Shown: positions 1 through 64,000 of the stretch, one piece after another
Position numbering within the stretch: position 1 is the first letter of the stretch
How the letters are laid out: every line of letters starts with the position of its first letter
From: Gammaproteobacteria bacterium
GTDB lineage: Bacteria > Pseudomonadota > Gammaproteobacteria > CAJXQU01
DNA length: 64,000 nt
NCBI GenBank assembly: GCA_965238175.1
Contig: CBDEGZ010000003.1
Location: 2,944,001 to 3,008,000, forward strand
Direction: 5' to 3'
Notes under the pieces: generated by a model
What the model was told of the DNA's origin: nothing
The model's database searches: none
Seen by the model: only the letters and a program-made list of their open reading frames with translations
Position numbers and translations under genes: made by a program

Positions 1-1153
1 TACCTTCAAATTCATCAAACCGCATCGGACGATTATCAAGTGCAGAAGGTAACCTGAACCCATATTCGACTAAATTCATCTTTCGTGACCGATCACCTTT
101 ATACATCGCACCTAACTGAGGAATAGAAACATGACTCTCATCAATAACTAAAAGTGCGTTCTCTGGCAGATAGTCAAATAATGTAGGTGGTGGCTCGCCA
201 GGTTTTCTACCGGATAAATAGCGAGAATAATTTTCGATACCCTGGCAATAACCAATTTCAAGAATCATTTCGATATCAAACCGCGTACGTTGCTCTAGCC
301 TTTGTCGTTCCACAAGCTTATTTAGGTCTTGCAGTTCCTGCAGACGCACATCTAACTCAACTCGTATCTTATCTACAGCAGCCAACATAACTTCTCGTGC
401 GGTCACGTAATGCGTTTTTGGATAAACCGTCAGCCTTGGTACTTTGCGTAACACTTCACCAGTTAAAGGGTCAAAATAGGCAAGTGACTCAATTTCATCA
501 TCGAACATTTCAATTCTAACCGCTTCACGATCCGATTCTGCTGGGAAGATATCGATCACTTCACCACGAACCCGATAGGTTGCACGGTGTAATTCAATAT
601 CGTTACGGTTATATTGCAACTCGGCCAGACGGCGAATAATATCTCGCTGATCGGTCTTTTCGCCGCGAACTAAATGCATAACCATCTTGTGGTAAGAATC
701 CGGATCACCCAAACCATAAATCGCAGAAACCGTTGCAACGATGATCGTATCTGATCGCTCTAATAATGCCTTTGTCGCCGATAGACGCATTTGTTCAATG
801 TGCTCATTAATCGACGCATCTTTTTCTATATAGGTATCAGAAGCGGGAACATAAGCCTCGGGTTGGTAATAATCGTAATAGGAAACAAAATATTCCACCG
901 AGTTCTCTGGGAAGAATTCTTTCATTTCGCCGTAGAGCTGGGCAGCCAAAGTTTTATTATGTGCAAGTACAATTGTCGGCCGCTGTTTCTGCTCAATAAC
1001 ATTTGCAATGGTATAGGTCTTGCCAGAACCAGTGACCCCTAACAGAGTTTGCTGGGCCAAGCCATTATCAAGCCCTTCAATGAGTTTTTTGATCGCATCA
1101 GGCTGATCACCGGCCGGAGAATATTCTGATCGTAACTTAAACTGCTGGTTCAT
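1..1153 (-). CDS. uvrB: Excinuclease ABC subunit B (5' part; runs off the window start)
   Basis: Manual translation from ATG at 1153 gives [21 protein letters not shown]...[18 protein letters not shown], the UvrB N-terminus with Walker A. Absent from the ORF track because the stop lies outside the window. Confidence 0.96.
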
Positions 1154-1313
1154 AGGATTTTATAGTCATAATTTAGGGTCAAAAAGAGGGATATTGAGTA
1201 ACATTTGAATAACTGTCGCAAAATTCTAAACTTAGTTGGTGCTCTATAACAAAACTTCAAGTATATTACACGCGATTTCGTTTCTATAACTCAGTCTAAG
1301 GTATGTAAAAATC

Positions 1314-2492
1314 GTGAAAGTTTCGCATAGAGCACAAAGTATTAAACCTTCTCCCACTCTGGCCGTTTCTGCAAAAGCTGCAGAACTAAAAGCTGCTGGG
1401 AAAAATATTATCAGCCTCGCTGCCGGTGAACCTGATTTCGACACCCCTGATTTTGTAAAAGCCGCAGCGATCAAATCGATCGAAGACGGATATACAAAAT
1501 ATACCGCAGTGGATGGTACACCAAGTCTTAAAAAAGCGATTCAAAATAAATTTAAACAGGAAAATAATCTCGATTATGATCTCGATCAAATTCTTGTCTC
1601 TGTCGGTTGTAAACATAGTATCTATAATCTTATGCAAGCGGTACTTGATCCTACTGATGAAGTCATTATTCCTGCTCCCTACTGGGTTTCATACCCTGAC
1701 ATGGTTCAACTGACTGGCGCACAACCCGTTATTCTGAAAACGGGCATAAAAGATGATTTCAAGATCACTCCGAAACAGCTAAAAAGTGCCATCAATGAAA
1801 ATACGCGCATGCTGATCATGAATAGTCCTTCGAATCCGACAGGTAGCTATTACACCGAAGAAGAACTTCGTGCGTTGAGTGAAGTATTGATCGATCATCC
1901 AGAAGTTTTGATCGCTTCAGATGATATATACGAACATATCCTATGGGGAGCGGAAAAATTTTCAAATATCGTCAATGTTTGTCCTGAACTATACAATCAA
2001 ACTGTCGCTCTAAATGGTGTCTCTAAAGCTTATTCGATGACAGGTTGGCGGATCGGCTATGCTGCTGGTCCTGTCGATGTCATCAAAGCAATGAAAAAAA
2101 TCCAGTCGCAAAGTACATCTAATCCCTCTTCTGCAGCTCAGTTTGCAGCTGAGGCGGCCTTAACTGGCGATCAAGGCATTGTTAGTGAATGGTGTGATGT
2201 ATTCAAAACAAGACATGACTTTGTTTGCCAGGAAATGAATAAGATAGAAGGCGTTCGCTGCCGTCCTTCCGAAGGTACGTTCTACAGCTTTCCCGATTTA
2301 AATGGCGTGATCGAAAGGTTACCTTCCGTCAACAACGACATTGAATTAGCAGAGTATTTGTTAGAAGAAGCAGAGGTCGCAATTGTTCCAGGCTCGGCAT
2401 TTGGTGCTCCTGGCTGCATTCGGATCTCTTTTGCAACCAGTATGGAATTATTGGAAGAGTCACTAAGCCGGCTAGCAAAAGCGCTAGCTTAA
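1314..2492 (+). CDS. PLP-dependent class I/II (aspartate-type) aminotransferase
   Basis: GEPDFDTP, NSPSNPTG, SDDIYE and SKAYSMTGWRIGY (PLP lysine) motifs; usual uvrB-aminotransferase-tRNA-Asn arrangement. Confidence 0.93.
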   Translation: MKVSHRAQSIKPSPTLAVSAKAAELKAAGKNIISLAAGEPDFDTPDFVKAAAIKSIEDGYTKYTAVDGTPSLKKAIQNKFKQENNLDYDLDQILVSVGCKHSIYNLMQAVLDPTDEVIIPAPYWVSYPDMVQLTGAQPVILKTGIKDDFKITPKQLKSAINENTRMLIMNSPSNPTGSYYTEEELRALSEVLIDHPEVLIASDDIYEHILWGAEKFSNIVNVCPELYNQTVALNGVSKAYSMTGWRIGYAAGPVDVIKAMKKIQSQSTSNPSSAAQFAAEAALTGDQGIVSEWCDVFKTRHDFVCQEMNKIEGVRCRPSEGTFYSFPDLNGVIERLPSVNNDIELAEYLLEEAEVAIVPGSAFGAPGCIRISFATSMELLEESLSRLAKALA

Positions 2493-2584
2493 GTCCAGGC
2501 TTAGTTAGCTTCTGGCTTAAGTTTTGTTCAAACAGGTCGATGCAAGTTAACAGAAGTAAGGAAAGAAGAAACTGTAAAACTGCA

Positions 2585-2613
2585 TTGACCTGATCGACTC
2601 TGATCAGTACCAT
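2585..2613 (+). promoter_or_regulatory. Sigma70-type promoter for tRNA-Asn
   Basis: TTGACC (2585-2590), 17-bp spacer, TACCAT (2608-2613), then a GC-rich discriminator (ACGCG) shortly before the tRNA. Confidence 0.7.
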
Positions 2614-2630
2614 ACGCGTTCGATTTTTGA

Positions 2631-2706
2631 TCCTCGGTAGCTCAGTTGGTAGAGCGGGTGACTGTTAATCACTAGGTCGGCGGTTCGAGCCCGTCCCGAG
2701 GAGCCA
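2631..2706 (+). tRNA. tRNA-Asn (GTT)
   Basis: 76-nt cloverleaf TCCTCGG...CCGAGGA-G-CCA with D arm AGCTCAGTTGGTAGAGC, anticodon loop CTGTTAA, T loop GGTTCGAG and encoded CCA. Confidence 0.98.
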
Positions 2707-2859
2707 TAAATCGAGAAATGTCTGCTTCCCTTATATTCATATTCAAGCAACATAAGTTAGCAACAAAGGCTCTCTGCTTTATTCTACCATTCTAACTACT
2801 TTTATATTTAGAGAGTATGGGAAGCAGGCCTGGCAGGCCTTGATTAAGTATTGAATAAT

Positions 2860-3750
2860 TCACTTTTTGGATTTTGAAAAGCTAGATAAGTAATCTTTAA
2901 AACTATCTTTTAATTCAGGATGTTTAAGCGCAAATTCGACCGTCGCTTGCAAATAGCCTAGCTTTGATCCACAGTCATAGCGAATCCCATCAAACTCCCA
3001 AGCCTGAACTTCTTTTTTCTCAAGTAGTTTTGCAATACCATCCGTTAATTGGATTTCTCCACCAGCACCTTTTCCGGTTTTTTCCAGAACATCCATTATT
3101 GTTGGTGGCAAAATATATCGGCCAACGACAGCAAGATTAGAAGGTGCTTTCGCAGGATCTGGTTTTTCGACAATACTTTTGATCCGACTTAGCTTCTCTT
3201 CAATATTTTGCACCTCAACTATTCCATATTTATCAGTATCTTCTTGAGGAACCCTTTCTACAGCAATTACGCCATTATTATGCCGATCAAAAACTTCGAC
3301 CATTTGGCTGAGACAGCCTTTTTTTCCACCATCGATTAAATCATCTGCTAACAAAATAGCGAATGGTTCGTTACCGATAACGGGCTTTGCACATAGAATT
3401 GCATGCCCTAAGCCTAGCGGTTCCGCTTGTCGAATGTAGACACAAGAAATCTTAGGAGGCAATACGTTCTGGACAACTTCCAACATCCTTTGTTTGTTCT
3501 TTTTTTCAAGTTCGGCTTCGAGTTCATATGCCTTATCAAAATGATCAATAATCGAGTTTTTACTTCTTCCAATTACAAAGATTAGTTCCGTAATACCCGC
3601 AGCTTCAGCCTCTTCTGCCGCATATTGGATCAAGGGTTTATCAACCACTGGTAGCATTTCTTTAGGATTCGCCTTGGTCGCAGGTAAAAATCGCGTACCT
3701 AAGCCCGCAACAGGGAAGATTGCTTTTTTAACAGCAACTGTCATTGTCAA
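2860..3750 (-). CDS. galU: UTP-glucose-1-phosphate uridylyltransferase
   Basis: [36 protein letters not shown] and GEIQLTD motifs. Start is TTG 3750 or ATG 3744. Confidence 0.96.
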
Positions 3751-3756
3751 ATTTCC

Positions 3757-5673
3757 TTAATTTTTTTCGAATGCGATAATATTTGAATAAGTTTCTGTGC
3801 TAGGTGGTAGAAGCTCTAACTGTTCTTCTTTTTTAACAGATTCATATACCAATTCTGGGACTAATTGCTGTACTACCTTCAATGCTTTTTCCTCATCATA
3901 AACACCACAGGCCGTCTCTATCTGTTCGATCATTTTTTCAAATTGTTGCCAGTCTTCAAATCGTTGTTTAGCAAGCAGAACCTTTTTATGACCTGTTCCG
4001 ACCAAATCTTCATCATGGTGGAATAACTCTTCACTCAGTTTTTCACCTTTTCTTAATCCAGTAAATTTAATTTCGATGTCTTTATCCAACTTTTTTCGTG
4101 AAAGTTTAATCATTTGCTCAGCAAGATAAAGGATGCTAATAGGTTCACCCATGTCGAGAACAAAAATCTCTCCACCTTCTCCCATCGATCCGGATTGGAG
4201 AATAAGTTGGCAGGCTTCTGGGATAGTCATGAAAAATCGTGTCATCTCTTTATGCGTCACCGTCACGGGCCCACCAGCAGTAATTTGTTGTTGGAATAAA
4301 GGAACAACACTACCTGCAGATCCAAGAACATTTCCAAACCTGACCGTAATATATCGTGTTTTCGAAGCGGAGTTTTTTGCTTCACACATCATCTCAGCAA
4401 TGCGCTTACTCGCACCCATAATACTGGTGGGATTGACTGCTTTATCTGTTGAGATCAAAACAAATTTTTCACATTCATATTTATCGGCTGCAGAGGCAAC
4501 CACTCTTGTTCCAATTACGTTATTACGTAAAGCTTCTCTCACTTGCCCTTGTAACATGGGAACATGTTTATAAGCTGCAGTATGGAAAACAACCTCTGGG
4601 TGGAAAGATTTAAACGCAGCATCTACAGCGACCATGTCGTGCACATCACCAAGCCTGGATTCAAGCAACAATTCAGGAAATTCCAGCTTCAAAGTTCTAT
4701 CAATGTCGTAAAGATTAAATTCTCCTTGTTCAAATATCATTATTGTTGCTGGATTAAGTTTAGCAATTTGACGACACAACTCTGATCCGATCGAGCCTCC
4801 ACCACCAGTAACAAGCACCCTTTTATTGGCGATCCCCTTGCGAATGATCGACCAGTCCAATTCAATTTTATCTCTACCAAGAAGATCATCTATAGAAACT
4901 TCTCTAACGTCTCCCAATCCTGGTTCGTCAAAATTTCCAGCAGCATCTGCTGTAATCATTGGCAGCATTTGGAAAGGTCTTTCTGTTTGTTCACAAAGAG
5001 TGATTATTTTTTTTATTTGCGCTTTTGTTGCTGAAGGAACCGCTATTAACAATGAGTCTATAGCAGATTCTTCAACTATCTTTTCCAATGATGCTAAACC
5101 GCCCAAAACTGGCACTCCTTGAATCCTTCGCTTATGCAGACGAGGATTATCATCAACAAAACCGATTGCTATGTAGCGACTATCACGCAGTAAGTCACGA
5201 ACCATTGTCTCTCCAGCTCTTCCCGCACCGATTACGAGTACTCTTTCTGTCCCAGAAATACTCTTCAGAGATATGGTTTGGTCTTTCCAAAAACGATATC
5301 CAAGACGTGGCCCACTTAGAAGAAAAAGTAAACAAACTGGATAAAAAATAAGAATAGATCGAGGGAAGTTATCCAGTCGAACAGTAACAAATGAGATCAG
5401 GACAATCGCGATAACACCCAACACTGCCGCCCGAACAATATTCCACAGATCTGGCAAACTGGCAAAACGCCAAAGTCCCTTGTAGAGGCCGAGTTGCCAA
5501 TTAATAAAACATTGGATGATGATAACGAAAGGTAACGCTTGAAGATCTGCTTCCCAAAAAGCGGCAGGAGGCATTGAAAAGTCAAAGCAGGCAAACCACG
5601 CTATTTCCCACGCCAATATGACCATACACAAGTCGTGAATCATTACTGCTGTTGTCTGTGTACCGAACCGCAT
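3757..5673 (-). CDS. Membrane-anchored nucleotide-sugar 4,6-dehydratase (WbpM/CapD/PglF family)
   Basis: N-terminal TM helices, GAGRAG, TGGGGSIGSELCRQ, AAYKHVP, STDKAVNP and RFGNVLGSAGSV motifs. Confidence 0.93.
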   Translation of the reverse strand: MRFGTQTTAVMIHDLCMVILAWEIAWFACFDFSMPPAAFWEADLQALPFVIIIQCFINWQLGLYKGLWRFASLPDLWNIVRAAVLGVIAIVLISFVTVRLDNFPRSILIFYPVCLLFLLSGPRLGYRFWKDQTISLKSISGTERVLVIGAGRAGETMVRDLLRDSRYIAIGFVDDNPRLHKRRIQGVPVLGGLASLEKIVEESAIDSLLIAVPSATKAQIKKIITLCEQTERPFQMLPMITADAAGNFDEPGLGDVREVSIDDLLGRDKIELDWSIIRKGIANKRVLVTGGGGSIGSELCRQIAKLNPATIMIFEQGEFNLYDIDRTLKLEFPELLLESRLGDVHDMVAVDAAFKSFHPEVVFHTAAYKHVPMLQGQVREALRNNVIGTRVVASAADKYECEKFVLISTDKAVNPTSIMGASKRIAEMMCEAKNSASKTRYITVRFGNVLGSAGSVVPLFQQQITAGGPVTVTHKEMTRFFMTIPEACQLILQSGSMGEGGEIFVLDMGEPISILYLAEQMIKLSRKKLDKDIEIKFTGLRKGEKLSEELFHHDEDLVGTGHKKVLLAKQRFEDWQQFEKMIEQIETACGVYDEEKALKVVQQLVPELVYESVKKEEQLELLPPSTETYSNIIAFEKN

Positions 5674-5682
5674 TAATCTCCC

Positions 5683-6690
5683 CTAATTATCACAACTCTT
5701 GACGCGCATTGTATTCCATAAACCAATACTGATGGCGGATACAGTAATCGCTATGACAGTCATTAACAATTGGTGATTCATTGCAAACCAGGCCATAGGC
5801 CATAGAAACGTGATGCTGATCACACACAAATACAATACCAACTTCTGATGACTGAATCCACTTTGCACTATTTTTTGATACGCATGACTACGATGCGCGC
5901 TATACCACTTTTCGCCAGCCAAAATACGCTGTACTAATGTCAGGGTTGTATCCCACAAAAAAAAGGTAAGTAAAACTATCCAGATCAAAATCGGAGCAGC
6001 TTCGGAATTTTCACCTATTATGGCGACTGAAGCGAAAAAATAGCCAAGGAAACTGCTCCCAACATCGCCCATAAAAATTTTTGCCGGCGCCCAGTTCCAG
6101 AACAAAAATCCCATTGTTGCAGCAACCATCGCGAGCATGACAAAAACCAGCCCTGTATTACCGGCACTCAAAAAAAGGAAGACTGTGAAAAGGCCAACAG
6201 TGATTGCCTGTACTGCTGCCAAGCCATCGATACCATCCATAAAATTGTACAAGTTGGTTAACCAAACTATGCTTAAAATAGCAACGAATACACCTAAACT
6301 TCCCAATTCCAGTTTATAAAAACCAAGCTCGAGGCTATTAAATCCACCCAGCCAAAAAACTGTCCAGGTAGCGGCAAGAAAATGCACAACAATCCTTATC
6401 GGTGCAGAAACATCTTTATGATCATCAATCCAACCTATAAGCGCCACCAATCCGCCACCGCCGACTAAAGCAAAAACATGATTTTGATCAAGGTATCCTG
6501 TAATACCGGTGATTAGGACAACACTTAAAACAATAATGACGATGACCAGACCTCCTCCTCGTGGAATAGGAGAATCGTGTAAACTACGTTGGTTTGGGAT
6601 ATCCATCAGCGAATGGCGGATCGCATATCGGTGGAAATAATAGGTGGAAATTACTGCAATTATTAGTACTGTTATGAAAAAACAGATCAT
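5683..6690 (-). CDS. Undecaprenyl-phosphate sugar-1-phosphate transferase (WbpL/WecA, MraY-like)
   Basis: Polytopic protein with DIPNQRSLH..PRGGG, GWIDD, NLYNFMDGIDG, KIFMGDVGS and AHRSHAYQ motifs. Confidence 0.92.
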   Translation of the reverse strand: MICFFITVLIIAVISTYYFHRYAIRHSLMDIPNQRSLHDSPIPRGGGLVIVIIVLSVVLITGITGYLDQNHVFALVGGGGLVALIGWIDDHKDVSAPIRIVVHFLAATWTVFWLGGFNSLELGFYKLELGSLGVFVAILSIVWLTNLYNFMDGIDGLAAVQAITVGLFTVFLFLSAGNTGLVFVMLAMVAATMGFLFWNWAPAKIFMGDVGSSFLGYFFASVAIIGENSEAAPILIWIVLLTFFLWDTTLTLVQRILAGEKWYSAHRSHAYQKIVQSGFSHQKLVLYLCVISITFLWPMAWFAMNHQLLMTVIAITVSAISIGLWNTMRVKSCDN

Positions 6691-6850
6691 TTAATGGTAT
6701 CGCCTGAAAAATGTTCCATTATAGGAATTAAGCATTTGAGAAAAAACTGTGTACTTGTTATGGTTGCAGCCAAACTAAAACCCTCTAAATTCTTTGAATA
6801 ATAATCAAAAGCACCATCATAATCTTTGTAATGCTTCTGGTCACTAATCT

Positions 6851-7915
6851 ATGATCTTAATTACTGGCGGGGCTGGCTTTATCGGCTCAAACTTTGTACT
6901 GGATTGGCTCGGCGAACGAGATGAATCTGTCCTCAACCTGGATATGCTCACGTACGCAGGAAACCTGCAAAACTTATCAAGTCTTGAGAGTAATGATAAT
7001 TACACCTTTGTACAGGGTGATATCGGTGACCGAGACTTAATTCGTTCGTTGTTACTTGAGCATAAACCGCGAGCAATTCTTAACTTCGCAGCGGAGAGCC
7101 ATGTGGATCGATCAATTCATGGTCCTGAAACTTTTATTCTTACCAATGTGAATGGCACATTCCATTTAATTGATGAAGTGAAAAATTATTGGTCAGAATT
7201 ACCCTCAAATGAGAAAACATCTTTTCGTTTTTTACATGTTTCTACAGATGAAGTATACGGTTCATTGGAAAAAGATGACCCAGCTTTTGCAGAAACAAAT
7301 GCTTATGCACCCAATAGTCCATATTCTGCTTCAAAGGCCGCTTCTGATCATTTGGTTCGCGCTTATCATCACACCTATGGATTACCTGTTGTTACAACCA
7401 ATTGCTCCAACAATTACGGACCATTACAATTTCCTGAAAAATTGATCCCCTTGATTATTTTGAATGCGCTTAATCGAAAACCATTGCCTATTTATGGTGA
7501 TGGGCAAAACATTCGTGATTGGTTATATGTTGGTGATCACTGTTCGGCCATACGTTCCGTTTTAGATAAAGGTGGAGTCGGTGAGGTTTATAACATCGGC
7601 GGGAATAGCGAAAAAAACAATCTAGATGTAGTGCATACAGTGTGCTCGATTCTCGATAAATTGAGACCTATAGAACATCCTTATTCTGATTTAATCACCT
7701 ATGTCACCGACCGTCCTGGACATGATCGCCGATACGCCATTAATGCAACTAAAATTGAGGCCGAACTAGGCTGGCAACCTTCAGAAATATTTGAATCGGG
7801 GATTAAAAAAACCGTCGACTGGTATCTGACCAATAATAATTGGGTTGAGAATGTCACCAGTGGTGCCTATAAAAACTGGCTCAATAAAAATTATTCTACG
7901 AGAGAAAATTCATGA
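6851..7915 (+). CDS. rfbB: dTDP-glucose 4,6-dehydratase
   Basis: [37 protein letters not shown] and [10 protein letters not shown] motifs. Confidence 0.97.
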
Positions 7916-8790
7916 AAGGCATCATTTTAGCCGGGGGATCTGGAACCCGTCTTTACCCAATAACACAATCAATCTCGAAACAATTATTGCCTATTTATGA
8001 TAAACCGATGATCTACTATTCGCTAAGCACTTTGATGCTAGCCGGTATACAAGATATTCTGATCATTTCAACCCCTCGCGACACACCGAGTTTTGAAGCA
8101 CTTCTTGGAGATGGATCAAAACTTGGGATCAACCTGTCCTATGCAGTGCAACCCTCACCCGATGGGCTCGCCCAAGCTTTTATTATCGGCGAAGAATTTA
8201 TCGGCAATGATAATTGTGCGTTAATTCTTGGTGACAATATTTTTTATGGCCATGACTTTCAATCCGATCTAAAACAAGCTACTGAGCGCCAGAAAGGCGC
8301 GACAGTTTTCGCCTATCCTGTCCATGATCCAGAACGATATGGGGTCGTCGAATTTGATCAAAATGGTATTGCCATCAGCCTCGAAGAAAAACCTGAAAAA
8401 CCCAAATCTCGTTATGCCGTCACAGGTCTTTATTTCTATGATAATCAAGTTGTCGACATTGCAAAGAACATCACACCTTCTGATCGAGGTGAACTTGAAA
8501 TTACCGATGTCAACAAAGTTTATCTTGAAAGAAATCAGTTAGAGGTTTCAGTTCTAGGTCGTGGTCATGCCTGGCTAGACACAGGCACTCATGAAACACT
8601 ATTAGAGGCATCTACCTTTATCGAAACAGTGGAAAAAAGACAAGGGTTAAAAATAGCTTGTCCGGAAGAAATTGCCTGGCGCTTAGGCTATATCACGACT
8701 ACTCAATTAAAAGCATTGGCTACGCCCTTATCTAAAAACAATTATGGTCAATACCTTTTAAATATTCTCAAAGATAACTTATCAATATGA
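7912..8790 (+). CDS. rfbA: Glucose-1-phosphate thymidylyltransferase
   Basis: [35 protein letters not shown] and AWLDTGT motifs; ATGA overlap with rfbB. Confidence 0.97.
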
Positions 8791-9332
8791 ACTTTATCAG
8801 AACTACAATTCCTGATGTGATCATCATAGAGCCTAAAGTGTTCGGTGATGAGCGTGGCTTCTTTTTTGAAAGTTACAATGAACAAAAGTTTCAGGAATTT
8901 ATCAAACAAGAAATTACATTTGTGCAGGATAATCACTCGCGTTCGACTAAACATGTTTTACGTGGTCTTCACTATCAAATTCAACAACCTCAGGGCAAGC
9001 TGGTACGAGTAGTCTCTGGTGAAGTTTATGACGTAGCCGTAGATCTCAGAAAGAACTCTGCCACCTTTGGTAAAACGATAGGAAAAGTACTTTCTGAACA
9101 AAACCAATGCATGTTATGGGTTCCACCCGGCTTTGCGCATGGTTTTGTTGTCATCTCAGAAACAACTGAATTTCTATATAAAACAACAGACTACTATGCA
9201 CCTGAGTATGAACGTACTCTGGCATGGAATGATCCTTGTTTGAATATAGAATGGCCAATCTCTACAGAACCTACCCTCTCCGAAAAAGATCGGGCTGGCA
9301 CCCTCTTGAGCGAATGCGAGGTCTATGAATGA
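8787..9332 (+). CDS. rfbC: dTDP-4-dehydrorhamnose 3,5-epimerase
   Basis: [22 protein letters not shown] and VPPGFAHGF motifs. Confidence 0.97.
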
Positions 9333-10222
9333 CAACCATTTTGCTAACAGGGAAAGATGGTCAGCTTGGATGGGAGATAGAACGGACATTTAATGATCTT
9401 GGCAAAATAGTTGCTTTTGATCGGAACACTCTTGACTTGAGTGATCAAGATAAATTAAGAAAAACTATCCAGGAAGTGAAACCGGATCTCATTATCAATG
9501 CAGCTGCGTATACTGCTGTTGATCAAGCAGAAAAAGAACCTGAGTCAGCAATGGCTGTAAATGCCATCGCACCAGGAATAATGGCTGAAGAAGCGAAAAA
9601 TATTGGTGCAACATTAATTCATTATTCTACTGATTATGTTTTTGACGGATCAAAAAAGACACCCTATCTTGAGGAAGATCCGACCAATCCTATTAACGTT
9701 TATGGCAAAAGTAAGCTATTAGGTGAACAGGCAATACAAGAACAAAAAATACCCTATTTAATTTTCAGGACAAGTTGGGTGTATTCTCATCGTGGAAATA
9801 ATTTTTTATTATCCATGTTAAGACTCATGCAAGAAAGAGAATCACTTAATATTGTCAGCGATCAATTTGGTGCGCCAACATGGAGCCGGACCATTGCCGA
9901 GATCAGTAAACAAGTTTTGTCTAAATATTCTCATAATTTTAATGAATTAAATACGATCAGTGGGGTTTATAACCTTACCAGTTCAGGTGTCACTTCCTGG
10001 TATAATTTTGCAGAAATGATAAAAGAACTTGCTAAAGAAAACTTTCATCTTTCTGAGAAATTGAAGTTAGCTGGAATTCCTACCGAGCAATATCCAACCC
10101 CTGCTAAGCGACCTAAATATTCGCAACTTTCACTAGAAAAAATTTCCAACACGTTTGATATTAAATGCCCCGAATGGGGGAAATCCTTATCTCTTTGTAT
10201 GGAAAATATTCTTTCAAACTAA
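9329..10222 (+). CDS. rfbD: dTDP-4-dehydrorhamnose reductase
   Basis: GKDGQLG, NAAAYTAVD, STDYVFDG, YGKSK and PTPAKRP motifs. Confidence 0.96.
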   Translation: MTTILLTGKDGQLGWEIERTFNDLGKIVAFDRNTLDLSDQDKLRKTIQEVKPDLIINAAAYTAVDQAEKEPESAMAVNAIAPGIMAEEAKNIGATLIHYSTDYVFDGSKKTPYLEEDPTNPINVYGKSKLLGEQAIQEQKIPYLIFRTSWVYSHRGNNFLLSMLRLMQERESLNIVSDQFGAPTWSRTIAEISKQVLSKYSHNFNELNTISGVYNLTSSGVTSWYNFAEMIKELAKENFHLSEKLKLAGIPTEQYPTPAKRPKYSQLSLEKISNTFDIKCPEWGKSLSLCMENILSN

Positions 10223-10230
10223 AGAATAAA

Positions 10231-11361
10231 ATGAGTGATTTCGTTCCTTTTAATGACCCCTCACGATTATACGAAACGCATAAGGCTGAACTACAAGCAT
10301 CTCTGATAAAAACTGCAGAAAGTGGCCATTGGCTGCTTGGAAAAGAAACAGAAAAATTTGCCAGATCTTTCGCCGAATATTGTGGCGTCGAGTATTGTTT
10401 ACCGGTTGCAAATGGAACGGATGCGCTTGAAATTGCCTTACGGTCTGTTATTAACAACCCTAGCCCAGTTGATGAAATTATCACCGTCGCAAATGCAGGG
10501 GGCTATTCAACAGCAACATGCAGGACCATCGGCGTGACACCCGTCTATGCTGATATTGATAAACAGAATCACCTTATCAATACTGACTCTTTACTCAGGT
10601 GCTTAAGTCCATCAGTAAAAGCAATCGTAATTACACATTTATATGGCGCAGCTGTAAATGTACTTGAGATTCGAGAAAAATTAGCTGAGATCAATTATCA
10701 ACACATACCAATTATAGAAGATTGTGCCCAAGCTCACGGCGCAAAAGTTAGTAGAGATCGCGTTGGTGGTTTAGGTGATATAGCAACATTTAGTTTTTAT
10801 CCAACCAAAAACCTTGGCGCACTTGGTGATGGTGGGGCAATTACGACCTCTGATCCTGAAATATATAAAAAAGCTCAGCAGCTACATCAATACGGATGGA
10901 ATAATAAATATAATGTCAATATTCCCTATGGCAGAAACTCAAGAATGGATGAGGTTCAAGCAGGGATCTTGAATTGTCTATTACCTCATTTAGATCGTTT
11001 CAATAAGAAAAGAGTACAAATAATTAATCATTACAAAGAAACACAAGGGGAAAACCTGTCTTTTTTAGATTATTCTGATCGAGATTATGTTGGTCATTTA
11101 GCGATAGTTACAGTCAAACATCGCGATGAGTTTATAAAGTTTATGCGCTCAAAAAACATCTCTATTGATGTTCATTATCCGATACCTGATTGTGACCAAA
11201 TAGCATGGCAAGGCTTGCCGCAACGCTGTGATGTAATCTCTAACCTCAGAATTACTCACGAAGTGAAAAATAATATAGTCTCCATCCCCTGCTTTCCTTT
11301 TCTTAAGGAAAAAGAAATAGACCACGTATACAATGCACTTTCAGAATGGCAATCGAACTAG
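10231..11361 (+). CDS. DegT/DnrJ sugar aminotransferase (FdtB/QdtB-like)
   Basis: VANGTDAL, EDCAQAHG, SFYPTKNLGALGDGG and NSRMDE motifs. Start placed at ATG 10231, just after rfbD. Confidence 0.9.
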   Translation: MSDFVPFNDPSRLYETHKAELQASLIKTAESGHWLLGKETEKFARSFAEYCGVEYCLPVANGTDALEIALRSVINNPSPVDEIITVANAGGYSTATCRTIGVTPVYADIDKQNHLINTDSLLRCLSPSVKAIVITHLYGAAVNVLEIREKLAEINYQHIPIIEDCAQAHGAKVSRDRVGGLGDIATFSFYPTKNLGALGDGGAITTSDPEIYKKAQQLHQYGWNNKYNVNIPYGRNSRMDEVQAGILNCLLPHLDRFNKKRVQIINHYKETQGENLSFLDYSDRDYVGHLAIVTVKHRDEFIKFMRSKNISIDVHYPIPDCDQIAWQGLPQRCDVISNLRITHEVKNNIVSIPCFPFLKEKEIDHVYNALSEWQSN

Positions 11362-11364
11362 ACA

Positions 11365-12315
11365 ATGAAAAATAATAATCCTATCGAATATTCTCTGATT
11401 ATTCCTGTTTATAATAATGAAGAAAACTTGCCGCATTTATTTAGTGCAATTACTGAATTCAGTTCTAAATATAAAGATAATTTTGAAACTGTTTTTGTCG
11501 TAGATGGCTCTCCTGATCATTCTTATCAATTGTTACTTTCTAAGTTAGATGATTTACCTTTTCGTTCACAACTGGTTTTGCATAGCCGTAACTTTGGTGC
11601 ATTTACAGCAATACGCACAGGAATGGAGCATGCTGAAGGCGAATATATTGCGGTCATGGCCGCAGACTTACAGGAACCGATAAACTTGATCGAAACTTTT
11701 TTTGATCATCTTTGCAAAGACAAATCCGATATTGTTTTTGGGAAACGAATTGAACGTGAAGATCCGCCTGTTCGAAAATTTCTGGCTAAATCTTATTGGA
11801 AGCTATATAGAAAATTTGTTTTGCCAGAGATACCTGAAGGAGGGGTTGATGTTTTCGCGTGTAATCGTACTGTATCAGAAACCATACTTTCGATAGAAGA
11901 ACCTAATAGTTCCTTAATCGCACAACTCTTCTGGGTTGGTTATAGACGTGATTTCATCCCATACGAAAGACAGGAGCGTCAACATGGCGAAAGCGCCTGG
12001 GGCCTGAGAAAAAGATTACGATACATGTTGGATAGTATTTTTTCTTATTCTGATCTTCCTATTATGGCGGTACTTTGGTTAGGAGCTTTTAGTTGTCTAA
12101 TTACTTTTTCTCTGGGATTCGTAACGCTGCTAGGAAAATTATTTGGCTTAATTGAAACACCAGGATATACAACCCTGATTTTGATCATATTATTTCTCTT
12201 TTCAATACTGCTTCTAACGCAAGGAATAATAGGCTGCTATCTATGGAGAGCATTTGAAAATACTAAAAAAAGACCTTTGAATATCATCATTAAAAAAATA
12301 ACAAATAATAAATAG
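11365..12315 (+). CDS. GT2 polyprenol-phosphate glycosyltransferase (GtrB/ArnC-like)
   Basis: IIPVYN, VDGSPD, SRNFG and ADLQEP motifs plus two C-terminal TM helices. Confidence 0.88.
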   Translation: MKNNNPIEYSLIIPVYNNEENLPHLFSAITEFSSKYKDNFETVFVVDGSPDHSYQLLLSKLDDLPFRSQLVLHSRNFGAFTAIRTGMEHAEGEYIAVMAADLQEPINLIETFFDHLCKDKSDIVFGKRIEREDPPVRKFLAKSYWKLYRKFVLPEIPEGGVDVFACNRTVSETILSIEEPNSSLIAQLFWVGYRRDFIPYERQERQHGESAWGLRKRLRYMLDSIFSYSDLPIMAVLWLGAFSCLITFSLGFVTLLGKLFGLIETPGYTTLILIILFLFSILLLTQGIIGCYLWRAFENTKKRPLNIIIKKITNNK

Positions 12316-12320
12316 AATCT

Positions 12321-12770
12321 ATGCTTTTTAATTCAAACATTATTACAAAAACATCACTTAATATCGGTTTTTGTGAATTGTGGCCGCTGCCCAATTTTGA
12401 AGATATTCGCGGTGACTTGATGGTGACAGAATTTTCGAATGATTTACCTTTTCAGCCTCAACGACTATTTATTGTCCATAGTGTTCCAAACAGTAAACTA
12501 AGAGGAGAGCATGCACATAAAGCTTGTCATCAATTTCTAATCGCAATACGTGGAGAAATAAAAGTCATTGTCGATGACGGTGAGAATAAAGCAGAAATCT
12601 GTTTAGACAGACCTTCAATTGGTCTATACATGCCAGCTAATATTTGGGGGGTTCAACATAGTTTTTCGAAAGGTTCTATGCTGTTGGTGTATGCATCACA
12701 TCCGTATGATCCTGATGATTACATTCGTGATTATGGTGAATTCAAAGATTATGTTAGACGATCAAATTAA
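12321..12770 (+). CDS. dTDP-6-deoxy-3,4-keto-hexulose isomerase (FdtA/QdtA cupin)
   Basis: DIRGDL, RGEHAHK..HQFL and ASHPYDPDDYIRDY motifs. Confidence 0.9.
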   Translation: MLFNSNIITKTSLNIGFCELWPLPNFEDIRGDLMVTEFSNDLPFQPQRLFIVHSVPNSKLRGEHAHKACHQFLIAIRGEIKVIVDDGENKAEICLDRPSIGLYMPANIWGVQHSFSKGSMLLVYASHPYDPDDYIRDYGEFKDYVRRSN

Positions 12771-13302
12771 ATCTGGGATTGAAAAACTCAGAAGTAAAAC
12801 TATTAAGTTAAGACTGGTAGAAGAGCAAGATGCAAAATTCATTCTGTCCTTACGGCTTGATCAACGCTATAACGCCTTTCTTTCTACTGTGGACAATGAT
12901 CTTACAAAACAACAAGCCTGGATAAGAAAATACAAATTATCTGAAAATTCAGGGACGCAATATTACTTCATAATAGAACGTCATGATAACACCGCTTGTG
13001 GAACCGTTAGAATATACGACTTACAAAAGCACTCATTTAGTTGGGGAAGTTGGATCCTGAATGAAAATAAAACACAGTTTTCAGCTATTGAAACAGCGCT
13101 TCTAGTCTATAAGTTTGGGTTTGAAATACTGGCATATACCAAATCGCACTTCGAGGTTTTAAAAGAAAATAAACCTGTGATCTCATTCCATAATAAATTG
13201 GGTTCTAAAAAAATATCCGCAGACGAGAATTACTATTATTTTAGTTTCCATAAGAAAACCTATCAGGAAAAAGTAAAAGAATTTGCTCGGTTTATAACGT
13301 GA
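12751..13302 (+). CDS. GNAT N-acyltransferase, probably acting on the amino sugar
   Basis: LRLVEEQDAKFILSLR, GTVRIYD, FSWGSW and N..VISFH motifs; sits with FdtA/FdtB-like genes. Start placed at ATG 12751. Confidence 0.8.
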   Translation: MLDDQIKSGIEKLRSKTIKLRLVEEQDAKFILSLRLDQRYNAFLSTVDNDLTKQQAWIRKYKLSENSGTQYYFIIERHDNTACGTVRIYDLQKHSFSWGSWILNENKTQFSAIETALLVYKFGFEILAYTKSHFEVLKENKPVISFHNKLGSKKISADENYYYFSFHKKTYQEKVKEFARFIT

Positions 13303-13306
13303 CCTA

Positions 13307-13732
13307 ATGACAAACAAAGATCTAAGTAATCAAAGCATTATTTCTGATGCATTAAGGTTTATTGGGGTTGGCGGAATAAATACGCTTTTCACAATCATTC
13401 TGTACCAAATTTTACTCACTTTTCTGACACATCAGTACGCTTATAGCCTTAGTTGGTTATCAGGGTTTATCTTTCTTATGATCGTTTATCCATCAAAAGT
13501 TTTCATTGGTGGAATGACTACCCAAAAAAGAAAATTGTTGATGGCGATATTATATCTATTGATCTTTATTGTTAGCTTGTGGTTTTTAGATTTCTTAGTT
13601 GCATTACAAATTCATAAACGACTAGCGATTTTTATTGTTATTATTTTTTCAAGTCTTCTTAACTTTTTTCTAATACGTCGTATCTTGAGAGATCATTTCG
13701 TCCCTGCATCTATCAAAGATCCCACCAATTAA
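13307..13732 (+). CDS. GtrA-family small membrane protein (putative lipid-sugar flippase)
   Basis: 141 aa, four hydrophobic helices, RFIGVGGINT motif; downstream of a GtrB-like gene. Confidence 0.75.
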   Translation: MTNKDLSNQSIISDALRFIGVGGINTLFTIILYQILLTFLTHQYAYSLSWLSGFIFLMIVYPSKVFIGGMTTQKRKLLMAILYLLIFIVSLWFLDFLVALQIHKRLAIFIVIIFSSLLNFFLIRRILRDHFVPASIKDPTN

Positions 13733-13771
13733 CTTAAACGCGCGACATAGATTTTATCGGCTTATTATAAG

Positions 13772-13798
13772 AAAAAAGCGGCTAAATAGCCGCTTTTT
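13772..13798. terminator. Bidirectional intrinsic terminator
   Basis: AAAAAA-GCGGCTA-AA-TAGCCGC-TTTTT between the convergent gtrA-like gene and rplS. Confidence 0.85.
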
Positions 13799-13826
13799 GA
13801 TACATCATTTAACCATGATGGGAGTT

Positions 13827-14480
13827 CTATTCTCGGCCACCGTCCAATTCATCTTGCCATTTCTTCAGCTCATCCCATTTTCCATCACGAGCCATTTCTG
13901 ACTGTGCTGGCCATGTTTCCGGATCGTGTGAAGCAAATTGACCTCCCGCAGCAGAAAGAATCTCTCTAATCGCATCAGGCGATGTACCCGCAAGATCAGC
14001 AAACGTGTTAATGCCATCATCCTGCAACAATTGACTTATTTTTGGACCAATTCCTTCGATCTTAGTTAGATCATCCGACGATACTTCAACTGGGGCTGAT
14101 GCAGCTTTTGCAGTTTTGTTAACTGCTTTTATGCCACCAATTTTTTCTTTGATTCGTGCTGCTTTACCACGTAATGCACGCATGTAATAAAGTTTTGCTC
14201 GTCGAACATCACCACGACGCTTAACCGTAATTTGATCAACAAGTGGGCTGTAAGTTTGAAATACACGTTCAACACCTTCGCCATGTGAAATTTTACGAAC
14301 CGTAAATGCAGAATTAAGACCTCGGTTTTTCTTCGCTATTACGACACCCTCAAAAGCTTGTAAGCGTTCTCGCTCACCTTCTTTTACTTTCACCTGCACA
14401 ATTACAGTATCTCCAGGACCAAACTCTGGAATTTCTTTAGTCATTTGTGCAGCTTCAAGTTCCTGAATTATGTTGCTCAT
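13827..14480 (-). CDS. rplS: 50S ribosomal protein L19 with a C-terminal helix-hairpin-helix (DUF4332-like) extension
   Basis: MSNIIQELE...PGDTV...[10 protein letters not shown]...GEGVERVF...[10 protein letters not shown] is L19; it continues in frame into [12 protein letters not shown]...DPETWP..WDEL. Start placed at ATG 14480. Confidence 0.95.
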
Positions 14481-14484
14481 TTTT

Positions 14485-15237
14485 TTACTCCAAATCAGGG
14501 AGGGTTTGCTCCCGTATAAACTCATCTAATAAATTTTGTTCTTCTGCGGTTAAAACCCGATCTGTCAATAAGTCCGGTCGTCTTAACCATGTTCTTCCTA
14601 ACGCCTGTTTCAATCGCCAGGTTTTAATCTCTGCATGATTGCCACCCAATAATACTACCGGCACGTTCTCATCGTCAGGCCGTGTGTAATGCGGATAATC
14701 CAACAAGCCGTCGAAAAACGAATCTTCACTGGCTGAATCTTCATGCCCCAATGTTCCAGGGATCATTCTGATCAAACCATCAATCACGACCATTGCCGCC
14801 AATTCGCCACCACTGATGACATAATCACCAATTGACCATTCTTCATCAATGCTCTGTTGCAGCACTCGTTCGTCTATACCTTCGTAACGCCCCGATACCA
14901 GGATCAAATTTTCATGATCCAACAATTCTTTTAACCCATTTTGATCAAGCTTTCTTCCTTGAGGTGTCAGGCATATTTTGTGAACCTTCTTCCCATTCTG
15001 ATCAAAATTTTGACTTGCGGCAATTATTGCATCCTGCAATGGCTGCATCGCCATTACCATACCAGGACCACCACCATAAGGTCGATCATCCACACTACGG
15101 TGTACGTCTTTCGTATAATCTCTAGGATTATAAAATTCCAGCTCAAGTAGTCTATTACTTATACTGCGCCTGGTGATACCGTGTTCAGTTATGGCATCAA
15201 ACATTTGCGGAAACAAAGTAACAACGCTAATTTTCAC
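14485..15237 (-). CDS. trmD: tRNA (guanine-N1)-methyltransferase
   Basis: [32 protein letters not shown] and YPHYTRP motifs. Confidence 0.97.
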
Positions 15238-15257
15238 GATTTAACTTTACGATTTTG

Positions 15258-15773
15258 TTACGTTGAATAATCCTGCTGCCAGTCCACTTCAATTGTACCG
15301 GCTTCTATATCCACCTTCAGTATGTATACCTCAGAGACATATGGAATCAAATGCTGCTGCTGATCATCTTTTACGACCATCACATCATGAGCATTTGTTT
15401 CCAAAAGCTCCGCGACCCTTCCAAAAGACTCACCTGAGGAATTGATCACTTTTAGTCCAATCAAATCAGACCAGTAAAACTCATTGTCTGTTGTCTCTGG
15501 CAGCTGCTCGGGTTTAATCCCTATTTTACAGTTAACTAATAATTCTGCCTGTTCACGATCACTCAGGTTTTCAAACTGAGCTGCAAGACCTTTCCCTTGT
15601 TGTCTTGCAGATACCACTTTGTATTCTCGCCAACCTTCACGCGTTTGAAACCAAAGAGGGCTATAACTAAAAATATTTTCTCTTGGCCGAGTATCTGAAA
15701 AAACTTTTACCCAGCCTTTTACTCCAAATACTCCGTTTATATAGCCAAGATGAATGAACCCATCTTCAGCCAT
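15258..15773 (-). CDS. rimM: Ribosome maturation factor RimM
   Basis: GVFGVKGWVKV, EFYWSDLIGL and LIPYV motifs; canonical operon position. Confidence 0.95.
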   Translation of the reverse strand: MAEDGFIHLGYINGVFGVKGWVKVFSDTRPRENIFSYSPLWFQTREGWREYKVVSARQQGKGLAAQFENLSDREQAELLVNCKIGIKPEQLPETTDNEFYWSDLIGLKVINSSGESFGRVAELLETNAHDVMVVKDDQQQHLIPYVSEVYILKVDIEAGTIEVDWQQDYST

Positions 15774-15794
15774 TAATCAGTAAATTCTGTCGAG

Positions 15795-16043
15795 TTATAC
15801 TGCAACTGAATTATTTTTGATCAATTTTGCAACAGTCTCACTCGGCTGCGCACCTTGAGAAATCCAATGCTGTACTCTTTCACTATCCATCCTGAGTGTT
15901 TCTTCTTGCCCAGAAGCACTTGGGTTGAAAAAACCAAGTCGTTCAATATAACGACCATCACGTTTGTTACGGCCATCGGCAACAACAATATGATAGAAAG
16001 GACGTTTTTTTGCACCACCGCGTGCAAGTCGAATTTTGACCAT
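15795..16043 (-). CDS. rpsP: 30S ribosomal protein S16
   Basis: [41 protein letters not shown]. Confidence 0.98.
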
Positions 16044-16153
16044 TGTATTTATATTCTCGTTTGTATAATCTTATAAGGATAGACAGCAGATTGTGCTGTA
16101 ATCACAGTAAAGTCGCGTATTCTAAGGGAAAACCAACCTAAAAGGAAAGACTT

Positions 16154-16732
16154 TTGAACGATCAAAACCTGATTTTTAATCAAAAAATACAACTCAGAGA
16201 AATATTAAAAAAGAAACGGGCTGAAATAAGCAACTCTGAAAAGACATATTTTTCAAAAATCATTACTGATCATCTACTTAGCTTAGAGCAACTAAAAAAA
16301 GCAGAGACTGTATTCGCTTACATTTCATATTCCACTGAGGTTGAAACACATCAATTAATACAAAGCTTATTAGCTAGCGGAAAAAAAGTACTTGTACCAA
16401 AAATAATTGATTCTCAGGTAATGCACTCACAACAGCTAAATAATTGGGCAGAACTCAAGCCCGGAAAATTAGGCATTCTCACACCCGGTAAAGGTGAAAT
16501 TTACACATTACCGATTGACGTCGCCATTACGCCTGGTCTCGGTTTTACGTTAGAAGGACATCGTATTGGTTTTGGAGCAGGTTATTATGATCGCTGGTTC
16601 TCAAGTCATAAAGTTAAATTAAAAATAGCCATCGCATTTGAAAAACAAATCATAGAATCCTTACCTATCGAAGAAACTGACGTAGCCATTGACGTACTAC
16701 TAACTGAAAAGAGATTCATAACAGTAAAGTAA
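16154..16732 (+). CDS. 5-formyltetrahydrofolate cyclo-ligase
   Basis: EVET, VLVPK, PGLGF..GHRIGFGAGYYDR and D...D..LTE motifs; TTG start after an AAGGA RBS. Confidence 0.9.
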   Translation: MNDQNLIFNQKIQLREILKKKRAEISNSEKTYFSKIITDHLLSLEQLKKAETVFAYISYSTEVETHQLIQSLLASGKKVLVPKIIDSQVMHSQQLNNWAELKPGKLGILTPGKGEIYTLPIDVAITPGLGFTLEGHRIGFGAGYYDRWFSSHKVKLKIAIAFEKQIIESLPIEETDVAIDVLLTEKRFITVK

Positions 16733-16915
16733 GTTTAATTACAATGTGCATATTTGAGTTCCGTGATATGCCCTCGTGTAAACGCGAAAAGTTGATAGAG
16801 TTAGATTTTCTTAGTTACACTGAACTCGAACTCGTGGTAAGTATCTAGCCTTGCTGTATATGGAAAACGCGGCATCTACAAAAATTTCGTTTCTGGAATT
16901 CAGCATCCTGAGATC

Positions 16916-17062
16916 GTCAGGATGACCATTTTACATTGTAATCCTGTGCTTTATGAAAGATCACAATATCGAAGCCATCTATTCAGGCGACAGCGATCAG
17001 GCGATAACGAAGAATTAACTCGAATGGATAAACTATTTTTCTTATTCTGAGTTCGGCTTAAT
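16916..17062 (+). repeat. Degenerate intergenic repeat, copy A
   Basis: Starts GTCAGGATGACC and ends ATTCTGAGTTCGGCTTAAT; homologous to 20107-20237. Confidence 0.6.
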
Positions 17063-18048
17063 CAAATATCTTTGAGTATTTCTTTGCGCTTAAGTTGATA
17101 CTCTTCCTCAGAAATCAATCCTTTATTTTTCAATGCTTTAAGTGTTCCCAACCTTTCTTCCAGAGACTGCTCCTGTCCGTTGTTATTCATTTGGTTCATC
17201 TGTTTTCGCATACGAGCCATCTCTGCTCTCATTTCACGACGCTCTTTACTGATTTTGGCTTTTTCTTTCGTAGATGTTCCAGAGGCAGTGTCTTCACCCA
17301 GAATAGCTCTTAATTCCTTTCTTTTTTCATCAAGCTCATCTTTCTCCTGTGTTTTAGCTATCGTAACGGCTGTTTCAGCAGCCTTTTGAACATCAACTAC
17401 AAACCAGTTATTTCTGACTAAACCTTCATACTTTTTGTTTTCAATTCCTGCAACTTCCTTTAATACCTTTTTATATTTTTTTGACTTCTTAGTTCGATAA
17501 CCATGATTAAAGTGATAAGCAACGATCCCGACGTGGGTTGGATCATATGCAGCTTCATAACCCTCCAGCCGAGGTCTATTATAGTCACCTATAATGATAT
17601 TTAAATTACCCTCTTTATAAAAAACTCTACCCGCAATAAAATATTGATCGGTTTTCAAACCGAAAAAACGACTGGCATTTCTTTTCAATGCAAAAACAAT
17701 ATCTTGCTCAGGGGTGGCTGTTTCCAAACCAGAAGCCAGATGTTTTGCCAGCAAATTCATCTGCAATTGTGTGAAAAGTGTTTCTTGCTCTTCTGCTTGA
17801 TTTTTATCAGAAACTTTAATCAAACTGAGCGCTTTTTCTAGTTCTTCCTTTGCAAAGCTAACTGGTTGATCATTTTCTCCCAGCGAGTCATTATCCAATT
17901 TCGCATATTTGAAATAAACATTTTTACCAGCCTCCCAAATTACTTCTTCTTCGTTTTCCCAAAAAAAGTCTATAGAAAAGGCGCTATTAGGTAACAGTAA
18001 AAGAAAACAAAAAATTAGTTTGACTAGTTGACTATTATACTTTTTCAT
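17062..18048 (-). CDS. Exported protein with a C-terminal coiled coil and SHOCT domain
   Basis: Signal peptide ending in AFS; C-terminal LEERLGTLKALKNKGLISEEEYQLKRKEIL is the SHOCT pattern. Confidence 0.8.
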   Translation of the reverse strand: MKKYNSQLVKLIFCFLLLLPNSAFSIDFFWENEEEVIWEAGKNVYFKYAKLDNDSLGENDQPVSFAKEELEKALSLIKVSDKNQAEEQETLFTQLQMNLLAKHLASGLETATPEQDIVFALKRNASRFFGLKTDQYFIAGRVFYKEGNLNIIIGDYNRPRLEGYEAAYDPTHVGIVAYHFNHGYRTKKSKKYKKVLKEVAGIENKKYEGLVRNNWFVVDVQKAAETAVTIAKTQEKDELDEKRKELRAILGEDTASGTSTKEKAKISKERREMRAEMARMRKQMNQMNNNGQEQSLEERLGTLKALKNKGLISEEEYQLKRKEILKDI

Positions 18049-18363
18049 AAATTGTAAGGTTTGATTTGCATTAAAATTTTATTTGTATTATGTGAATATT
18101 ACTCATAATTTGAGGCGAGTTTACTATAAAATAAATTCATCTATTGAAGGCACCTCAATAACTTCAAATTAATCGTTATATCCCAAGTATGACAATAATT
18201 TCGAAGAGAAATTCAAATTAAATGATCAGGATCCTCTGATTAATTCTGTATGAAATAGACTGACAATCACATTATCCAAAATCAAGTCACAAACAATATA
18301 ATAGGTTTAATGATTATAATACACATACTTAGGCCTCGATTGAATACTAAGTTAGATTTTCAT

Positions 18364-18391
18364 AAAAAAAGCCTCCGAAGAGGCTTTTTTT
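18364..18391. terminator. Intrinsic terminator downstream of the porin gene
   Basis: A7-GCCTC-CGAA-GAGGC-T7. Confidence 0.85.
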
Positions 18392-18427
18392 GTTCTAAAT
18401 AGAACGACTACTTCATCAAAATAAACT

Positions 18428-19762
18428 TTAGAAGAAATAAGTCAGACCCAAACTAAAGATGTCAAGATCTTCACCATCATCAAACAGGTTCTCTACAGCA
18501 GCATTACTACCATCAACGTCAAGACTCAGATTTTCATATGCACCATAGATGATCAACTTACTACCGAAATATTGATCAACCGAAAAGCCTACACGCTGTA
18601 CTTCTGAACCAGTGACTATACCACCAGAACCATCAATCCTGGGAGTAGGGCCTCTAGCAGTTAAACCTGTAACGGCCGCACTGTCATTTATATTACCATA
18701 TTGATCTTCGTACTGACCATATTGGAATGAAAACGCAGTATCACCAAATCCAGTAAAGTTTCTCTTGATACCAATCTTAGTCCACCATGCATCAGTATCA
18801 TCACCAAAACCAGCAACACCATCTTCAGTTTCTTCTTGTTGGTATGCAAGCGTACCGAATACACCACTGTCAGGATCCATCAAACCAAACTGGATTTGGA
18901 AATTATCAGATCCATCACCTACAACAATACTGTTACCTAACGCATCGGTGGTATTAACACCACCATCGGCATTATAGGCATAGCCACCATGTACATTAGC
19001 AATCAAACCACCGATTTGACCACTATATTTAATAGCGATATCAAATACATCATCATTTGCATAGCCAACAGCAACACTAACCGGACCAAAAGCAGGCAGG
19101 TCATAACGAATACCATTTCTATATATACCGTTACAATCAAGACCAATACCACCAGCACCACTAAGCCCAGGGGCAGTTAAACACTCTAAGAAATCGCCCC
19201 ATACAGCATTATTACTGTCCTCAGGAGGAGTTACAAAACCCGGAGTCTCTGGAAGATCACCAGTATCACGAACAAAGAAACCATTACCACGGAACACAGG
19301 CGATATAGATGACCATAGTGTCAATGAAGGATCCGCCAATACAGCAATATTATCAGTAGGCATACTTTGTAAACCGAATGTCAATTTACCCCAGGCACCA
19401 CCAACATTAAGGCTACTGCCTAATACACCAATGTCTCCACCGTTGAACGTCTCAATAGTATCTTGATTAGAGAAAATCAGAGGTGTATTACTTGACAGTG
19501 GTTCTAAAATAACTTCGAAACCCGCTGTCAAACCTGTACCTGCCAGAGGCGTCGAACCTGAGAGTGTAATACGGCTACCCAATGTTGTACCGTTATCGGA
19601 TACCTGTGAGATATCGCTTTGATCGCCATCATCCCAATAGATTGCGCTTTCATTAATCCAACCCGAGATCCCCCAGGATGCTTCTTCAGCACTTGCTAAA
19701 GGAGAAACCATGCCAGCTGCAGCAAGCATACACGCCCCTTTTATAATTCTGTTTCTGTTCAT
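18428..19762 (-). CDS. Outer-membrane porin
   Basis: Signal peptide (ASA), SGWIN, SRITLSG, GKLTFG, amphipathic beta-strands and C-terminal LGLTYFF; GGAG RBS. Confidence 0.85.
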   Translation of the reverse strand: MNRNRIIKGACMLAAAGMVSPLASAEEASWGISGWINESAIYWDDGDQSDISQVSDNGTTLGSRITLSGSTPLAGTGLTAGFEVILEPLSSNTPLIFSNQDTIETFNGGDIGVLGSSLNVGGAWGKLTFGLQSMPTDNIAVLADPSLTLWSSISPVFRGNGFFVRDTGDLPETPGFVTPPEDSNNAVWGDFLECLTAPGLSGAGGIGLDCNGIYRNGIRYDLPAFGPVSVAVGYANDDVFDIAIKYSGQIGGLIANVHGGYAYNADGGVNTTDALGNSIVVGDGSDNFQIQFGLMDPDSGVFGTLAYQQEETEDGVAGFGDDTDAWWTKIGIKRNFTGFGDTAFSFQYGQYEDQYGNINDSAAVTGLTARGPTPRIDGSGGIVTGSEVQRVGFSVDQYFGSKLIIYGAYENLSLDVDGSNAAVENLFDDGEDLDIFSLGLTYFF

Positions 19763-20106
19763 TTCATTAGTCTCCTAAATTTTAGAGTTATACTAAGTTG
19801 TTGTACCCCACCCAAACTAACTATTACAGCTACACTACAAAACAGCGGCTCCAGCAACTGACGCTAATATACAACAATCACACTCTTCCCAGCAAGTATT
19901 TATATTAAAAATACAACAAATATATTGGCTTTTAATTATTTTATGCATAAAAACAACAAATTTACCGTGCCTTTGGTACTCAATTCATTGGCTACCCCTC
20001 CAATATACCCAAAATCAGTAATAAAAATTGTGCCTTTAATATTTAAAGATAGTAAAGCTTAGGTAATGCAAGACTTCACTTGTAAGCCATGATCTCTCCA
20101 GAAGAA

Positions 20107-20237
20107 GTCAGGATGACCGTTTTGTGCTGTAAACCCCAGTTTTATATTGAACGCCAATGTCGAGAGTTCTCAATTGACAGTTAACTTATTGAAGTTAACA
20201 GGTGGAAGATTTTCCTTGATTCTGGGTTCGGTTTGAT
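20107..20237 (+). repeat. Degenerate intergenic repeat, copy B
   Basis: Starts GTCAGGATGACC and ends ATTCTGGGTTCGGTTTGAT; homologous to 16916-17062. Confidence 0.6.
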
Positions 20238-20358
20238 CTTCTGTTATTTTTAAAGACTGATAACCCCTTCTATGGATAAGGCTAAACTTCGCCTTAACCT
20301 AAACAATACCTGTTTTCCAACCTAAGAGTATCATTCTCTAAATATTTCAGATATTTTA

Positions 20359-20376
20359 TGTTGTTTTTCTACAACA
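20359..20376. promoter_or_regulatory. Palindromic operator-like site TGTTGT-N6-ACAACA
   Basis: Perfect dyad in the divergent porin/beta-propeller intergenic region; further ACAACA half-sites at 19871, 19913 and 19953. Confidence 0.4.
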
Positions 20377-20523
20377 GTGTGCTTGTCAAAAATTTTATAG
20401 TTTGTTTTTAGTTTTATTTCTAACTGACTGCTTATAGGAAAATTTCTTAATGCAGTTTATTTTTAGCAAGAATAGAATGGAATCAAATATGCACTACACT
20501 ATCTATTATATGGGGTACCGTAC

Positions 20524-21510
20524 ATGAAAAACTTATTATCCACCATTGCACTATTTACTTTTATTTCTCAGCCTGTCATGGCAGAGCCGACGAATAGAAT
20601 TTTCGTTACTAACGAAAAAGGTGGTTCAGTCAGTGTTATTAATAGTCAAACAAATGTCGTTGAAACTACGATCGAAGTAGGTGCTCAACCACGCGGAATT
20701 GGGTTATCTCCAGATGGTTCTGAGTTATATGTAGCGTTAGGTAAAGAAGACAAAATTATCGTTATTGATCCCGTCTCTTTGAAAGTACTCAAAGATCTTG
20801 ATTCTGGTGACGATCCAGAAGCGTTTGCTGTGCACCCAAATGGCAATCTTTATATTTCAAACGAAGAAGATAATATGGCGACGGTTCTGAACCCTGCTAC
20901 CGGTGAAACGATTACACAAATAAAAGTCGGTATTGAACCAGAAGGGGTTGCAGTCTCACCTGATGGATCACGCGTTATTGTCACTAGCGAATCTACAAAT
21001 ATGTTACATGTGATAAGTGTTCCAGAGCATGAAATCGTCGCAAACATCCTGGTTGGCTCACGTCCCCGCTCTGCGACATTTAATAAAGACGGCAGTTTTG
21101 CCTATACGGCAGCAGAGATCGGTGGTGAAGTTAAAAAGGTTGATATGGCCACAAACGAAGTCGTTAAAGTACTGAGCCTGACCGATGACAAGGCAAAACC
21201 TAAAGATGTATTACTTAGTAAAGACGAGAAGACCTTATACGTCGCGGCAGGCCGAGCCAATGCGGTATTTGCACTTGATGCAGAATCATTAGAGATAAAA
21301 ACTAAAATTCCTGTGGGTAAACGGGTTTGGGGGTTGGCACTTAATGATGATGGCAGTCGGCTATATTCCACAAACGGGGTCAGCGGTACAATTTCAGTCA
21401 TAGACACAACGACCAATACCGTTATTACAAATATAGAAGTCGGCAAATTCCCATGGGGGGTGGTGGTTGATGATGCCCGATCAACATCCGATTGTGAAAA
21501 AACAAAATAA
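20524..21510 (+). CDS. Periplasmic YVTN beta-propeller protein (PQQ-catabolism-associated type)
   Basis: Signal peptide, FVTNEK, and repeated I.VG..P.G..SPDG blades. Confidence 0.85.
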   Translation: MKNLLSTIALFTFISQPVMAEPTNRIFVTNEKGGSVSVINSQTNVVETTIEVGAQPRGIGLSPDGSELYVALGKEDKIIVIDPVSLKVLKDLDSGDDPEAFAVHPNGNLYISNEEDNMATVLNPATGETITQIKVGIEPEGVAVSPDGSRVIVTSESTNMLHVISVPEHEIVANILVGSRPRSATFNKDGSFAYTAAEIGGEVKKVDMATNEVVKVLSLTDDKAKPKDVLLSKDEKTLYVAAGRANAVFALDAESLEIKTKIPVGKRVWGLALNDDGSRLYSTNGVSGTISVIDTTTNTVITNIEVGKFPWGVVVDDARSTSDCEKTK

Positions 21511-21556
21511 CTGTTTTTTTAATCAACTAATAATCGATCAAAATACTATTCTAGTT

Positions 21557-23470
<1,914 letters not shown>

Positions 23471-23629
23471 TTATTAATATTAATTATGCAGCGATGTTAT
23501 ATCAGAACAATTCTTAATATCCCAGCAAATATTGCATTTAAAGAAAAACCTATCTCACTTAATGTAACTTATTTTCTTCTACGGTATGATGATCTTTCCA
23601 CTAATTATTATAAAAAAAGGGGAACTAAA

Positions 23630-24166
23630 ATGTCATTATTCGGATTCGTTAAAAATATAGGTAAGTCATTATTCGGCCGCGATGCAGAAGCTGCAGAAAG
23701 CATTCAGAAACATATTGAAGAGAATAATCCTGGCGTAAAAGATCTAAAAGTTGAATTTGGTGATGGCATCGTCACACTTTGCGGTGAATGCGAATCAGCC
23801 ACGGCAATGCAAAAAGTCATCCTGATGGCGGGGAATGTTAAAGGTGTTGAAGATGTTCGTATAGGCGAAATGAGTATTACACCTCCAGCCTCAGCTGAAA
23901 CTACCACAGAAGAAACGCCAGCCACAGATCAAACTACCGAAGTAGCTTCCAGTGCGGGAGTCTCACCCATTGAGATTACAGAAATCCTGGAACAGGAAAA
24001 TGTCGAGTATTACATCATAGAAAGTGGTGATTCATTAAGTAAAATCGCGAAGAACTACTATGGCGATGCAATGCAATATCCGCGTTTATTTGAGGCCAAC
24101 CGAGAAGTTATCGAAGATCCAGATCTGATCTATCCGGGCCAGAAAATACGAATCCCATTAGATTAG
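23630..24166 (+). CDS. BON-LysM protein (Kbp/YgaU-like)
   Basis: MSLFGFVKNIGKSLF, AGNVKGV, and LysM GDSLSKIAKNYYG..IFEAN..PDLIYPGQ. Start placed at ATG 23630. Confidence 0.9.
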   Translation: MSLFGFVKNIGKSLFGRDAEAAESIQKHIEENNPGVKDLKVEFGDGIVTLCGECESATAMQKVILMAGNVKGVEDVRIGEMSITPPASAETTTEETPATDQTTEVASSAGVSPIEITEILEQENVEYYIIESGDSLSKIAKNYYGDAMQYPRLFEANREVIEDPDLIYPGQKIRIPLD

Positions 24167-24303
24167 AGGTTGGAAGATTAACGATTACCTTACTCCGGGA
24201 GGGTTCTTTAGCTTAAGAGCCCTCGCTAAAAGATACATCCAATTATTGACCCTTTGACGCCATCTGCGTTAACGTAGCTCTCTTAACAAAATCGAGTAAA
24301 AAA

Positions 24304-24543
24304 ATGGCCAACAAGCCAACATCGTTCAATTTTGAAAAGTCCCTCGCTGAGCTGGAAGAATTGGTAGAAACCATGGAAGACGGTGACATTAGCCTTGAAA
24401 ATTCGTTAAAGAATTTTGAACGTGGCATTTCACTAACGCGTGCTTGTCAGAAAGCACTCGAAGAAGCTGATCAAAAAGTTAAGATCCTTATGGAAAAAGA
24501 CGGAAAAACCTCGCTAGAAGATTTTGATCAAAACGAAAACTAA
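24304..24543 (+). CDS. xseB: Exodeoxyribonuclease VII small subunit
   Basis: FEKSLAELEELVETME.G.ISLENSL..FERG..L. Confidence 0.95.
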   Translation: MANKPTSFNFEKSLAELEELVETMEDGDISLENSLKNFERGISLTRACQKALEEADQKVKILMEKDGKTSLEDFDQNEN

Positions 24544-24567
24544 TAACACCTTAAAATCACATTATTA

Positions 24568-25458
24568 ATGTCCCATTCTGAAACAATAAAGGCTTATCAA
24601 TTACAGGTCGATAAGGCACTGGAACACTGGTTGCCAGCCGATAATATTCCACCGCAACATTTACATAGTGCCATGCGTTACTCCGTTTTAGGTGATGGAA
24701 AACGTATTCGCCCAATACTGACTTATGCAACCGGAAATGCCTTTGGGATCCCCTTGTCATCACTAGACGGACCTAGTGTTGCCGTGGAATTAATCCACGC
24801 GTATTCGCTTATCCATGATGATCTTCCCGCGATGGATGACGATGATCTTCGCCGTGGTCGCCCAACCTGTCATAAGGCCTTCGATGAAGCAACTGCGATC
24901 CTCGCTGGCGATGCTCTCCAAGCATTAGCTTTCTACATACTTTCACATGATCAAAAAATCACAACCAGTACTGACAATCGTCTCAAAATGATTGAGACAC
25001 TGTCGTCTGCAAGTGGATCTCGAGGCATGGCAGGCGGTCAGGCAATTGATCTGGCTTCTGTCGGAGAAAAGCTAAGTTTGCCTCAGTTAGAAAATATGCA
25101 TATTCATAAAACCGGTGCTTTAATTCGTGCTGCAGTTAAAATAGGTGCACTCGCAAGCCTTGATGTTTCTAATGATCAAATTGATAAGCTTGATCATTAT
25201 GCGAAATGTATTGGCCTGGCTTTTCAGGTTTGGGACGATGTACTGGATATAGAAGGTGATACTGAAGTCATCGGTAAGCCTCAAGGATCCGACATCGAAC
25301 AAGATAAACCTACTTATCCAAACCTCATTGGAATGGCTGGAGCAAAGCAAACCGCGATAGATCTACACGATCAAGCCATAGAAAGCCTGCAAGGATTTGA
25401 TCAAAAAGCCGATATTTTACGTTGGATTGCGGATTACATCGTTAGTCGAAACAAATAA
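24568..25458 (+). CDS. ispA: Farnesyl diphosphate synthase
   Basis: GKRIRP, SLIHDDLPAMDDDDLRRG, HKTGALI and FQVWDDVLD motifs. Confidence 0.95.
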   Translation: MSHSETIKAYQLQVDKALEHWLPADNIPPQHLHSAMRYSVLGDGKRIRPILTYATGNAFGIPLSSLDGPSVAVELIHAYSLIHDDLPAMDDDDLRRGRPTCHKAFDEATAILAGDALQALAFYILSHDQKITTSTDNRLKMIETLSSASGSRGMAGGQAIDLASVGEKLSLPQLENMHIHKTGALIRAAVKIGALASLDVSNDQIDKLDHYAKCIGLAFQVWDDVLDIEGDTEVIGKPQGSDIEQDKPTYPNLIGMAGAKQTAIDLHDQAIESLQGFDQKADILRWIADYIVSRNK

Positions 25459-25485
25459 CAAGAAATAACCTGTTAAACTACGCCG

Positions 25486-26268
25486 ATGGATAATACAACT
25501 ATCCCTGACGTTCAAAGCAGTCAGGATACACGAGAAATTGATATTGAGCAGGTCGGTATAAAAGGGATCCGACACCCCGTAGTGATCAGTGCACGTGCCG
25601 GTGATGTTCAACACACGGTCGCAGACTTCTCAATGTACGTTGGTTTACCACATAATTTCAAAGGCACTCACATGTCTCGCTTTGTGGAAATACTCAATGA
25701 TCACGAATACGAAATAACCGTCGATTCTTTTAAGGATATGATTACGGAAACCCTGGAAAAACTTGATGCTGAAACTACTTTCATTGAAATGATATTTCCT
25801 TTTTTCATTTCAAAAAAAGCCCCGGTTTCCGCAGTTACCAGTCTGATGGATTATGAAGTAACTTTTATCGGCGAGGTCTATGAAGGCAAACCTCAAGTCT
25901 CGGTAAAAGTGATCGTTCCAGTAACAAGTTTATGCCCTTGTTCCAAGGGCATCTCAGACTACGGGGCGCATAATCAACGTTCACACGTCACCTTGACCTG
26001 CGCTATAAATCAATTTGTCTGGCTCGAAGAATTGATCGAACTGGTAGAAAAATCCGCTTCAAGCGAACTTTACGGCATGTTAAAAAGACCTGATGAAAAG
26101 TATGTCACGGAAAAGGCCTATGACAATCCTAAGTTTGTTGAAGATTTGGTCAGGGATATTGCCGTTGATCTAAACCAAGACGAACGCATTACAGCCTATA
26201 CAGTGGAAGCTGAAAACTTCGAATCCATCCACAATCATTCGGCTTATGCTAAGGTAAATAGCAAATAG
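25486..26268 (+). CDS. folE2: GTP cyclohydrolase IB
   Basis: [30 protein letters not shown] and ESIHNHSA motifs. Confidence 0.95.
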
Positions 26269-26278
26269 CGTATCTAAC

Positions 26279-26503
26279 CTAACCTAAAGGCACACCCGTT
26301 TGGTTAACCTGGCTATACCAAATTTTCTGGTTATGGAACTTTCCGAGCAGTGTATTTAATTGCTTGATCTTCCTACCAAGCTCTATATCACCAACCCGTT
26401 GATCTTCTGTAACGGTTAATTCCCGAATTTCATTTCTAATAGTACTTTCGATGAGTTCGATATCTGCCTCATCCAGATCAAAATTTGCTTTGTATGCAGC
26501 CAT
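26279..26503 (-). CDS. Small hypothetical protein
   Basis: 74-aa ORF with a GGAGG RBS, filling the gap convergent to folE2. Confidence 0.7.
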   Translation of the reverse strand: MAAYKANFDLDEADIELIESTIRNEIRELTVTEDQRVGDIELGRKIKQLNTLLGKFHNQKIWYSQVNQTGVPLG

Positions 26504-26705
26504 TTGAATACCTCCACTTACAATCTAACACGTATTACAAGGTTTTTTTTTATAGTAGTAACTTTAGGATAGACCAGATCATCCTGTTCTAGCAAGCAAT
26601 CGTGAGTAAATAAGTAATGCTAATTTAACTGAAATTTATCAGGTTATTTAAAATCAAGTATTTAAAGGAAATAATGAATGTTAGTTCAAAAGTAATAATT
26701 TTGAT

Positions 26706-27482
26706 CTATATTTTTACCGAAGAGACCATTTCATCTGTTATCCAATGCTGTATAAAACCAGCCATGCGGACGGCCACATTTTCTGGTTCATTCCAATCAC
26801 ACAGACCTTCGCAGAGTTCCGCAAAGGTTGATCCTTCTTGAGATGTGGCAAGTGCCCAAGCTTCATCCTCATCCAGTGATCGAAAATAAATTTCAATTCC
26901 CTTACGCCAGAGTGCCCATGTCACTGCTTGTGAATTTTGGGTTGGCTTCTCTGGATGCTGATCTTCTTTAACACGTTGCCAGAATTTTGGAACATTAGAT
27001 TGCAGTGGAATAGTTCTCAGTGAAGAATGAAGAGTAATCATCATTCTTGGCCACAATTCAGGAGAAATCGCCTGGAGTTCTTGCATAGAAAATACTGGCT
27101 GATCGGCAGCATCAAGTACATCATTCACCGCCCATTCAAACCCGGCAATGTCAGCCAACATTCTATGTTTAGAATATGGCTTGGTAGTTAAGAATTCTTG
27201 CATAAATCGACCGAAATAACGTGCCGAGAAATGATTGGACGGATAGCGTTTAATGTAATCTTGGCAGATCGTATCGAACTGGTCATCACCGACAAGTGTA
27301 TGTAATCCTGGATAGTCTGTTTTCAAGACCTCTACCAAGCGTAATCTGTAGCCGTCGTAATAAATTGCCGCTCTACGGTTTACAAATTGATCGTCGCTAC
27401 TATTAATACATTGTTTGAAGTTTTCATTTCCATTAAGAACAAACGTTTGAAAACTTTCCTGTAACGCGCGCAGCTCACTCAT
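26706..27482 (-). CDS. DUF2063 partner protein of an MNIO RiPP system (BufC/HvfC-like)
   Basis: LQESFQ..., IYYDGYRLRL..L..DYP, YI..YPS and A.FEWA motifs; ATGA overlap with the DUF692 gene. Confidence 0.85.
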   Translation of the reverse strand: MSELRALQESFQTFVLNGNENFKQCINSSDDQFVNRRAAIYYDGYRLRLVEVLKTDYPGLHTLVGDDQFDTICQDYIKRYPSNHFSARYFGRFMQEFLTTKPYSKHRMLADIAGFEWAVNDVLDAADQPVFSMQELQAISPELWPRMMITLHSSLRTIPLQSNVPKFWQRVKEDQHPEKPTQNSQAVTWALWRKGIEIYFRSLDEDEAWALATSQEGSTFAELCEGLCDWNEPENVAVRMAGFIQHWITDEMVSSVKI

Positions 27483-28330
27483 GCCGCCTTGCCCTTAGAA
27501 ACGCTCTCAGAAATTTGACGGGCATGATCAAGCTCTTCGAGCAAATCTGACAAAGGAGGAATATTGTCGTCTCGCTCAATCATTGTAGAAATTTGGCCAC
27601 AATGTTGTATCGTCATTTTATAAAGCTCCCATACCGGATCAATAACAGCTTGATCGTGCGTATCGATAATATGAGTTCCAACATTTGAATGGCCCGCCAG
27701 GTGAATTTGCTGAACCCGATCACCAGGCATTGCATTTATATATTCAATGGGATCAAATGAATGGTTGATGCTGCTGACATAAATATTATTAACGTCGAGC
27801 AAGATCAAACAATCGGCTTGGTTAGCCATTTCATGCATGAATTCCCATTCTGTGATAGTTGATTGCTTATATTCAAGATAACTGGAAGGATTCTCGATCA
27901 AAATCTGTCGTCCAAGAAAATCTTGAACTTGCGAAATACGATCAACAACATGATTTAATGATTCGTCTGTGTAAGGTACAGGCATCAAATCATGCAAATT
28001 TGTACCAGATATTCCAGTCCAACAAAGATGATCAGAAATCCATCGAGCCTCGACTCGATCAGCAAGCTGTTTTACTTTTTTAAGATAAGCAGTATCAAGT
28101 GGATCTGTTGAGCCAATAGACAACGACACGCCATGCATAACCATTGGATAATGTTTGCAAATACGATCCAGAAAATGTAAGGGTTTCCCCCCTGGAACAA
28201 GATAATTCTCAGTGAGAATCTCTAACCAATCGATCGCAGGTTTTTCATCTAAAATGGTACGGTAATGCTTCGTCCTTAAACCAAGACCGAAGCCTAAATA
28301 AGAACGATCATTACTAACTTGGGAGATCAT
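27479..28330 (-). CDS. DUF692 multinuclear non-heme iron oxidative enzyme (MNIO, BufB-like)
   Basis: GLGLR, EILTENY, HGVSLSIG, SDHLCW, ENPSSY, LLDVNN, IHLAGH, DTHD and ERDDNIP iron-ligand motifs. Confidence 0.95.
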   Translation of the reverse strand: MISQVSNDRSYLGFGLGLRTKHYRTILDEKPAIDWLEILTENYLVPGGKPLHFLDRICKHYPMVMHGVSLSIGSTDPLDTAYLKKVKQLADRVEARWISDHLCWTGISGTNLHDLMPVPYTDESLNHVVDRISQVQDFLGRQILIENPSSYLEYKQSTITEWEFMHEMANQADCLILLDVNNIYVSSINHSFDPIEYINAMPGDRVQQIHLAGHSNVGTHIIDTHDQAVIDPVWELYKMTIQHCGQISTMIERDDNIPPLSDLLEELDHARQISESVSKGKAA

Positions 28331-28345
28331 TTTGTTTGTAAGAAT

Positions 28346-28379
28346 TGGAAACGGATCGCAACGGATCGATCCGTTTCCA
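28346..28379. other. 13-bp perfect stem-loop between the precursor and MNIO genes
   Basis: TGGAAACGGATCG (28346-28358) pairs with CGATCCGTTTCCA (28367-28379). Confidence 0.75.
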
Positions 28380-28387
28380 CTGTCCCT

Positions 28388-28645
28388 TTAACCTACAGTA
28401 CCACCTTGAGCAGCACATTCTTCCTCAGTAACGGCGATAAAGCCTTGTCCTTTACATGCATTGTGTCCCGCACATTCATTAGTCGATGATTTACAAGCAC
28501 CGGTACCTTTACATTCATTGACACCATTACAGTGGATCTTTGCTGTAGAGGCAGCAGAGCTGCTAGAACCACTGTCTGATGCACAACCTGATGCGAGTAG
28601 AGTTGCGGCCGCAACAGCAAGCATAGAACCAGTTAATTTTTTCAT
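28388..28645 (-). CDS. Cys-rich MNIO precursor peptide (bufferin BufA2-like), probable lipoprotein
   Basis: Signal peptide ending LLASG|C, Ser/Ala linker, and core HCNGVNECKGTGACK...NECAGHNACKGQGF...EEC with six Cys. Confidence 0.88.
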   Translation of the reverse strand: MKKLTGSMLAVAAATLLASGCASDSGSSSSAASTAKIHCNGVNECKGTGACKSSTNECAGHNACKGQGFIAVTEEECAAQGGTVG

Positions 28646-28735
28646 TATGTATTACCCTCGTGTGTTAAGTTTATTTTTAAGCAGAGCCTGAACTCTATAA
28701 CCAATAATATCAGAGTTTGAGACGAACTACAGGCA

Positions 28736-28763
28736 TTGGGACAAGGGTATAAGAGAAAAGTTC
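28736..28763 (-). promoter_or_regulatory. Putative RpoE/AlgU-type ECF promoter of the MNIO operon
   Basis: On the minus strand GAACTT-N15-GTCCCAA, about 90 nt upstream of the precursor start. Confidence 0.5.
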
Positions 28764-28772
28764 TCAATGTGA

Positions 28773-29408
28773 TCACTCTAAGGCTGTATTCAGTACATCA
28801 ACACCTTCTGGTGGCGTAAAATTGAACAATCGTTGATCTATCGTTTGATTGCGTTTTTGGCCGGTAAATATAATTTTAGTTAATTGACCAAAACTATCTC
28901 GTAATTCCATCATTGCAAGATTCGAATCTCGGAAAGCCAGGCTAATATCAATATACTGTTGATCTGCGGCTTTTGGGCTTAATACAAACCATTCCAGTCC
29001 AGTATTTTTCTCTCTATCTTTAATTCTACTGACATTAAACTCATCACTAATTGACACCTCACTGCTTAGTAATAAAGCGGGAGTATTTGATAAAACATCA
29101 CTCATCTCACGAACAGTGACTTGCTCTAGATCCTGATCATAAATCCAGATTTTTTTACCATCGGCAATAATGGACTGTTCAAAGGGTTGACTATAGTCCC
29201 AACGAAATTTGCCAGGACGAGACAAGTAAAACTTACCTTTTGAAGTCTCCTGGATTCCGTCCGCTTGAGTGATTAATGACTGCGAAAAGTAAGCCTCAAA
29301 ACTTGTAATACTATTCAGATATTTCTCGATTGTAGTTTTCGCTTCTTCTGCAAATACTTGTCCACAAGATAATAGCAATGCAAGAAATACTAATATGTTT
29401 TTTTTCAT
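28773..29408 (-). CDS. lolA: Outer-membrane lipoprotein chaperone LolA
   Basis: F.Q, G.F...RPGKFRWDY..P.EQ.IIADGK, DLEQV, TPALLL and F.FTPPEGVDV motifs; follows ftsK. Start placed at ATG 29408. Confidence 0.95.
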   Translation of the reverse strand: MKKNILVFLALLLSCGQVFAEEAKTTIEKYLNSITSFEAYFSQSLITQADGIQETSKGKFYLSRPGKFRWDYSQPFEQSIIADGKKIWIYDQDLEQVTVREMSDVLSNTPALLLSSEVSISDEFNVSRIKDREKNTGLEWFVLSPKAADQQYIDISLAFRDSNLAMMELRDSFGQLTKIIFTGQKRNQTIDQRLFNFTPPEGVDVLNTALE

Positions 29409-29494
29409 GATTTTATATGTAGGCCTATTTAGGAACAGTTCCATCTTAACCGAGAAAATCTAAATGGAAAATTAATAGGTGTTTGGAATAAAAC

Positions 29495-31786
29495 TCAGTC
29501 CTTCGGCGGTGGAGCTGCGATCACTTCACGCGCACCACTTGACGATGATTCGGTAATAACGCCATCCCGTTCCATTTGTTCGATCATTCGAGCCGCTCGA
29601 TTATATCCGACTTTCAATCGACGCTGAACGTAAGAAATTGACGCTTTTCTTGATTCCGTCACAATCGCGACAGCTTCATCATATAAGGCATCGAGTTCCT
29701 CTTCACCGTCTCCAGGCATACCAGGAAAATCACCGCCATCTACAGGACCTTCCAAAATTTCATCAATATATTCAGGTTCGCCGTGTTTCTTCAAATAATC
29801 AACAACTTCGTGAACTTCCTCATCAGAAACAAAAGCGCCGTGCACACGGTTAGGTAAACCCGTCCCCGGTGCAAGATAAAGCATATCGCCATGGCCTAGC
29901 AGATTTTCTGCTCCCATTTGATCAAGAATTGTTCTTGAATCTACTCGTGATGAAACCTGGAATGCTACTCGGGTTGGGATGTTTGCTTTAATCAAACCGG
30001 TTATTACATCAACCGAAGGTCTCTGGGTTGCAAGTATTAAATGAATACCTGCGGCTCGTGCCTTTTGTGCAAGTCTTGCGATCAATTCTTCGACCTTTTT
30101 ACCCGTTGTCATCATCATGTCTGCTAGCTCATCAACAATAACGACAATATTAGGCATTGTTTCTAATAAAACGACCTCTTCGCCTGCGGCGAGTTTGTCA
30201 GCAAAAGGATCAGGGAATGGCAACTTTTTCTTAATCGCATCTTCGATCTTTTTGTTATACCCAGCCAGATTTCGAACTCCCAGATGTGACATTAGTTTGT
30301 ATCGACGTTCCATTTCCGCAACAGACCAACGCAGCGCGTTAGCAGCTTCTTTCATATCAGTCACTACAGGTGCCAACAGATGCGGTATGCCTTCATAAAC
30401 CGATAACTCCAACATTTTTGGATCGATCATTATCAAGCGAACATCTCTAGCCGTTGCTTTGTAGAGCAAACTCAAAATCATAGCGTTGAGAGCAACGGAC
30501 TTGCCCGAACCTGTGGTTCCTGCAACAAGAAGATGTGGCATTTTCATTAGATCTGCCACCACAGGGTGTCCACTAATATCTTTACCCAAACATAGTGTCA
30601 ATGTGGAGGTACTTGCGTCATATTGCTTAGAGTTCAAGATCTCACTCAAAGCGATCAATTCACGCTTTTCATTCGGTATTTCTAAACCAATAACAGATTT
30701 ACCAGGAATTACTTCAACGACACGCACACTGGTTACTGACAATGAACGCGCGAGATCTTTCGTCAACGCAGTAATTTTACTGGCTTTAGTACCTGCGGCC
30801 GGTTCCATTTCAAACCGAGTAATCACCGGCCCTGGAAGGACACCAACCACATGCACTTCAACACCAAAATCTTTCAGCTTTAACTCAACCTGTCGAGACA
30901 TGGCCTCAAGTGTTGCTTTTGAATAGCCACCAACCCTCTCTGGTGGTTCGTCTAACAAATCCAGAGGTGGTAAAACCACATCAGCTGCTGGTCGGAATAA
31001 ACTGGCTTGCTTCTCAACTTCAACCCGCTCGCCCACTTCAAAGCTCGAAATTTTAGGTTCTATTTTTCTTTCGGGACGCGAAATGGCCTTTATTTTGTCT
31101 TCTTTCAAAGCTACTTCACGTACTTTTTTTGCTTTTCTACCCTCTGTAAAGTCATAGAGCAATAAAGATTTATTCTTCACCCACTCATAAAAATTCAAAC
31201 TATAAAAACCGGTTGTATCCATTAACCAAAGCCATGAAAGTCCAGTTAATAATGTGATCCCCGTGAGAAACAAAGCAAACATTAATACAACGGCACCAGA
31301 ATTCCCAAAGGTAGAAACTAAATTTCGGCCGACAACATCCCCTAAAATTCCACCCGCCTCGACACCATTACGTAAACGAAACCAGACCAGGCCACAACCA
31401 AAGGTGAAAATCATCAGTAACCCAGCAAAACGCGTTGCCACATGGAAATAATCAAGTATTTCCTGGTCGCGTTCGCGATACATTAACCCGCCAACGTAAG
31501 CAATAATGACGGGGAATAAATACGCGAGCAAACCAAACAAGTAGAGTAATAAATCTGAAAGCCAAGCACCGACAACACCACCGGCATTGACAATATCAGT
31601 ATGTGACCCAGTAAAAGTCCAACTTGGATCACCGTCATGGTGAGTTGCCAGGCTGAGAATAAAAAATAGTGCGATCGCACCAGAAATGATCAGCATACCT
31701 TCTTGCAACCGATGTAAAAAAGATCCACTGACATCACGATTCAATGTAATGGAGGGACTGGATCTTCTTTTAATTGCTTGCGCCAC
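29495..31786 (-). CDS. ftsK: DNA translocase FtsK
   Basis: N-terminal TMs, [31 protein letters not shown] and gamma domain [18 protein letters not shown]. Confidence 0.97.
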
Positions 31787-31879
31787 GATAAAACCTATTA
31801 AAATAATAACTCATAACAATGTTAATCCTATTTATTTAAAAATCAAGATAATTTATTGTTTATTAGATATATTTCACAA

Positions 31880-33127
31880 TTATGGATGTACGCTATTAAT
31901 AAAAATATCGATCGACTTTAAAGTTTCAACATCGACTTCTACAGACTCTGCCTCTAGATCACCTCTTGCCGCTATTGCATTACCACTTTTGGAAATCCGG
32001 GCACTGATAGTTACACGTTGATGAGCTGATATTTTTAGATCTGGCCGCATCGCCATGCTGTCATCAAGCGTGATTGTTGTAGGTAATTCACTCGCTTTTA
32101 ATTTAGCTACTGCGAGAGGAATGGGGGGACCTTGAACTGCTTTCGCAAATACAAACACAGTATCTTCCGCATCAACCTGATCATTTAATTTCCCTGCAAG
32201 ACTAACTTCTACTTGCAAAGAAATTTTTGATTGAACCGATTCCTCAGGCGTCTTTGCAGGCAATTCTTCTGACTGAGATTGAGACTGCGCTTCCACAATC
32301 AGTCTTTTCATACTTTCGTGCACCGCAGAACCTGGTTTGGTTTGCATCAAAATTGGCTGTAAAAACTCAGCTACTTTCTCATATTCCTGCTCTTGATAGG
32401 CCAACATTCCTGCAAGCCAACGTAGTTTTGGATAATCAGGATCAACATCAAGCGCACTAACAATTAACGATTTTGCATCGCCGGTAAGATCACCACTGTT
32501 ACCCCGTCCGATCGCATCGGCATAATCTGCAAGCAGCGCAACATTATTACCGAAGATTTTATGTGCTTTGGAAAATGCTTCTCTGGCCTCACCAAAACGG
32601 TTCATCACTAGATAAGATTTACCAAGCATGACCCAACCTTCCCCATCGCTCGGATCGGATTCAAGACGTTCAGCTAAAGCAGCAATCATAGTTTCTATAT
32701 CAGGGGATTGCTCACTTAGTGCTTGCTCGGTTTTTTGTAATTCAACATCAAGTGCAGTCAATGATCCTGTCTGTAAATAAACCCCGATTGCAATAATCGG
32801 CAGCCCAATCATGAGCAAGAAGATCAGTCCAATATTATTAGGCCTGCTTTGACTATCGTTTTCATTCGTTATTTTAGAAGCAGCTAATATCACTTGCGAT
32901 AACTCTAATTCTAACTCTGATCGTGCTTGCTCAAATTGAGCTTGATCAATTCGTCCAGAACTTAAATCCTTATTCAACTCTTGTAAATATTCGCGTCCAA
33001 TCGCCAGATTATGTTCATTCTGAATCGATTCCTGATCAGCCTGAAAATTTTTCCTCAAAAGTGGCGGTAAAATTAACGCGAAAGCAACTACGATCATCAC
33101 TACAACACAGAGAAGAAAAATTGTCAT
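31880..33127 (-). CDS. ccmI: Cytochrome c biogenesis protein CcmI (TPR plus C-terminal Ig-like domain)
   Basis: Two TMs, TPR W.MLGKSY, VFVFAKA..GPPIPLAV and ARISKSG motifs. Confidence 0.9.
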   Translation of the reverse strand: MTIFLLCVVVMIVVAFALILPPLLRKNFQADQESIQNEHNLAIGREYLQELNKDLSSGRIDQAQFEQARSELELELSQVILAASKITNENDSQSRPNNIGLIFLLMIGLPIIAIGVYLQTGSLTALDVELQKTEQALSEQSPDIETMIAALAERLESDPSDGEGWVMLGKSYLVMNRFGEAREAFSKAHKIFGNNVALLADYADAIGRGNSGDLTGDAKSLIVSALDVDPDYPKLRWLAGMLAYQEQEYEKVAEFLQPILMQTKPGSAVHESMKRLIVEAQSQSQSEELPAKTPEESVQSKISLQVEVSLAGKLNDQVDAEDTVFVFAKAVQGPPIPLAVAKLKASELPTTITLDDSMAMRPDLKISAHQRVTISARISKSGNAIAARGDLEAESVEVDVETLKSIDIFINSVHP

Positions 33128-33570
33128 TTCTCATCCTCAAGCAATCTTCTAACATTAACCAGATCTGTTTGATCAATTTCTGTAGTATCTGATCGACGTC
33201 TGATCATTAATACAACGGCAATAATTCCTATCAACACTAAGATTATTGGTGCGAACCAGAGTAAATAGGTCTCTGGCATCAATCGCGGCCGATACAAAAC
33301 AAATTCGCCATAACGGGCCACCAACTCTTCAATAATTTCATCATTGGTTTTACCTTCATCCATCAAGGCATACACTTTTTCACGCAAGTCATTTGCTAAT
33401 GGCGCATCCGAATCCGCTAAGGATTGATTCTGGCAAACAAGACATCGTAGCTCTTCCGTCAATTGACGAAACTGTTCAACCTGCTTTTGATCGGCAAAAG
33501 GAAAGCGTTGATCTTCCGCAAATGAAAAACCTGAAATTAAAATCAAGAATAATGCGATCAACTTATTCAC
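33124..33570 (-). CDS. ccmH: Cytochrome c biogenesis protein CcmH
   Basis: LRCLVCQNQSLADS and RYGEFVLYRP motifs. Confidence 0.95.
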   Translation of the reverse strand: MNKLIALFLILISGFSFAEDQRFPFADQKQVEQFRQLTEELRCLVCQNQSLADSDAPLANDLREKVYALMDEGKTNDEIIEELVARYGEFVLYRPRLMPETYLLWFAPIILVLIGIIAVVLMIRRRSDTTEIDQTDLVNVRRLLEDEK

Positions 33571-34159
33571 TATTTTCTTCCTGGTATTGTATTTCTGCAG
33601 TAGCCACTTCTTGTGTATTCCATTGTTCTGTTTGAAGTTCTATCACGATAGGTTCCAAAATCTGCTTCCAATCTTGCCAGCTTATCGCGCCAACATGCTT
33701 GTAACGAATGATCCCTTGCGCATCAAGTATAAATGTTTCTGGCGTGCCATAAACTCCCCAGTCGAGACCCGTAACACCTTTTTGATCAAACGCCACCGCC
33801 CGATAAGGATTACCTAATTGTTGCAACCAACTTAGGGCATCTTCCTTCTCATCTTTATAATCAATACCATAAATGGCTAAGTTTTTATTACTCCGGGCAA
33901 CTTCCACCAAAACATCATGTTCACCGCGACAAGTGGGACACCAGGTTGCCCAAAAGTTGACTAGCGAAACTTCACCTTCAAGATCCGCCTGAGTGATCAA
34001 TTGATCTTCGTTTTGTAGATGCGGCAGTGAAAATTCTGGTGCTGGTTTACCGATAAAAGGCGAAGGGATAAAACGCGGATCGCGTTCCAATCCGACAATA
34101 AAAAACCCGATCAGAATTACAAACAAGACCAACGGTAAAATAAAAACCAGCTTTTTCAT
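33563..34159 (-). CDS. ccmG: Thiol:disulfide interchange protein CcmG/DsbE
   Basis: NFWATWCPTC and GVYGTPETF motifs. Confidence 0.95.
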   Translation of the reverse strand: MKKLVFILPLVLFVILIGFFIVGLERDPRFIPSPFIGKPAPEFSLPHLQNEDQLITQADLEGEVSLVNFWATWCPTCRGEHDVLVEVARSNKNLAIYGIDYKDEKEDALSWLQQLGNPYRAVAFDQKGVTGLDWGVYGTPETFILDAQGIIRYKHVGAISWQDWKQILEPIVIELQTEQWNTQEVATAEIQYQEENSE

Positions 34160-34165
34160 TTAATC

Positions 34166-36184
34166 TTAAGCAGGTGAAACAGACGATGTTTCAGTTTCAT
34201 CTACGTCTTTGGAAGGTTTGTGTATAGTTGCCTTATTTCTAGAAATTCTATATTTTGAAGTTTGTCGATAACGCCGATCCAGCGCTGCAAAAATCCCTCC
34301 CAAGGCCATAATCACACCACCACCCCAGATCCAACTAATAAAGGGTTTATAGTACAAACGCACCGGCCACATCTCATCTGTTTCTGGTGGTTGTCCAAGT
34401 GAAATATACAAATCACGTGTCAACGCAGTGTCAATTGCCGCTTCAGTCATTACGTTTTGTCTGACATGATAGATGCGCTTTTCAGGTCTCATTGTTGCGA
34501 TTATTTCACCGTCTTTGATTACCGTAAATACACCAACGTTAGCCAGATAATTTGCACCTTGCTGCTGCTCGACTGACTCAAACTTGAACAAAAATCCCGC
34601 TAACTCTTTTTCATCACCGGGTGTCATCCGTATATCATGATCATGGCTGTATGCACTGGAAAACGTCACACCCATTACAGTAATTGCTATTCCAATATGG
34701 GCTAATACCATGCCATAAACACCAGTAGGAATTGCTCTCAACCCAGATAAACCTTGGCGCCTGGAAACTCGTTGTTTAAGGTAGCCTAGGCTAGAAACGA
34801 TCATCCAAATGGAGACAGCCAACCCTGCAAATACCATCAACGAAGAGGACTGCATAAGAACAAAGACAGCAATGCTCAGAACGATTAAAAAGGTGATAAA
34901 AATAGTTCTAAGGTTTTGAATTAACTTACTCGCATCTTGTTCTTTCCATCGAACCATTGGACCAATTCCCAACAACAAAAACAGTGGCAGCATAAGTGGA
35001 GCAAAAACCGTATTAAAGTAAGGTGGTCCAACTGAGAGCTTGCCCTTGCCCAAAGCATCAATGATGAGTGGATAAATGGTTCCTAGCAAAATACATGCAG
35101 CGGCAGCGACTAATAACACGTTATTCAATAATAATAAGGTCTCACGTGAAAGTGGCTTGAACTCACCAACGGTCTTCAAAGTCTGCATTCGCCATGCATA
35201 TAAGATAAGTGAACCACCAATGACAACACCAAGAAATGCCAGAATAAAGAGTCCGCGCGAAGGATCCGTCGCAAAAGCATGCACTGAGGTTAATACGCCT
35301 GAACGGACCAGAAAGGTGCCTAAAAGACTTAACGAAAATGCAATAATGGCGAGTAATACCGTCCAACCACGGAACAGTCCACGTTTTTCTGTTACCGCAA
35401 GTGAATGGATCAAGGCCGTTGCAACTAGCCACGGCATGAACGATGCGTTTTCTACCGGATCCCAAAACCACCAGCCGCCCCAGCCAAGTTCATAATAAGC
35501 CCACCAGCTACCAAGCATGATCCCAAAAGTCAAAAATGACCAGGCAATAATCGTCCAGGGACGCGACCAACGTGCCCAGGCTGCATCAAGTCGCCCACCT
35601 ATCAGCGCTGCAATCGCAAATGCGAAGGGGACTGCTAAACCGACATAGCCCATGTAGAGCATCGGTGGATGAAAAGCCATTCCTGGATCTTGTAACAAAG
35701 GGTTAAGATCTGCACCGTCTACTGCCGCTGGAAAAAGGCGATCAAAAGGATTCGATGTGAATAACATGAAGAGTATCAAACCAATATTCAAGAAGCCCAG
35801 AACTGATAAAACTCGAGCAACAATATTTTCCGGCAAGCTACGACTAAACAGTGCAACTAAGGCTGTCCAGATCCCTAGAATAAAAACCCAGAGTAACATC
35901 GAGCCTTCATGCGCACCCCAAACTCCAGAGATCAAATAAATTAAAGGTAACCCTGAATTTGAATTGTTCGCCACATATAAAACACTAAAATCATGGCTGA
36001 TAAATGCATAGGTCAGTGCAGCATATGAAATAAGCAAAAATAGAAATTGCCCAAAAGCAGCCGGTCTGGCAACAGCCATTAAAGCAGGGTTATTTCTTTG
36101 CGCTCCCCACAACGGCAATGCAGCCTGAACGAGGGCTGTGCTCAACGCCATAATAAGTGCAAAGTGTCCTATCTCGGGTATCAT
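34166..36184 (-). CDS. ccmF: Heme lyase CcmF
   Basis: WAYYELGWGGWWFWDPVENAS, HPPMLY and SVHAFA motifs. Confidence 0.97.
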   Translation of the reverse strand: MIPEIGHFALIMALSTALVQAALPLWGAQRNNPALMAVARPAAFGQFLFLLISYAALTYAFISHDFSVLYVANNSNSGLPLIYLISGVWGAHEGSMLLWVFILGIWTALVALFSRSLPENIVARVLSVLGFLNIGLILFMLFTSNPFDRLFPAAVDGADLNPLLQDPGMAFHPPMLYMGYVGLAVPFAFAIAALIGGRLDAAWARWSRPWTIIAWSFLTFGIMLGSWWAYYELGWGGWWFWDPVENASFMPWLVATALIHSLAVTEKRGLFRGWTVLLAIIAFSLSLLGTFLVRSGVLTSVHAFATDPSRGLFILAFLGVVIGGSLILYAWRMQTLKTVGEFKPLSRETLLLLNNVLLVAAAACILLGTIYPLIIDALGKGKLSVGPPYFNTVFAPLMLPLFLLLGIGPMVRWKEQDASKLIQNLRTIFITFLIVLSIAVFVLMQSSSLMVFAGLAVSIWMIVSSLGYLKQRVSRRQGLSGLRAIPTGVYGMVLAHIGIAITVMGVTFSSAYSHDHDIRMTPGDEKELAGFLFKFESVEQQQGANYLANVGVFTVIKDGEIIATMRPEKRIYHVRQNVMTEAAIDTALTRDLYISLGQPPETDEMWPVRLYYKPFISWIWGGGVIMALGGIFAALDRRYRQTSKYRISRNKATIHKPSKDVDETETSSVSPA

Positions 36185-36220
36185 TTCTTGTGCCTTTTCT
36201 GCTTCTTACCTATTGAATGA

Positions 36221-36673
36221 TTACTGATTCTGTTTGTATTTTTGCATATCCTGAGCAGCTTCTAATGCTTCAGTCACTTCAGGTGGCATATAATTTTCAT
36301 CGTGTTTTGCGAGTACCAAATCGGCGATAAAAATACCCTTTTGATCAAGCTTTCCCTGCGCGATAATGCCCTGACCTTCTCTGAAAAGATCCGGCAAAAT
36401 ACCGGTGTATTTTACCGTTGTAGTATTAGCTGTATCGGTAACGACAAAAGTCACATCTAAGGTCTTTTTATCATGCTGAACACTGCCTTCCTCAACCATA
36501 CCTCCGACTCTAAAAGTATGATCCGCTGGCACTTCTCCAGCCATAACCTGGCTGGGACTATAAAAAGCATTCAGGTTTTTGCCTAACGCCATCAACGTCA
36601 GTGCTACCGCTATCGAAACCCCAAGCACCAAACCACCAATCATAAGTAAGCGCCGTTTACGTACTGGGTGCAT
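36221..36673 (-). CDS. ccmE: Heme chaperone CcmE
   Basis: GILPDLFREGQG and LAKHDENYMPPE motifs. Confidence 0.97.
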   Translation of the reverse strand: MHPVRKRRLLMIGGLVLGVSIAVALTLMALGKNLNAFYSPSQVMAGEVPADHTFRVGGMVEEGSVQHDKKTLDVTFVVTDTANTTTVKYTGILPDLFREGQGIIAQGKLDQKGIFIADLVLAKHDENYMPPEVTEALEAAQDMQKYKQNQ

Positions 36674-36845
36674 TTTTCTTATCTCTCAAATTATTATCGC
36701 GATCAATTTTCATGACCAATTCACGTTTTATTTGCCTCTCACGAAGCTTAGGCATCACTACATTTGCGATCAAAATTATGGCAGTAAGCCCATAACTTAA
36801 CCAGACATAAAGAGCATATCCGCCCATATTAAAAAATTCATCCAT
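36657..36845 (-). CDS. ccmD: Heme exporter protein CcmD
   Basis: FFNMGGYALYVWLSYG single-TM protein between ccmC and ccmE. Confidence 0.92.
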   Translation of the reverse strand: MDEFFNMGGYALYVWLSYGLTAIILIANVVMPKLRERQIKRELVMKIDRDNNLRDKKNAPST

Positions 36846-37578
36846 CTTTTATCAAAACCTCTTTAACCCAACTGGTTTTTCGCTCCAGGAATAACAGCTC
36901 AGATCGCGCGCGCATCAAAACAACAGCACCATAATAAAGTTTAAAAGCCAAAGCCATGATCAAAAGTGGCGTTAGCATACTCGCATCAATGGCCGATTTA
37001 TTCATCACGCCAACACTCGATCCTTGGTGAAGCGTGTTCCACCAAGTCACTGAGTAATGAATGATTGGAATAATAACCACACAGACAATGGCTAATAAGG
37101 CACACGCCCGGCCTGCTACACGTCGATCTTCAATTGCGGATCCTAATCCTATATAACCGAGATAAATAAATAACAGTAATAGTTCTGAAGTAAGCCGTGC
37201 ATCCCAGATCCAATAGGTTCCCCACATAGGCTTACCCCAAAGTGAACCGGTAACCAAAGCCAAAAATGTAAACGATGCTCCAATCGGCGCGCTTGCTCTT
37301 GCGATAATATCTGCGACGGTGATTTTCCAGATCAAAAATGCTGCGCTACTAAAAGCGATCACCATATAAACAAACATCGACATCCAAGCCGCCGGCACAT
37401 GAACATACATAATTCGGAAACTATCGCCTTGTTGATAATCCGCAGGTGCCTGAATCAAGCCTCCATAAAGACCATATAGGATCAGTAATAATGCACTCCA
37501 ACCAAACAGAGGAACCAATTTATTAGCAAGATTATAAAAAATCTTTGGAGATCCTAATTTATGTAACCACGTCCACAT
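36838..37578 (-). CDS. ccmC: Heme exporter protein CcmC
   Basis: HVPAAW, WGKPMWGTYWIWDARLT and WWNTLHQ motifs. Confidence 0.97.
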   Translation of the reverse strand: MWTWLHKLGSPKIFYNLANKLVPLFGWSALLLILYGLYGGLIQAPADYQQGDSFRIMYVHVPAAWMSMFVYMVIAFSSAAFLIWKITVADIIARASAPIGASFTFLALVTGSLWGKPMWGTYWIWDARLTSELLLLFIYLGYIGLGSAIEDRRVAGRACALLAIVCVVIIPIIHYSVTWWNTLHQGSSVGVMNKSAIDASMLTPLLIMALAFKLYYGAVVLMRARSELLFLERKTSWVKEVLIKDG

Positions 37579-37606
37579 ACTTTTTAACTCTTTTTTAATC
37601 TGTTTG

Positions 37607-38272
37607 TTAACTCATACTAATTTTTAACGCTGCACCTATCGCAAGTGGTGCGAGTGTCAAGGTAAAAACTAACATTGCAGCCATTAGATAAATTTGACTA
37701 GAAACATCTAAACCCATTGCAGAAGCTTGAGCCGCATTTGCACCGAAGATCAACACCGGAACATAAAGCGGCAAGATCAATAAGGTCAACAGCATTCCAC
37801 CGCGCCTCAGACCAATTGTTAAAGCGACACCTATCGCCCCAACTAAACTTAATACCGGTGTGCCTAGCAATAATGTTAGCATGAGTACACCTAAGGATTC
37901 TGACGGAAGGTGCATCAACATCGCTAATATTGGTGTCACTAAAATAAGTGGTAATCCAGTTACCAACCAATGCGCGACTACTTTTGCCAGCATCAATACT
38001 GGCAACGGTTGTGGACTCAGCAATATCTGTTCAATGGTTCCATCATCAAAATCGGATCTAAAAATTCGTTCGATTGATAACAACGTCGCTAGTAAAGCAG
38101 CAACCCAAATAACACCGGCTGCCATAACTTCTAAAATTTTCGAGTCTGGGCTTACTGCAAGTGGGAACATGCTAACAATGATAATAAAGAACAACATGGG
38201 GTTCACAAGTTCCCCACGATTTCGATAAGCGAGTAATAAATCCCTTTTCAACAAGGCTAAAAAAGCATTCAT
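37607..38272 (-). CDS. ccmB: Heme exporter protein CcmB
   Basis: F..DFDDG.IEQ, KVVAHWL, LLLGTP and LPLYVPVLIFG motifs. Confidence 0.96.
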   Translation of the reverse strand: MNAFLALLKRDLLLAYRNRGELVNPMLFFIIIVSMFPLAVSPDSKILEVMAAGVIWVAALLATLLSIERIFRSDFDDGTIEQILLSPQPLPVLMLAKVVAHWLVTGLPLILVTPILAMLMHLPSESLGVLMLTLLLGTPVLSLVGAIGVALTIGLRRGGMLLTLLILPLYVPVLIFGANAAQASAMGLDVSSQIYLMAAMLVFTLTLAPLAIGAALKISMS

Positions 38273-38910
38273 AACCGTTGCCTAGCATCTAGACTAATCG
38301 TTTTAATCTGAGGCAAGTTTACATCATGGTGACTAGTCAAAATTACCAACCCATCTGACGTTGCATGATCTGCAATAATAGCTTCTAGTTCCCCAATCCC
38401 AGATTTATCAATTGCGGTAAACGGTTCATCAAGAATCCAGAGCTTAGTGGGGCTGATCAATAATCGAGCTAACGCGACTCTTCGTCTTTGCCCTGCTGAA
38501 AGTGTTCGACAAAGTTGATGCTCAAAACCACGTAAACCAACTTTTTGTATCGCTTCTTGTGGCGATAAACTTTGTTGTTTATTTTCATCAGAGCCGGAAA
38601 GTGCTGCTGATAAGGTTAGGTTTTCTAATGGTGTGCAATCACCTTTTAAACCATCATGGTGACCGACATAGCTCATATTAACTGAATAGTCATAACGATC
38701 TTTGTGGATATTTTGATCGGACCAGAATATTTGCCCTAGATCAGCTTTGATCAAGCCACAGAGAATTCTTAATAAGGTTGTTTTGCCACTACCGTTAGGC
38801 CCTTCAATCTGCAAAACTTCTCCAGAATTAACCTCAAAATCGAGATCACTGAAGAGGAGTTGATCATTCCGTGAATATTCCAGACCCTTTGCAATCAGCT
38901 TCGCTGACAT
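38269..38910 (-). CDS. ccmA: Heme ABC exporter ATPase CcmA
   Basis: GPNGSGKTT, LSAGQRRRVALARL, WILDEPF and TSH motifs. Start is ATG 38910 or TTG 38916. Confidence 0.96.
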   Translation of the reverse strand: MSAKLIAKGLEYSRNDQLLFSDLDFEVNSGEVLQIEGPNGSGKTTLLRILCGLIKADLGQIFWSDQNIHKDRYDYSVNMSYVGHHDGLKGDCTPLENLTLSAALSGSDENKQQSLSPQEAIQKVGLRGFEHQLCRTLSAGQRRRVALARLLISPTKLWILDEPFTAIDKSGIGELEAIIADHATSDGLVILTSHHDVNLPQIKTISLDARQRL

Positions 38911-38912
38911 AA

Positions 38913-40226
<1,314 letters not shown>

Positions 40227-40246
40227 TTAATTAACAATCTATCCAA

Positions 40247-41470
40247 TCACAGTTTGCGCTTAGATATGAGTAGATTCGGGCGTTTGATCTCTTTAATAAC
40301 CCAACTATCGTTTTCTTTTACTAACTTTTTATTAGATAAATCATCTTCATGTCCGGGCAATTGGTTAACGACCCGCTTACCCTCTTTTCGCAATTTCTGT
40401 ATCACAACTGCTAGTTCAGGATCATCTGACCAAGATGCATATATTATCTCCTTCTGACCACATTCCAACGTCCCAGCGTGAACCAATGACTTCAGATCGG
40501 TACTGAAACCTGTTGCAGGCCTGGCCCGCCCGAAAACCTCACCGATCTCATCATAACGACCACCCCTTGCGATAGCCTGACCATGCCCAGGTAAATAGGC
40601 TGCAAACATAACGCCCGTGTGATAGTGAAACCCTCGCAGTTCTGAGAGATCAATATTCAATTTAAGATCCGGAACACGTAACAAAACTTGATCAACTATT
40701 ACAACTAAATCAGATAATGCCTGTTGTACATTCTGATCGGCCTTGGAAAGTGTATCTTGCGCCATTTCCAGCACTTCTCTTCCACCATTTAGGTCAACCA
40801 GTGCTTCGAGCATGGCTGACACATCTGTAGATAAATTCCATCCTGCTAAACATTCTTTTAATTCTGGAACGGCTTTGCGTTGTAACACATCAAACAACTG
40901 ATGTTGTTGATCGCTAGTCAAACCAGCTTGTTTAACCAAACCATTAAAGATCTTGATATGTCCAATATCCATATAAACAGATTCAAGACCTGCTTCATTT
41001 AATACCGCAAGCATCAAACAAATAATTTCAATATCGCTTTCCAGTCCATCATGACCAAAAAGCTCAGCACCGATCTGTAAAGGATTTCTGGAAGCCGACA
41101 ACCCTTTTGGATTTGTTTGCAGTACTGGGCCGAGATAACATAGTCGATTAGGTGACTCGTTTTTTAGACGATGTGCATCAATACGCGCGATTTGTGGTGT
41201 CATGTCCGCACGAATCCCCATTAAACGTCCCGTTCGTTGATCAGTTATTTTAAACGTTTGCAGATCAAGATCATGACTTGATCCGGTCAATAAGGATTCC
41301 AGATATTCCATCAATGGTGGAATAACCAGCTCATAACCCCAAGATTGAAATAGATCAATAATACCGCGACGCAACTGCTCCAGACATGCTGCGTGTGGAG
41401 GCAAAACTTCTTCAACACCTTCAGGCAACAGCCATTTATCTGACCACTGATCAGCTACTTTATTATTCAT
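40247..41470 (-). CDS. hisZ: ATP phosphoribosyltransferase regulatory subunit
   Basis: WLLPEG, RADMTPQIARIDAH, YHTG, GGRYD and RPATGFS motifs; upstream of purA. Confidence 0.95.
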   Translation of the reverse strand: MNNKVADQWSDKWLLPEGVEEVLPPHAACLEQLRRGIIDLFQSWGYELVIPPLMEYLESLLTGSSHDLDLQTFKITDQRTGRLMGIRADMTPQIARIDAHRLKNESPNRLCYLGPVLQTNPKGLSASRNPLQIGAELFGHDGLESDIEIICLMLAVLNEAGLESVYMDIGHIKIFNGLVKQAGLTSDQQHQLFDVLQRKAVPELKECLAGWNLSTDVSAMLEALVDLNGGREVLEMAQDTLSKADQNVQQALSDLVVIVDQVLLRVPDLKLNIDLSELRGFHYHTGVMFAAYLPGHGQAIARGGRYDEIGEVFGRARPATGFSTDLKSLVHAGTLECGQKEIIYASWSDDPELAVVIQKLRKEGKRVVNQLPGHEDDLSNKKLVKENDSWVIKEIKRPNLLISKRKL

Positions 41471-41474
41471 ATTT

Positions 41475-41786
41475 AGTACTTTATCCGGCTAATATTGTCG
41501 CATTCAGCGCTTCGGTAATTGCTCCTGCATTCTCTACCGCCTGCATTCATGCAGTCGACCGTGGTGTTTTGCAGCAAGGCGCAGTACACCGAGAATAGTC
41601 GCTCTATTCTCAAACGCTGCAACGTAGCTACAGGACGCTACGGTAGCGTCCTTCGGGTTAGCTTGTCTGTGCCCATGAACTACGTTGTGTCTCTTGGAAA
41701 TGGAACGACCATTCCCAGCAAGACACGCCTTGCCATGATCACAGACAAGCTAACTGAACCCGACAATATTAACCGGGCAGAGTACT
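41475..41786. mobile_element. 312-bp MITE-like palindromic element
   Basis: 26-bp imperfect terminal inverted repeats (AGTACTTTATCCGGCTAATATTGTCG / CGACAATATTAACCGGGCAGAGTACT), nested internal stems, GC richer than the flanks, no convincing ORF. Confidence 0.7.
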
Positions 41787-41788
41787 GG

Positions 41789-41974
41789 TTAGCGAATCCA
41801 GTACAAAAGACCGACACCGATCAGCATGCATGTCAGTCCTACAAACCGCAGCGTAGAATCATCAATCTGTGATGCTTTGAGCATTGCTTCTCGAAAAGCC
41901 TTTGGACTCAAAAAGGGCATAATCCCTTCGATCACAAGTACCAAACCGAGCGCAATTAATAATCCCTGCCACAT
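41789..41974 (-). CDS. DUF2065 (YjeT-like) small membrane protein
   Basis: ALGLVLVIEGIMPFLSP...LRFVGL; canonical position after hflC. Confidence 0.9.
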   Translation of the reverse strand: MWQGLLIALGLVLVIEGIMPFLSPKAFREAMLKASQIDDSTLRFVGLTCMLIGVGLLYWIR

Positions 41975-41985
41975 TCAAGATCTGC

Positions 41986-42858
41986 TTATGGATAAGCTGG
42001 TATTTTAGAACTTGGATCTTTAAAGAACTTGAAAAAATCCGAATCAGGTTCTAATAACATCACATCATTCTGGTTTGAAAAACTACTTTGATAGGCATTC
42101 AAACGTCGATAAAAAGAATAAAACTCTTCATCTTGTTCATAGGCTTTTGCATAAGTTTCAGTGGCCTCTGCATCAGCCGCACCCCGGGTAATTTCTGCCT
42201 TCCGATAACCTTCAGCAAGTATGGTTGTTGATTCACGATCAGCTTTTGCACGAATTCTTTCTGCAGCCTCTTCCCCTTGTGAGCGTAACTGACGTGCAAT
42301 TCGTTCACGCTCAGCGCGCATCCGGCCATAAACAGATTCACTAATATCATCAGGGAAATCGATACGTTTGAGACGCACATCAACGACTTCTGCACCAAGC
42401 TCCACTGCCTGTTTATTTGATAATTCCGTAACGATTCTCATCACCTCTGCACGTTCACCCGCAATCAGATCATGGAGTGATCGCTTACCAAATTCACCCC
42501 GCATATTGTCATTTACTTTTTGATAAATAAGCAATCCCGCCTGATTTTGATCGCCGCTGGTAGCATTGTAATAAACAATGGGATCTTTAATACGCCATTT
42601 AATAAACGAGTCGACAATAACGTAGTTTTGATCTTGGGTCAGATAACGCTGCGGCTGTTCGTCTTCGGTCAAAATACGCTTATCAAACTTGCGGATATTA
42701 TTAATGAGTGGCATCTTAAAGTGTAAGCCCGGTTCAAAATCGGCACGCTTAATCTCACCCAGTTGGAACAAGATCGCCCATTCCGGTTCTTTTACGGTAA
42801 ATGCTGAAAGCGCGAATATAAACGCCGCAATCACTAAAGCAATAATATATTTAGGCAT
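41986..42858 (-). CDS. hflC: FtsH modulator HflC
   Basis: SPFH domain with PGLHFK, VDVRLKRI, RMRAER and FYSFYR motifs. Confidence 0.95.
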   Translation of the reverse strand: MPKYIIALVIAAFIFALSAFTVKEPEWAILFQLGEIKRADFEPGLHFKMPLINNIRKFDKRILTEDEQPQRYLTQDQNYVIVDSFIKWRIKDPIVYYNATSGDQNQAGLLIYQKVNDNMRGEFGKRSLHDLIAGERAEVMRIVTELSNKQAVELGAEVVDVRLKRIDFPDDISESVYGRMRAERERIARQLRSQGEEAAERIRAKADRESTTILAEGYRKAEITRGAADAEATETYAKAYEQDEEFYSFYRRLNAYQSSFSNQNDVMLLEPDSDFFKFFKDPSSKIPAYP

Positions 42859-42860
42859 GA

Positions 42861-44033
42861 TTAGCGTGTACTCCGACTTCTTAGATCATCTTGGTTTTTC
42901 ATGCGTTGATCAACACTGTTTGACGTACTTCTGGAACCCGAAGGCAATGTTGATGGTAAAACTGGACGCGGGGATTGTCCTTCTGTGCCTTGTCCTATCG
43001 GCAAGTAAAGAATCTTATCGCCATCGCCAGTATCAAGAAATATCTTACGATTTCTCGATAACACAGACTCTACTGACTCAAGATATAGTCTTTCACGTGT
43101 GACAACAGGTGCTTTCTTGTACTCTGTGAGTAATTGCTCAAAACGACTTGCTTGACCTTGAGCCTGTGCAACGACACGCGCTTTATAAGCCAGAGCATCT
43201 TCCGTCAATCTAGCGGCTTTACCACGGGATTTAGGAATAATTTCATTTTCATAAGCTTGCGCTTCATTGATTAAACGCTCTTTATCTTCACTGGCTTTTT
43301 TGACATCGTCAAAAGCATCTTTTACTTGTTCTGGCGGTTTCGCTGGAAGCATATTGACACTGGTAACAATAATTCCCGACTTATATTGATCAAGCGTATC
43401 TTGTATCAACTTATGGGTGTCGTCAGCAATTGCACCACGCCCTTTTGTCAATATGAAGTCCATATCGCTATGACCAATCACATTTCTGATAGAACTTTCC
43501 GTTGCTTGCAAAAGCGTCGCATCTGGGCCTTTTACATTGAACAGATAGTTCTTCACATCTTTTATCTTGTATTGCACAGCCAATTCGACATCAACGATAT
43601 TTTCATCATTGGTCAACATGGTTGCATGGTGTTTGACAGAATTAATTTTATTAACGTTAACCGGATAAACATACTCGATAGGTTTAGGAAAACGAATATT
43701 AAGACCTGGGTTTAACGTCGTTACGTATTTACCAAATCGTAACACCACACCTCGCTCTGGCTCATCAATAATATGGACAGAATTAAATGCGGCGTAGACT
43801 ATGGCAAGTATGGCAAGTATGGCTATAAAACCTGCATTACCCGAATTACTGCCACCTTCATTACCACCGGAAGATCCTTTGGATTTTTTACCACCAAAAA
43901 TTCCAGAGAGTTTCTCTTGCATATTGCGGATTACTTCATCGAGATCGGGTGGGGCATCGCCTTTATCACGCTGACCCCAGGGATCTTTATCATCACGTTT
44001 TTTATCGTCTTTATCAGGCTCGTTCCAAGCCAT
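42861..44033 (-). CDS. hflK: FtsH modulator HflK
   Basis: MAWNEP...PPDLDE, MLTNDENIV, AFDDV and VTRERLY motifs. Confidence 0.96.
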   Translation of the reverse strand: MAWNEPDKDDKKRDDKDPWGQRDKGDAPPDLDEVIRNMQEKLSGIFGGKKSKGSSGGNEGGSNSGNAGFIAILAILAIVYAAFNSVHIIDEPERGVVLRFGKYVTTLNPGLNIRFPKPIEYVYPVNVNKINSVKHHATMLTNDENIVDVELAVQYKIKDVKNYLFNVKGPDATLLQATESSIRNVIGHSDMDFILTKGRGAIADDTHKLIQDTLDQYKSGIIVTSVNMLPAKPPEQVKDAFDDVKKASEDKERLINEAQAYENEIIPKSRGKAARLTEDALAYKARVVAQAQGQASRFEQLLTEYKKAPVVTRERLYLESVESVLSRNRKIFLDTGDGDKILYLPIGQGTEGQSPRPVLPSTLPSGSRSTSNSVDQRMKNQDDLRSRSTR

Positions 44034-44080
44034 ACTAATTCTCCAACATATTGTGGTTTTAAGGCAAAGATTGTACGGGG

Positions 44081-45364
44081 CTAGCCAACTTGAGGCAAGC
44101 TACTCACCCCCTCTTCTCGACAGATACTATCAAGGTGTGATTGAGGTAGTTCGACTTTTAACTGCCATATCGCTTCTTTCCCAAGTTTCTCTTCGACAAC
44201 TGCGCCCATTTCATAAAGCTTGGCCCGAACTTGTCCCGCACTCATATCAACAGATAACCAGCGACTGGTTTTATATTGACGAAAAAATTCAGTTATTGCG
44301 GTAAACAATTCCTCGACACCTTCTCCAGTGACAGAAGACAGCCAGACTCTTTTCGGCAAACCATCATCTCCATAATCAATTCGTGGTGCCACACCTTCAA
44401 GCAGATCAATTTTGTTCCAGACTTCGATAATGGGAACTTTGCCCGCCCCCATCTCTTCGATCACATCCTTCACATTTTCAATCCGTTCCAGACGCCCATC
44501 GGAACTGGCATCAATAATATGCAGTAGTAAATCAGCCTGACGAGTTTCTTCTAAAGTGGCACGAAAAGCTGCCACTAGATCGTGGGGTAAATGACGGATA
44601 AACCCTACAGTATCACTCAGTACCAGTGCACCCGCACCAGGAATGTGAATACGACGTAAAGTTGGATCGAGTGTTGCAAAAAGTTGATCAGCAGCATAAA
44701 CCTTCGCACCGGTCAGACGATTAAATAACGTTGATTTTCCTGCATTGGTATAACCCACCAATGAGATAGACGAAACATCTGCTCGCCGGCGAGATTTACG
44801 ACTTTCATCTCGTTGTGAACGCACTTTCTCTAAACGAGAATTGATCTGTTTGATTCGAGCACCAATCAAACGCCGATCAGTTTCTAACTGAGTCTCCCCT
44901 GGTCCGCGTAAACCAATCCCACCCTTTTGTCTTTCCAAATGAGTCCACCCTCGAATTAACCGCGTCGAAAGATGTTTTAACTGCGCCAGTTCAACCTGTA
45001 AATTACCTTCAAAAGTACTTGCTCGTTGAGCAAAAATATCCAAAATCAGACCTGTTCGATCTAATACTCGACATTCAAGAGTCGCTTCAATATTCCTTTC
45101 TTGAGCAGGACTCAAAGAATGATCAAATATGACTAATTCTGCTGCGCCTGATTCTATTAGGGATTTAATCTCATCGAGCTTGCCTTTGCCGACAAAATAT
45201 TTTGGATCAGGTGTACTTCGACTGCCAGTGACTACACCCGCAATTTCTGCACCTGCGGATTCAGCAAGCTCTACCAGTTCGTCTAGATCATCTGAGGATT
45301 CTGCATAGTGTATTTCAAGGTGAACGAGAATTGCTCGTTCACCTTGTTGAGGACGATCAAACAA
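44081..45364 (-). CDS. hflX: Ribosome-splitting GTPase HflX
   Basis: RGPGETQLETDRR, GYTNAGKS, LFATLDPT, DTVGFI and NKID motifs. Confidence 0.97.
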   Translation of the reverse strand: MFDRPQQGERAILVHLEIHYAESSDDLDELVELAESAGAEIAGVVTGSRSTPDPKYFVGKGKLDEIKSLIESGAAELVIFDHSLSPAQERNIEATLECRVLDRTGLILDIFAQRASTFEGNLQVELAQLKHLSTRLIRGWTHLERQKGGIGLRGPGETQLETDRRLIGARIKQINSRLEKVRSQRDESRKSRRRADVSSISLVGYTNAGKSTLFNRLTGAKVYAADQLFATLDPTLRRIHIPGAGALVLSDTVGFIRHLPHDLVAAFRATLEETRQADLLLHIIDASSDGRLERIENVKDVIEEMGAGKVPIIEVWNKIDLLEGVAPRIDYGDDGLPKRVWLSSVTGEGVEELFTAITEFFRQYKTSRWLSVDMSAGQVRAKLYEMGAVVEEKLGKEAIWQLKVELPQSHLDSICREEGVSSLPQVG

Positions 45365-45372
45365 ATTGGTGC

Positions 45373-45621
45373 TTACTCTTCCTCGCCATCAAGATCATCA
45401 TCTGTACGCGGCAACTTAATATTTCGCGCCGGCACTACCGTGGAAACAGCATGCTTATATACCATCTGACTGACTGAATTTTTGAGTAATATAACAAACT
45501 GATCAAAAGATTCGATTTGACCTTGTAATTTAATACCATTTACAAGAAAAATTGAAACTGGAACACGTTCCTTTCGTAATGCATTTAAATATGGTTCTTG
45601 AAGTGATTGGCCTTTGCCCAT
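45373..45621 (-). CDS. hfq: RNA chaperone Hfq
   Basis: [28 protein letters not shown]...YKHAVST. Confidence 0.98.
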
Positions 45622-45766
45622 TGTAGATCCCCACTCTTATTTTAGTTATAGAATCTAGTCCGTAATTAACGGTAGAAACTGACAACATGAAAATTGAAAC
45701 TATAGAAAACGCTGTACTTCCCCTTAATCTAAGCACTCGTCTATGTAAACTTAACTAGTATATACC

Positions 45767-46711
45767 CTATTTCGACAAAAATAATTCTTCATTGTTCAGA
45801 ATTTGTAAAATTTCATGGATAGAACGTGATTTATCCACGAAAATTCGATAAGCATTTTCTACTGAACGAAACCAGGTCAGTTGGCGTTTAGCCAGTTGAC
45901 GAGTCGCAACTACGGCTTTTTCGATCATTGTCTCTCGATCGATGACACCTTGTAAGTGGTTCAAAACCTGCCGATAACCCACTAGACGCATAGACGGACT
46001 TTCGGCATTTAGATTAAATTTCTCTCGAATGTTTTCTACTTCTTCTATGAGTCCATTCTCGATCATTTGATCAAATCGTATCTCTAGTCTCTTATGAAGC
46101 CAGGATCGATCCTTCGGCTCAAAAATAAAATTGATTGGAGTATACGGAAAATCAGCTCTTTGACCTTCCTCATGAAAAGAAGTAATTGTCTTTCCACTAA
46201 TTTCATAGACTTCCAACGCCCGCTCAATGCGTTGTGGATCATTTGGATGTATACGTTCCGCTGCAACTGGATCAATCATAGCCAGTCGATCATGCATCGC
46301 TTGCCAGCCAAAATCTTTAGCCTGTTTCTCCAATTCTTGTCGTATCAAAACATTTGCGGATGGAAGTTCAGAGATACCCTCAAGTAAAGCTCTAAAATAG
46401 AATCCCGTACCTCCAACGAGTAGCGGAATTTTTCCAGCCTTAGTAATTTCTTCAATCTCAACTAAGGCATCTTTTCTAAAACTTGCAGCAGAATAAACCT
46501 CATCCGGATCGATGATATCGATCAAATGATGTGGTGCTTTTTGTAAGATCTCCTTTTCAGGTTTTGCTGTCCCAATGTCCATGCCACGATAAACCAGCGC
46601 AGAATCTACACTGATAATTTCAAAGGGGAATCGTGAAACCAGCTCCACGGCAAGATCTGTTTTACCGGTGCCGGTCGGCCCCATGATTGAGATAACATAA
46701 GGTAAACTCAT
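45767..46711 (-). CDS. miaA: tRNA dimethylallyltransferase
   Basis: GPTGTGKT, SVDSALVYRGMDIGTAKP, VGGTGFY and TRQLAKRQLTW motifs. Confidence 0.97.
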   Translation of the reverse strand: MSLPYVISIMGPTGTGKTDLAVELVSRFPFEIISVDSALVYRGMDIGTAKPEKEILQKAPHHLIDIIDPDEVYSAASFRKDALVEIEEITKAGKIPLLVGGTGFYFRALLEGISELPSANVLIRQELEKQAKDFGWQAMHDRLAMIDPVAAERIHPNDPQRIERALEVYEISGKTITSFHEEGQRADFPYTPINFIFEPKDRSWLHKRLEIRFDQMIENGLIEEVENIREKFNLNAESPSMRLVGYRQVLNHLQGVIDRETMIEKAVVATRQLAKRQLTWFRSVENAYRIFVDKSRSIHEILQILNNEELFLSK

Positions 46712-46724
46712 TATTGACTAACAA

Positions 46725-48509
46725 TCATCGTTTACAAATCATGGTTAATAATTCTTCGGCCGATAATTTTCTTAGCCAACTCTGTGACTCAATTTTTGAA
46801 AATTTTCTATCAATTTCCTCAATGAATTTTTGTGGCTCTGAAAGTATGAATTTTTGAGAATGGTAATTCGCTAGTCGAGTAATTAATTCAAGTTTTCTAT
46901 CGTCAAGGTGTTGGCTAGCTAGCTGTTTCAAAAACGACAAGATCATAGTAAGAAATTGATCAAGATTCTGAATAGAAACAATCGCTGGCAGCTGTCTCAA
47001 CTGCATAGGTCCAAATTCGTTTTCGGATAAAATAATTCCAACTTCTGAAAGTAATTTGGAATATTCATTAAACAGCTTAATATCATTTTTTCCAAAAATG
47101 ATATTAACAGGAAAAAGTAATGGCTTTGAAATAACCGAACCACTTTCTAATTCCAATTTAAGTTGTTGTAAACATATCGCAGCGGAAGCTTCTTTTATAT
47201 TAATAAGTATTAATTGATCATCTTCTTTTACTAATAACACTTCACCAACTTTCGCTATTTTCTGATCAGCCTCCTGTTCAAAATCTTGATTGAAATTTTG
47301 TGAGATTTTCGTTTCTTTCACTTTTACAGTTTTAAGATCAGGAAAATAAGTTGCACCTGATTCTTTAACCTCACCCTGGCTATTCTCTTGTTGGTAGTTT
47401 GGTCTTGATTTTAAATGTGAAACAGAAATTGATCGTGCATCAGGAACAACATTTTTTATGACACTTTCTTGATAAGTAATCGTGTTTTGATCAGATAAAA
47501 TTCGATTTAACGCACTATAAATAAAATCATGAATTGTTCTTCCTTCACGAAAACGCACTTCTGTTTTTGCCGGATGAACATTCACATCCACCATCGAAGG
47601 ATCCATTTGTAGATAAAGTGCAAAAGTGGCATAACGTCCTTCCGGAAGAATATCTTGATAAGCTTGTACAATCGCATGATTAATACGCTTATCTTTAATG
47701 CAACGTCCATTCAAACAAAAAAATTGTGCATCGTTCATGGTTCTTGCCGCGTCGGCATTCCCAACCCATCCGGTAAGCTTTATTTCACGATCCTGTGCAT
47801 CAATTCGACAGGCATTCTGCATAAACCGAGTTCCACAAACATCACTAACTCGCTTTTTCCCGTCATTGTCAGTAATTGACTTAAGATCAACTATTTGTCG
47901 TCCATTATGAGTTAAACGCACTGCAATTTCTGGATGACTTATAGAAAAATGTCGAACTAATTGTTGGATCTGATAGAACTCCGTTCGCTCTGTACGTAAA
48001 TATTTTCGTCTCGCCGGAACGTTAAAAAACAGATCTCGAATGTCAACCGTCGTACCCACTGGGTGTGATGCTGGTTCTGCTTCAACACCGGTAGGATCTT
48101 CTCGACCTTCAGATTTTATCATCCAGGCATGATCACTTTCCTGAAATCCAGACGTGACTGTTAATCGAGAAATGGAGGCAATACTCGGCAACGCTTCACC
48201 CCGAAAGCCCATGGTAATCAAATGCTGCAAATCATCAAGCTGGGTAATTTTACTGGTCGCATGTCGTGTCAACGCTAGTTTCAGATCGTCTTGATGAATA
48301 CCGATTCCATTATCTTTAACGCGAATTAAACCAACACCGCCATGTTCGATATCGATCACAATTTTCGATGCGCCTGCATCTAATGAATTGTCCAATAATT
48401 CTTTCACAACAGAGGCTGGCCGTTCAATTACTTCACCCGCCGCGATCTGATTGATCAAATGATCCGGTAATAACCTGACTTGCGATATTCGAGCGACAGC
48501 TTTTTGCAT
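46725..48509 (-). CDS. mutL: DNA mismatch repair protein MutL
   Basis: NQIAAGEVIERPASVVKEL, HATSK, GFRGEAL and DVNVHPAKTEVRF motifs; divergent C-terminal domain. Confidence 0.95.
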   Translation of the reverse strand: MQKAVARISQVRLLPDHLINQIAAGEVIERPASVVKELLDNSLDAGASKIVIDIEHGGVGLIRVKDNGIGIHQDDLKLALTRHATSKITQLDDLQHLITMGFRGEALPSIASISRLTVTSGFQESDHAWMIKSEGREDPTGVEAEPASHPVGTTVDIRDLFFNVPARRKYLRTERTEFYQIQQLVRHFSISHPEIAVRLTHNGRQIVDLKSITDNDGKKRVSDVCGTRFMQNACRIDAQDREIKLTGWVGNADAARTMNDAQFFCLNGRCIKDKRINHAIVQAYQDILPEGRYATFALYLQMDPSMVDVNVHPAKTEVRFREGRTIHDFIYSALNRILSDQNTITYQESVIKNVVPDARSISVSHLKSRPNYQQENSQGEVKESGATYFPDLKTVKVKETKISQNFNQDFEQEADQKIAKVGEVLLVKEDDQLILINIKEASAAICLQQLKLELESGSVISKPLLFPVNIIFGKNDIKLFNEYSKLLSEVGIILSENEFGPMQLRQLPAIVSIQNLDQFLTMILSFLKQLASQHLDDRKLELITRLANYHSQKFILSEPQKFIEEIDRKFSKIESQSWLRKLSAEELLTMICKR

Positions 48510-48757
48510 GCTGATATAATAAAACGAAAGATGATTCCCCGATACAGCTGACCGACTTATTTTGTAAAATTGGGGTAGACAATAAAAATACCAGCTGTTG
48601 CTATAGCAATAGGATCATTTGGAATACATTCCATCATTCTATGCTTCAACTATATGATAATATTACCGCTCAAATTCACATGGGTGTAATCGTCAAATAC
48701 TTTATTTAATGATTAATATTGGTACGTTCCTCTGACTCAGATAAAAATTAGAATAGT

Positions 48758-51115
48758 ATGGACAAATTAATTATTTCGATATTTAAAATAAAACAAATAG
48801 GTGCATCATTAGTATTTAGCCTTCTTCTACTTACCTTAAGCTTGATCACTTCAAACCCAGTCTATGCAGAATCGTTTAAAATAGGGTTTGTTTCAGATAA
48901 TGCTGTCGAATCAACTAGACTGCAGGCACTTATCATCAAAGAGCTGTCCCCTTTTATCGAAGATTCAGCAGGTATTGAGTTCGTCAGTTTCAACACTTTA
49001 CCCTCTCCACAGTTTTTTCAGGAACAAGTAGACAAGGCTAGTTCTGACCCAGATATTAAAGTCATTATTGCGCCTGGTTTTCTAGGCAGCCAATTTATTT
49101 ACCACCAAACATCATTTACCAAACCCACATTTTTATCCTGGGTTATCGATCCAAACCTGATCGGTAGTGAAGTAAAAAACAACACTCCAAACTTATATTG
49201 GCTTAGTACGCGCAACGATATTGAAACCACTTTTAAAACGATTGTCGAAGTTATTGGACAAAAACCCATAACTCTGATCGCAGATACTGGAGCGGCAAGT
49301 TTAGGAGAATCCTTTTTTGCCGGGTTAAAGAAAAAAGCTGGAAAATTTGGTATTGAATTTTCTGTCACATTATTAGACAAATCAAAGCCCATTGCTGAAC
49401 AAATAGATCCCAAAATCGCTTTGGCCATGGTACCTCCTCTGCGAGAAGGTACTTCAGATCTTATTCAGCAGATCCAAGCAGCGAACATTCCTGTCTTTAC
49501 ATTTGAAGGTCCCCAAATCGTAGAAGAAGGTGCCATGATGACGGATATCGTTAATGCTAACGAATCATTAATTGCACGTAGTATCGCACTGGATATATAT
49601 GGTCTTTTTCAAGGTGAAAAACTAGAACCTGGCCCACGTTGGTTAGAATCAGAACATCATCTGACCTTGAATATAAGCTCGGCACAACAAATGGGTATTG
49701 ATTTACCCATTGAAGCGCTTTCATCTGCAACCGTCGTTAGGTTTGCTAATATTAATACTGAAAGTATCACCTTAGAAAATGCGTTTCAGTGGGTTTTAGA
49801 CAAGAATCCTGATTTAGCCCAGTCCCGCAACAATATTGATTTAGCCGAAGAGTCGATCATTCAAGCTGAGTCATCACTTTACCCACAACTTAATGCCTCA
49901 GTGAGTCATACAAGATTTAGTAACAGTGGAAATACAGTTGAGACTGGCAACCCTGATCAAAACACGCTGGCTTCCGTCGATTTTTCCCAAGTAATCTACT
50001 CAGTAGTAGATCGCACTAATCATGAAGTGGCAAAATTAAATAAAAAAAGTCGACAGTATCTGGACGATGCTAACAATCAAAATTTAGTGGTGAATACCTT
50101 AAATGTGTTTTTACAGGTATTAATTTCGGAAGCAAGTTTATCTGCACAACAAGAGAATGTCCGACTAGCCAGATCAAATTTATCTATGGCTCAAAAACGA
50201 GTCAATTTGGGTAGTGGCATAATTGGTGATGTGTATAACTCTGAGGCCACGATAGCGACAGCCAATTCCGAATTATTAGCTGCACGCATAGGAGCATTAG
50301 AGGCAAGGCGTTTACTTATGGATATAAGTAATACTGAGTTTGACGAAAACGCCGTATTTGCTGATGTCGACCTGGATCACCCCAGTGTGGCCACCAGCCA
50401 TCAATTAGTAAAGCCGCTTCTGGAAACGTTGAGTGGTATACAAAAATTGGCTAGCTGGAGTTCAAAACAAGCCGTAAAAGAATCCCCTAACTTACAAGCT
50501 TCGATGGTGACAATGGACTCAAACCGACTTCAGGTTAAGGCTGCAAACAAAGTGCGATATACACCTGAAGTTAATTTAGTAGGCAAAGCCTATAGCTATT
50601 TAGATAGTTCAAGAGGATCTTCTGGTACAACATTTGATGATGTGGATGATATTAGTTTGAGTATTAATGTCACCGTGCCATTATGGACCAGCGGACGCAA
50701 CACTAGTCTACTACGTCAGGCGCATAAACAATTATTAGACTCAGAGCTAGAATACCTTGCGGGCAAAAACACCGCTCAGGTAAATACGCGAAATGCGGTT
50801 TATAGCTTGGCGCAGGCCTGGCAAGATATAAAACTAGGCAAAATAGCACTATCCTCTGCGGAAAAAAGTTTAGAGATAAACCAACGATCCTACGCCAGCG
50901 GAGCCATAACAATAGAAAACCTGCAAAGTATCCAAAACACCTATATTTCTGCTTTAAATAGCGATAAAACTAACCTTTATCAATACATACAAGCATTAGG
51001 CAACTGGCAACTTCAAGTTGCCGCAGTAAGTTACTTAATGGAAGCAGCGAGCTTTCAACAATGGTCGGTAGATTTTCGAACCCAACTGTCCAAACTTGAC
51101 CCTGATCACAATTAA
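48758..51115 (+). CDS. TolC-family outer-membrane factor with an N-terminal solute-binding-like domain
   Basis: 785 aa with a signal peptide. The C-terminal ~450 aa show OEP repeats (ITLENA...NPDL, LYPQLNAS, YTPEVNL, VTVPLWTSG); the N-terminal ~330 aa form an alpha/beta domain ending LTLNISSAQQMGIDLP, like ABC_sub_bind proteins. Confidence 0.82.
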   Translation: MDKLIISIFKIKQIGASLVFSLLLLTLSLITSNPVYAESFKIGFVSDNAVESTRLQALIIKELSPFIEDSAGIEFVSFNTLPSPQFFQEQVDKASSDPDIKVIIAPGFLGSQFIYHQTSFTKPTFLSWVIDPNLIGSEVKNNTPNLYWLSTRNDIETTFKTIVEVIGQKPITLIADTGAASLGESFFAGLKKKAGKFGIEFSVTLLDKSKPIAEQIDPKIALAMVPPLREGTSDLIQQIQAANIPVFTFEGPQIVEEGAMMTDIVNANESLIARSIALDIYGLFQGEKLEPGPRWLESEHHLTLNISSAQQMGIDLPIEALSSATVVRFANINTESITLENAFQWVLDKNPDLAQSRNNIDLAEESIIQAESSLYPQLNASVSHTRFSNSGNTVETGNPDQNTLASVDFSQVIYSVVDRTNHEVAKLNKKSRQYLDDANNQNLVVNTLNVFLQVLISEASLSAQQENVRLARSNLSMAQKRVNLGSGIIGDVYNSEATIATANSELLAARIGALEARRLLMDISNTEFDENAVFADVDLDHPSVATSHQLVKPLLETLSGIQKLASWSSKQAVKESPNLQASMVTMDSNRLQVKAANKVRYTPEVNLVGKAYSYLDSSRGSSGTTFDDVDDISLSINVTVPLWTSGRNTSLLRQAHKQLLDSELEYLAGKNTAQVNTRNAVYSLAQAWQDIKLGKIALSSAEKSLEINQRSYASGAITIENLQSIQNTYISALNSDKTNLYQYIQALGNWQLQVAAVSYLMEAASFQQWSVDFRTQLSKLDPDHN

Positions 51116-51137
51116 CTAATTCTTATATAAAAATACT

Positions 51138-52256
51138 ATGCATTCCTTAATCAAATCTGCAAATGTGCTATTCATTGCCACACTAGTTATCATCAGCATT
51201 TCAAGCTGCGGTGAGAAAGAGACAGAAGTCTCTACTGTTCCAGAAGTGATCAAAGCTGTAAAAACTCAAATAATAAAAGGTCAATCGAGCGCTTTAGAGA
51301 GAGTACTCTCCGGCACGACCATTTCGGCTAACGAGCAAGATCTCAGCTTCCGAGTTTCTGGAGTCATTGTCGAATTACCAGTCCAGGTAGGAGACGCGCT
51401 TAATAAGGGCGACTTAATTGCGCGTCTGGATAGCACCGATTTTGAGATATCTTCTCGCCAGGCAAATGCCAGTGTATCTCAAGCCAAAGCTGCACAGGTT
51501 AATGCTCAACTCGCATATAAACGATCGAAAGAGCTTTATGCTGCACAAGCAGCAAGCTTGGCTGACTTAGAGTCGGCTAAAGCAAATGCCGACAGCGCGA
51601 AAGCCAGTTTATCCGTCGCACAACAACAACTGAACTCCACCCTTAAAAACAAACAATATACAAAGCTATCGAGTAGTTCTGACAACTGCGTGGTTATGAC
51701 GGTTCCCGCCTCCATTAACAGCAATATCAATGCAGGTTCCCCAGTGGTTAATTTATCTTGTGGGAAATTTCTACGAGCGAAAATCACCGTACCAGAAGCA
51801 TTTATTGATCAAATAAATGTCGGCAAAGAAGTGGCTGTTTCTATTCCCAGTGCCCGTTCTCAACCTTTTCCAGGAACTGTTGTTGAAGTTGGAGTAAGTA
51901 ATAACAATGCTGCTGGGTTTGATGTGGAGGTTGAGCTCCAGGAAGCAGATGAACATTTAAGAGTTGGCCTTGTGACTTCGGTCACTTTAAAACTTGGAAA
52001 GGATGATTCCACTCAGACCACGCTACTTTCACTACAGGCAATTTTGCAGGATGCAACCAGTAAGTTCGTTTATGTATTAGATCCTACTGAGACTGCAGGC
52101 GTATTTACTGCAACACGAAGAGATATCGTTACAGGCGAACTACGTAATAGCGGTATTGAGGTATCAAATGGCTTGTCCGAAGGCGATGAAGTCATCGTCT
52201 CTGGAACCTCAAGAGTGAGTGCAGGTATGAAAGTAAAACATCTGGGAAGTAAGTAA
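51138..52256 (+). CDS. RND periplasmic adaptor (MFP), lipoprotein
   Basis: Lipobox ISSC, LSFRVSG...V.VGD...KG..IA.LD, coiled hairpin and GLSEGDEVIVSG. Confidence 0.93.
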   Translation: MHSLIKSANVLFIATLVIISISSCGEKETEVSTVPEVIKAVKTQIIKGQSSALERVLSGTTISANEQDLSFRVSGVIVELPVQVGDALNKGDLIARLDSTDFEISSRQANASVSQAKAAQVNAQLAYKRSKELYAAQAASLADLESAKANADSAKASLSVAQQQLNSTLKNKQYTKLSSSSDNCVVMTVPASINSNINAGSPVVNLSCGKFLRAKITVPEAFIDQINVGKEVAVSIPSARSQPFPGTVVEVGVSNNNAAGFDVEVELQEADEHLRVGLVTSVTLKLGKDDSTQTTLLSLQAILQDATSKFVYVLDPTETAGVFTATRRDIVTGELRNSGIEVSNGLSEGDEVIVSGTSRVSAGMKVKHLGSK

Positions 52257-52267
52257 GAGATAATAAA

Positions 52268-55200
52268 ATGGCGCTGAACCTGGTCGATTTTACACTTAAA
52301 AATAATCGTCTGTCGATTATCCTGACACTCGCCATTGTAGTTTGGGGATGTCTGGCTTACCTAAGTCTACCAAAGGCCGAAGATCCTGGGTTTGTTGTCC
52401 GGACTGCCATTGTTAACACTAAAATGCCCGGGGCAAGTGCTCAGCGAATAGAAGAATTAGTCACGTCTGTGATTGAAGAAGCCATTATGGAAATGCCTGA
52501 GTTAGACAATGTACAGAGTATTTCAAGAGAAGGCCTTTCATATATTACCGTCAACTTCAAGGAAAGTTACAAGGTGATGCGGCCTATATTTGATTCTCTA
52601 CGTCGAAAAATTGAAGCCGTTTCCCCTGATCTGCCGCAAGGTATACAGGGTCCTATCGTCGATGACGAATTTGGTGATGTCTTTGGTAGTCTGTTCACAC
52701 TCACCGGTGATGGTTTTAACTTAACCGAATTAGCCGATATAGCCGATGATATTCGGGATCAACTTATTGGCCTTGATTTAGTTTCAAAAGTTGAACTTTA
52801 CGGCAAACAAAATGAGGTGATCTATGTACAATATAGTAATGCACGTTTGAGCGAAATGGGGTTGAACCCTGCAATGCTTAGCGATGCGATCAGTAGTGTC
52901 AATGTTATATCACCCGGTGGTGACATCATCATTGGAGAGGAACGAATAAGTCTTGAACCAAGCGGTAATTTCTCCTCTTTGGATGATCTAAAACAAACCC
53001 TAATTCGTGATAAACAGAATAACCTTGTACAGCTCCAGGACATTGCTGATGTAACACGAGTACTAGAAGATCCGGCTACCAGTCTGGTGTATGCCAATGG
53101 GAAACCCGCAATGGTTCTCGCTATTTCAATGAATGAAGGTGGAGACATTCTCAAACTAGGCGAAGAGTTACGCGCATTTGCCAGTGACGTGCAATCATCA
53201 CTCCCACTGGGCGTAGATCTCAGAGAATCCGCATTTCAAGCAGACATTGTGGCATTAAAAATAGAAGATTTTATTTCTAGTATTTTGCAAGCAATCGTTA
53301 TTGTCTTCGTCGTACTGCTTGTTTTTCTGGGTCTACGGACAGCACTCGCTGTTGCGATATTAATCCCTTTGGCCATCTTGAGTACTTTTGCGTTTATGAC
53401 CGTGTTTGATATCACGATCAACCAGGTTTCGTTAGCCGGTTTAATCATTTCTCTCGGGTTGCTTGTTGATAATGGCATTGTTATCAACGAGTCTATAATG
53501 CTTAAAATGGAGAAAGGTAAAACAGGCATTGAAGCTGCCAGTTTGACTATTAATGAGCTTAAAATTCCTCTCCTGGTCGCTTCTCTAACAACCGTGGCCG
53601 CCTTTATGCCAATTGCATTAGCAGAGTCAGGAATAGGCGAGTTTTGTGCGGCAATTTGCTACATAGTTGCAATCTCACTGGGATCTTCATGGGTGTTTTC
53701 TGTCACCATTATTCCCGCTATTGCATCGCTATTACTAAAGGTAAAAAACACCAAGAAAAACAAATCAGATGAAACATCGCGTGGGTTATTTATTCGCCTT
53801 TATGGAAAGATAATTCAAATAGTACTTAGGTTTAGATGGGTTGCCATATTATTGGTAGTCTCTCTTTTTGGTACGGTAGGTTATGCATTAAGCCATGTCC
53901 CTGCAGTGTTTATCCCTCCCTCAGATGAGGCAATTGTTAGTGTAGAGTTAGATCTACCACTTGGCCGTGATATTGAAGTCACACGACAATTATCCGATCA
54001 GCTACAGACTACCTATGAGACCCTTAAGTACAACAGTAAAAATGACAGTGGCTTGATTACGGGTTGGACAAATTTTGTGGGTTCTAGCGCCCCAAAATTT
54101 AAACTGGGCTACAACCCCGGTGCCGGAAATCCAGCTCACGTATCCAGTATCGTGAATGTACGAAATACAGCCGCACTTGATCCAACAATTACAAAGCTAA
54201 GTGAGTACGTTGCTAATCATCACCCTGATGTAGACTTTAAAATTCAACGCTTATCGCAGGGTCCACCCGTCGCTTATCCGATACAAGTGCGCCTGAGTGG
54301 TCACAATATCAACGAACTGGAACTTCGTGCAGCCGCAATCAAGCAACAGTTAATAAACATTCCAGGTGTACTCACTATAAAAGATGACTGGGGTGTAAGA
54401 TCTAAAAAAATAGCGATCAATGTTAATCAGGAACGCGCACGTGCATCTGGCGTATCAAGCGCAGACGTCGCTGATTCATTACGGCTAAGTTTGAGTGGAA
54501 ATTCAGTCAGTGACTTTCGCGAAGGTGAAGACAGAATTCCCATTACTTTAATTACTGAAGGGATCGAGCGAAATGACCTGAGGATCATCAATGATTTAAC
54601 GATCAATTCTCAGACAGGTGAAAGTGTTAAATTAGCCCAGGTGGCGGACAACAAGGTGCAATGGTCTGCTTCAAATATTTTACGTAGAAATCGTGTCCGT
54701 ACCGTGACAATATCAGCGACATTATTCCAGCACTATACTGCGACCATGATTAATCAGACGTTTACTCCCTGGTTAGATGAGTTTACCGCTCAACTACCGC
54801 CTGGTTATTCTATAGAAATTGGTGGTGAATCAGAATCTTCTGATGATGCTAGCCAGTCTATCGTCGATAAACTACCTATAGCATTTATTTTTATCGTGCT
54901 ATTGCTGGTTGGCCAATTTAATTCACTACGTAAAGCGACCTTGATCATGTTAACTATTCCGATGGGTGTTATCGGCATGGCATGGGGATTATGGATCGCG
55001 AGTTCAACGTTTGGTTTCTTTACCATCCTCGGTCTATTGTCGCTGGCGGGAATTATTATTAATAACGCGATCGTCTTGATTGACAGTATTGATTCCTTTC
55101 GAGATCAAGACTTAAGTCCCTGGGATGCAATCGTCTCTGCCAGCGAATCAAGACTTAGACCAATATTACTCACAACGGCTACAACTTGTGGTGGCATGAT

Positions 55201-55348
55201 TCCTTTATGGCTTGGCGGAGGAATGTTTGAAACCATGGCGGTCACGATTTTCTTCGGTCTATTATTTGGCTCTGTAATAACGCTTGTAGTGGTACCTGCT
55301 TTATATGCAATTTTCTTTAAAGTCGCTGCCCCAGTTAAATCTGCTTAA
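52268..55348 (+). CDS. RND efflux permease
   Basis: LPKAEDP, PGASA..IE..V, GLLVDNGIV, GIIINNAIVLID and RLRPILLT motifs; 12-TM layout. Confidence 0.95.
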   Translation: MALNLVDFTLKNNRLSIILTLAIVVWGCLAYLSLPKAEDPGFVVRTAIVNTKMPGASAQRIEELVTSVIEEAIMEMPELDNVQSISREGLSYITVNFKESYKVMRPIFDSLRRKIEAVSPDLPQGIQGPIVDDEFGDVFGSLFTLTGDGFNLTELADIADDIRDQLIGLDLVSKVELYGKQNEVIYVQYSNARLSEMGLNPAMLSDAISSVNVISPGGDIIIGEERISLEPSGNFSSLDDLKQTLIRDKQNNLVQLQDIADVTRVLEDPATSLVYANGKPAMVLAISMNEGGDILKLGEELRAFASDVQSSLPLGVDLRESAFQADIVALKIEDFISSILQAIVIVFVVLLVFLGLRTALAVAILIPLAILSTFAFMTVFDITINQVSLAGLIISLGLLVDNGIVINESIMLKMEKGKTGIEAASLTINELKIPLLVASLTTVAAFMPIALAESGIGEFCAAICYIVAISLGSSWVFSVTIIPAIASLLLKVKNTKKNKSDETSRGLFIRLYGKIIQIVLRFRWVAILLVVSLFGTVGYALSHVPAVFIPPSDEAIVSVELDLPLGRDIEVTRQLSDQLQTTYETLKYNSKNDSGLITGWTNFVGSSAPKFKLGYNPGAGNPAHVSSIVNVRNTAALDPTITKLSEYVANHHPDVDFKIQRLSQGPPVAYPIQVRLSGHNINELELRAAAIKQQLINIPGVLTIKDDWGVRSKKIAINVNQERARASGVSSADVADSLRLSLSGNSVSDFREGEDRIPITLITEGIERNDLRIINDLTINSQTGESVKLAQVADNKVQWSASNILRRNRVRTVTISATLFQHYTATMINQTFTPWLDEFTAQLPPGYSIEIGGESESSDDASQSIVDKLPIAFIFIVLLLVGQFNSLRKATLIMLTIPMGVIGMAWGLWIASSTFGFFTILGLLSLAGIIINNAIVLIDSIDSFRDQDLSPWDAIVSASESRLRPILLTTATTCGGMIPLWLGGGMFETMAVTIFFGLLFGSVITLVVVPALYAIFFKVAAPVKSA

Positions 55349-55439
55349 ATAACCTGATGTGATGGTCTCCTCCCCCTAACGGCATCTAGGTGCCATGATT
55401 GAACTGACATACACACAATCAAAAGAGGAGAAGACCAAA

Positions 55440-56453
55440 ATGAAGACTACAACAATCGGGTTAGACATAGCAAAAAACGTATTTCATGCTGTCTGCTGTA
55501 ATCAACAAGGGCGTATAATCAAAAAGAAAATGTTAAAGCGAGCGCAGGTACTCTCCTTTTTTCAATCTCAACCTCCTTGTTTAGTCGCAATAGAATCTTG
55601 TGCAACGTCACAGTATTGGGCCCGAGCGATACAACAACAGGGACATCAGGTGAAATTACTACCACCTCAGCATGTTAACGCATTTCTAATCGGCAATAAG
55701 AATGATTATAACGATGCCTTGGCCATCGCCGTTGCTGCGAAACAACCTCATTTAAAAAGTGTGGGCATTAAATCAGTTGAGCAACAAGACAACCAGGCAC
55801 AACATAAAGCAAGAGACTTAGCGGTCAGACAAAGAACCGCATTATGTAACCAAATGAGAGCGCTTGTTGCAGAATATGGCATTAGCCTTCGTCCCGGCCT
55901 AAATACCCTACGTCAATCTATCCCGTTGCTATTAAGTGATGAGAACGAACGGTTGTCCGTTACTTTCAAAAGGATACTGCGCCAGCTAAAGGAACAATGG
56001 CAATCACTTGATGCCTGTATTGCGACATTTGACCAATTGATCATTCAATCGGCAAAAAACAATGCGATTTGCCAACGCTTACAAACTATTCCAGGGTTTG
56101 GGCCGATGGTCTCGAGCGCGTATTTTAATGAAGTGGGAAACGGCGCTCATTATCACAAAGGGCGCGATGTGTCCGCCTCATTAGGACTTGTTCCACGACA
56201 GTACAGTAGTGGTGGTAAAGAGGTGCTACTGGGGATCAGTAAACGCGGCAATAAATACCTTCGTTGTTTGTTAATTCTAGGCGCGAAGGCCGTGGTATCA
56301 AGAGCCAAAACGAAAGGCGATAAACTGAGTCAATGGATTAATCGTTTAGTTGAGACGCGGGGGCATAATCGAGCGTGTGTGGCGTATGCCAACAAAATGG
56401 CAAGAATGGCCTGGGCTATAACGGTTTCTGGTGATGACTACTCACCGGCCTAA
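55440..56453 (+). CDS. IS110-family recombinase/transposase
   Basis: DEDD RuvC residues (GLDIAK, AIES, KNDYNDA), Tnp domain IPGFG..., LGLVPRQYSSGG with the catalytic Ser, and GISKRGN.YLR. GAGGAG RBS before ATG 55440; frame intact. Confidence 0.96.
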   Translation: MKTTTIGLDIAKNVFHAVCCNQQGRIIKKKMLKRAQVLSFFQSQPPCLVAIESCATSQYWARAIQQQGHQVKLLPPQHVNAFLIGNKNDYNDALAIAVAAKQPHLKSVGIKSVEQQDNQAQHKARDLAVRQRTALCNQMRALVAEYGISLRPGLNTLRQSIPLLLSDENERLSVTFKRILRQLKEQWQSLDACIATFDQLIIQSAKNNAICQRLQTIPGFGPMVSSAYFNEVGNGAHYHKGRDVSASLGLVPRQYSSGGKEVLLGISKRGNKYLRCLLILGAKAVVSRAKTKGDKLSQWINRLVETRGHNRACVAYANKMARMAWAITVSGDDYSPA

Positions 56454-56683
56454 ATAGAGAGAACAAATCATTTCAACGAATTGCGAAGGTAAAACTAAAG
56501 ATGGCATAACAGGTCAAACCAGCCTATTGAAAACCTGTCGAGCTCAGGGGTAACTAATACCGATAACCTGATAAGGAAAATAGGCGCGTAATACATCCAG
56601 GTCAGAAGTTGAAAACTTCATTGAAGGCCGTATATATGACAGCAATCCTGTCCCTGTTATCTGAATGTTTTATCTTGCAATAC
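56454..56683 (+). ncRNA. Putative bridge/seek RNA of the IS1111 element (boundaries approximate)
   Basis: Stem GCCTATT/AATAGGC encloses an internal loop carrying target-matching 9-mers; a second loop carries a donor-matching ATATATGA. Confidence 0.75.
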
Positions 56684-56825
56684 GGGAGGAGACCATATAT
56701 GAACTCGGGATAAAAATGACCATAAAAACATTAAAAGACAATGACCGCACTCTTTTGCACTAAAAACGTCGATTTTTTCATAGAAAACTCTCCTAAATAC
56801 AGTGTAAGAATTTTCTACTTAAAAC

Positions 56826-59207
56826 TCAGATTGTTCTTCGGGGGATTACAATTATCTTACTCGACCAAAAAATCAGTATTAATATAGTAAGAATCGTGAT
56901 TATCAGACCTTCTTTTAATAACGGCGGGAAGTATTTTAGATCAATAATGTGCTGCCCTTTGCCCAATAACAGACCTGAAAAACCAGCATTAATTTTATAA
57001 ATATCAACTGCCTCATTGTTTACTGTTGCATGCCAACCAGAATCTTTAGGAATTGATAAAAATAACATTCCATCAGCTTCTAGATTTATATTGCCGGAAA
57101 TATCATCATCAGAAAATTTCGTCATTTTCATAACATTAAGTCTTCTCGAAGGGCAAGGATCAAATTCTGTGGCAGAACAAGTTAGCCCATCAAATTTTTC
57201 TGATATAAGTTCCATATTTTGATCTATCGAGGGTAAAAATCCAAATTGGAGTAAATTATCTCTTTCAGTAATATTCTCCATAGAAAAATACTTTTCTCGA
57301 TCAAGATACTTATCGTAAACAAACCCGAAAGGTAATGCCTCAGTCCTTTTAAAAACATGAATATCTCCGATAGTTTTTAGAAATTTTGAGGTCTCAGGTA
57401 TCACCTCTTCAGTTTTGGTCAGGTGATATTTGACACTTAATAGATTTGCTAAATCAGGTCTCTGCAGGGAAGTCCATCCTAGTATATTCATGCGTAAATT
57501 TGCTGGTGCATTGGGAACAGGAGGAATATTTAATGTATCAATAAACTCGAAATATGATGGAGTATTCAAAGAATTATATGAATCCATTCCCATATAATCC
57601 TGCACAACTGAATCATTCATACTTGAAATCCAACGATTTTTTTCAACCCTAAAAAAAGTATCATCGATACTCTCAAGATACTTAATAACATCATTTGTAT
57701 AACCAAAGAGATCAATCTCCTGATTATTAAGAAGTGCTTCTTTGTCTGCTTCCATCCCTTTCGTCAAAACATTTCTTTTTCCAAAAGTGTCACTATGTTC
57801 TGATACCATTTCCACAGACAACGTCATTATCAATATGGCAAGTGCAACGTATTTAGTAAATACATTTTTTGTCAGAAAAAATAACACTGCTCCATAGACA
57901 AGAATAAAAGCGATACTTTTCCAAGTTTTTATTACGTTATATTGATATATTGCTAATTCGTTTGCATATCGATGATTGATGAAAACCAGACTAATCAACA
58001 GAATAAAAATAGTCGTAATTAATAGCTTATAATTAACCTCTCTTTTTTCAAAGATCTCTTTCAACATAGAGGCTAACAATATAAGTTCTACAAAAATTAT
58101 GTTGTATCCCCAACGATATGTCGCATATTGAAATCCATTCATAATACGTGCAAAAAATGGAAATATCAGGAATACTAATACTATAAAAATACCAACGGAT
58201 ATAACTATTTTTCGTTTTCGATCAAAAAGGATAAAAGCCTGCGGAAATGTTACTAAAAATAGTAGCCCACAATACAACTGCATTGATTCGTAATAATTAA
58301 GAAAACCTATATAGGAAGAACCGATGCCTTGTAGATTATTGGAAAACAAACGACTAAATATAGAGAAATAATAATCGTAAGAGTTAAACAGAAACTGCAT
58401 ACGAAATATGCTCATTATTCCTTCGGTCGATGTTCTTGGACTTGATTTTAAAAGGTGATATTCAGGGAAAATGAATACTGCAACTAGCCCTACTGCAAGA
58501 AAGAATATGATTATAAATTTCCCTGTCGTTCTCAGAAAAAATTTCATATCAAATCCATAATCAAAATAGAATCTAAAAAGATAATAGGTAATTACGAAAA
58601 TAAATATCTGATAAAAAAAGTATATGTTTAACAAAAGTAAGGCCTTTGTTGACAACAACAATAACCATTTTCCTTCTGACATAAACCGTTCAAGTGCTAG
58701 CAATAGTAAAGGCAAGAAAACCACACTCGAACTGAAAAAATAATGTTGTCCCCATAACATTAAGTAACCATTAAAAGCGAAAAGAAAAGAACAAATAACG
58801 GCAGGAATGGCACCTACTTTTATATATGTAAAATAAAAGTAGGTGAAAAGTGCGGATAAAATTATTTTTAATATATAAACATATACCAATAAAAATGACA
58901 CATTTTCTGGACCAGCTATGAAATAGACAAGAGAAAATGGATCATACAAAAAGGCATATAAGGTTAGTACACTTGTCCCCACACCCATCTTAAAAGACCA
59001 GAATGAGAATTCTAAATTATGGATTTGTTCGGCTAAAAAATAATAAAAACGATAGTAAGAATAAAAAGTATCACTACCAATATCTCTGAACAAAAATAAT
59101 TTATTACCCACTAAAAATGATTTGAACAATACTAAGCAGGTTAAAAAAACTGCTGTGAAAAGTAGAATTAGATATTTTGGATGATCAAGAATACTTTTAG
59201 ATTGCAA
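56826..59207 (-). CDS. YfhO-family polytopic membrane glycosyltransferase (GT-C fold)
   Basis: N-terminal DIGSD...Y, WSFKMGVG, many TMs, FFRVE, and C-terminal LSIP.DSGW.A.VN...G.H.I.L.Y.PP followed by a TM. TTG start. Confidence 0.85.
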   Translation of the reverse strand: MQSKSILDHPKYLILLFTAVFLTCLVLFKSFLVGNKLFLFRDIGSDTFYSYYRFYYFLAEQIHNLEFSFWSFKMGVGTSVLTLYAFLYDPFSLVYFIAGPENVSFLLVYVYILKIILSALFTYFYFTYIKVGAIPAVICSFLFAFNGYLMLWGQHYFFSSSVVFLPLLLLALERFMSEGKWLLLLSTKALLLLNIYFFYQIFIFVITYYLFRFYFDYGFDMKFFLRTTGKFIIIFFLAVGLVAVFIFPEYHLLKSSPRTSTEGIMSIFRMQFLFNSYDYYFSIFSRLFSNNLQGIGSSYIGFLNYYESMQLYCGLLFLVTFPQAFILFDRKRKIVISVGIFIVLVFLIFPFFARIMNGFQYATYRWGYNIIFVELILLASMLKEIFEKREVNYKLLITTIFILLISLVFINHRYANELAIYQYNVIKTWKSIAFILVYGAVLFFLTKNVFTKYVALAILIMTLSVEMVSEHSDTFGKRNVLTKGMEADKEALLNNQEIDLFGYTNDVIKYLESIDDTFFRVEKNRWISSMNDSVVQDYMGMDSYNSLNTPSYFEFIDTLNIPPVPNAPANLRMNILGWTSLQRPDLANLLSVKYHLTKTEEVIPETSKFLKTIGDIHVFKRTEALPFGFVYDKYLDREKYFSMENITERDNLLQFGFLPSIDQNMELISEKFDGLTCSATEFDPCPSRRLNVMKMTKFSDDDISGNINLEADGMLFLSIPKDSGWHATVNNEAVDIYKINAGFSGLLLGKGQHIIDLKYFPPLLKEGLIITILTILILIFWSSKIIVIPRRTI

Positions 59208-59223
59208 ATTTCTAATCTCGGCT

Positions 59224-60429
59224 TTAAAAAAATTTGTTACTTATCCACCCAAAAAAAACGATTAACTTATGAGTTATCTTTTTCACAAAACGCGGGAGTT
59301 TTGTCGTCTTTCCTACATACCACAATAATGCTTTCTGGCTCTCATTAAACCAGGTTTTGAAGGGCTTTAGATGTATATCTTCTGGAAGAGAGCCTTCATC
59401 TCGATGGCTTTTGATCCACTGATAAAAACTAATCTTGTGGTTGCTAGCTAAAGCACTTACAGAAAATGGGTCATCAAACTCATCTTGTAAGTCACTATCA
59501 TTCCTAAATAGAACCCTGTCTCTTTGCTCTATTTTCTCACCATTATTATAGAAGCCATAGAACCACGGATGCTTACTAACAGTCTTCTGCCCTTGCTGGT
59601 CACATTGTTGTTTATACCATTTATCAAGTTCCCAAGCTGTTGGCATGTCATCAGCATATCTTTCCAGCATCATAAGGCTGGCTCCATTATCAACGCCAGA
59701 AAAATGATGAAAACAGATAGGGAAATCATTAACTTTAATTTCAGTTTTGACTGAGCCCGTCAACTTCCGAGTAGAATAATTCCAGGTTGCAACATTGTAG
59801 ATTGGATCTCTAACAATCTTGTGAGTCTCAAAAAATGCAGGGACAAAGTCCATCCATCTTTGATCAGTAAAAATTCCAAATGGGATATTGTCATGACAGA
59901 AATGTGTCAAGCGATGCGACCACCAATCAATCAATCGATTTCCGTCAGTATCGTTTTTTATACCGAGAAATCCTAGATTGTATATGCCGTGACGCATACT
60001 TGATGTTTCATTATCAATAATCGCCTGCAAATCATCTTCTTCCACCACCACATGAGGAGTTAACAAAATACTATGTTTATCTAGTAAATTTGATAAAGAA
60101 GACAATCCAGAAAAAATGACAACATCAGGATCAAAATAGAATAATTTTTCACTATTATATTTGTCGAGCAAATAACGAAAACAATGTGGTTTAACTGCAG
60201 TACATAACTCTACCACTGAATGGTGAAATACCCAGCTTTGTTCTAGACCTAAATCATCAATCGTAATTATTGAATCAAAAGGTTCCATTTCAACATCAAG
60301 CCAATCGGGAATTTTATCCGATAACATTAAGTGCATACGAATATCTGGCTCGTGCTCTTTAAGAGAGTTAGCTAGCACCCGAGCTTTTGCTAAATAATTA
60401 ATGTTTGCGCTTGTAAAGGCATCTACCAT
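59224..60429 (-). CDS. Putative GT-A-fold glycosyltransferase
   Basis: NYLAKARVL..S, ELCTAVKP, YFDPD, LTPH, G.YNLGF, DQRW.D, YNVATWN and FHHFSG motifs. Confidence 0.75.
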   Translation of the reverse strand: MVDAFTSANINYLAKARVLANSLKEHEPDIRMHLMLSDKIPDWLDVEMEPFDSIITIDDLGLEQSWVFHHSVVELCTAVKPHCFRYLLDKYNSEKLFYFDPDVVIFSGLSSLSNLLDKHSILLTPHVVVEEDDLQAIIDNETSSMRHGIYNLGFLGIKNDTDGNRLIDWWSHRLTHFCHDNIPFGIFTDQRWMDFVPAFFETHKIVRDPIYNVATWNYSTRKLTGSVKTEIKVNDFPICFHHFSGVDNGASLMMLERYADDMPTAWELDKWYKQQCDQQGQKTVSKHPWFYGFYNNGEKIEQRDRVLFRNDSDLQDEFDDPFSVSALASNHKISFYQWIKSHRDEGSLPEDIHLKPFKTWFNESQKALLWYVGKTTKLPRFVKKITHKLIVFFGWISNKFF

Positions 60430-60430
60430 A

Positions 60431-61474
60431 CTAAGTTCTCAACCATAACCTTTTGATTAAACTCAAGTGAAGAATATCCTTTAATGCATATTCAATCCTT
60501 TGAGTAAACCATAATAATTTATTTTCTATTACTATACTGTTGGCTAAATTTATCGCCTCTAATACATTGGAAGAAATACAAGCTTGTTTCGGTATACCGG
60601 CATCGTGTTGATCAACAAAAAGTTTATAAACATTTGAATTAATAACGATATCCTTCGAAAATTTTGAGTAGACAAAAAAAGATAACTTTGTTGGTCTAAA
60701 TATTTCCGCAAGTATTTCAGTAATTAATTTCTCATCAACATCTACTAAAATTTCTTTTTGTTTATCTCTTACCAATGGATAGTACACATCTAACATTTTA
60801 TCGCGTGTTAAAATCTCATTTACACTGTATGGAGTTCGATACAAACTGCTAACTTCATTGACAAAAATAAAATCATCTTTGCTTGCATATCTCACCCACA
60901 AATGCCAATCCTCAAGCCGCCCTAATTCAGGATCAAAACCACCATATTCCATAAATAAAGTTCTTCTAAACAATACACATTGTATAGCGAGATTATTATT
61001 TACCAGTAAAGCACCACGACTAAATTCACGCTGAAATGAGAGAGTTTTTTTACCATCTGTATGATCAAAAGGAGTGTAACTCCGTATTTCGCTAGGAACT
61101 TCTTCTGCCAATGAATATGCTGCACCAACATCTTCATGCGTTTCTAGTGCCGTAACGAGTAGTTGCAAATGTTGCGGATAGAAAAGATCATCATCATCCA
61201 AGAAACAGAGGTATTCACCCTTTGCTTCTTTTAAACCGAGATTTCCAGCAGCACAACGATCAAAAAGTTCAGAGTAATAATAATTTATAACCCTGGAATC
61301 ATCCCCGAATTCATAGTTCAACAACCATGCCTCTAGATCATTTGAACCATTTTCAATAATAACTAGCTCTATACTTTGATACGTCTGTTTTAGAACAGAA
61401 TCAATCGCTTCGGCCAGACATCCTTTTCGAAAAGAATTTGTCCGAATAATTACGCTAACCGTGGGCAAATTCAT
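60431..61474 (-). CDS. Glycosyltransferase family 2
   Basis: VSVIIRT, AIDSVLKQTY, GEYLCFLDDDD and EDWHLW motifs; ATG 61474 overlaps the upstream stop (ATGA). Confidence 0.9.
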   Translation of the reverse strand: MNLPTVSVIIRTNSFRKGCLAEAIDSVLKQTYQSIELVIIENGSNDLEAWLLNYEFGDDSRVINYYYSELFDRCAAGNLGLKEAKGEYLCFLDDDDLFYPQHLQLLVTALETHEDVGAAYSLAEEVPSEIRSYTPFDHTDGKKTLSFQREFSRGALLVNNNLAIQCVLFRRTLFMEYGGFDPELGRLEDWHLWVRYASKDDFIFVNEVSSLYRTPYSVNEILTRDKMLDVYYPLVRDKQKEILVDVDEKLITEILAEIFRPTKLSFFVYSKFSKDIVINSNVYKLFVDQHDAGIPKQACISSNVLEAINLANSIVIENKLLWFTQRIEYALKDILHLSLIKRLWLRT

Positions 61475-62541
61475 TTTAGTATGCTTCTTACCCATAAAAG
61501 CAAACGTATATCCAACCTATTATTTAACTTATCTCTGTATTCAACTAACAGTATATTTTCGTTTAACAGTTCCTTATTAACTGCCGCAAAGTCTTCTCGT
61601 TGTTCGACTAACGCTGTGTTTTCCTTCTTTAGTGCTGAAACCAGATCATTCCATGAGGCCGTTGCTTGACTAACCAATTCGTAAACTGGTGCTAATTTTT
61701 CCCGTACTCGTTGGATCCGATCACGATCTTTGTTTTTTTTCTCGCTAGCATTTGTTTGAATTAAAAACGCTTCGTACAGCTCCAATGTGCAGACAGACTC
61801 ATCGGAATACTTTTCTAATAAGTCAGCAGATTTGTTATGCCACAAACTATCTGTGACTAAATCTGCCATTTTTGCTTGAACTTCTATACCCTCAACTGAA
61901 CGAGGCCACTCAATATCAAGATCACTTCCTACTCTCGAAATTGTGCTTTTCCAATCCTTATTCAATGCTTCATAGGTAAGCCAAGATCGCTGATGTTCAA
62001 CACTAAATTCCTCCGCTTCTAAAAAATACCTAATCCATAAGTAAAGGCTATATTGCCACGGCAAGCTATCCCTCTTTACCAAAGAAGCTGCAACTTCGAA
62101 AGGATGTCTCCCAATAAAGAGAAATTTAGGTGTGATGTTTAATTCTTCAAAAATTGAATGCCAGAGTGGTAGCAAGCGACACATCCGCGGGTCTTTTATA
62201 CCCCACAAGTCATGACCCGAAAATTCTGTTTTTATGATATCTACAAGTACTTCTCTGTAGGGTTTGACTCTCTCATCATGCTGCCAATGTGCTGGCAAAG
62301 CAGAAATTTTATCCCAATGAAGACCGAACACCGAAAATATTTCATCATGAATTGCGACAATCTTCTCATGTTCCCAAAATCCCTTTGCATTGACATCCTT
62401 CTGTGCTCCCATCAGGTTCTTCTCGTCACCCAGATGTATACCAAGATTATATAGTGCCCCAGCAAGCAGCGAGGTCCCACTTCTATGCATACCCAATACG
62501 ATGAGTGGTGTTCCAACTTTAGTCATTGATGTTGTTGTCAT
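61471..62541 (-). CDS. Sulfotransferase-family protein with a C-terminal coiled coil
   Basis: VLGMHRSGTS (PAPS-binding loop), NAKGFWE, KDPR and RHPFEVAASL.KRD motifs. Confidence 0.82.
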   Translation of the reverse strand: MTTTSMTKVGTPLIVLGMHRSGTSLLAGALYNLGIHLGDEKNLMGAQKDVNAKGFWEHEKIVAIHDEIFSVFGLHWDKISALPAHWQHDERVKPYREVLVDIIKTEFSGHDLWGIKDPRMCRLLPLWHSIFEELNITPKFLFIGRHPFEVAASLVKRDSLPWQYSLYLWIRYFLEAEEFSVEHQRSWLTYEALNKDWKSTISRVGSDLDIEWPRSVEGIEVQAKMADLVTDSLWHNKSADLLEKYSDESVCTLELYEAFLIQTNASEKKNKDRDRIQRVREKLAPVYELVSQATASWNDLVSALKKENTALVEQREDFAAVNKELLNENILLVEYRDKLNNRLDIRLLLWVRSILK

Positions 62542-62751
62542 CTTTGGAAACAGTAACTCTTTGGGTCTGTGGTTGGAAAATAAGCAAGAAATTGGGAGTT
62601 TTTTAAATAAGTGCTGTTTAGTTGGCTGGAATAATTCAATAGATTTTAGGCAGAATTATACATGATATCTAACTCCATGGCGCGTTTCCTGCTTGTATAT
62701 GATCTAAATTTTCCCTACTCTTTTATTATACCAAAACTTAATACAACTACT

Positions 62752-64000
62752 TTGACAGAACTAAACATATCTACCCGTCACACAAGTCCTCCTAAATTAA
62801 AAAATTTAACCGACACTTTGATCTTAAATGGCGTGTTAAAAAATGATGATCTTAGTCGGGTTGAGGCAATTTCTAAACAGAAAGGTGAGAAGATTCTTAC
62901 CTTGCTGATTTCATCAGGTCTTGTTCCAGCGGGTCTAATTGCAAGCACCTGGTCAGAATTGACAAACTACCCGCTTGCAAAAATCGACGAGTTACAATCT
63001 TACCCACTTTGCACAGATAACTTTTCGTTAAACTTCCTTAAACAACATACTGTTATCCCGTTTTCAGAAAACGAAGATTCTGTTGCTTTTGTCCTTACCG
63101 ATCCTAGCGATGAATATTTGATACAAGCCTTAGAACTCGCTATTGATAAAAATATTTCACTGCTGATTTCAACGCCAGATCAAATAGGTAATGCAATTGA
63201 AAGAATTTATGCTAATCAAGATACTCTCTCAGAAATATCTGATGAAATTATTGAAACCGGTAATGAAGATTCAGATGACGTAGAACGCTTAAAGGATCTT
63301 GCCAGTGAAGCACCCGTTGTCCGATTGGTTAACTTACTCATCAACCGAGCAGTCGAATTACGCGCTTCTGACATCCATATTGAACCTTGCAAAAATATTC
63401 TGAAAGTTCGTTATCGTGTCGATGGCGTTCTGCAAGAAGTCGAATCTCCTCCTGCTCGATCCACCGCCGCTGTTATTTCTCGTGTAAAGATCATGGCCAA
63501 ATTGGATATTGCGGAACGACGGCGACCACAAGATGGTCGGATCCAGCTTCGCACTCATGGTCGGGAAATTGATCTACGTGTGTCGACCGTACCATCACTG
63601 TACGGTGAAAGTGTTGTACTCAGGATCCTCGATAAAGAACAAACAGTACTCGATCTTGTCAGCCTCGGTTTTGATGAAGAAGTACATGAAGATTTTTTAT
63701 CTACCATTTCACTCCCTCATGGAATTCTACTGGTAACAGGGCCAACAGGAAGCGGTAAAACAACCACGCTTTATGGTGCAGTTCAGGTTCTGAACAAGCC
63801 TGATAAGAAGATTATCACCGTTGAAGATCCTGTTGAATATCAATTAGATGGCATTACTCAAATACAAGTTAGATCACAAGTCGACCTCACCTTCGCAAGT
63901 GCGTTGAGATCAGTTGTTCGACAAGATCCTGATGTCATTATGATTGGTGAAATGCGCGATCTTGAAACCGCCGGGATAGCAGTACAAGCGGCCTTGACCG
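62752..64000 (+). CDS. gspE: GspE/PulE-family secretion ATPase (3' truncated by the window end; start uncertain)
   Basis: Manual translation: DLASEAPVVRLVN, ASDIHIEP, RYRVDG, LDIAERRRPQDGR, GILLVTGPTGSGKTTT, TVEDPVEY, RQDPDVIMIGEMRD. In-frame starts at 62662, 62677 (ATG) and 62752 (TTG). Confidence 0.9.
   Translation, partial: MTELNISTRHTSPPKLKNLTDTLILNGVLKNDDLSRVEAISKQKGEKILTLLISSGLVPAGLIASTWSELTNYPLAKIDELQSYPLCTDNFSLNFLKQHTVIPFSENEDSVAFVLTDPSDEYLIQALELAIDKNISLLISTPDQIGNAIERIYANQDTLSEISDEIIETGNEDSDDVERLKDLASEAPVVRLVNLLINRAVELRASDIHIEPCKNILKVRYRVDGVLQEVESPPARSTAAVISRVKIMAKLDIAERRRPQDGRIQLRTHGREIDLRVSTVPSLYGESVVLRILDKEQTVLDLVSLGFDEEVHEDFLSTISLPHGILLVTGPTGSGKTTTLYGAVQVLNKPDKKIITVEDPVEYQLDGITQIQVRSQVDLTFASALRSVVRQDPDVIMIGEMRDLETAGIAVQAALT

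Follow-up and report, generated by a model that had tools for sequence, protein, structure and literature searches.

RNA-guided insertion sequences of the IS110/IS1111 class have already been published, and the element described here is a further, ordinary example of them; the sequence-only reading, an earlier interpretation of the same DNA, was right to call the class described, as the published IS1111 seekRNAs attest (PMC11187229). Transposases of the IS1111 group comprise 330-350 aa with a C-terminal GL-P----S(t)G motif, and in their seekRNAs the top-strand match comes first, on the 5' side, and the bottom-strand match second (PMC11187229). For 93.0% of IS1111 elements, a bridge RNA was predicted in the right end (PMC11208160). 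ISEc11, an IS1111-group element of E. coli that is of the same kind as ours and has the same kind of RNA, has been tested experimentally, whereas ours is known from sequence. Two overlapping segments of its RNA read a 13-bp target, and an RNA of 82 nt that has only the target loop suffices for transposition (PMC11187229). ISEc11 set against ISXne4 illustrates natural retargeting (PMC11187229), and retargeting of the same sort, on a larger scale, is seen among the relatives of our element.

Two further systems share its organization in part. ISPa11, an IS1111-group element of Pseudomonas aeruginosa, resembles our element in that its RNA lies downstream of the gene for the transposase, with the top-strand match again on the 5' side, and in inserting at a CG/TG dinucleotide of a repeated extragenic target (PMC11187229; PMC11208160). 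It differs in its target (TAACC-TG-AGCTCG in our case) and in its host lineage. One relative with a transposase 54% identical to ours (L163) sits in an ISPa11-type target, GTAGGG-CG-CAATAACCG, the ISPa11 target given in a review table being GTAGGGCGaATAACCGC, and relatives in such targets share our element's inverted repeat and RNA scaffold. Judged by the target match only, ISPa11 probably belongs to the same subfamily. IS621, of the IS110 group, likewise has a DEDD recombinase and a bispecific RNA with target and donor loops, each with two segments reading opposite strands around a shared core dinucleotide. However, IS621 carries its RNA upstream of the gene, in the left end, and with the guides in the reverse order; the core is CT instead of TG/CG, and long subterminal inverted repeats are absent (PMC11208160, PMC11208158).

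The window, meaning the whole 64,000-nt stretch of DNA that was analysed, contains an insertion sequence of the IS110 family, IS1111 group (Table 1). Its transposase comprises a DEDD/RuvC-like N-terminal domain and a C-terminal PF02371 domain, and its translation contains the motif GLVPRQYSSG. The recombinase type named in the sequence-only reading was borne out by domain matches to PF01548 (E=3.6e-16) and PF02371 (E=6.4e-20), by a match to NF033542, 'IS110 family RNA-guided transposase', at 302.8 bits (cut-off 140), and by the 13-bp inverted repeats. Residues D10, E53, D90 and D93 are invariant in the 15 sequences compared. A longer open reading frame starting at 55395 was rejected, the relatives beginning at MKTTT.

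Several further properties are those of the IS1111 group. The protein length falls in the expected range, and the inverted repeats are subterminal, within the 7-17 bp customary for the group, followed outwards by short terminal extensions of 4 nt (TGTG) on the left and 3 nt (ATA) on the right. The same 13-bp repeat is present in most of the relatives that are at least 50% identical to the element. The non-coding part measures 246 nt 3' of the transposase gene versus 79 nt 5' of it, and insertion is site- and orientation-specific, with no target duplication beyond the shared core. A promoter scan found no promoter-like site on the + strand of the integrated element. By analogy with published work (PMC11187229), a TTGCAA hexamer near the right end, lying within a CTTGCAA that is nearly invariant in 77 relatives, is possibly part of a promoter that would become complete only once the ends join in a circle.

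Table 1. Positions of the element, its target halves and its predicted guide RNA in the window.
Feature	Position	Strand	Details
Left target half ATAACC + TGA	55349..55357	+	guided part: TAACC (55350-54) + TG (55355-56)
Insertion sequence body	55358..56699	+	1342 bp; TGA on each side (55355-57, 56700-02)
Left subterminal inverted repeat ATGGTCTCCTCCC	55362..55374	+	13 bp; pairs with 56684-96
Transposase gene	55437..56453	+	338 aa
Predicted guide RNA, long form of ~200 nt	56481..56680	+	P1 56481-94/56668-80; P2 56500-06/56655-61; termini approximate
Target-binding module	56522..56585	+	stem B 56522-29/56578-85; stem C 56534-36/56574-76; hairpin D 56549-52/56558-61; 12+12 loop
Target loop, 5' strand	56537..56548	+	complements target top strand -2 to +6; CA core complement at 56545-46
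Target loop, 3' strand	56562..56573	+	equals target top strand: TAACC 56564-68, TG 56569-70, then AT
Donor-binding module	56586..56643	+	stem E 56586-87/56642-43; 12+12 internal loop; predicted, with covariation
Donor loop, 5' strand	56588..56599	+	ACATC (56593-97) complements core G + left-end ATGT (55356-60)
Donor module, inner stems		+	stem G 56600-03/56626-29; hairpin H 56605-09/56615-19
Donor loop, 3' strand	56630..56641	+	ATATATG (56632-38) equals last 5 IS bases + TG (56695-701)
Possible -35 TTGCAA	56675..56680	+	17-nt spacer; hexamer formed by last 2 IS bases + TG + first 2 IS bases
Right subterminal inverted repeat GGGAGGAGACCAT	56684..56696	+	followed by ATA (56697-99)
Right target half TG(A) + ACTCGGGATAA onward	56700..56745	+	one end of MITE-like repeat

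The insertion sequence is clearly intact and recently active. The host genome (G000) carries 25 near-identical copies, 24 full-length and one cut by a contig start; 23 of the 25 are identical to the window copy and two differ by one base each. Identical copies in this number are also substrates for rearrangement of the host genome. Among seven genomes of one genus in the same taxonomic order, the element was not found outside the host genome, and one of them (G005) holds a relative at 40% identity. A plasmid collection gave no match in a DNA search for the element, and a protein search returned only relatives at ~45% identity, whose annotation, 'IS110 family transposase', names no particular IS. 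In three runs (contigs of one sample, which is probably the source of the assembly), the insertion sequence appears as a collapsed repeat, with a depth of 139 versus 6-9 in the flanks in run X2, and no joint was found in these runs.

The 3' non-coding region of this IS110/IS1111 element very probably encodes a ~200-nt RNA of the bridge RNA or seekRNA kind. A conserved, structured scaffold presents the putative guides in two internal loops. The stems pointed out in the sequence-only reading are all present, namely the outer stem GCCTATT/AATAGGC (56522-28/56579-85), the inner hairpin GGTA-ACTAA-TACC (56549-61) and the hairpin GAAGTT-GAA-AACTTC (56605-19), and the structure it asked to be folded against homologs was upheld. 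We used an alignment (A2) of 77 rows: of 77 loci in which the right end and a 5' anchor could be recognised, one, whose 303-nt region contains an insertion (L177), was omitted, and the window row was added. Across these 77 sequences, 93.8% of the cells of 51 predicted pairs can pair, compared with 31.8-38.1% when the partners are slid against each other. Compensatory changes on both sides occur in 32 of the 51 pairs, a level that 0/500 shuffles reached; here and below, shuffle counts across the relatives overstate significance because these lack independence. Such changes affect 7/8 pairs of stem B, 4/4 of stem D, 5/5 of stem H and 2/4 of stem G, and stem E is invariant.

G-U pairs are frequent (in the 77 rows, for instance, U-G occurs 28 times at columns 55/110 and G-U 22 times at columns 30/211). 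They identify the folded strand as the + strand, because on the other strand they would be A-C mismatches. This strand specificity argues against the segments in the loops working as single-stranded DNA during transposition, like the guide sequences of IS200/IS605. Matches of sequence by themselves do not separate RNA from DNA, but the protein also falls in a family named 'RNA-guided transposase', and we regard pairing as DNA as highly improbable.

Turning to the guides themselves, loop 1 of the predicted RNA would read the target TAACC-TG-AGCTCG. Positions 56538-48 can pair with the top strand and 56564-72 with the bottom strand, overlapping at CC-TG-A as in bridge RNAs and following the published IS1111 seekRNA order. 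The AT that follows TG in the 3' strand is also the start of the element's left end. The two 9-mers picked out beforehand were found again, ATAACCTGA at 56563-71 being identical to the left flank plus core (55349-57) and CGAGCTCAG at 56539-47 agreeing at 8/9 positions with the bottom strand of C+TGA+ACTCG. Their extent as guides needed correction on the left, where TAACC+TG is guided and the A at -6 is coincidental. The proposed preferred target stood, with the window insertion one mismatch away (A for G at 56703); C56543 opposite A56703 is the only mismatch there. The TGA core put forward earlier holds for this element in the sense that target and donor share TG plus an A that is at once the first left-end base of the element and target position +1; family-wide, the shared dinucleotide is TG or CG (YG).

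The guides covary with the flanking target across the relatives, which disposes of the objection that they might not follow insertion sites. Guides were taken by columns of alignment A2, in which 11 of the 77 rows have no usable left flank and one has no usable right flank. The right guide agrees with its own flank at identities of 0.96, 0.95, 0.92, 0.83, 0.71 and 0.70 at +1 to +6, dropping to 0.30 at +7, versus 0.22-0.40 against the flanks of other loci. The left guide agrees at 0.77-0.98 from -5 to -1, which is its family footprint, versus 0.31-0.40 for other loci; at -6 the identity is 0.11, i.e. agreement in 11% of relatives against a background of 14%. Expressed as scores, the left guide matches its own flank at 4.65/6 versus 1.79 for other loci (66 loci), and the right guide at 5.37/7 versus 2.15 (76 loci). 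For 58 distinct guide pairs, the own score is 10.09/13, compared with a permuted mean of 4.15 and a maximum of 5.17 (0/10,000 permutations reach the own value), and the 25 targets that differ at no fewer than 6 of 13 positions still give 10.20 versus 3.41.

These results leave practically no weight for the structure being a 3' UTR, terminator or other regulator of the transposase gene, with the flank matches owed to chance or left by target duplication. In its favour, a terminator-like hairpin was called at 56638-52, and the single-sequence fold has a modest z-score (-2.68). Composition-preserving shuffles of the 230-nt region, however, produced the exact 9-mer in 337/200,000 cases, a second segment at 8/9 or better in 310/20,000, and both matches in 9/200,000. 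Moreover, in relatives with unrelated targets the matches follow the flanks, and the segments sit 130 to 160 nt within the element and are therefore not target duplications. Against the guide-RNA reading itself, Rfam 15 (4227 families) gave no match at E up to 1 over 55000-57200.

The copies in the host genome show how an RNA guide of this kind may tolerate mismatches. The left flank reads AACCTGA in 25/25 copies, with T at -5 in 24/25 and A at -6 in only 6/25; TGA is found on the right side in 24/24. The empty site it had reconstructed is real, since uninterrupted TTAACCTGAACTCGGGATAAG with a single TGA occurs in the same genome, e.g. at G000:C3:123566 and 2865108. As a rule, the element targets the terminal inverted repeat of a MITE-like repeat of ~205 bp, which is full-length with inverted ends for example at G000:C3:123566-123775, and of which only ~45 bp are present at the window site. 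The right-flank consensus across host copies is ACTCGGGATAAG, and the repeat end carries a single deviation from the guide (A for G at +2). The repeat matched no Rfam family at E up to 1.

Insertion at a fixed position within a terminal inverted repeat of another mobile element has a reported parallel: IS4321 and IS5075, of the IS1111 group, are said to insert in the 38-bp ends of Tn21-family transposons, a finding reportedly of Partridge and Hall in 2003. The targets differ, being 38-bp transposon ends there and the end of a ~205-bp MITE-like repeat here. The ~45%-identity plasmid-borne relatives are possibly IS4321 and IS5075.

We then binned all TAACCTG sites of the host genome by the number of right-half guide matches (of 6) and counted the occupied ones. 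Occupancy was 0/1 at six matches, 9/12 at five, 7/20 at four, 5/39 at three, 1/114 at two, 1/211 at one and 0/92 at none, and 1/1882 among sites lacking T at -5. Occupancy thus rises with the match to the right-half guide in a dose-response manner. The sole site matching both guides perfectly (C3:393938) is empty, and most occupied sites carry the +2 mismatch, though the guide is matched at +2 in 95% of relatives. Recombination among the 25 identical copies may have swapped flanks, and these occupancy counts are blurred because of such possible exchange. The genome is in this sense a natural read-out of mismatch tolerance, in which a fixed +2 mismatch is tolerated and occupancy drops steeply below 4/6 right-half matches. 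Through the element, MITE ends and intergenic repeats stand out as landing pads.

Loop 2 faces the ends of the element. The sequence-only reading had matched ATATATGA at 56632-39 to the right end plus core (56695-702) and ACATC (56593-97) to left-end GATGT (55356-60), and both matches were confirmed. On the right, the end 7-mer recurs in the element's own 3' RNA region in 110/117 loci, and in 32/38 outside the two commonest classes, versus 8/1404 comparisons for the 7-mers of other classes (nine sequence classes). On the left, the window element offers only 5 Watson-Crick pairs and one G-U (U56592 can wobble with G55361), the core T being unpaired. Nevertheless, Watson-Crick pairing between left-end +4 and the base just 5' of CAT is seen in 99/109 loci (A:T 52, G:C 37, T:A 8, C:G 2), compared with a shuffled mean of 43.5, and 0/5000 shuffles reach 99. 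This count follows the removal of 39 loci: 20 with an inverted-repeat score <10, 10 with no CAT at the repeat end, 7 with no 7-mer, one with no ATG and one that was cut.

Among the 77 close relatives the left-end segment is weaker. A T at +4 is matched by A in 7/13, and in an independent-pairs test the segment showed no coupled change (3 pairs, with a mean of 0.6 the same way), on a transposase tree that omits two loci whose gene is cut or has stops (L145, L064). For the donor-loop core, the same test gave only 5 supported pairs, of which 4 changed the same way and none the opposite way (p = 0.125). [quoted passage not shown] Loop 2 is accordingly complementary to both donor ends, as expected of a bispecific RNA, and the bispecific guides proposed beforehand are supported at both loops.

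We also examined a 'handshake' idea, by which the bases after the donor-loop 7-mer would read the right target half. The signal was weak, with +1 matching in 42/77 (0.55 own versus 0.39 at other loci) and +2 at 0.38 versus 0.31, and we do not claim it.

Loop 2 may be dispensable, because the 82-nt target-loop RNA sufficed for ISEc11, where it even outperformed a long form whose role the authors called unknown (PMC11187229). Our element could accordingly be guided by loop 1 alone, through a short seekRNA (~56509-56600), with loop 2 as a scaffold for protein binding or processing and the transposase reading the ends via the inverted repeats. The strong conservation of these repeats would suit such an arrangement, as would the short left-end segment and its failure in the independent-pairs test among close relatives. 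A pure scaffold, however, has no reason to copy the termini and core of the element, and here the 3' strand of loop 2 tracks the last five bases plus core through nine classes, and the 5' strand follows left-end +4 through four base states. We therefore hold guidance by loop 1 alone to be unlikely: in ISEc11 the short form sufficed, but the covariation in our element argues that loop 2 would also read DNA.

For the bispecific RNA, a mechanism can be outlined. Transcription from a junction promoter, processing, binding by the transposase and the chemistry would follow the published relatives. The loop 1 segments would read TAACC-TG-AGCTCG, and the two segments of the second 12+12 loop would pair with both ends of the element as joined in an excised circle, reading ...ATATA-TG at one end and TG-ATGT... 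at the other. The RNA-bound DEDD transposase would then unite circle and target and swap strands at the shared TG(A), and insertion would therefore occur in a single orientation.

The relatives provide comparative support, within an IS1111 branch, for loop 2 reading both ends, which in this group had before only been predicted by inspecting single elements. Whether the long 3' RNA of this ISPa11-like branch is a complete bispecific bridge RNA, with two equal 12+12-nt loops and RNA-guided recognition of the donor like that of IS621, we consider an evenly balanced question; if it is, the sufficiency of a short seekRNA would be a special case and not the natural mechanism. RNA-guided IS110/IS1111 recombinases are under development as tools for genome insertion, and a natural orthologue with a readable guide code enlarges this toolbox, the more so as the system is compact, with a 338-aa protein and a predicted RNA of about 200 nt. 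The branch supplies some 60 distinct guide-target pairs as a natural series. In some of its members the core bases of the left and right junctions differ (TG against CG, or YA against YG), and the series could thus locate the points of strand exchange by IS1111 recombinases.

The insertion sequence at window positions 55358-56699 is an IS1111-group member of the IS110 family, 1342 bp long and bordered by TGA on both sides. Read directly from the sequence, its left boundary is ...AAATAACC-TGA and its right boundary TGA-ACTCGGGATA..., and the element stands 6 nt beyond the stop codon that closes an RND-type transporter gene, between two convergent genes. The element contains a single gene, encoding a 338-aa transposase, with 79 nt of non-coding sequence before it and 246 nt after it. 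The protein comprises domains PF01548 and PF02371, scores 302.8 bits against NF033542, "IS110 family RNA-guided transposase" (cut-off 140), and contains the motif GLVPRQYSSG in translation. Residues D10, E53, D90 and D93 do not vary among 15 aligned relatives. The inverted repeats, the non-coding tail and these protein traits are those by which PMC11187229 (section 6), and likewise the available text of PMC11208160, define the IS1111 group. The closest proteins are 83% identical (from a metagenome) and 79% identical (from Shewanella, carrying the same family name as the NF033542 model). We did not find the element in six other species of its order, nor in a DNA-level search of a plasmid collection.

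Features of the insertion sequence, its 3' region and the candidate promoter (window coordinates)
Feature	Position	Strand	Remark
Left subterminal inverted repeat	55362-74		ATGGTCTCCTCCC, 13 bp
Transposase gene	55437-56453		sole gene of the element
Stem P1	56481-94 / 56668-80	+	
Stem P2	56500-06 / 56655-61	+	
Stem A	56509-13 / 56647-51	+	
Stem B	56522-29 / 56578-85	+	
Stem C	56534-36 / 56574-76	+	
Target loop	56537-48 / 56562-73		
Stem D	56549-52 / 56558-61	+	
Stem E	56586-87 / 56642-43	+	
Donor loop	56588-99 / 56630-41		
Stem G	56600-03 / 56626-29	+	
Stem H	56605-09 / 56615-19	+	
TTGCAA, candidate promoter part	56675-80	+	followed by 17-nt spacer and hexamer
Right subterminal inverted repeat	56684-96		GGGAGGAGACCAT, 13 bp

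To obtain a structure of the 3' region, we collected relatives' loci from genome contigs (80 kept of 464 confirmed) and metagenome contigs (80 kept of 423), and aligned the 3' regions of 76 relatives (transposase identity 46-77%) with that of the window. RNAalifold predicted 38 pairs, and compensatory changes occur in 23 of these; two outer stems added by eye completed a 51-pair structure. Paired cells amount to 93.8% in this structure, compared to 31.8-38.1% with the partners slid by 1-3 columns, and 32 pairs are altered on both sides. None of 500 shuffles matched the observed pairing values, a control inflated by relatedness. The fold is specific to the + strand because G-U pairs are frequent, and it is composed of two modules, each enclosing an internal loop of 12+12 nt. 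The single-sequence fold showed a modest gain over shuffles (z = -2.68).

All eight sequence statements of the sequence-only reading proved exact. When the 230-nt region was shuffled with its composition preserved, the exact 9-mer arose in 337/200,000, a second segment matching at 8/9 or better in 310/20,000, and both matches together in 9/200,000. We then compared the guide columns of the alignment with the flanks of each locus, numbering target positions outwards from the core TG (- to the left, + to the right). The 3' strand of the target loop agrees with its own left flank from -5 to -1 with an identity of 0.77-0.98, against 0.31-0.40 for other loci, while the 5' strand agrees with its own right flank from 0.96 at +1 down to 0.70 at +6, against 0.22-0.40. 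Position +7 (0.30) is not predicted. The 9-mer had been equated with left flank plus core; the identity is exact, but the guides cover a 5+2+6 footprint that leaves out position -6 (identity 0.11), where the A is coincidental. The predicted guided target of the element is TAACC-TG-AGCTCG.

Across homologs, guides and insertion sites covary, as the sequence-only reading demanded: 58 distinct guide pairs agreed with their own targets at 10.09/13 positions, compared to 4.15 after permutation (sd 0.24, maximum 5.17), and none of 10,000 permutations reached the observed agreement. For 25 targets mutually different at at least 6/13 positions, the values were 10.20 and 3.41. The guide order, a top-strand match 5' of a bottom-strand match, is the same as described for IS1111 seekRNAs (PMC11187229, section 9). 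The interpretation as a putative guide-RNA recombinase element is supported, and comparison among relatives argues well for an RNA-guided mechanism.

The donor loop appears to read both IS ends, as had been proposed, with firm support for the right-end segment and reasonable support for the left-end segment. In its 3' strand, ATATATG (56632-38) repeats the terminal five bases at the right end of the element together with the TG that follows them. This segment is near-constant in 77 close relatives except for the core T/C base. [quoted passage not shown] A FastTree phylogeny of 75 transposases implies at least 8-10 changes of the core base, and only 5 supported independent pairs were available (4 in the same direction, 0 opposite, p = 0.125). 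A wider set of relatives, extending to 40% identity, is more informative: here the right-end 7-mer takes 13 forms, including ATGTACG, ATACATG, ATCTATG, ATGTATG, ACACATG and ATGCATG. It recurs at the same scaffold place of its own 3' region in 110/117 loci (32/38 when the two commonest forms are excluded), compared to 8/1404 comparisons with 7-mers from other classes.

The donor-loop 5' strand, ACATC (56593-97), is complementary to the core G plus left-end ATGT. In the close set the evidence for this segment is weak: a T at left-end +4 is faced by A in 7/13, and the independent-pairs test of the left-end segment among close relatives was null. In the wider set, after 39 loci had been dropped beforehand, the base 5' of CAT pairs Watson-Crick with left-end +4 in 99/109 loci over four base states (shuffle mean 43.5; 0/5000 as high), and left-end +5 pairs in 91/109 (51 Watson-Crick, 40 G-U).

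The TGA core of the sequence-only reading is shared by the copies in the window's genome (G000), but the core of the family is YG. In 11/77 relatives (L195, L196, L038, L206, L186, L191, L175, L039, L185, L212, L041), the left junction is TG, while the right junction and three guide segments carry CG. More distant relatives have YA at the left junction and YG at the right, with Y identical. The two junctions therefore need not share one core, which may bear on the position of strand exchange.

The class, the location of the RNA in IS1111 elements and the logic are already published, and the element adds an orthologue to an existing kind rather than a new kind. SeekRNAs of ISEc11, ISPa11, ISKpn4 and ISPst6 co-purify with their transposases, and that of ISEc11 has been reprogrammed (PMC11187229, sections 8-10). 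The available text of PMC11208160 reports right-end bridge RNAs predicted in 93.0% of IS1111 elements and an inspection of target- and donor-binding nucleotides in ISPa11 and two others. Since relatives, e.g. L163, occupy the target type of ISPa11 (table in PMC13604230), its membership in the ISPa11 branch is very probable for this element too. Its value lies in being a clean, active orthologue and in the comparative support for donor reading in that branch.

G000 contains 24 full-length copies and one truncated by a contig start, two of which differ from the window copy by one base each. These (G000:C3:747417-748761 and 393960-395304, on contig C3) hold the only differences among the 25 copies, at the equivalents of window 56625 (A>G, adjoining stem G of the donor module) and 56078 (C>T, within the transposase gene), both outside the guide segments. 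The left flank is AACCTGA in 25/25 copies, with T at -5 in 24/25, and the right flank begins with TGA in 24/24 (consensus ACTCGGGATAAG). Uninterrupted sites of the form TTAACCTGAACTCGGGATAAG occur elsewhere in G000, which confirms the boundaries and, for the proposed empty site, one TGA shared by both sides.

The preferred target had been read correctly from the guide, with one refinement: the usual target is the end of a MITE-like repeat with a tolerated mismatch. At the window site and most G000 sites, +2 is A where the guide expects G (A56703 faces C56543), in agreement with the one-mismatch insertion proposed earlier. The MITE-like repeat is ~205 bp long and present in about 10 copies; its terminal inverted repeat (TGAACTCGGGATAAGAA) supplies the usual target with its right half, and its ends are the main landing site. 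An Rfam search with the repeat gave no match. At G000:C3:123566-123775 one end is empty and the other occupied, and the window's own site has just ~45 bp of the repeat, one end only (56700-56745).

Occupancy of TAACCTG sites in G000 shows a natural dose-response to the number of right-half bases, out of six, that agree with the guide: 0/1 sites with six matches are occupied, 9/12 with five, 7/20 with four, 5/39 with three, 1/114 with two, 1/211 with one and 0/92 with none, with the caveat that flanks may have been swapped by recombination among identical copies. AACCTG sites without T at -5 are occupied in 1/1882 cases. A ~60-bp repeat carrying the target left half and core, with a right-half fit of 1/6, has ~50 copies, one occupied. 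The only site perfect for both guides (TAACC-TG-AGCTCG, C3:393938) is empty; an IS copy lies 22 bp from it on the opposite strand. The ~60-bp repeat is palindromic, starts with CTTAACCTGACAGTCGG and is partly in tandem, e.g. in the right flank of the copy at G000:C3:589241. Outside the IS, the window has two more exact copies of ATAACCTGA, at 48470-48478 (+) and 26639-26647 (-), both unoccupied and followed by sequence unlike the target right half. G000:C3 also holds four relics (at 2357914-2358400, 1154719-1154798, 2897434-2897503 and 1393277-1393336). One is a degenerate related IS, 79% identical over its initial 387 nt and with the same type of junction on the left; two are isolated fragments of the left end, and another is a perfect palindrome formed by a head-to-head pair of left ends.

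A promoter scan of the integrated element found no promoter-like site on the + strand. The hexamer that follows TTGCAA and its spacer would be assembled from the element's final two bases, TG and its initial two bases; from these motifs we infer a candidate promoter that would be complete only in the circle. Such a circle-junction layout has been proposed for ISEc11 (PMC11187229, section 8) and is reviewed in the available text of PMC12288879.
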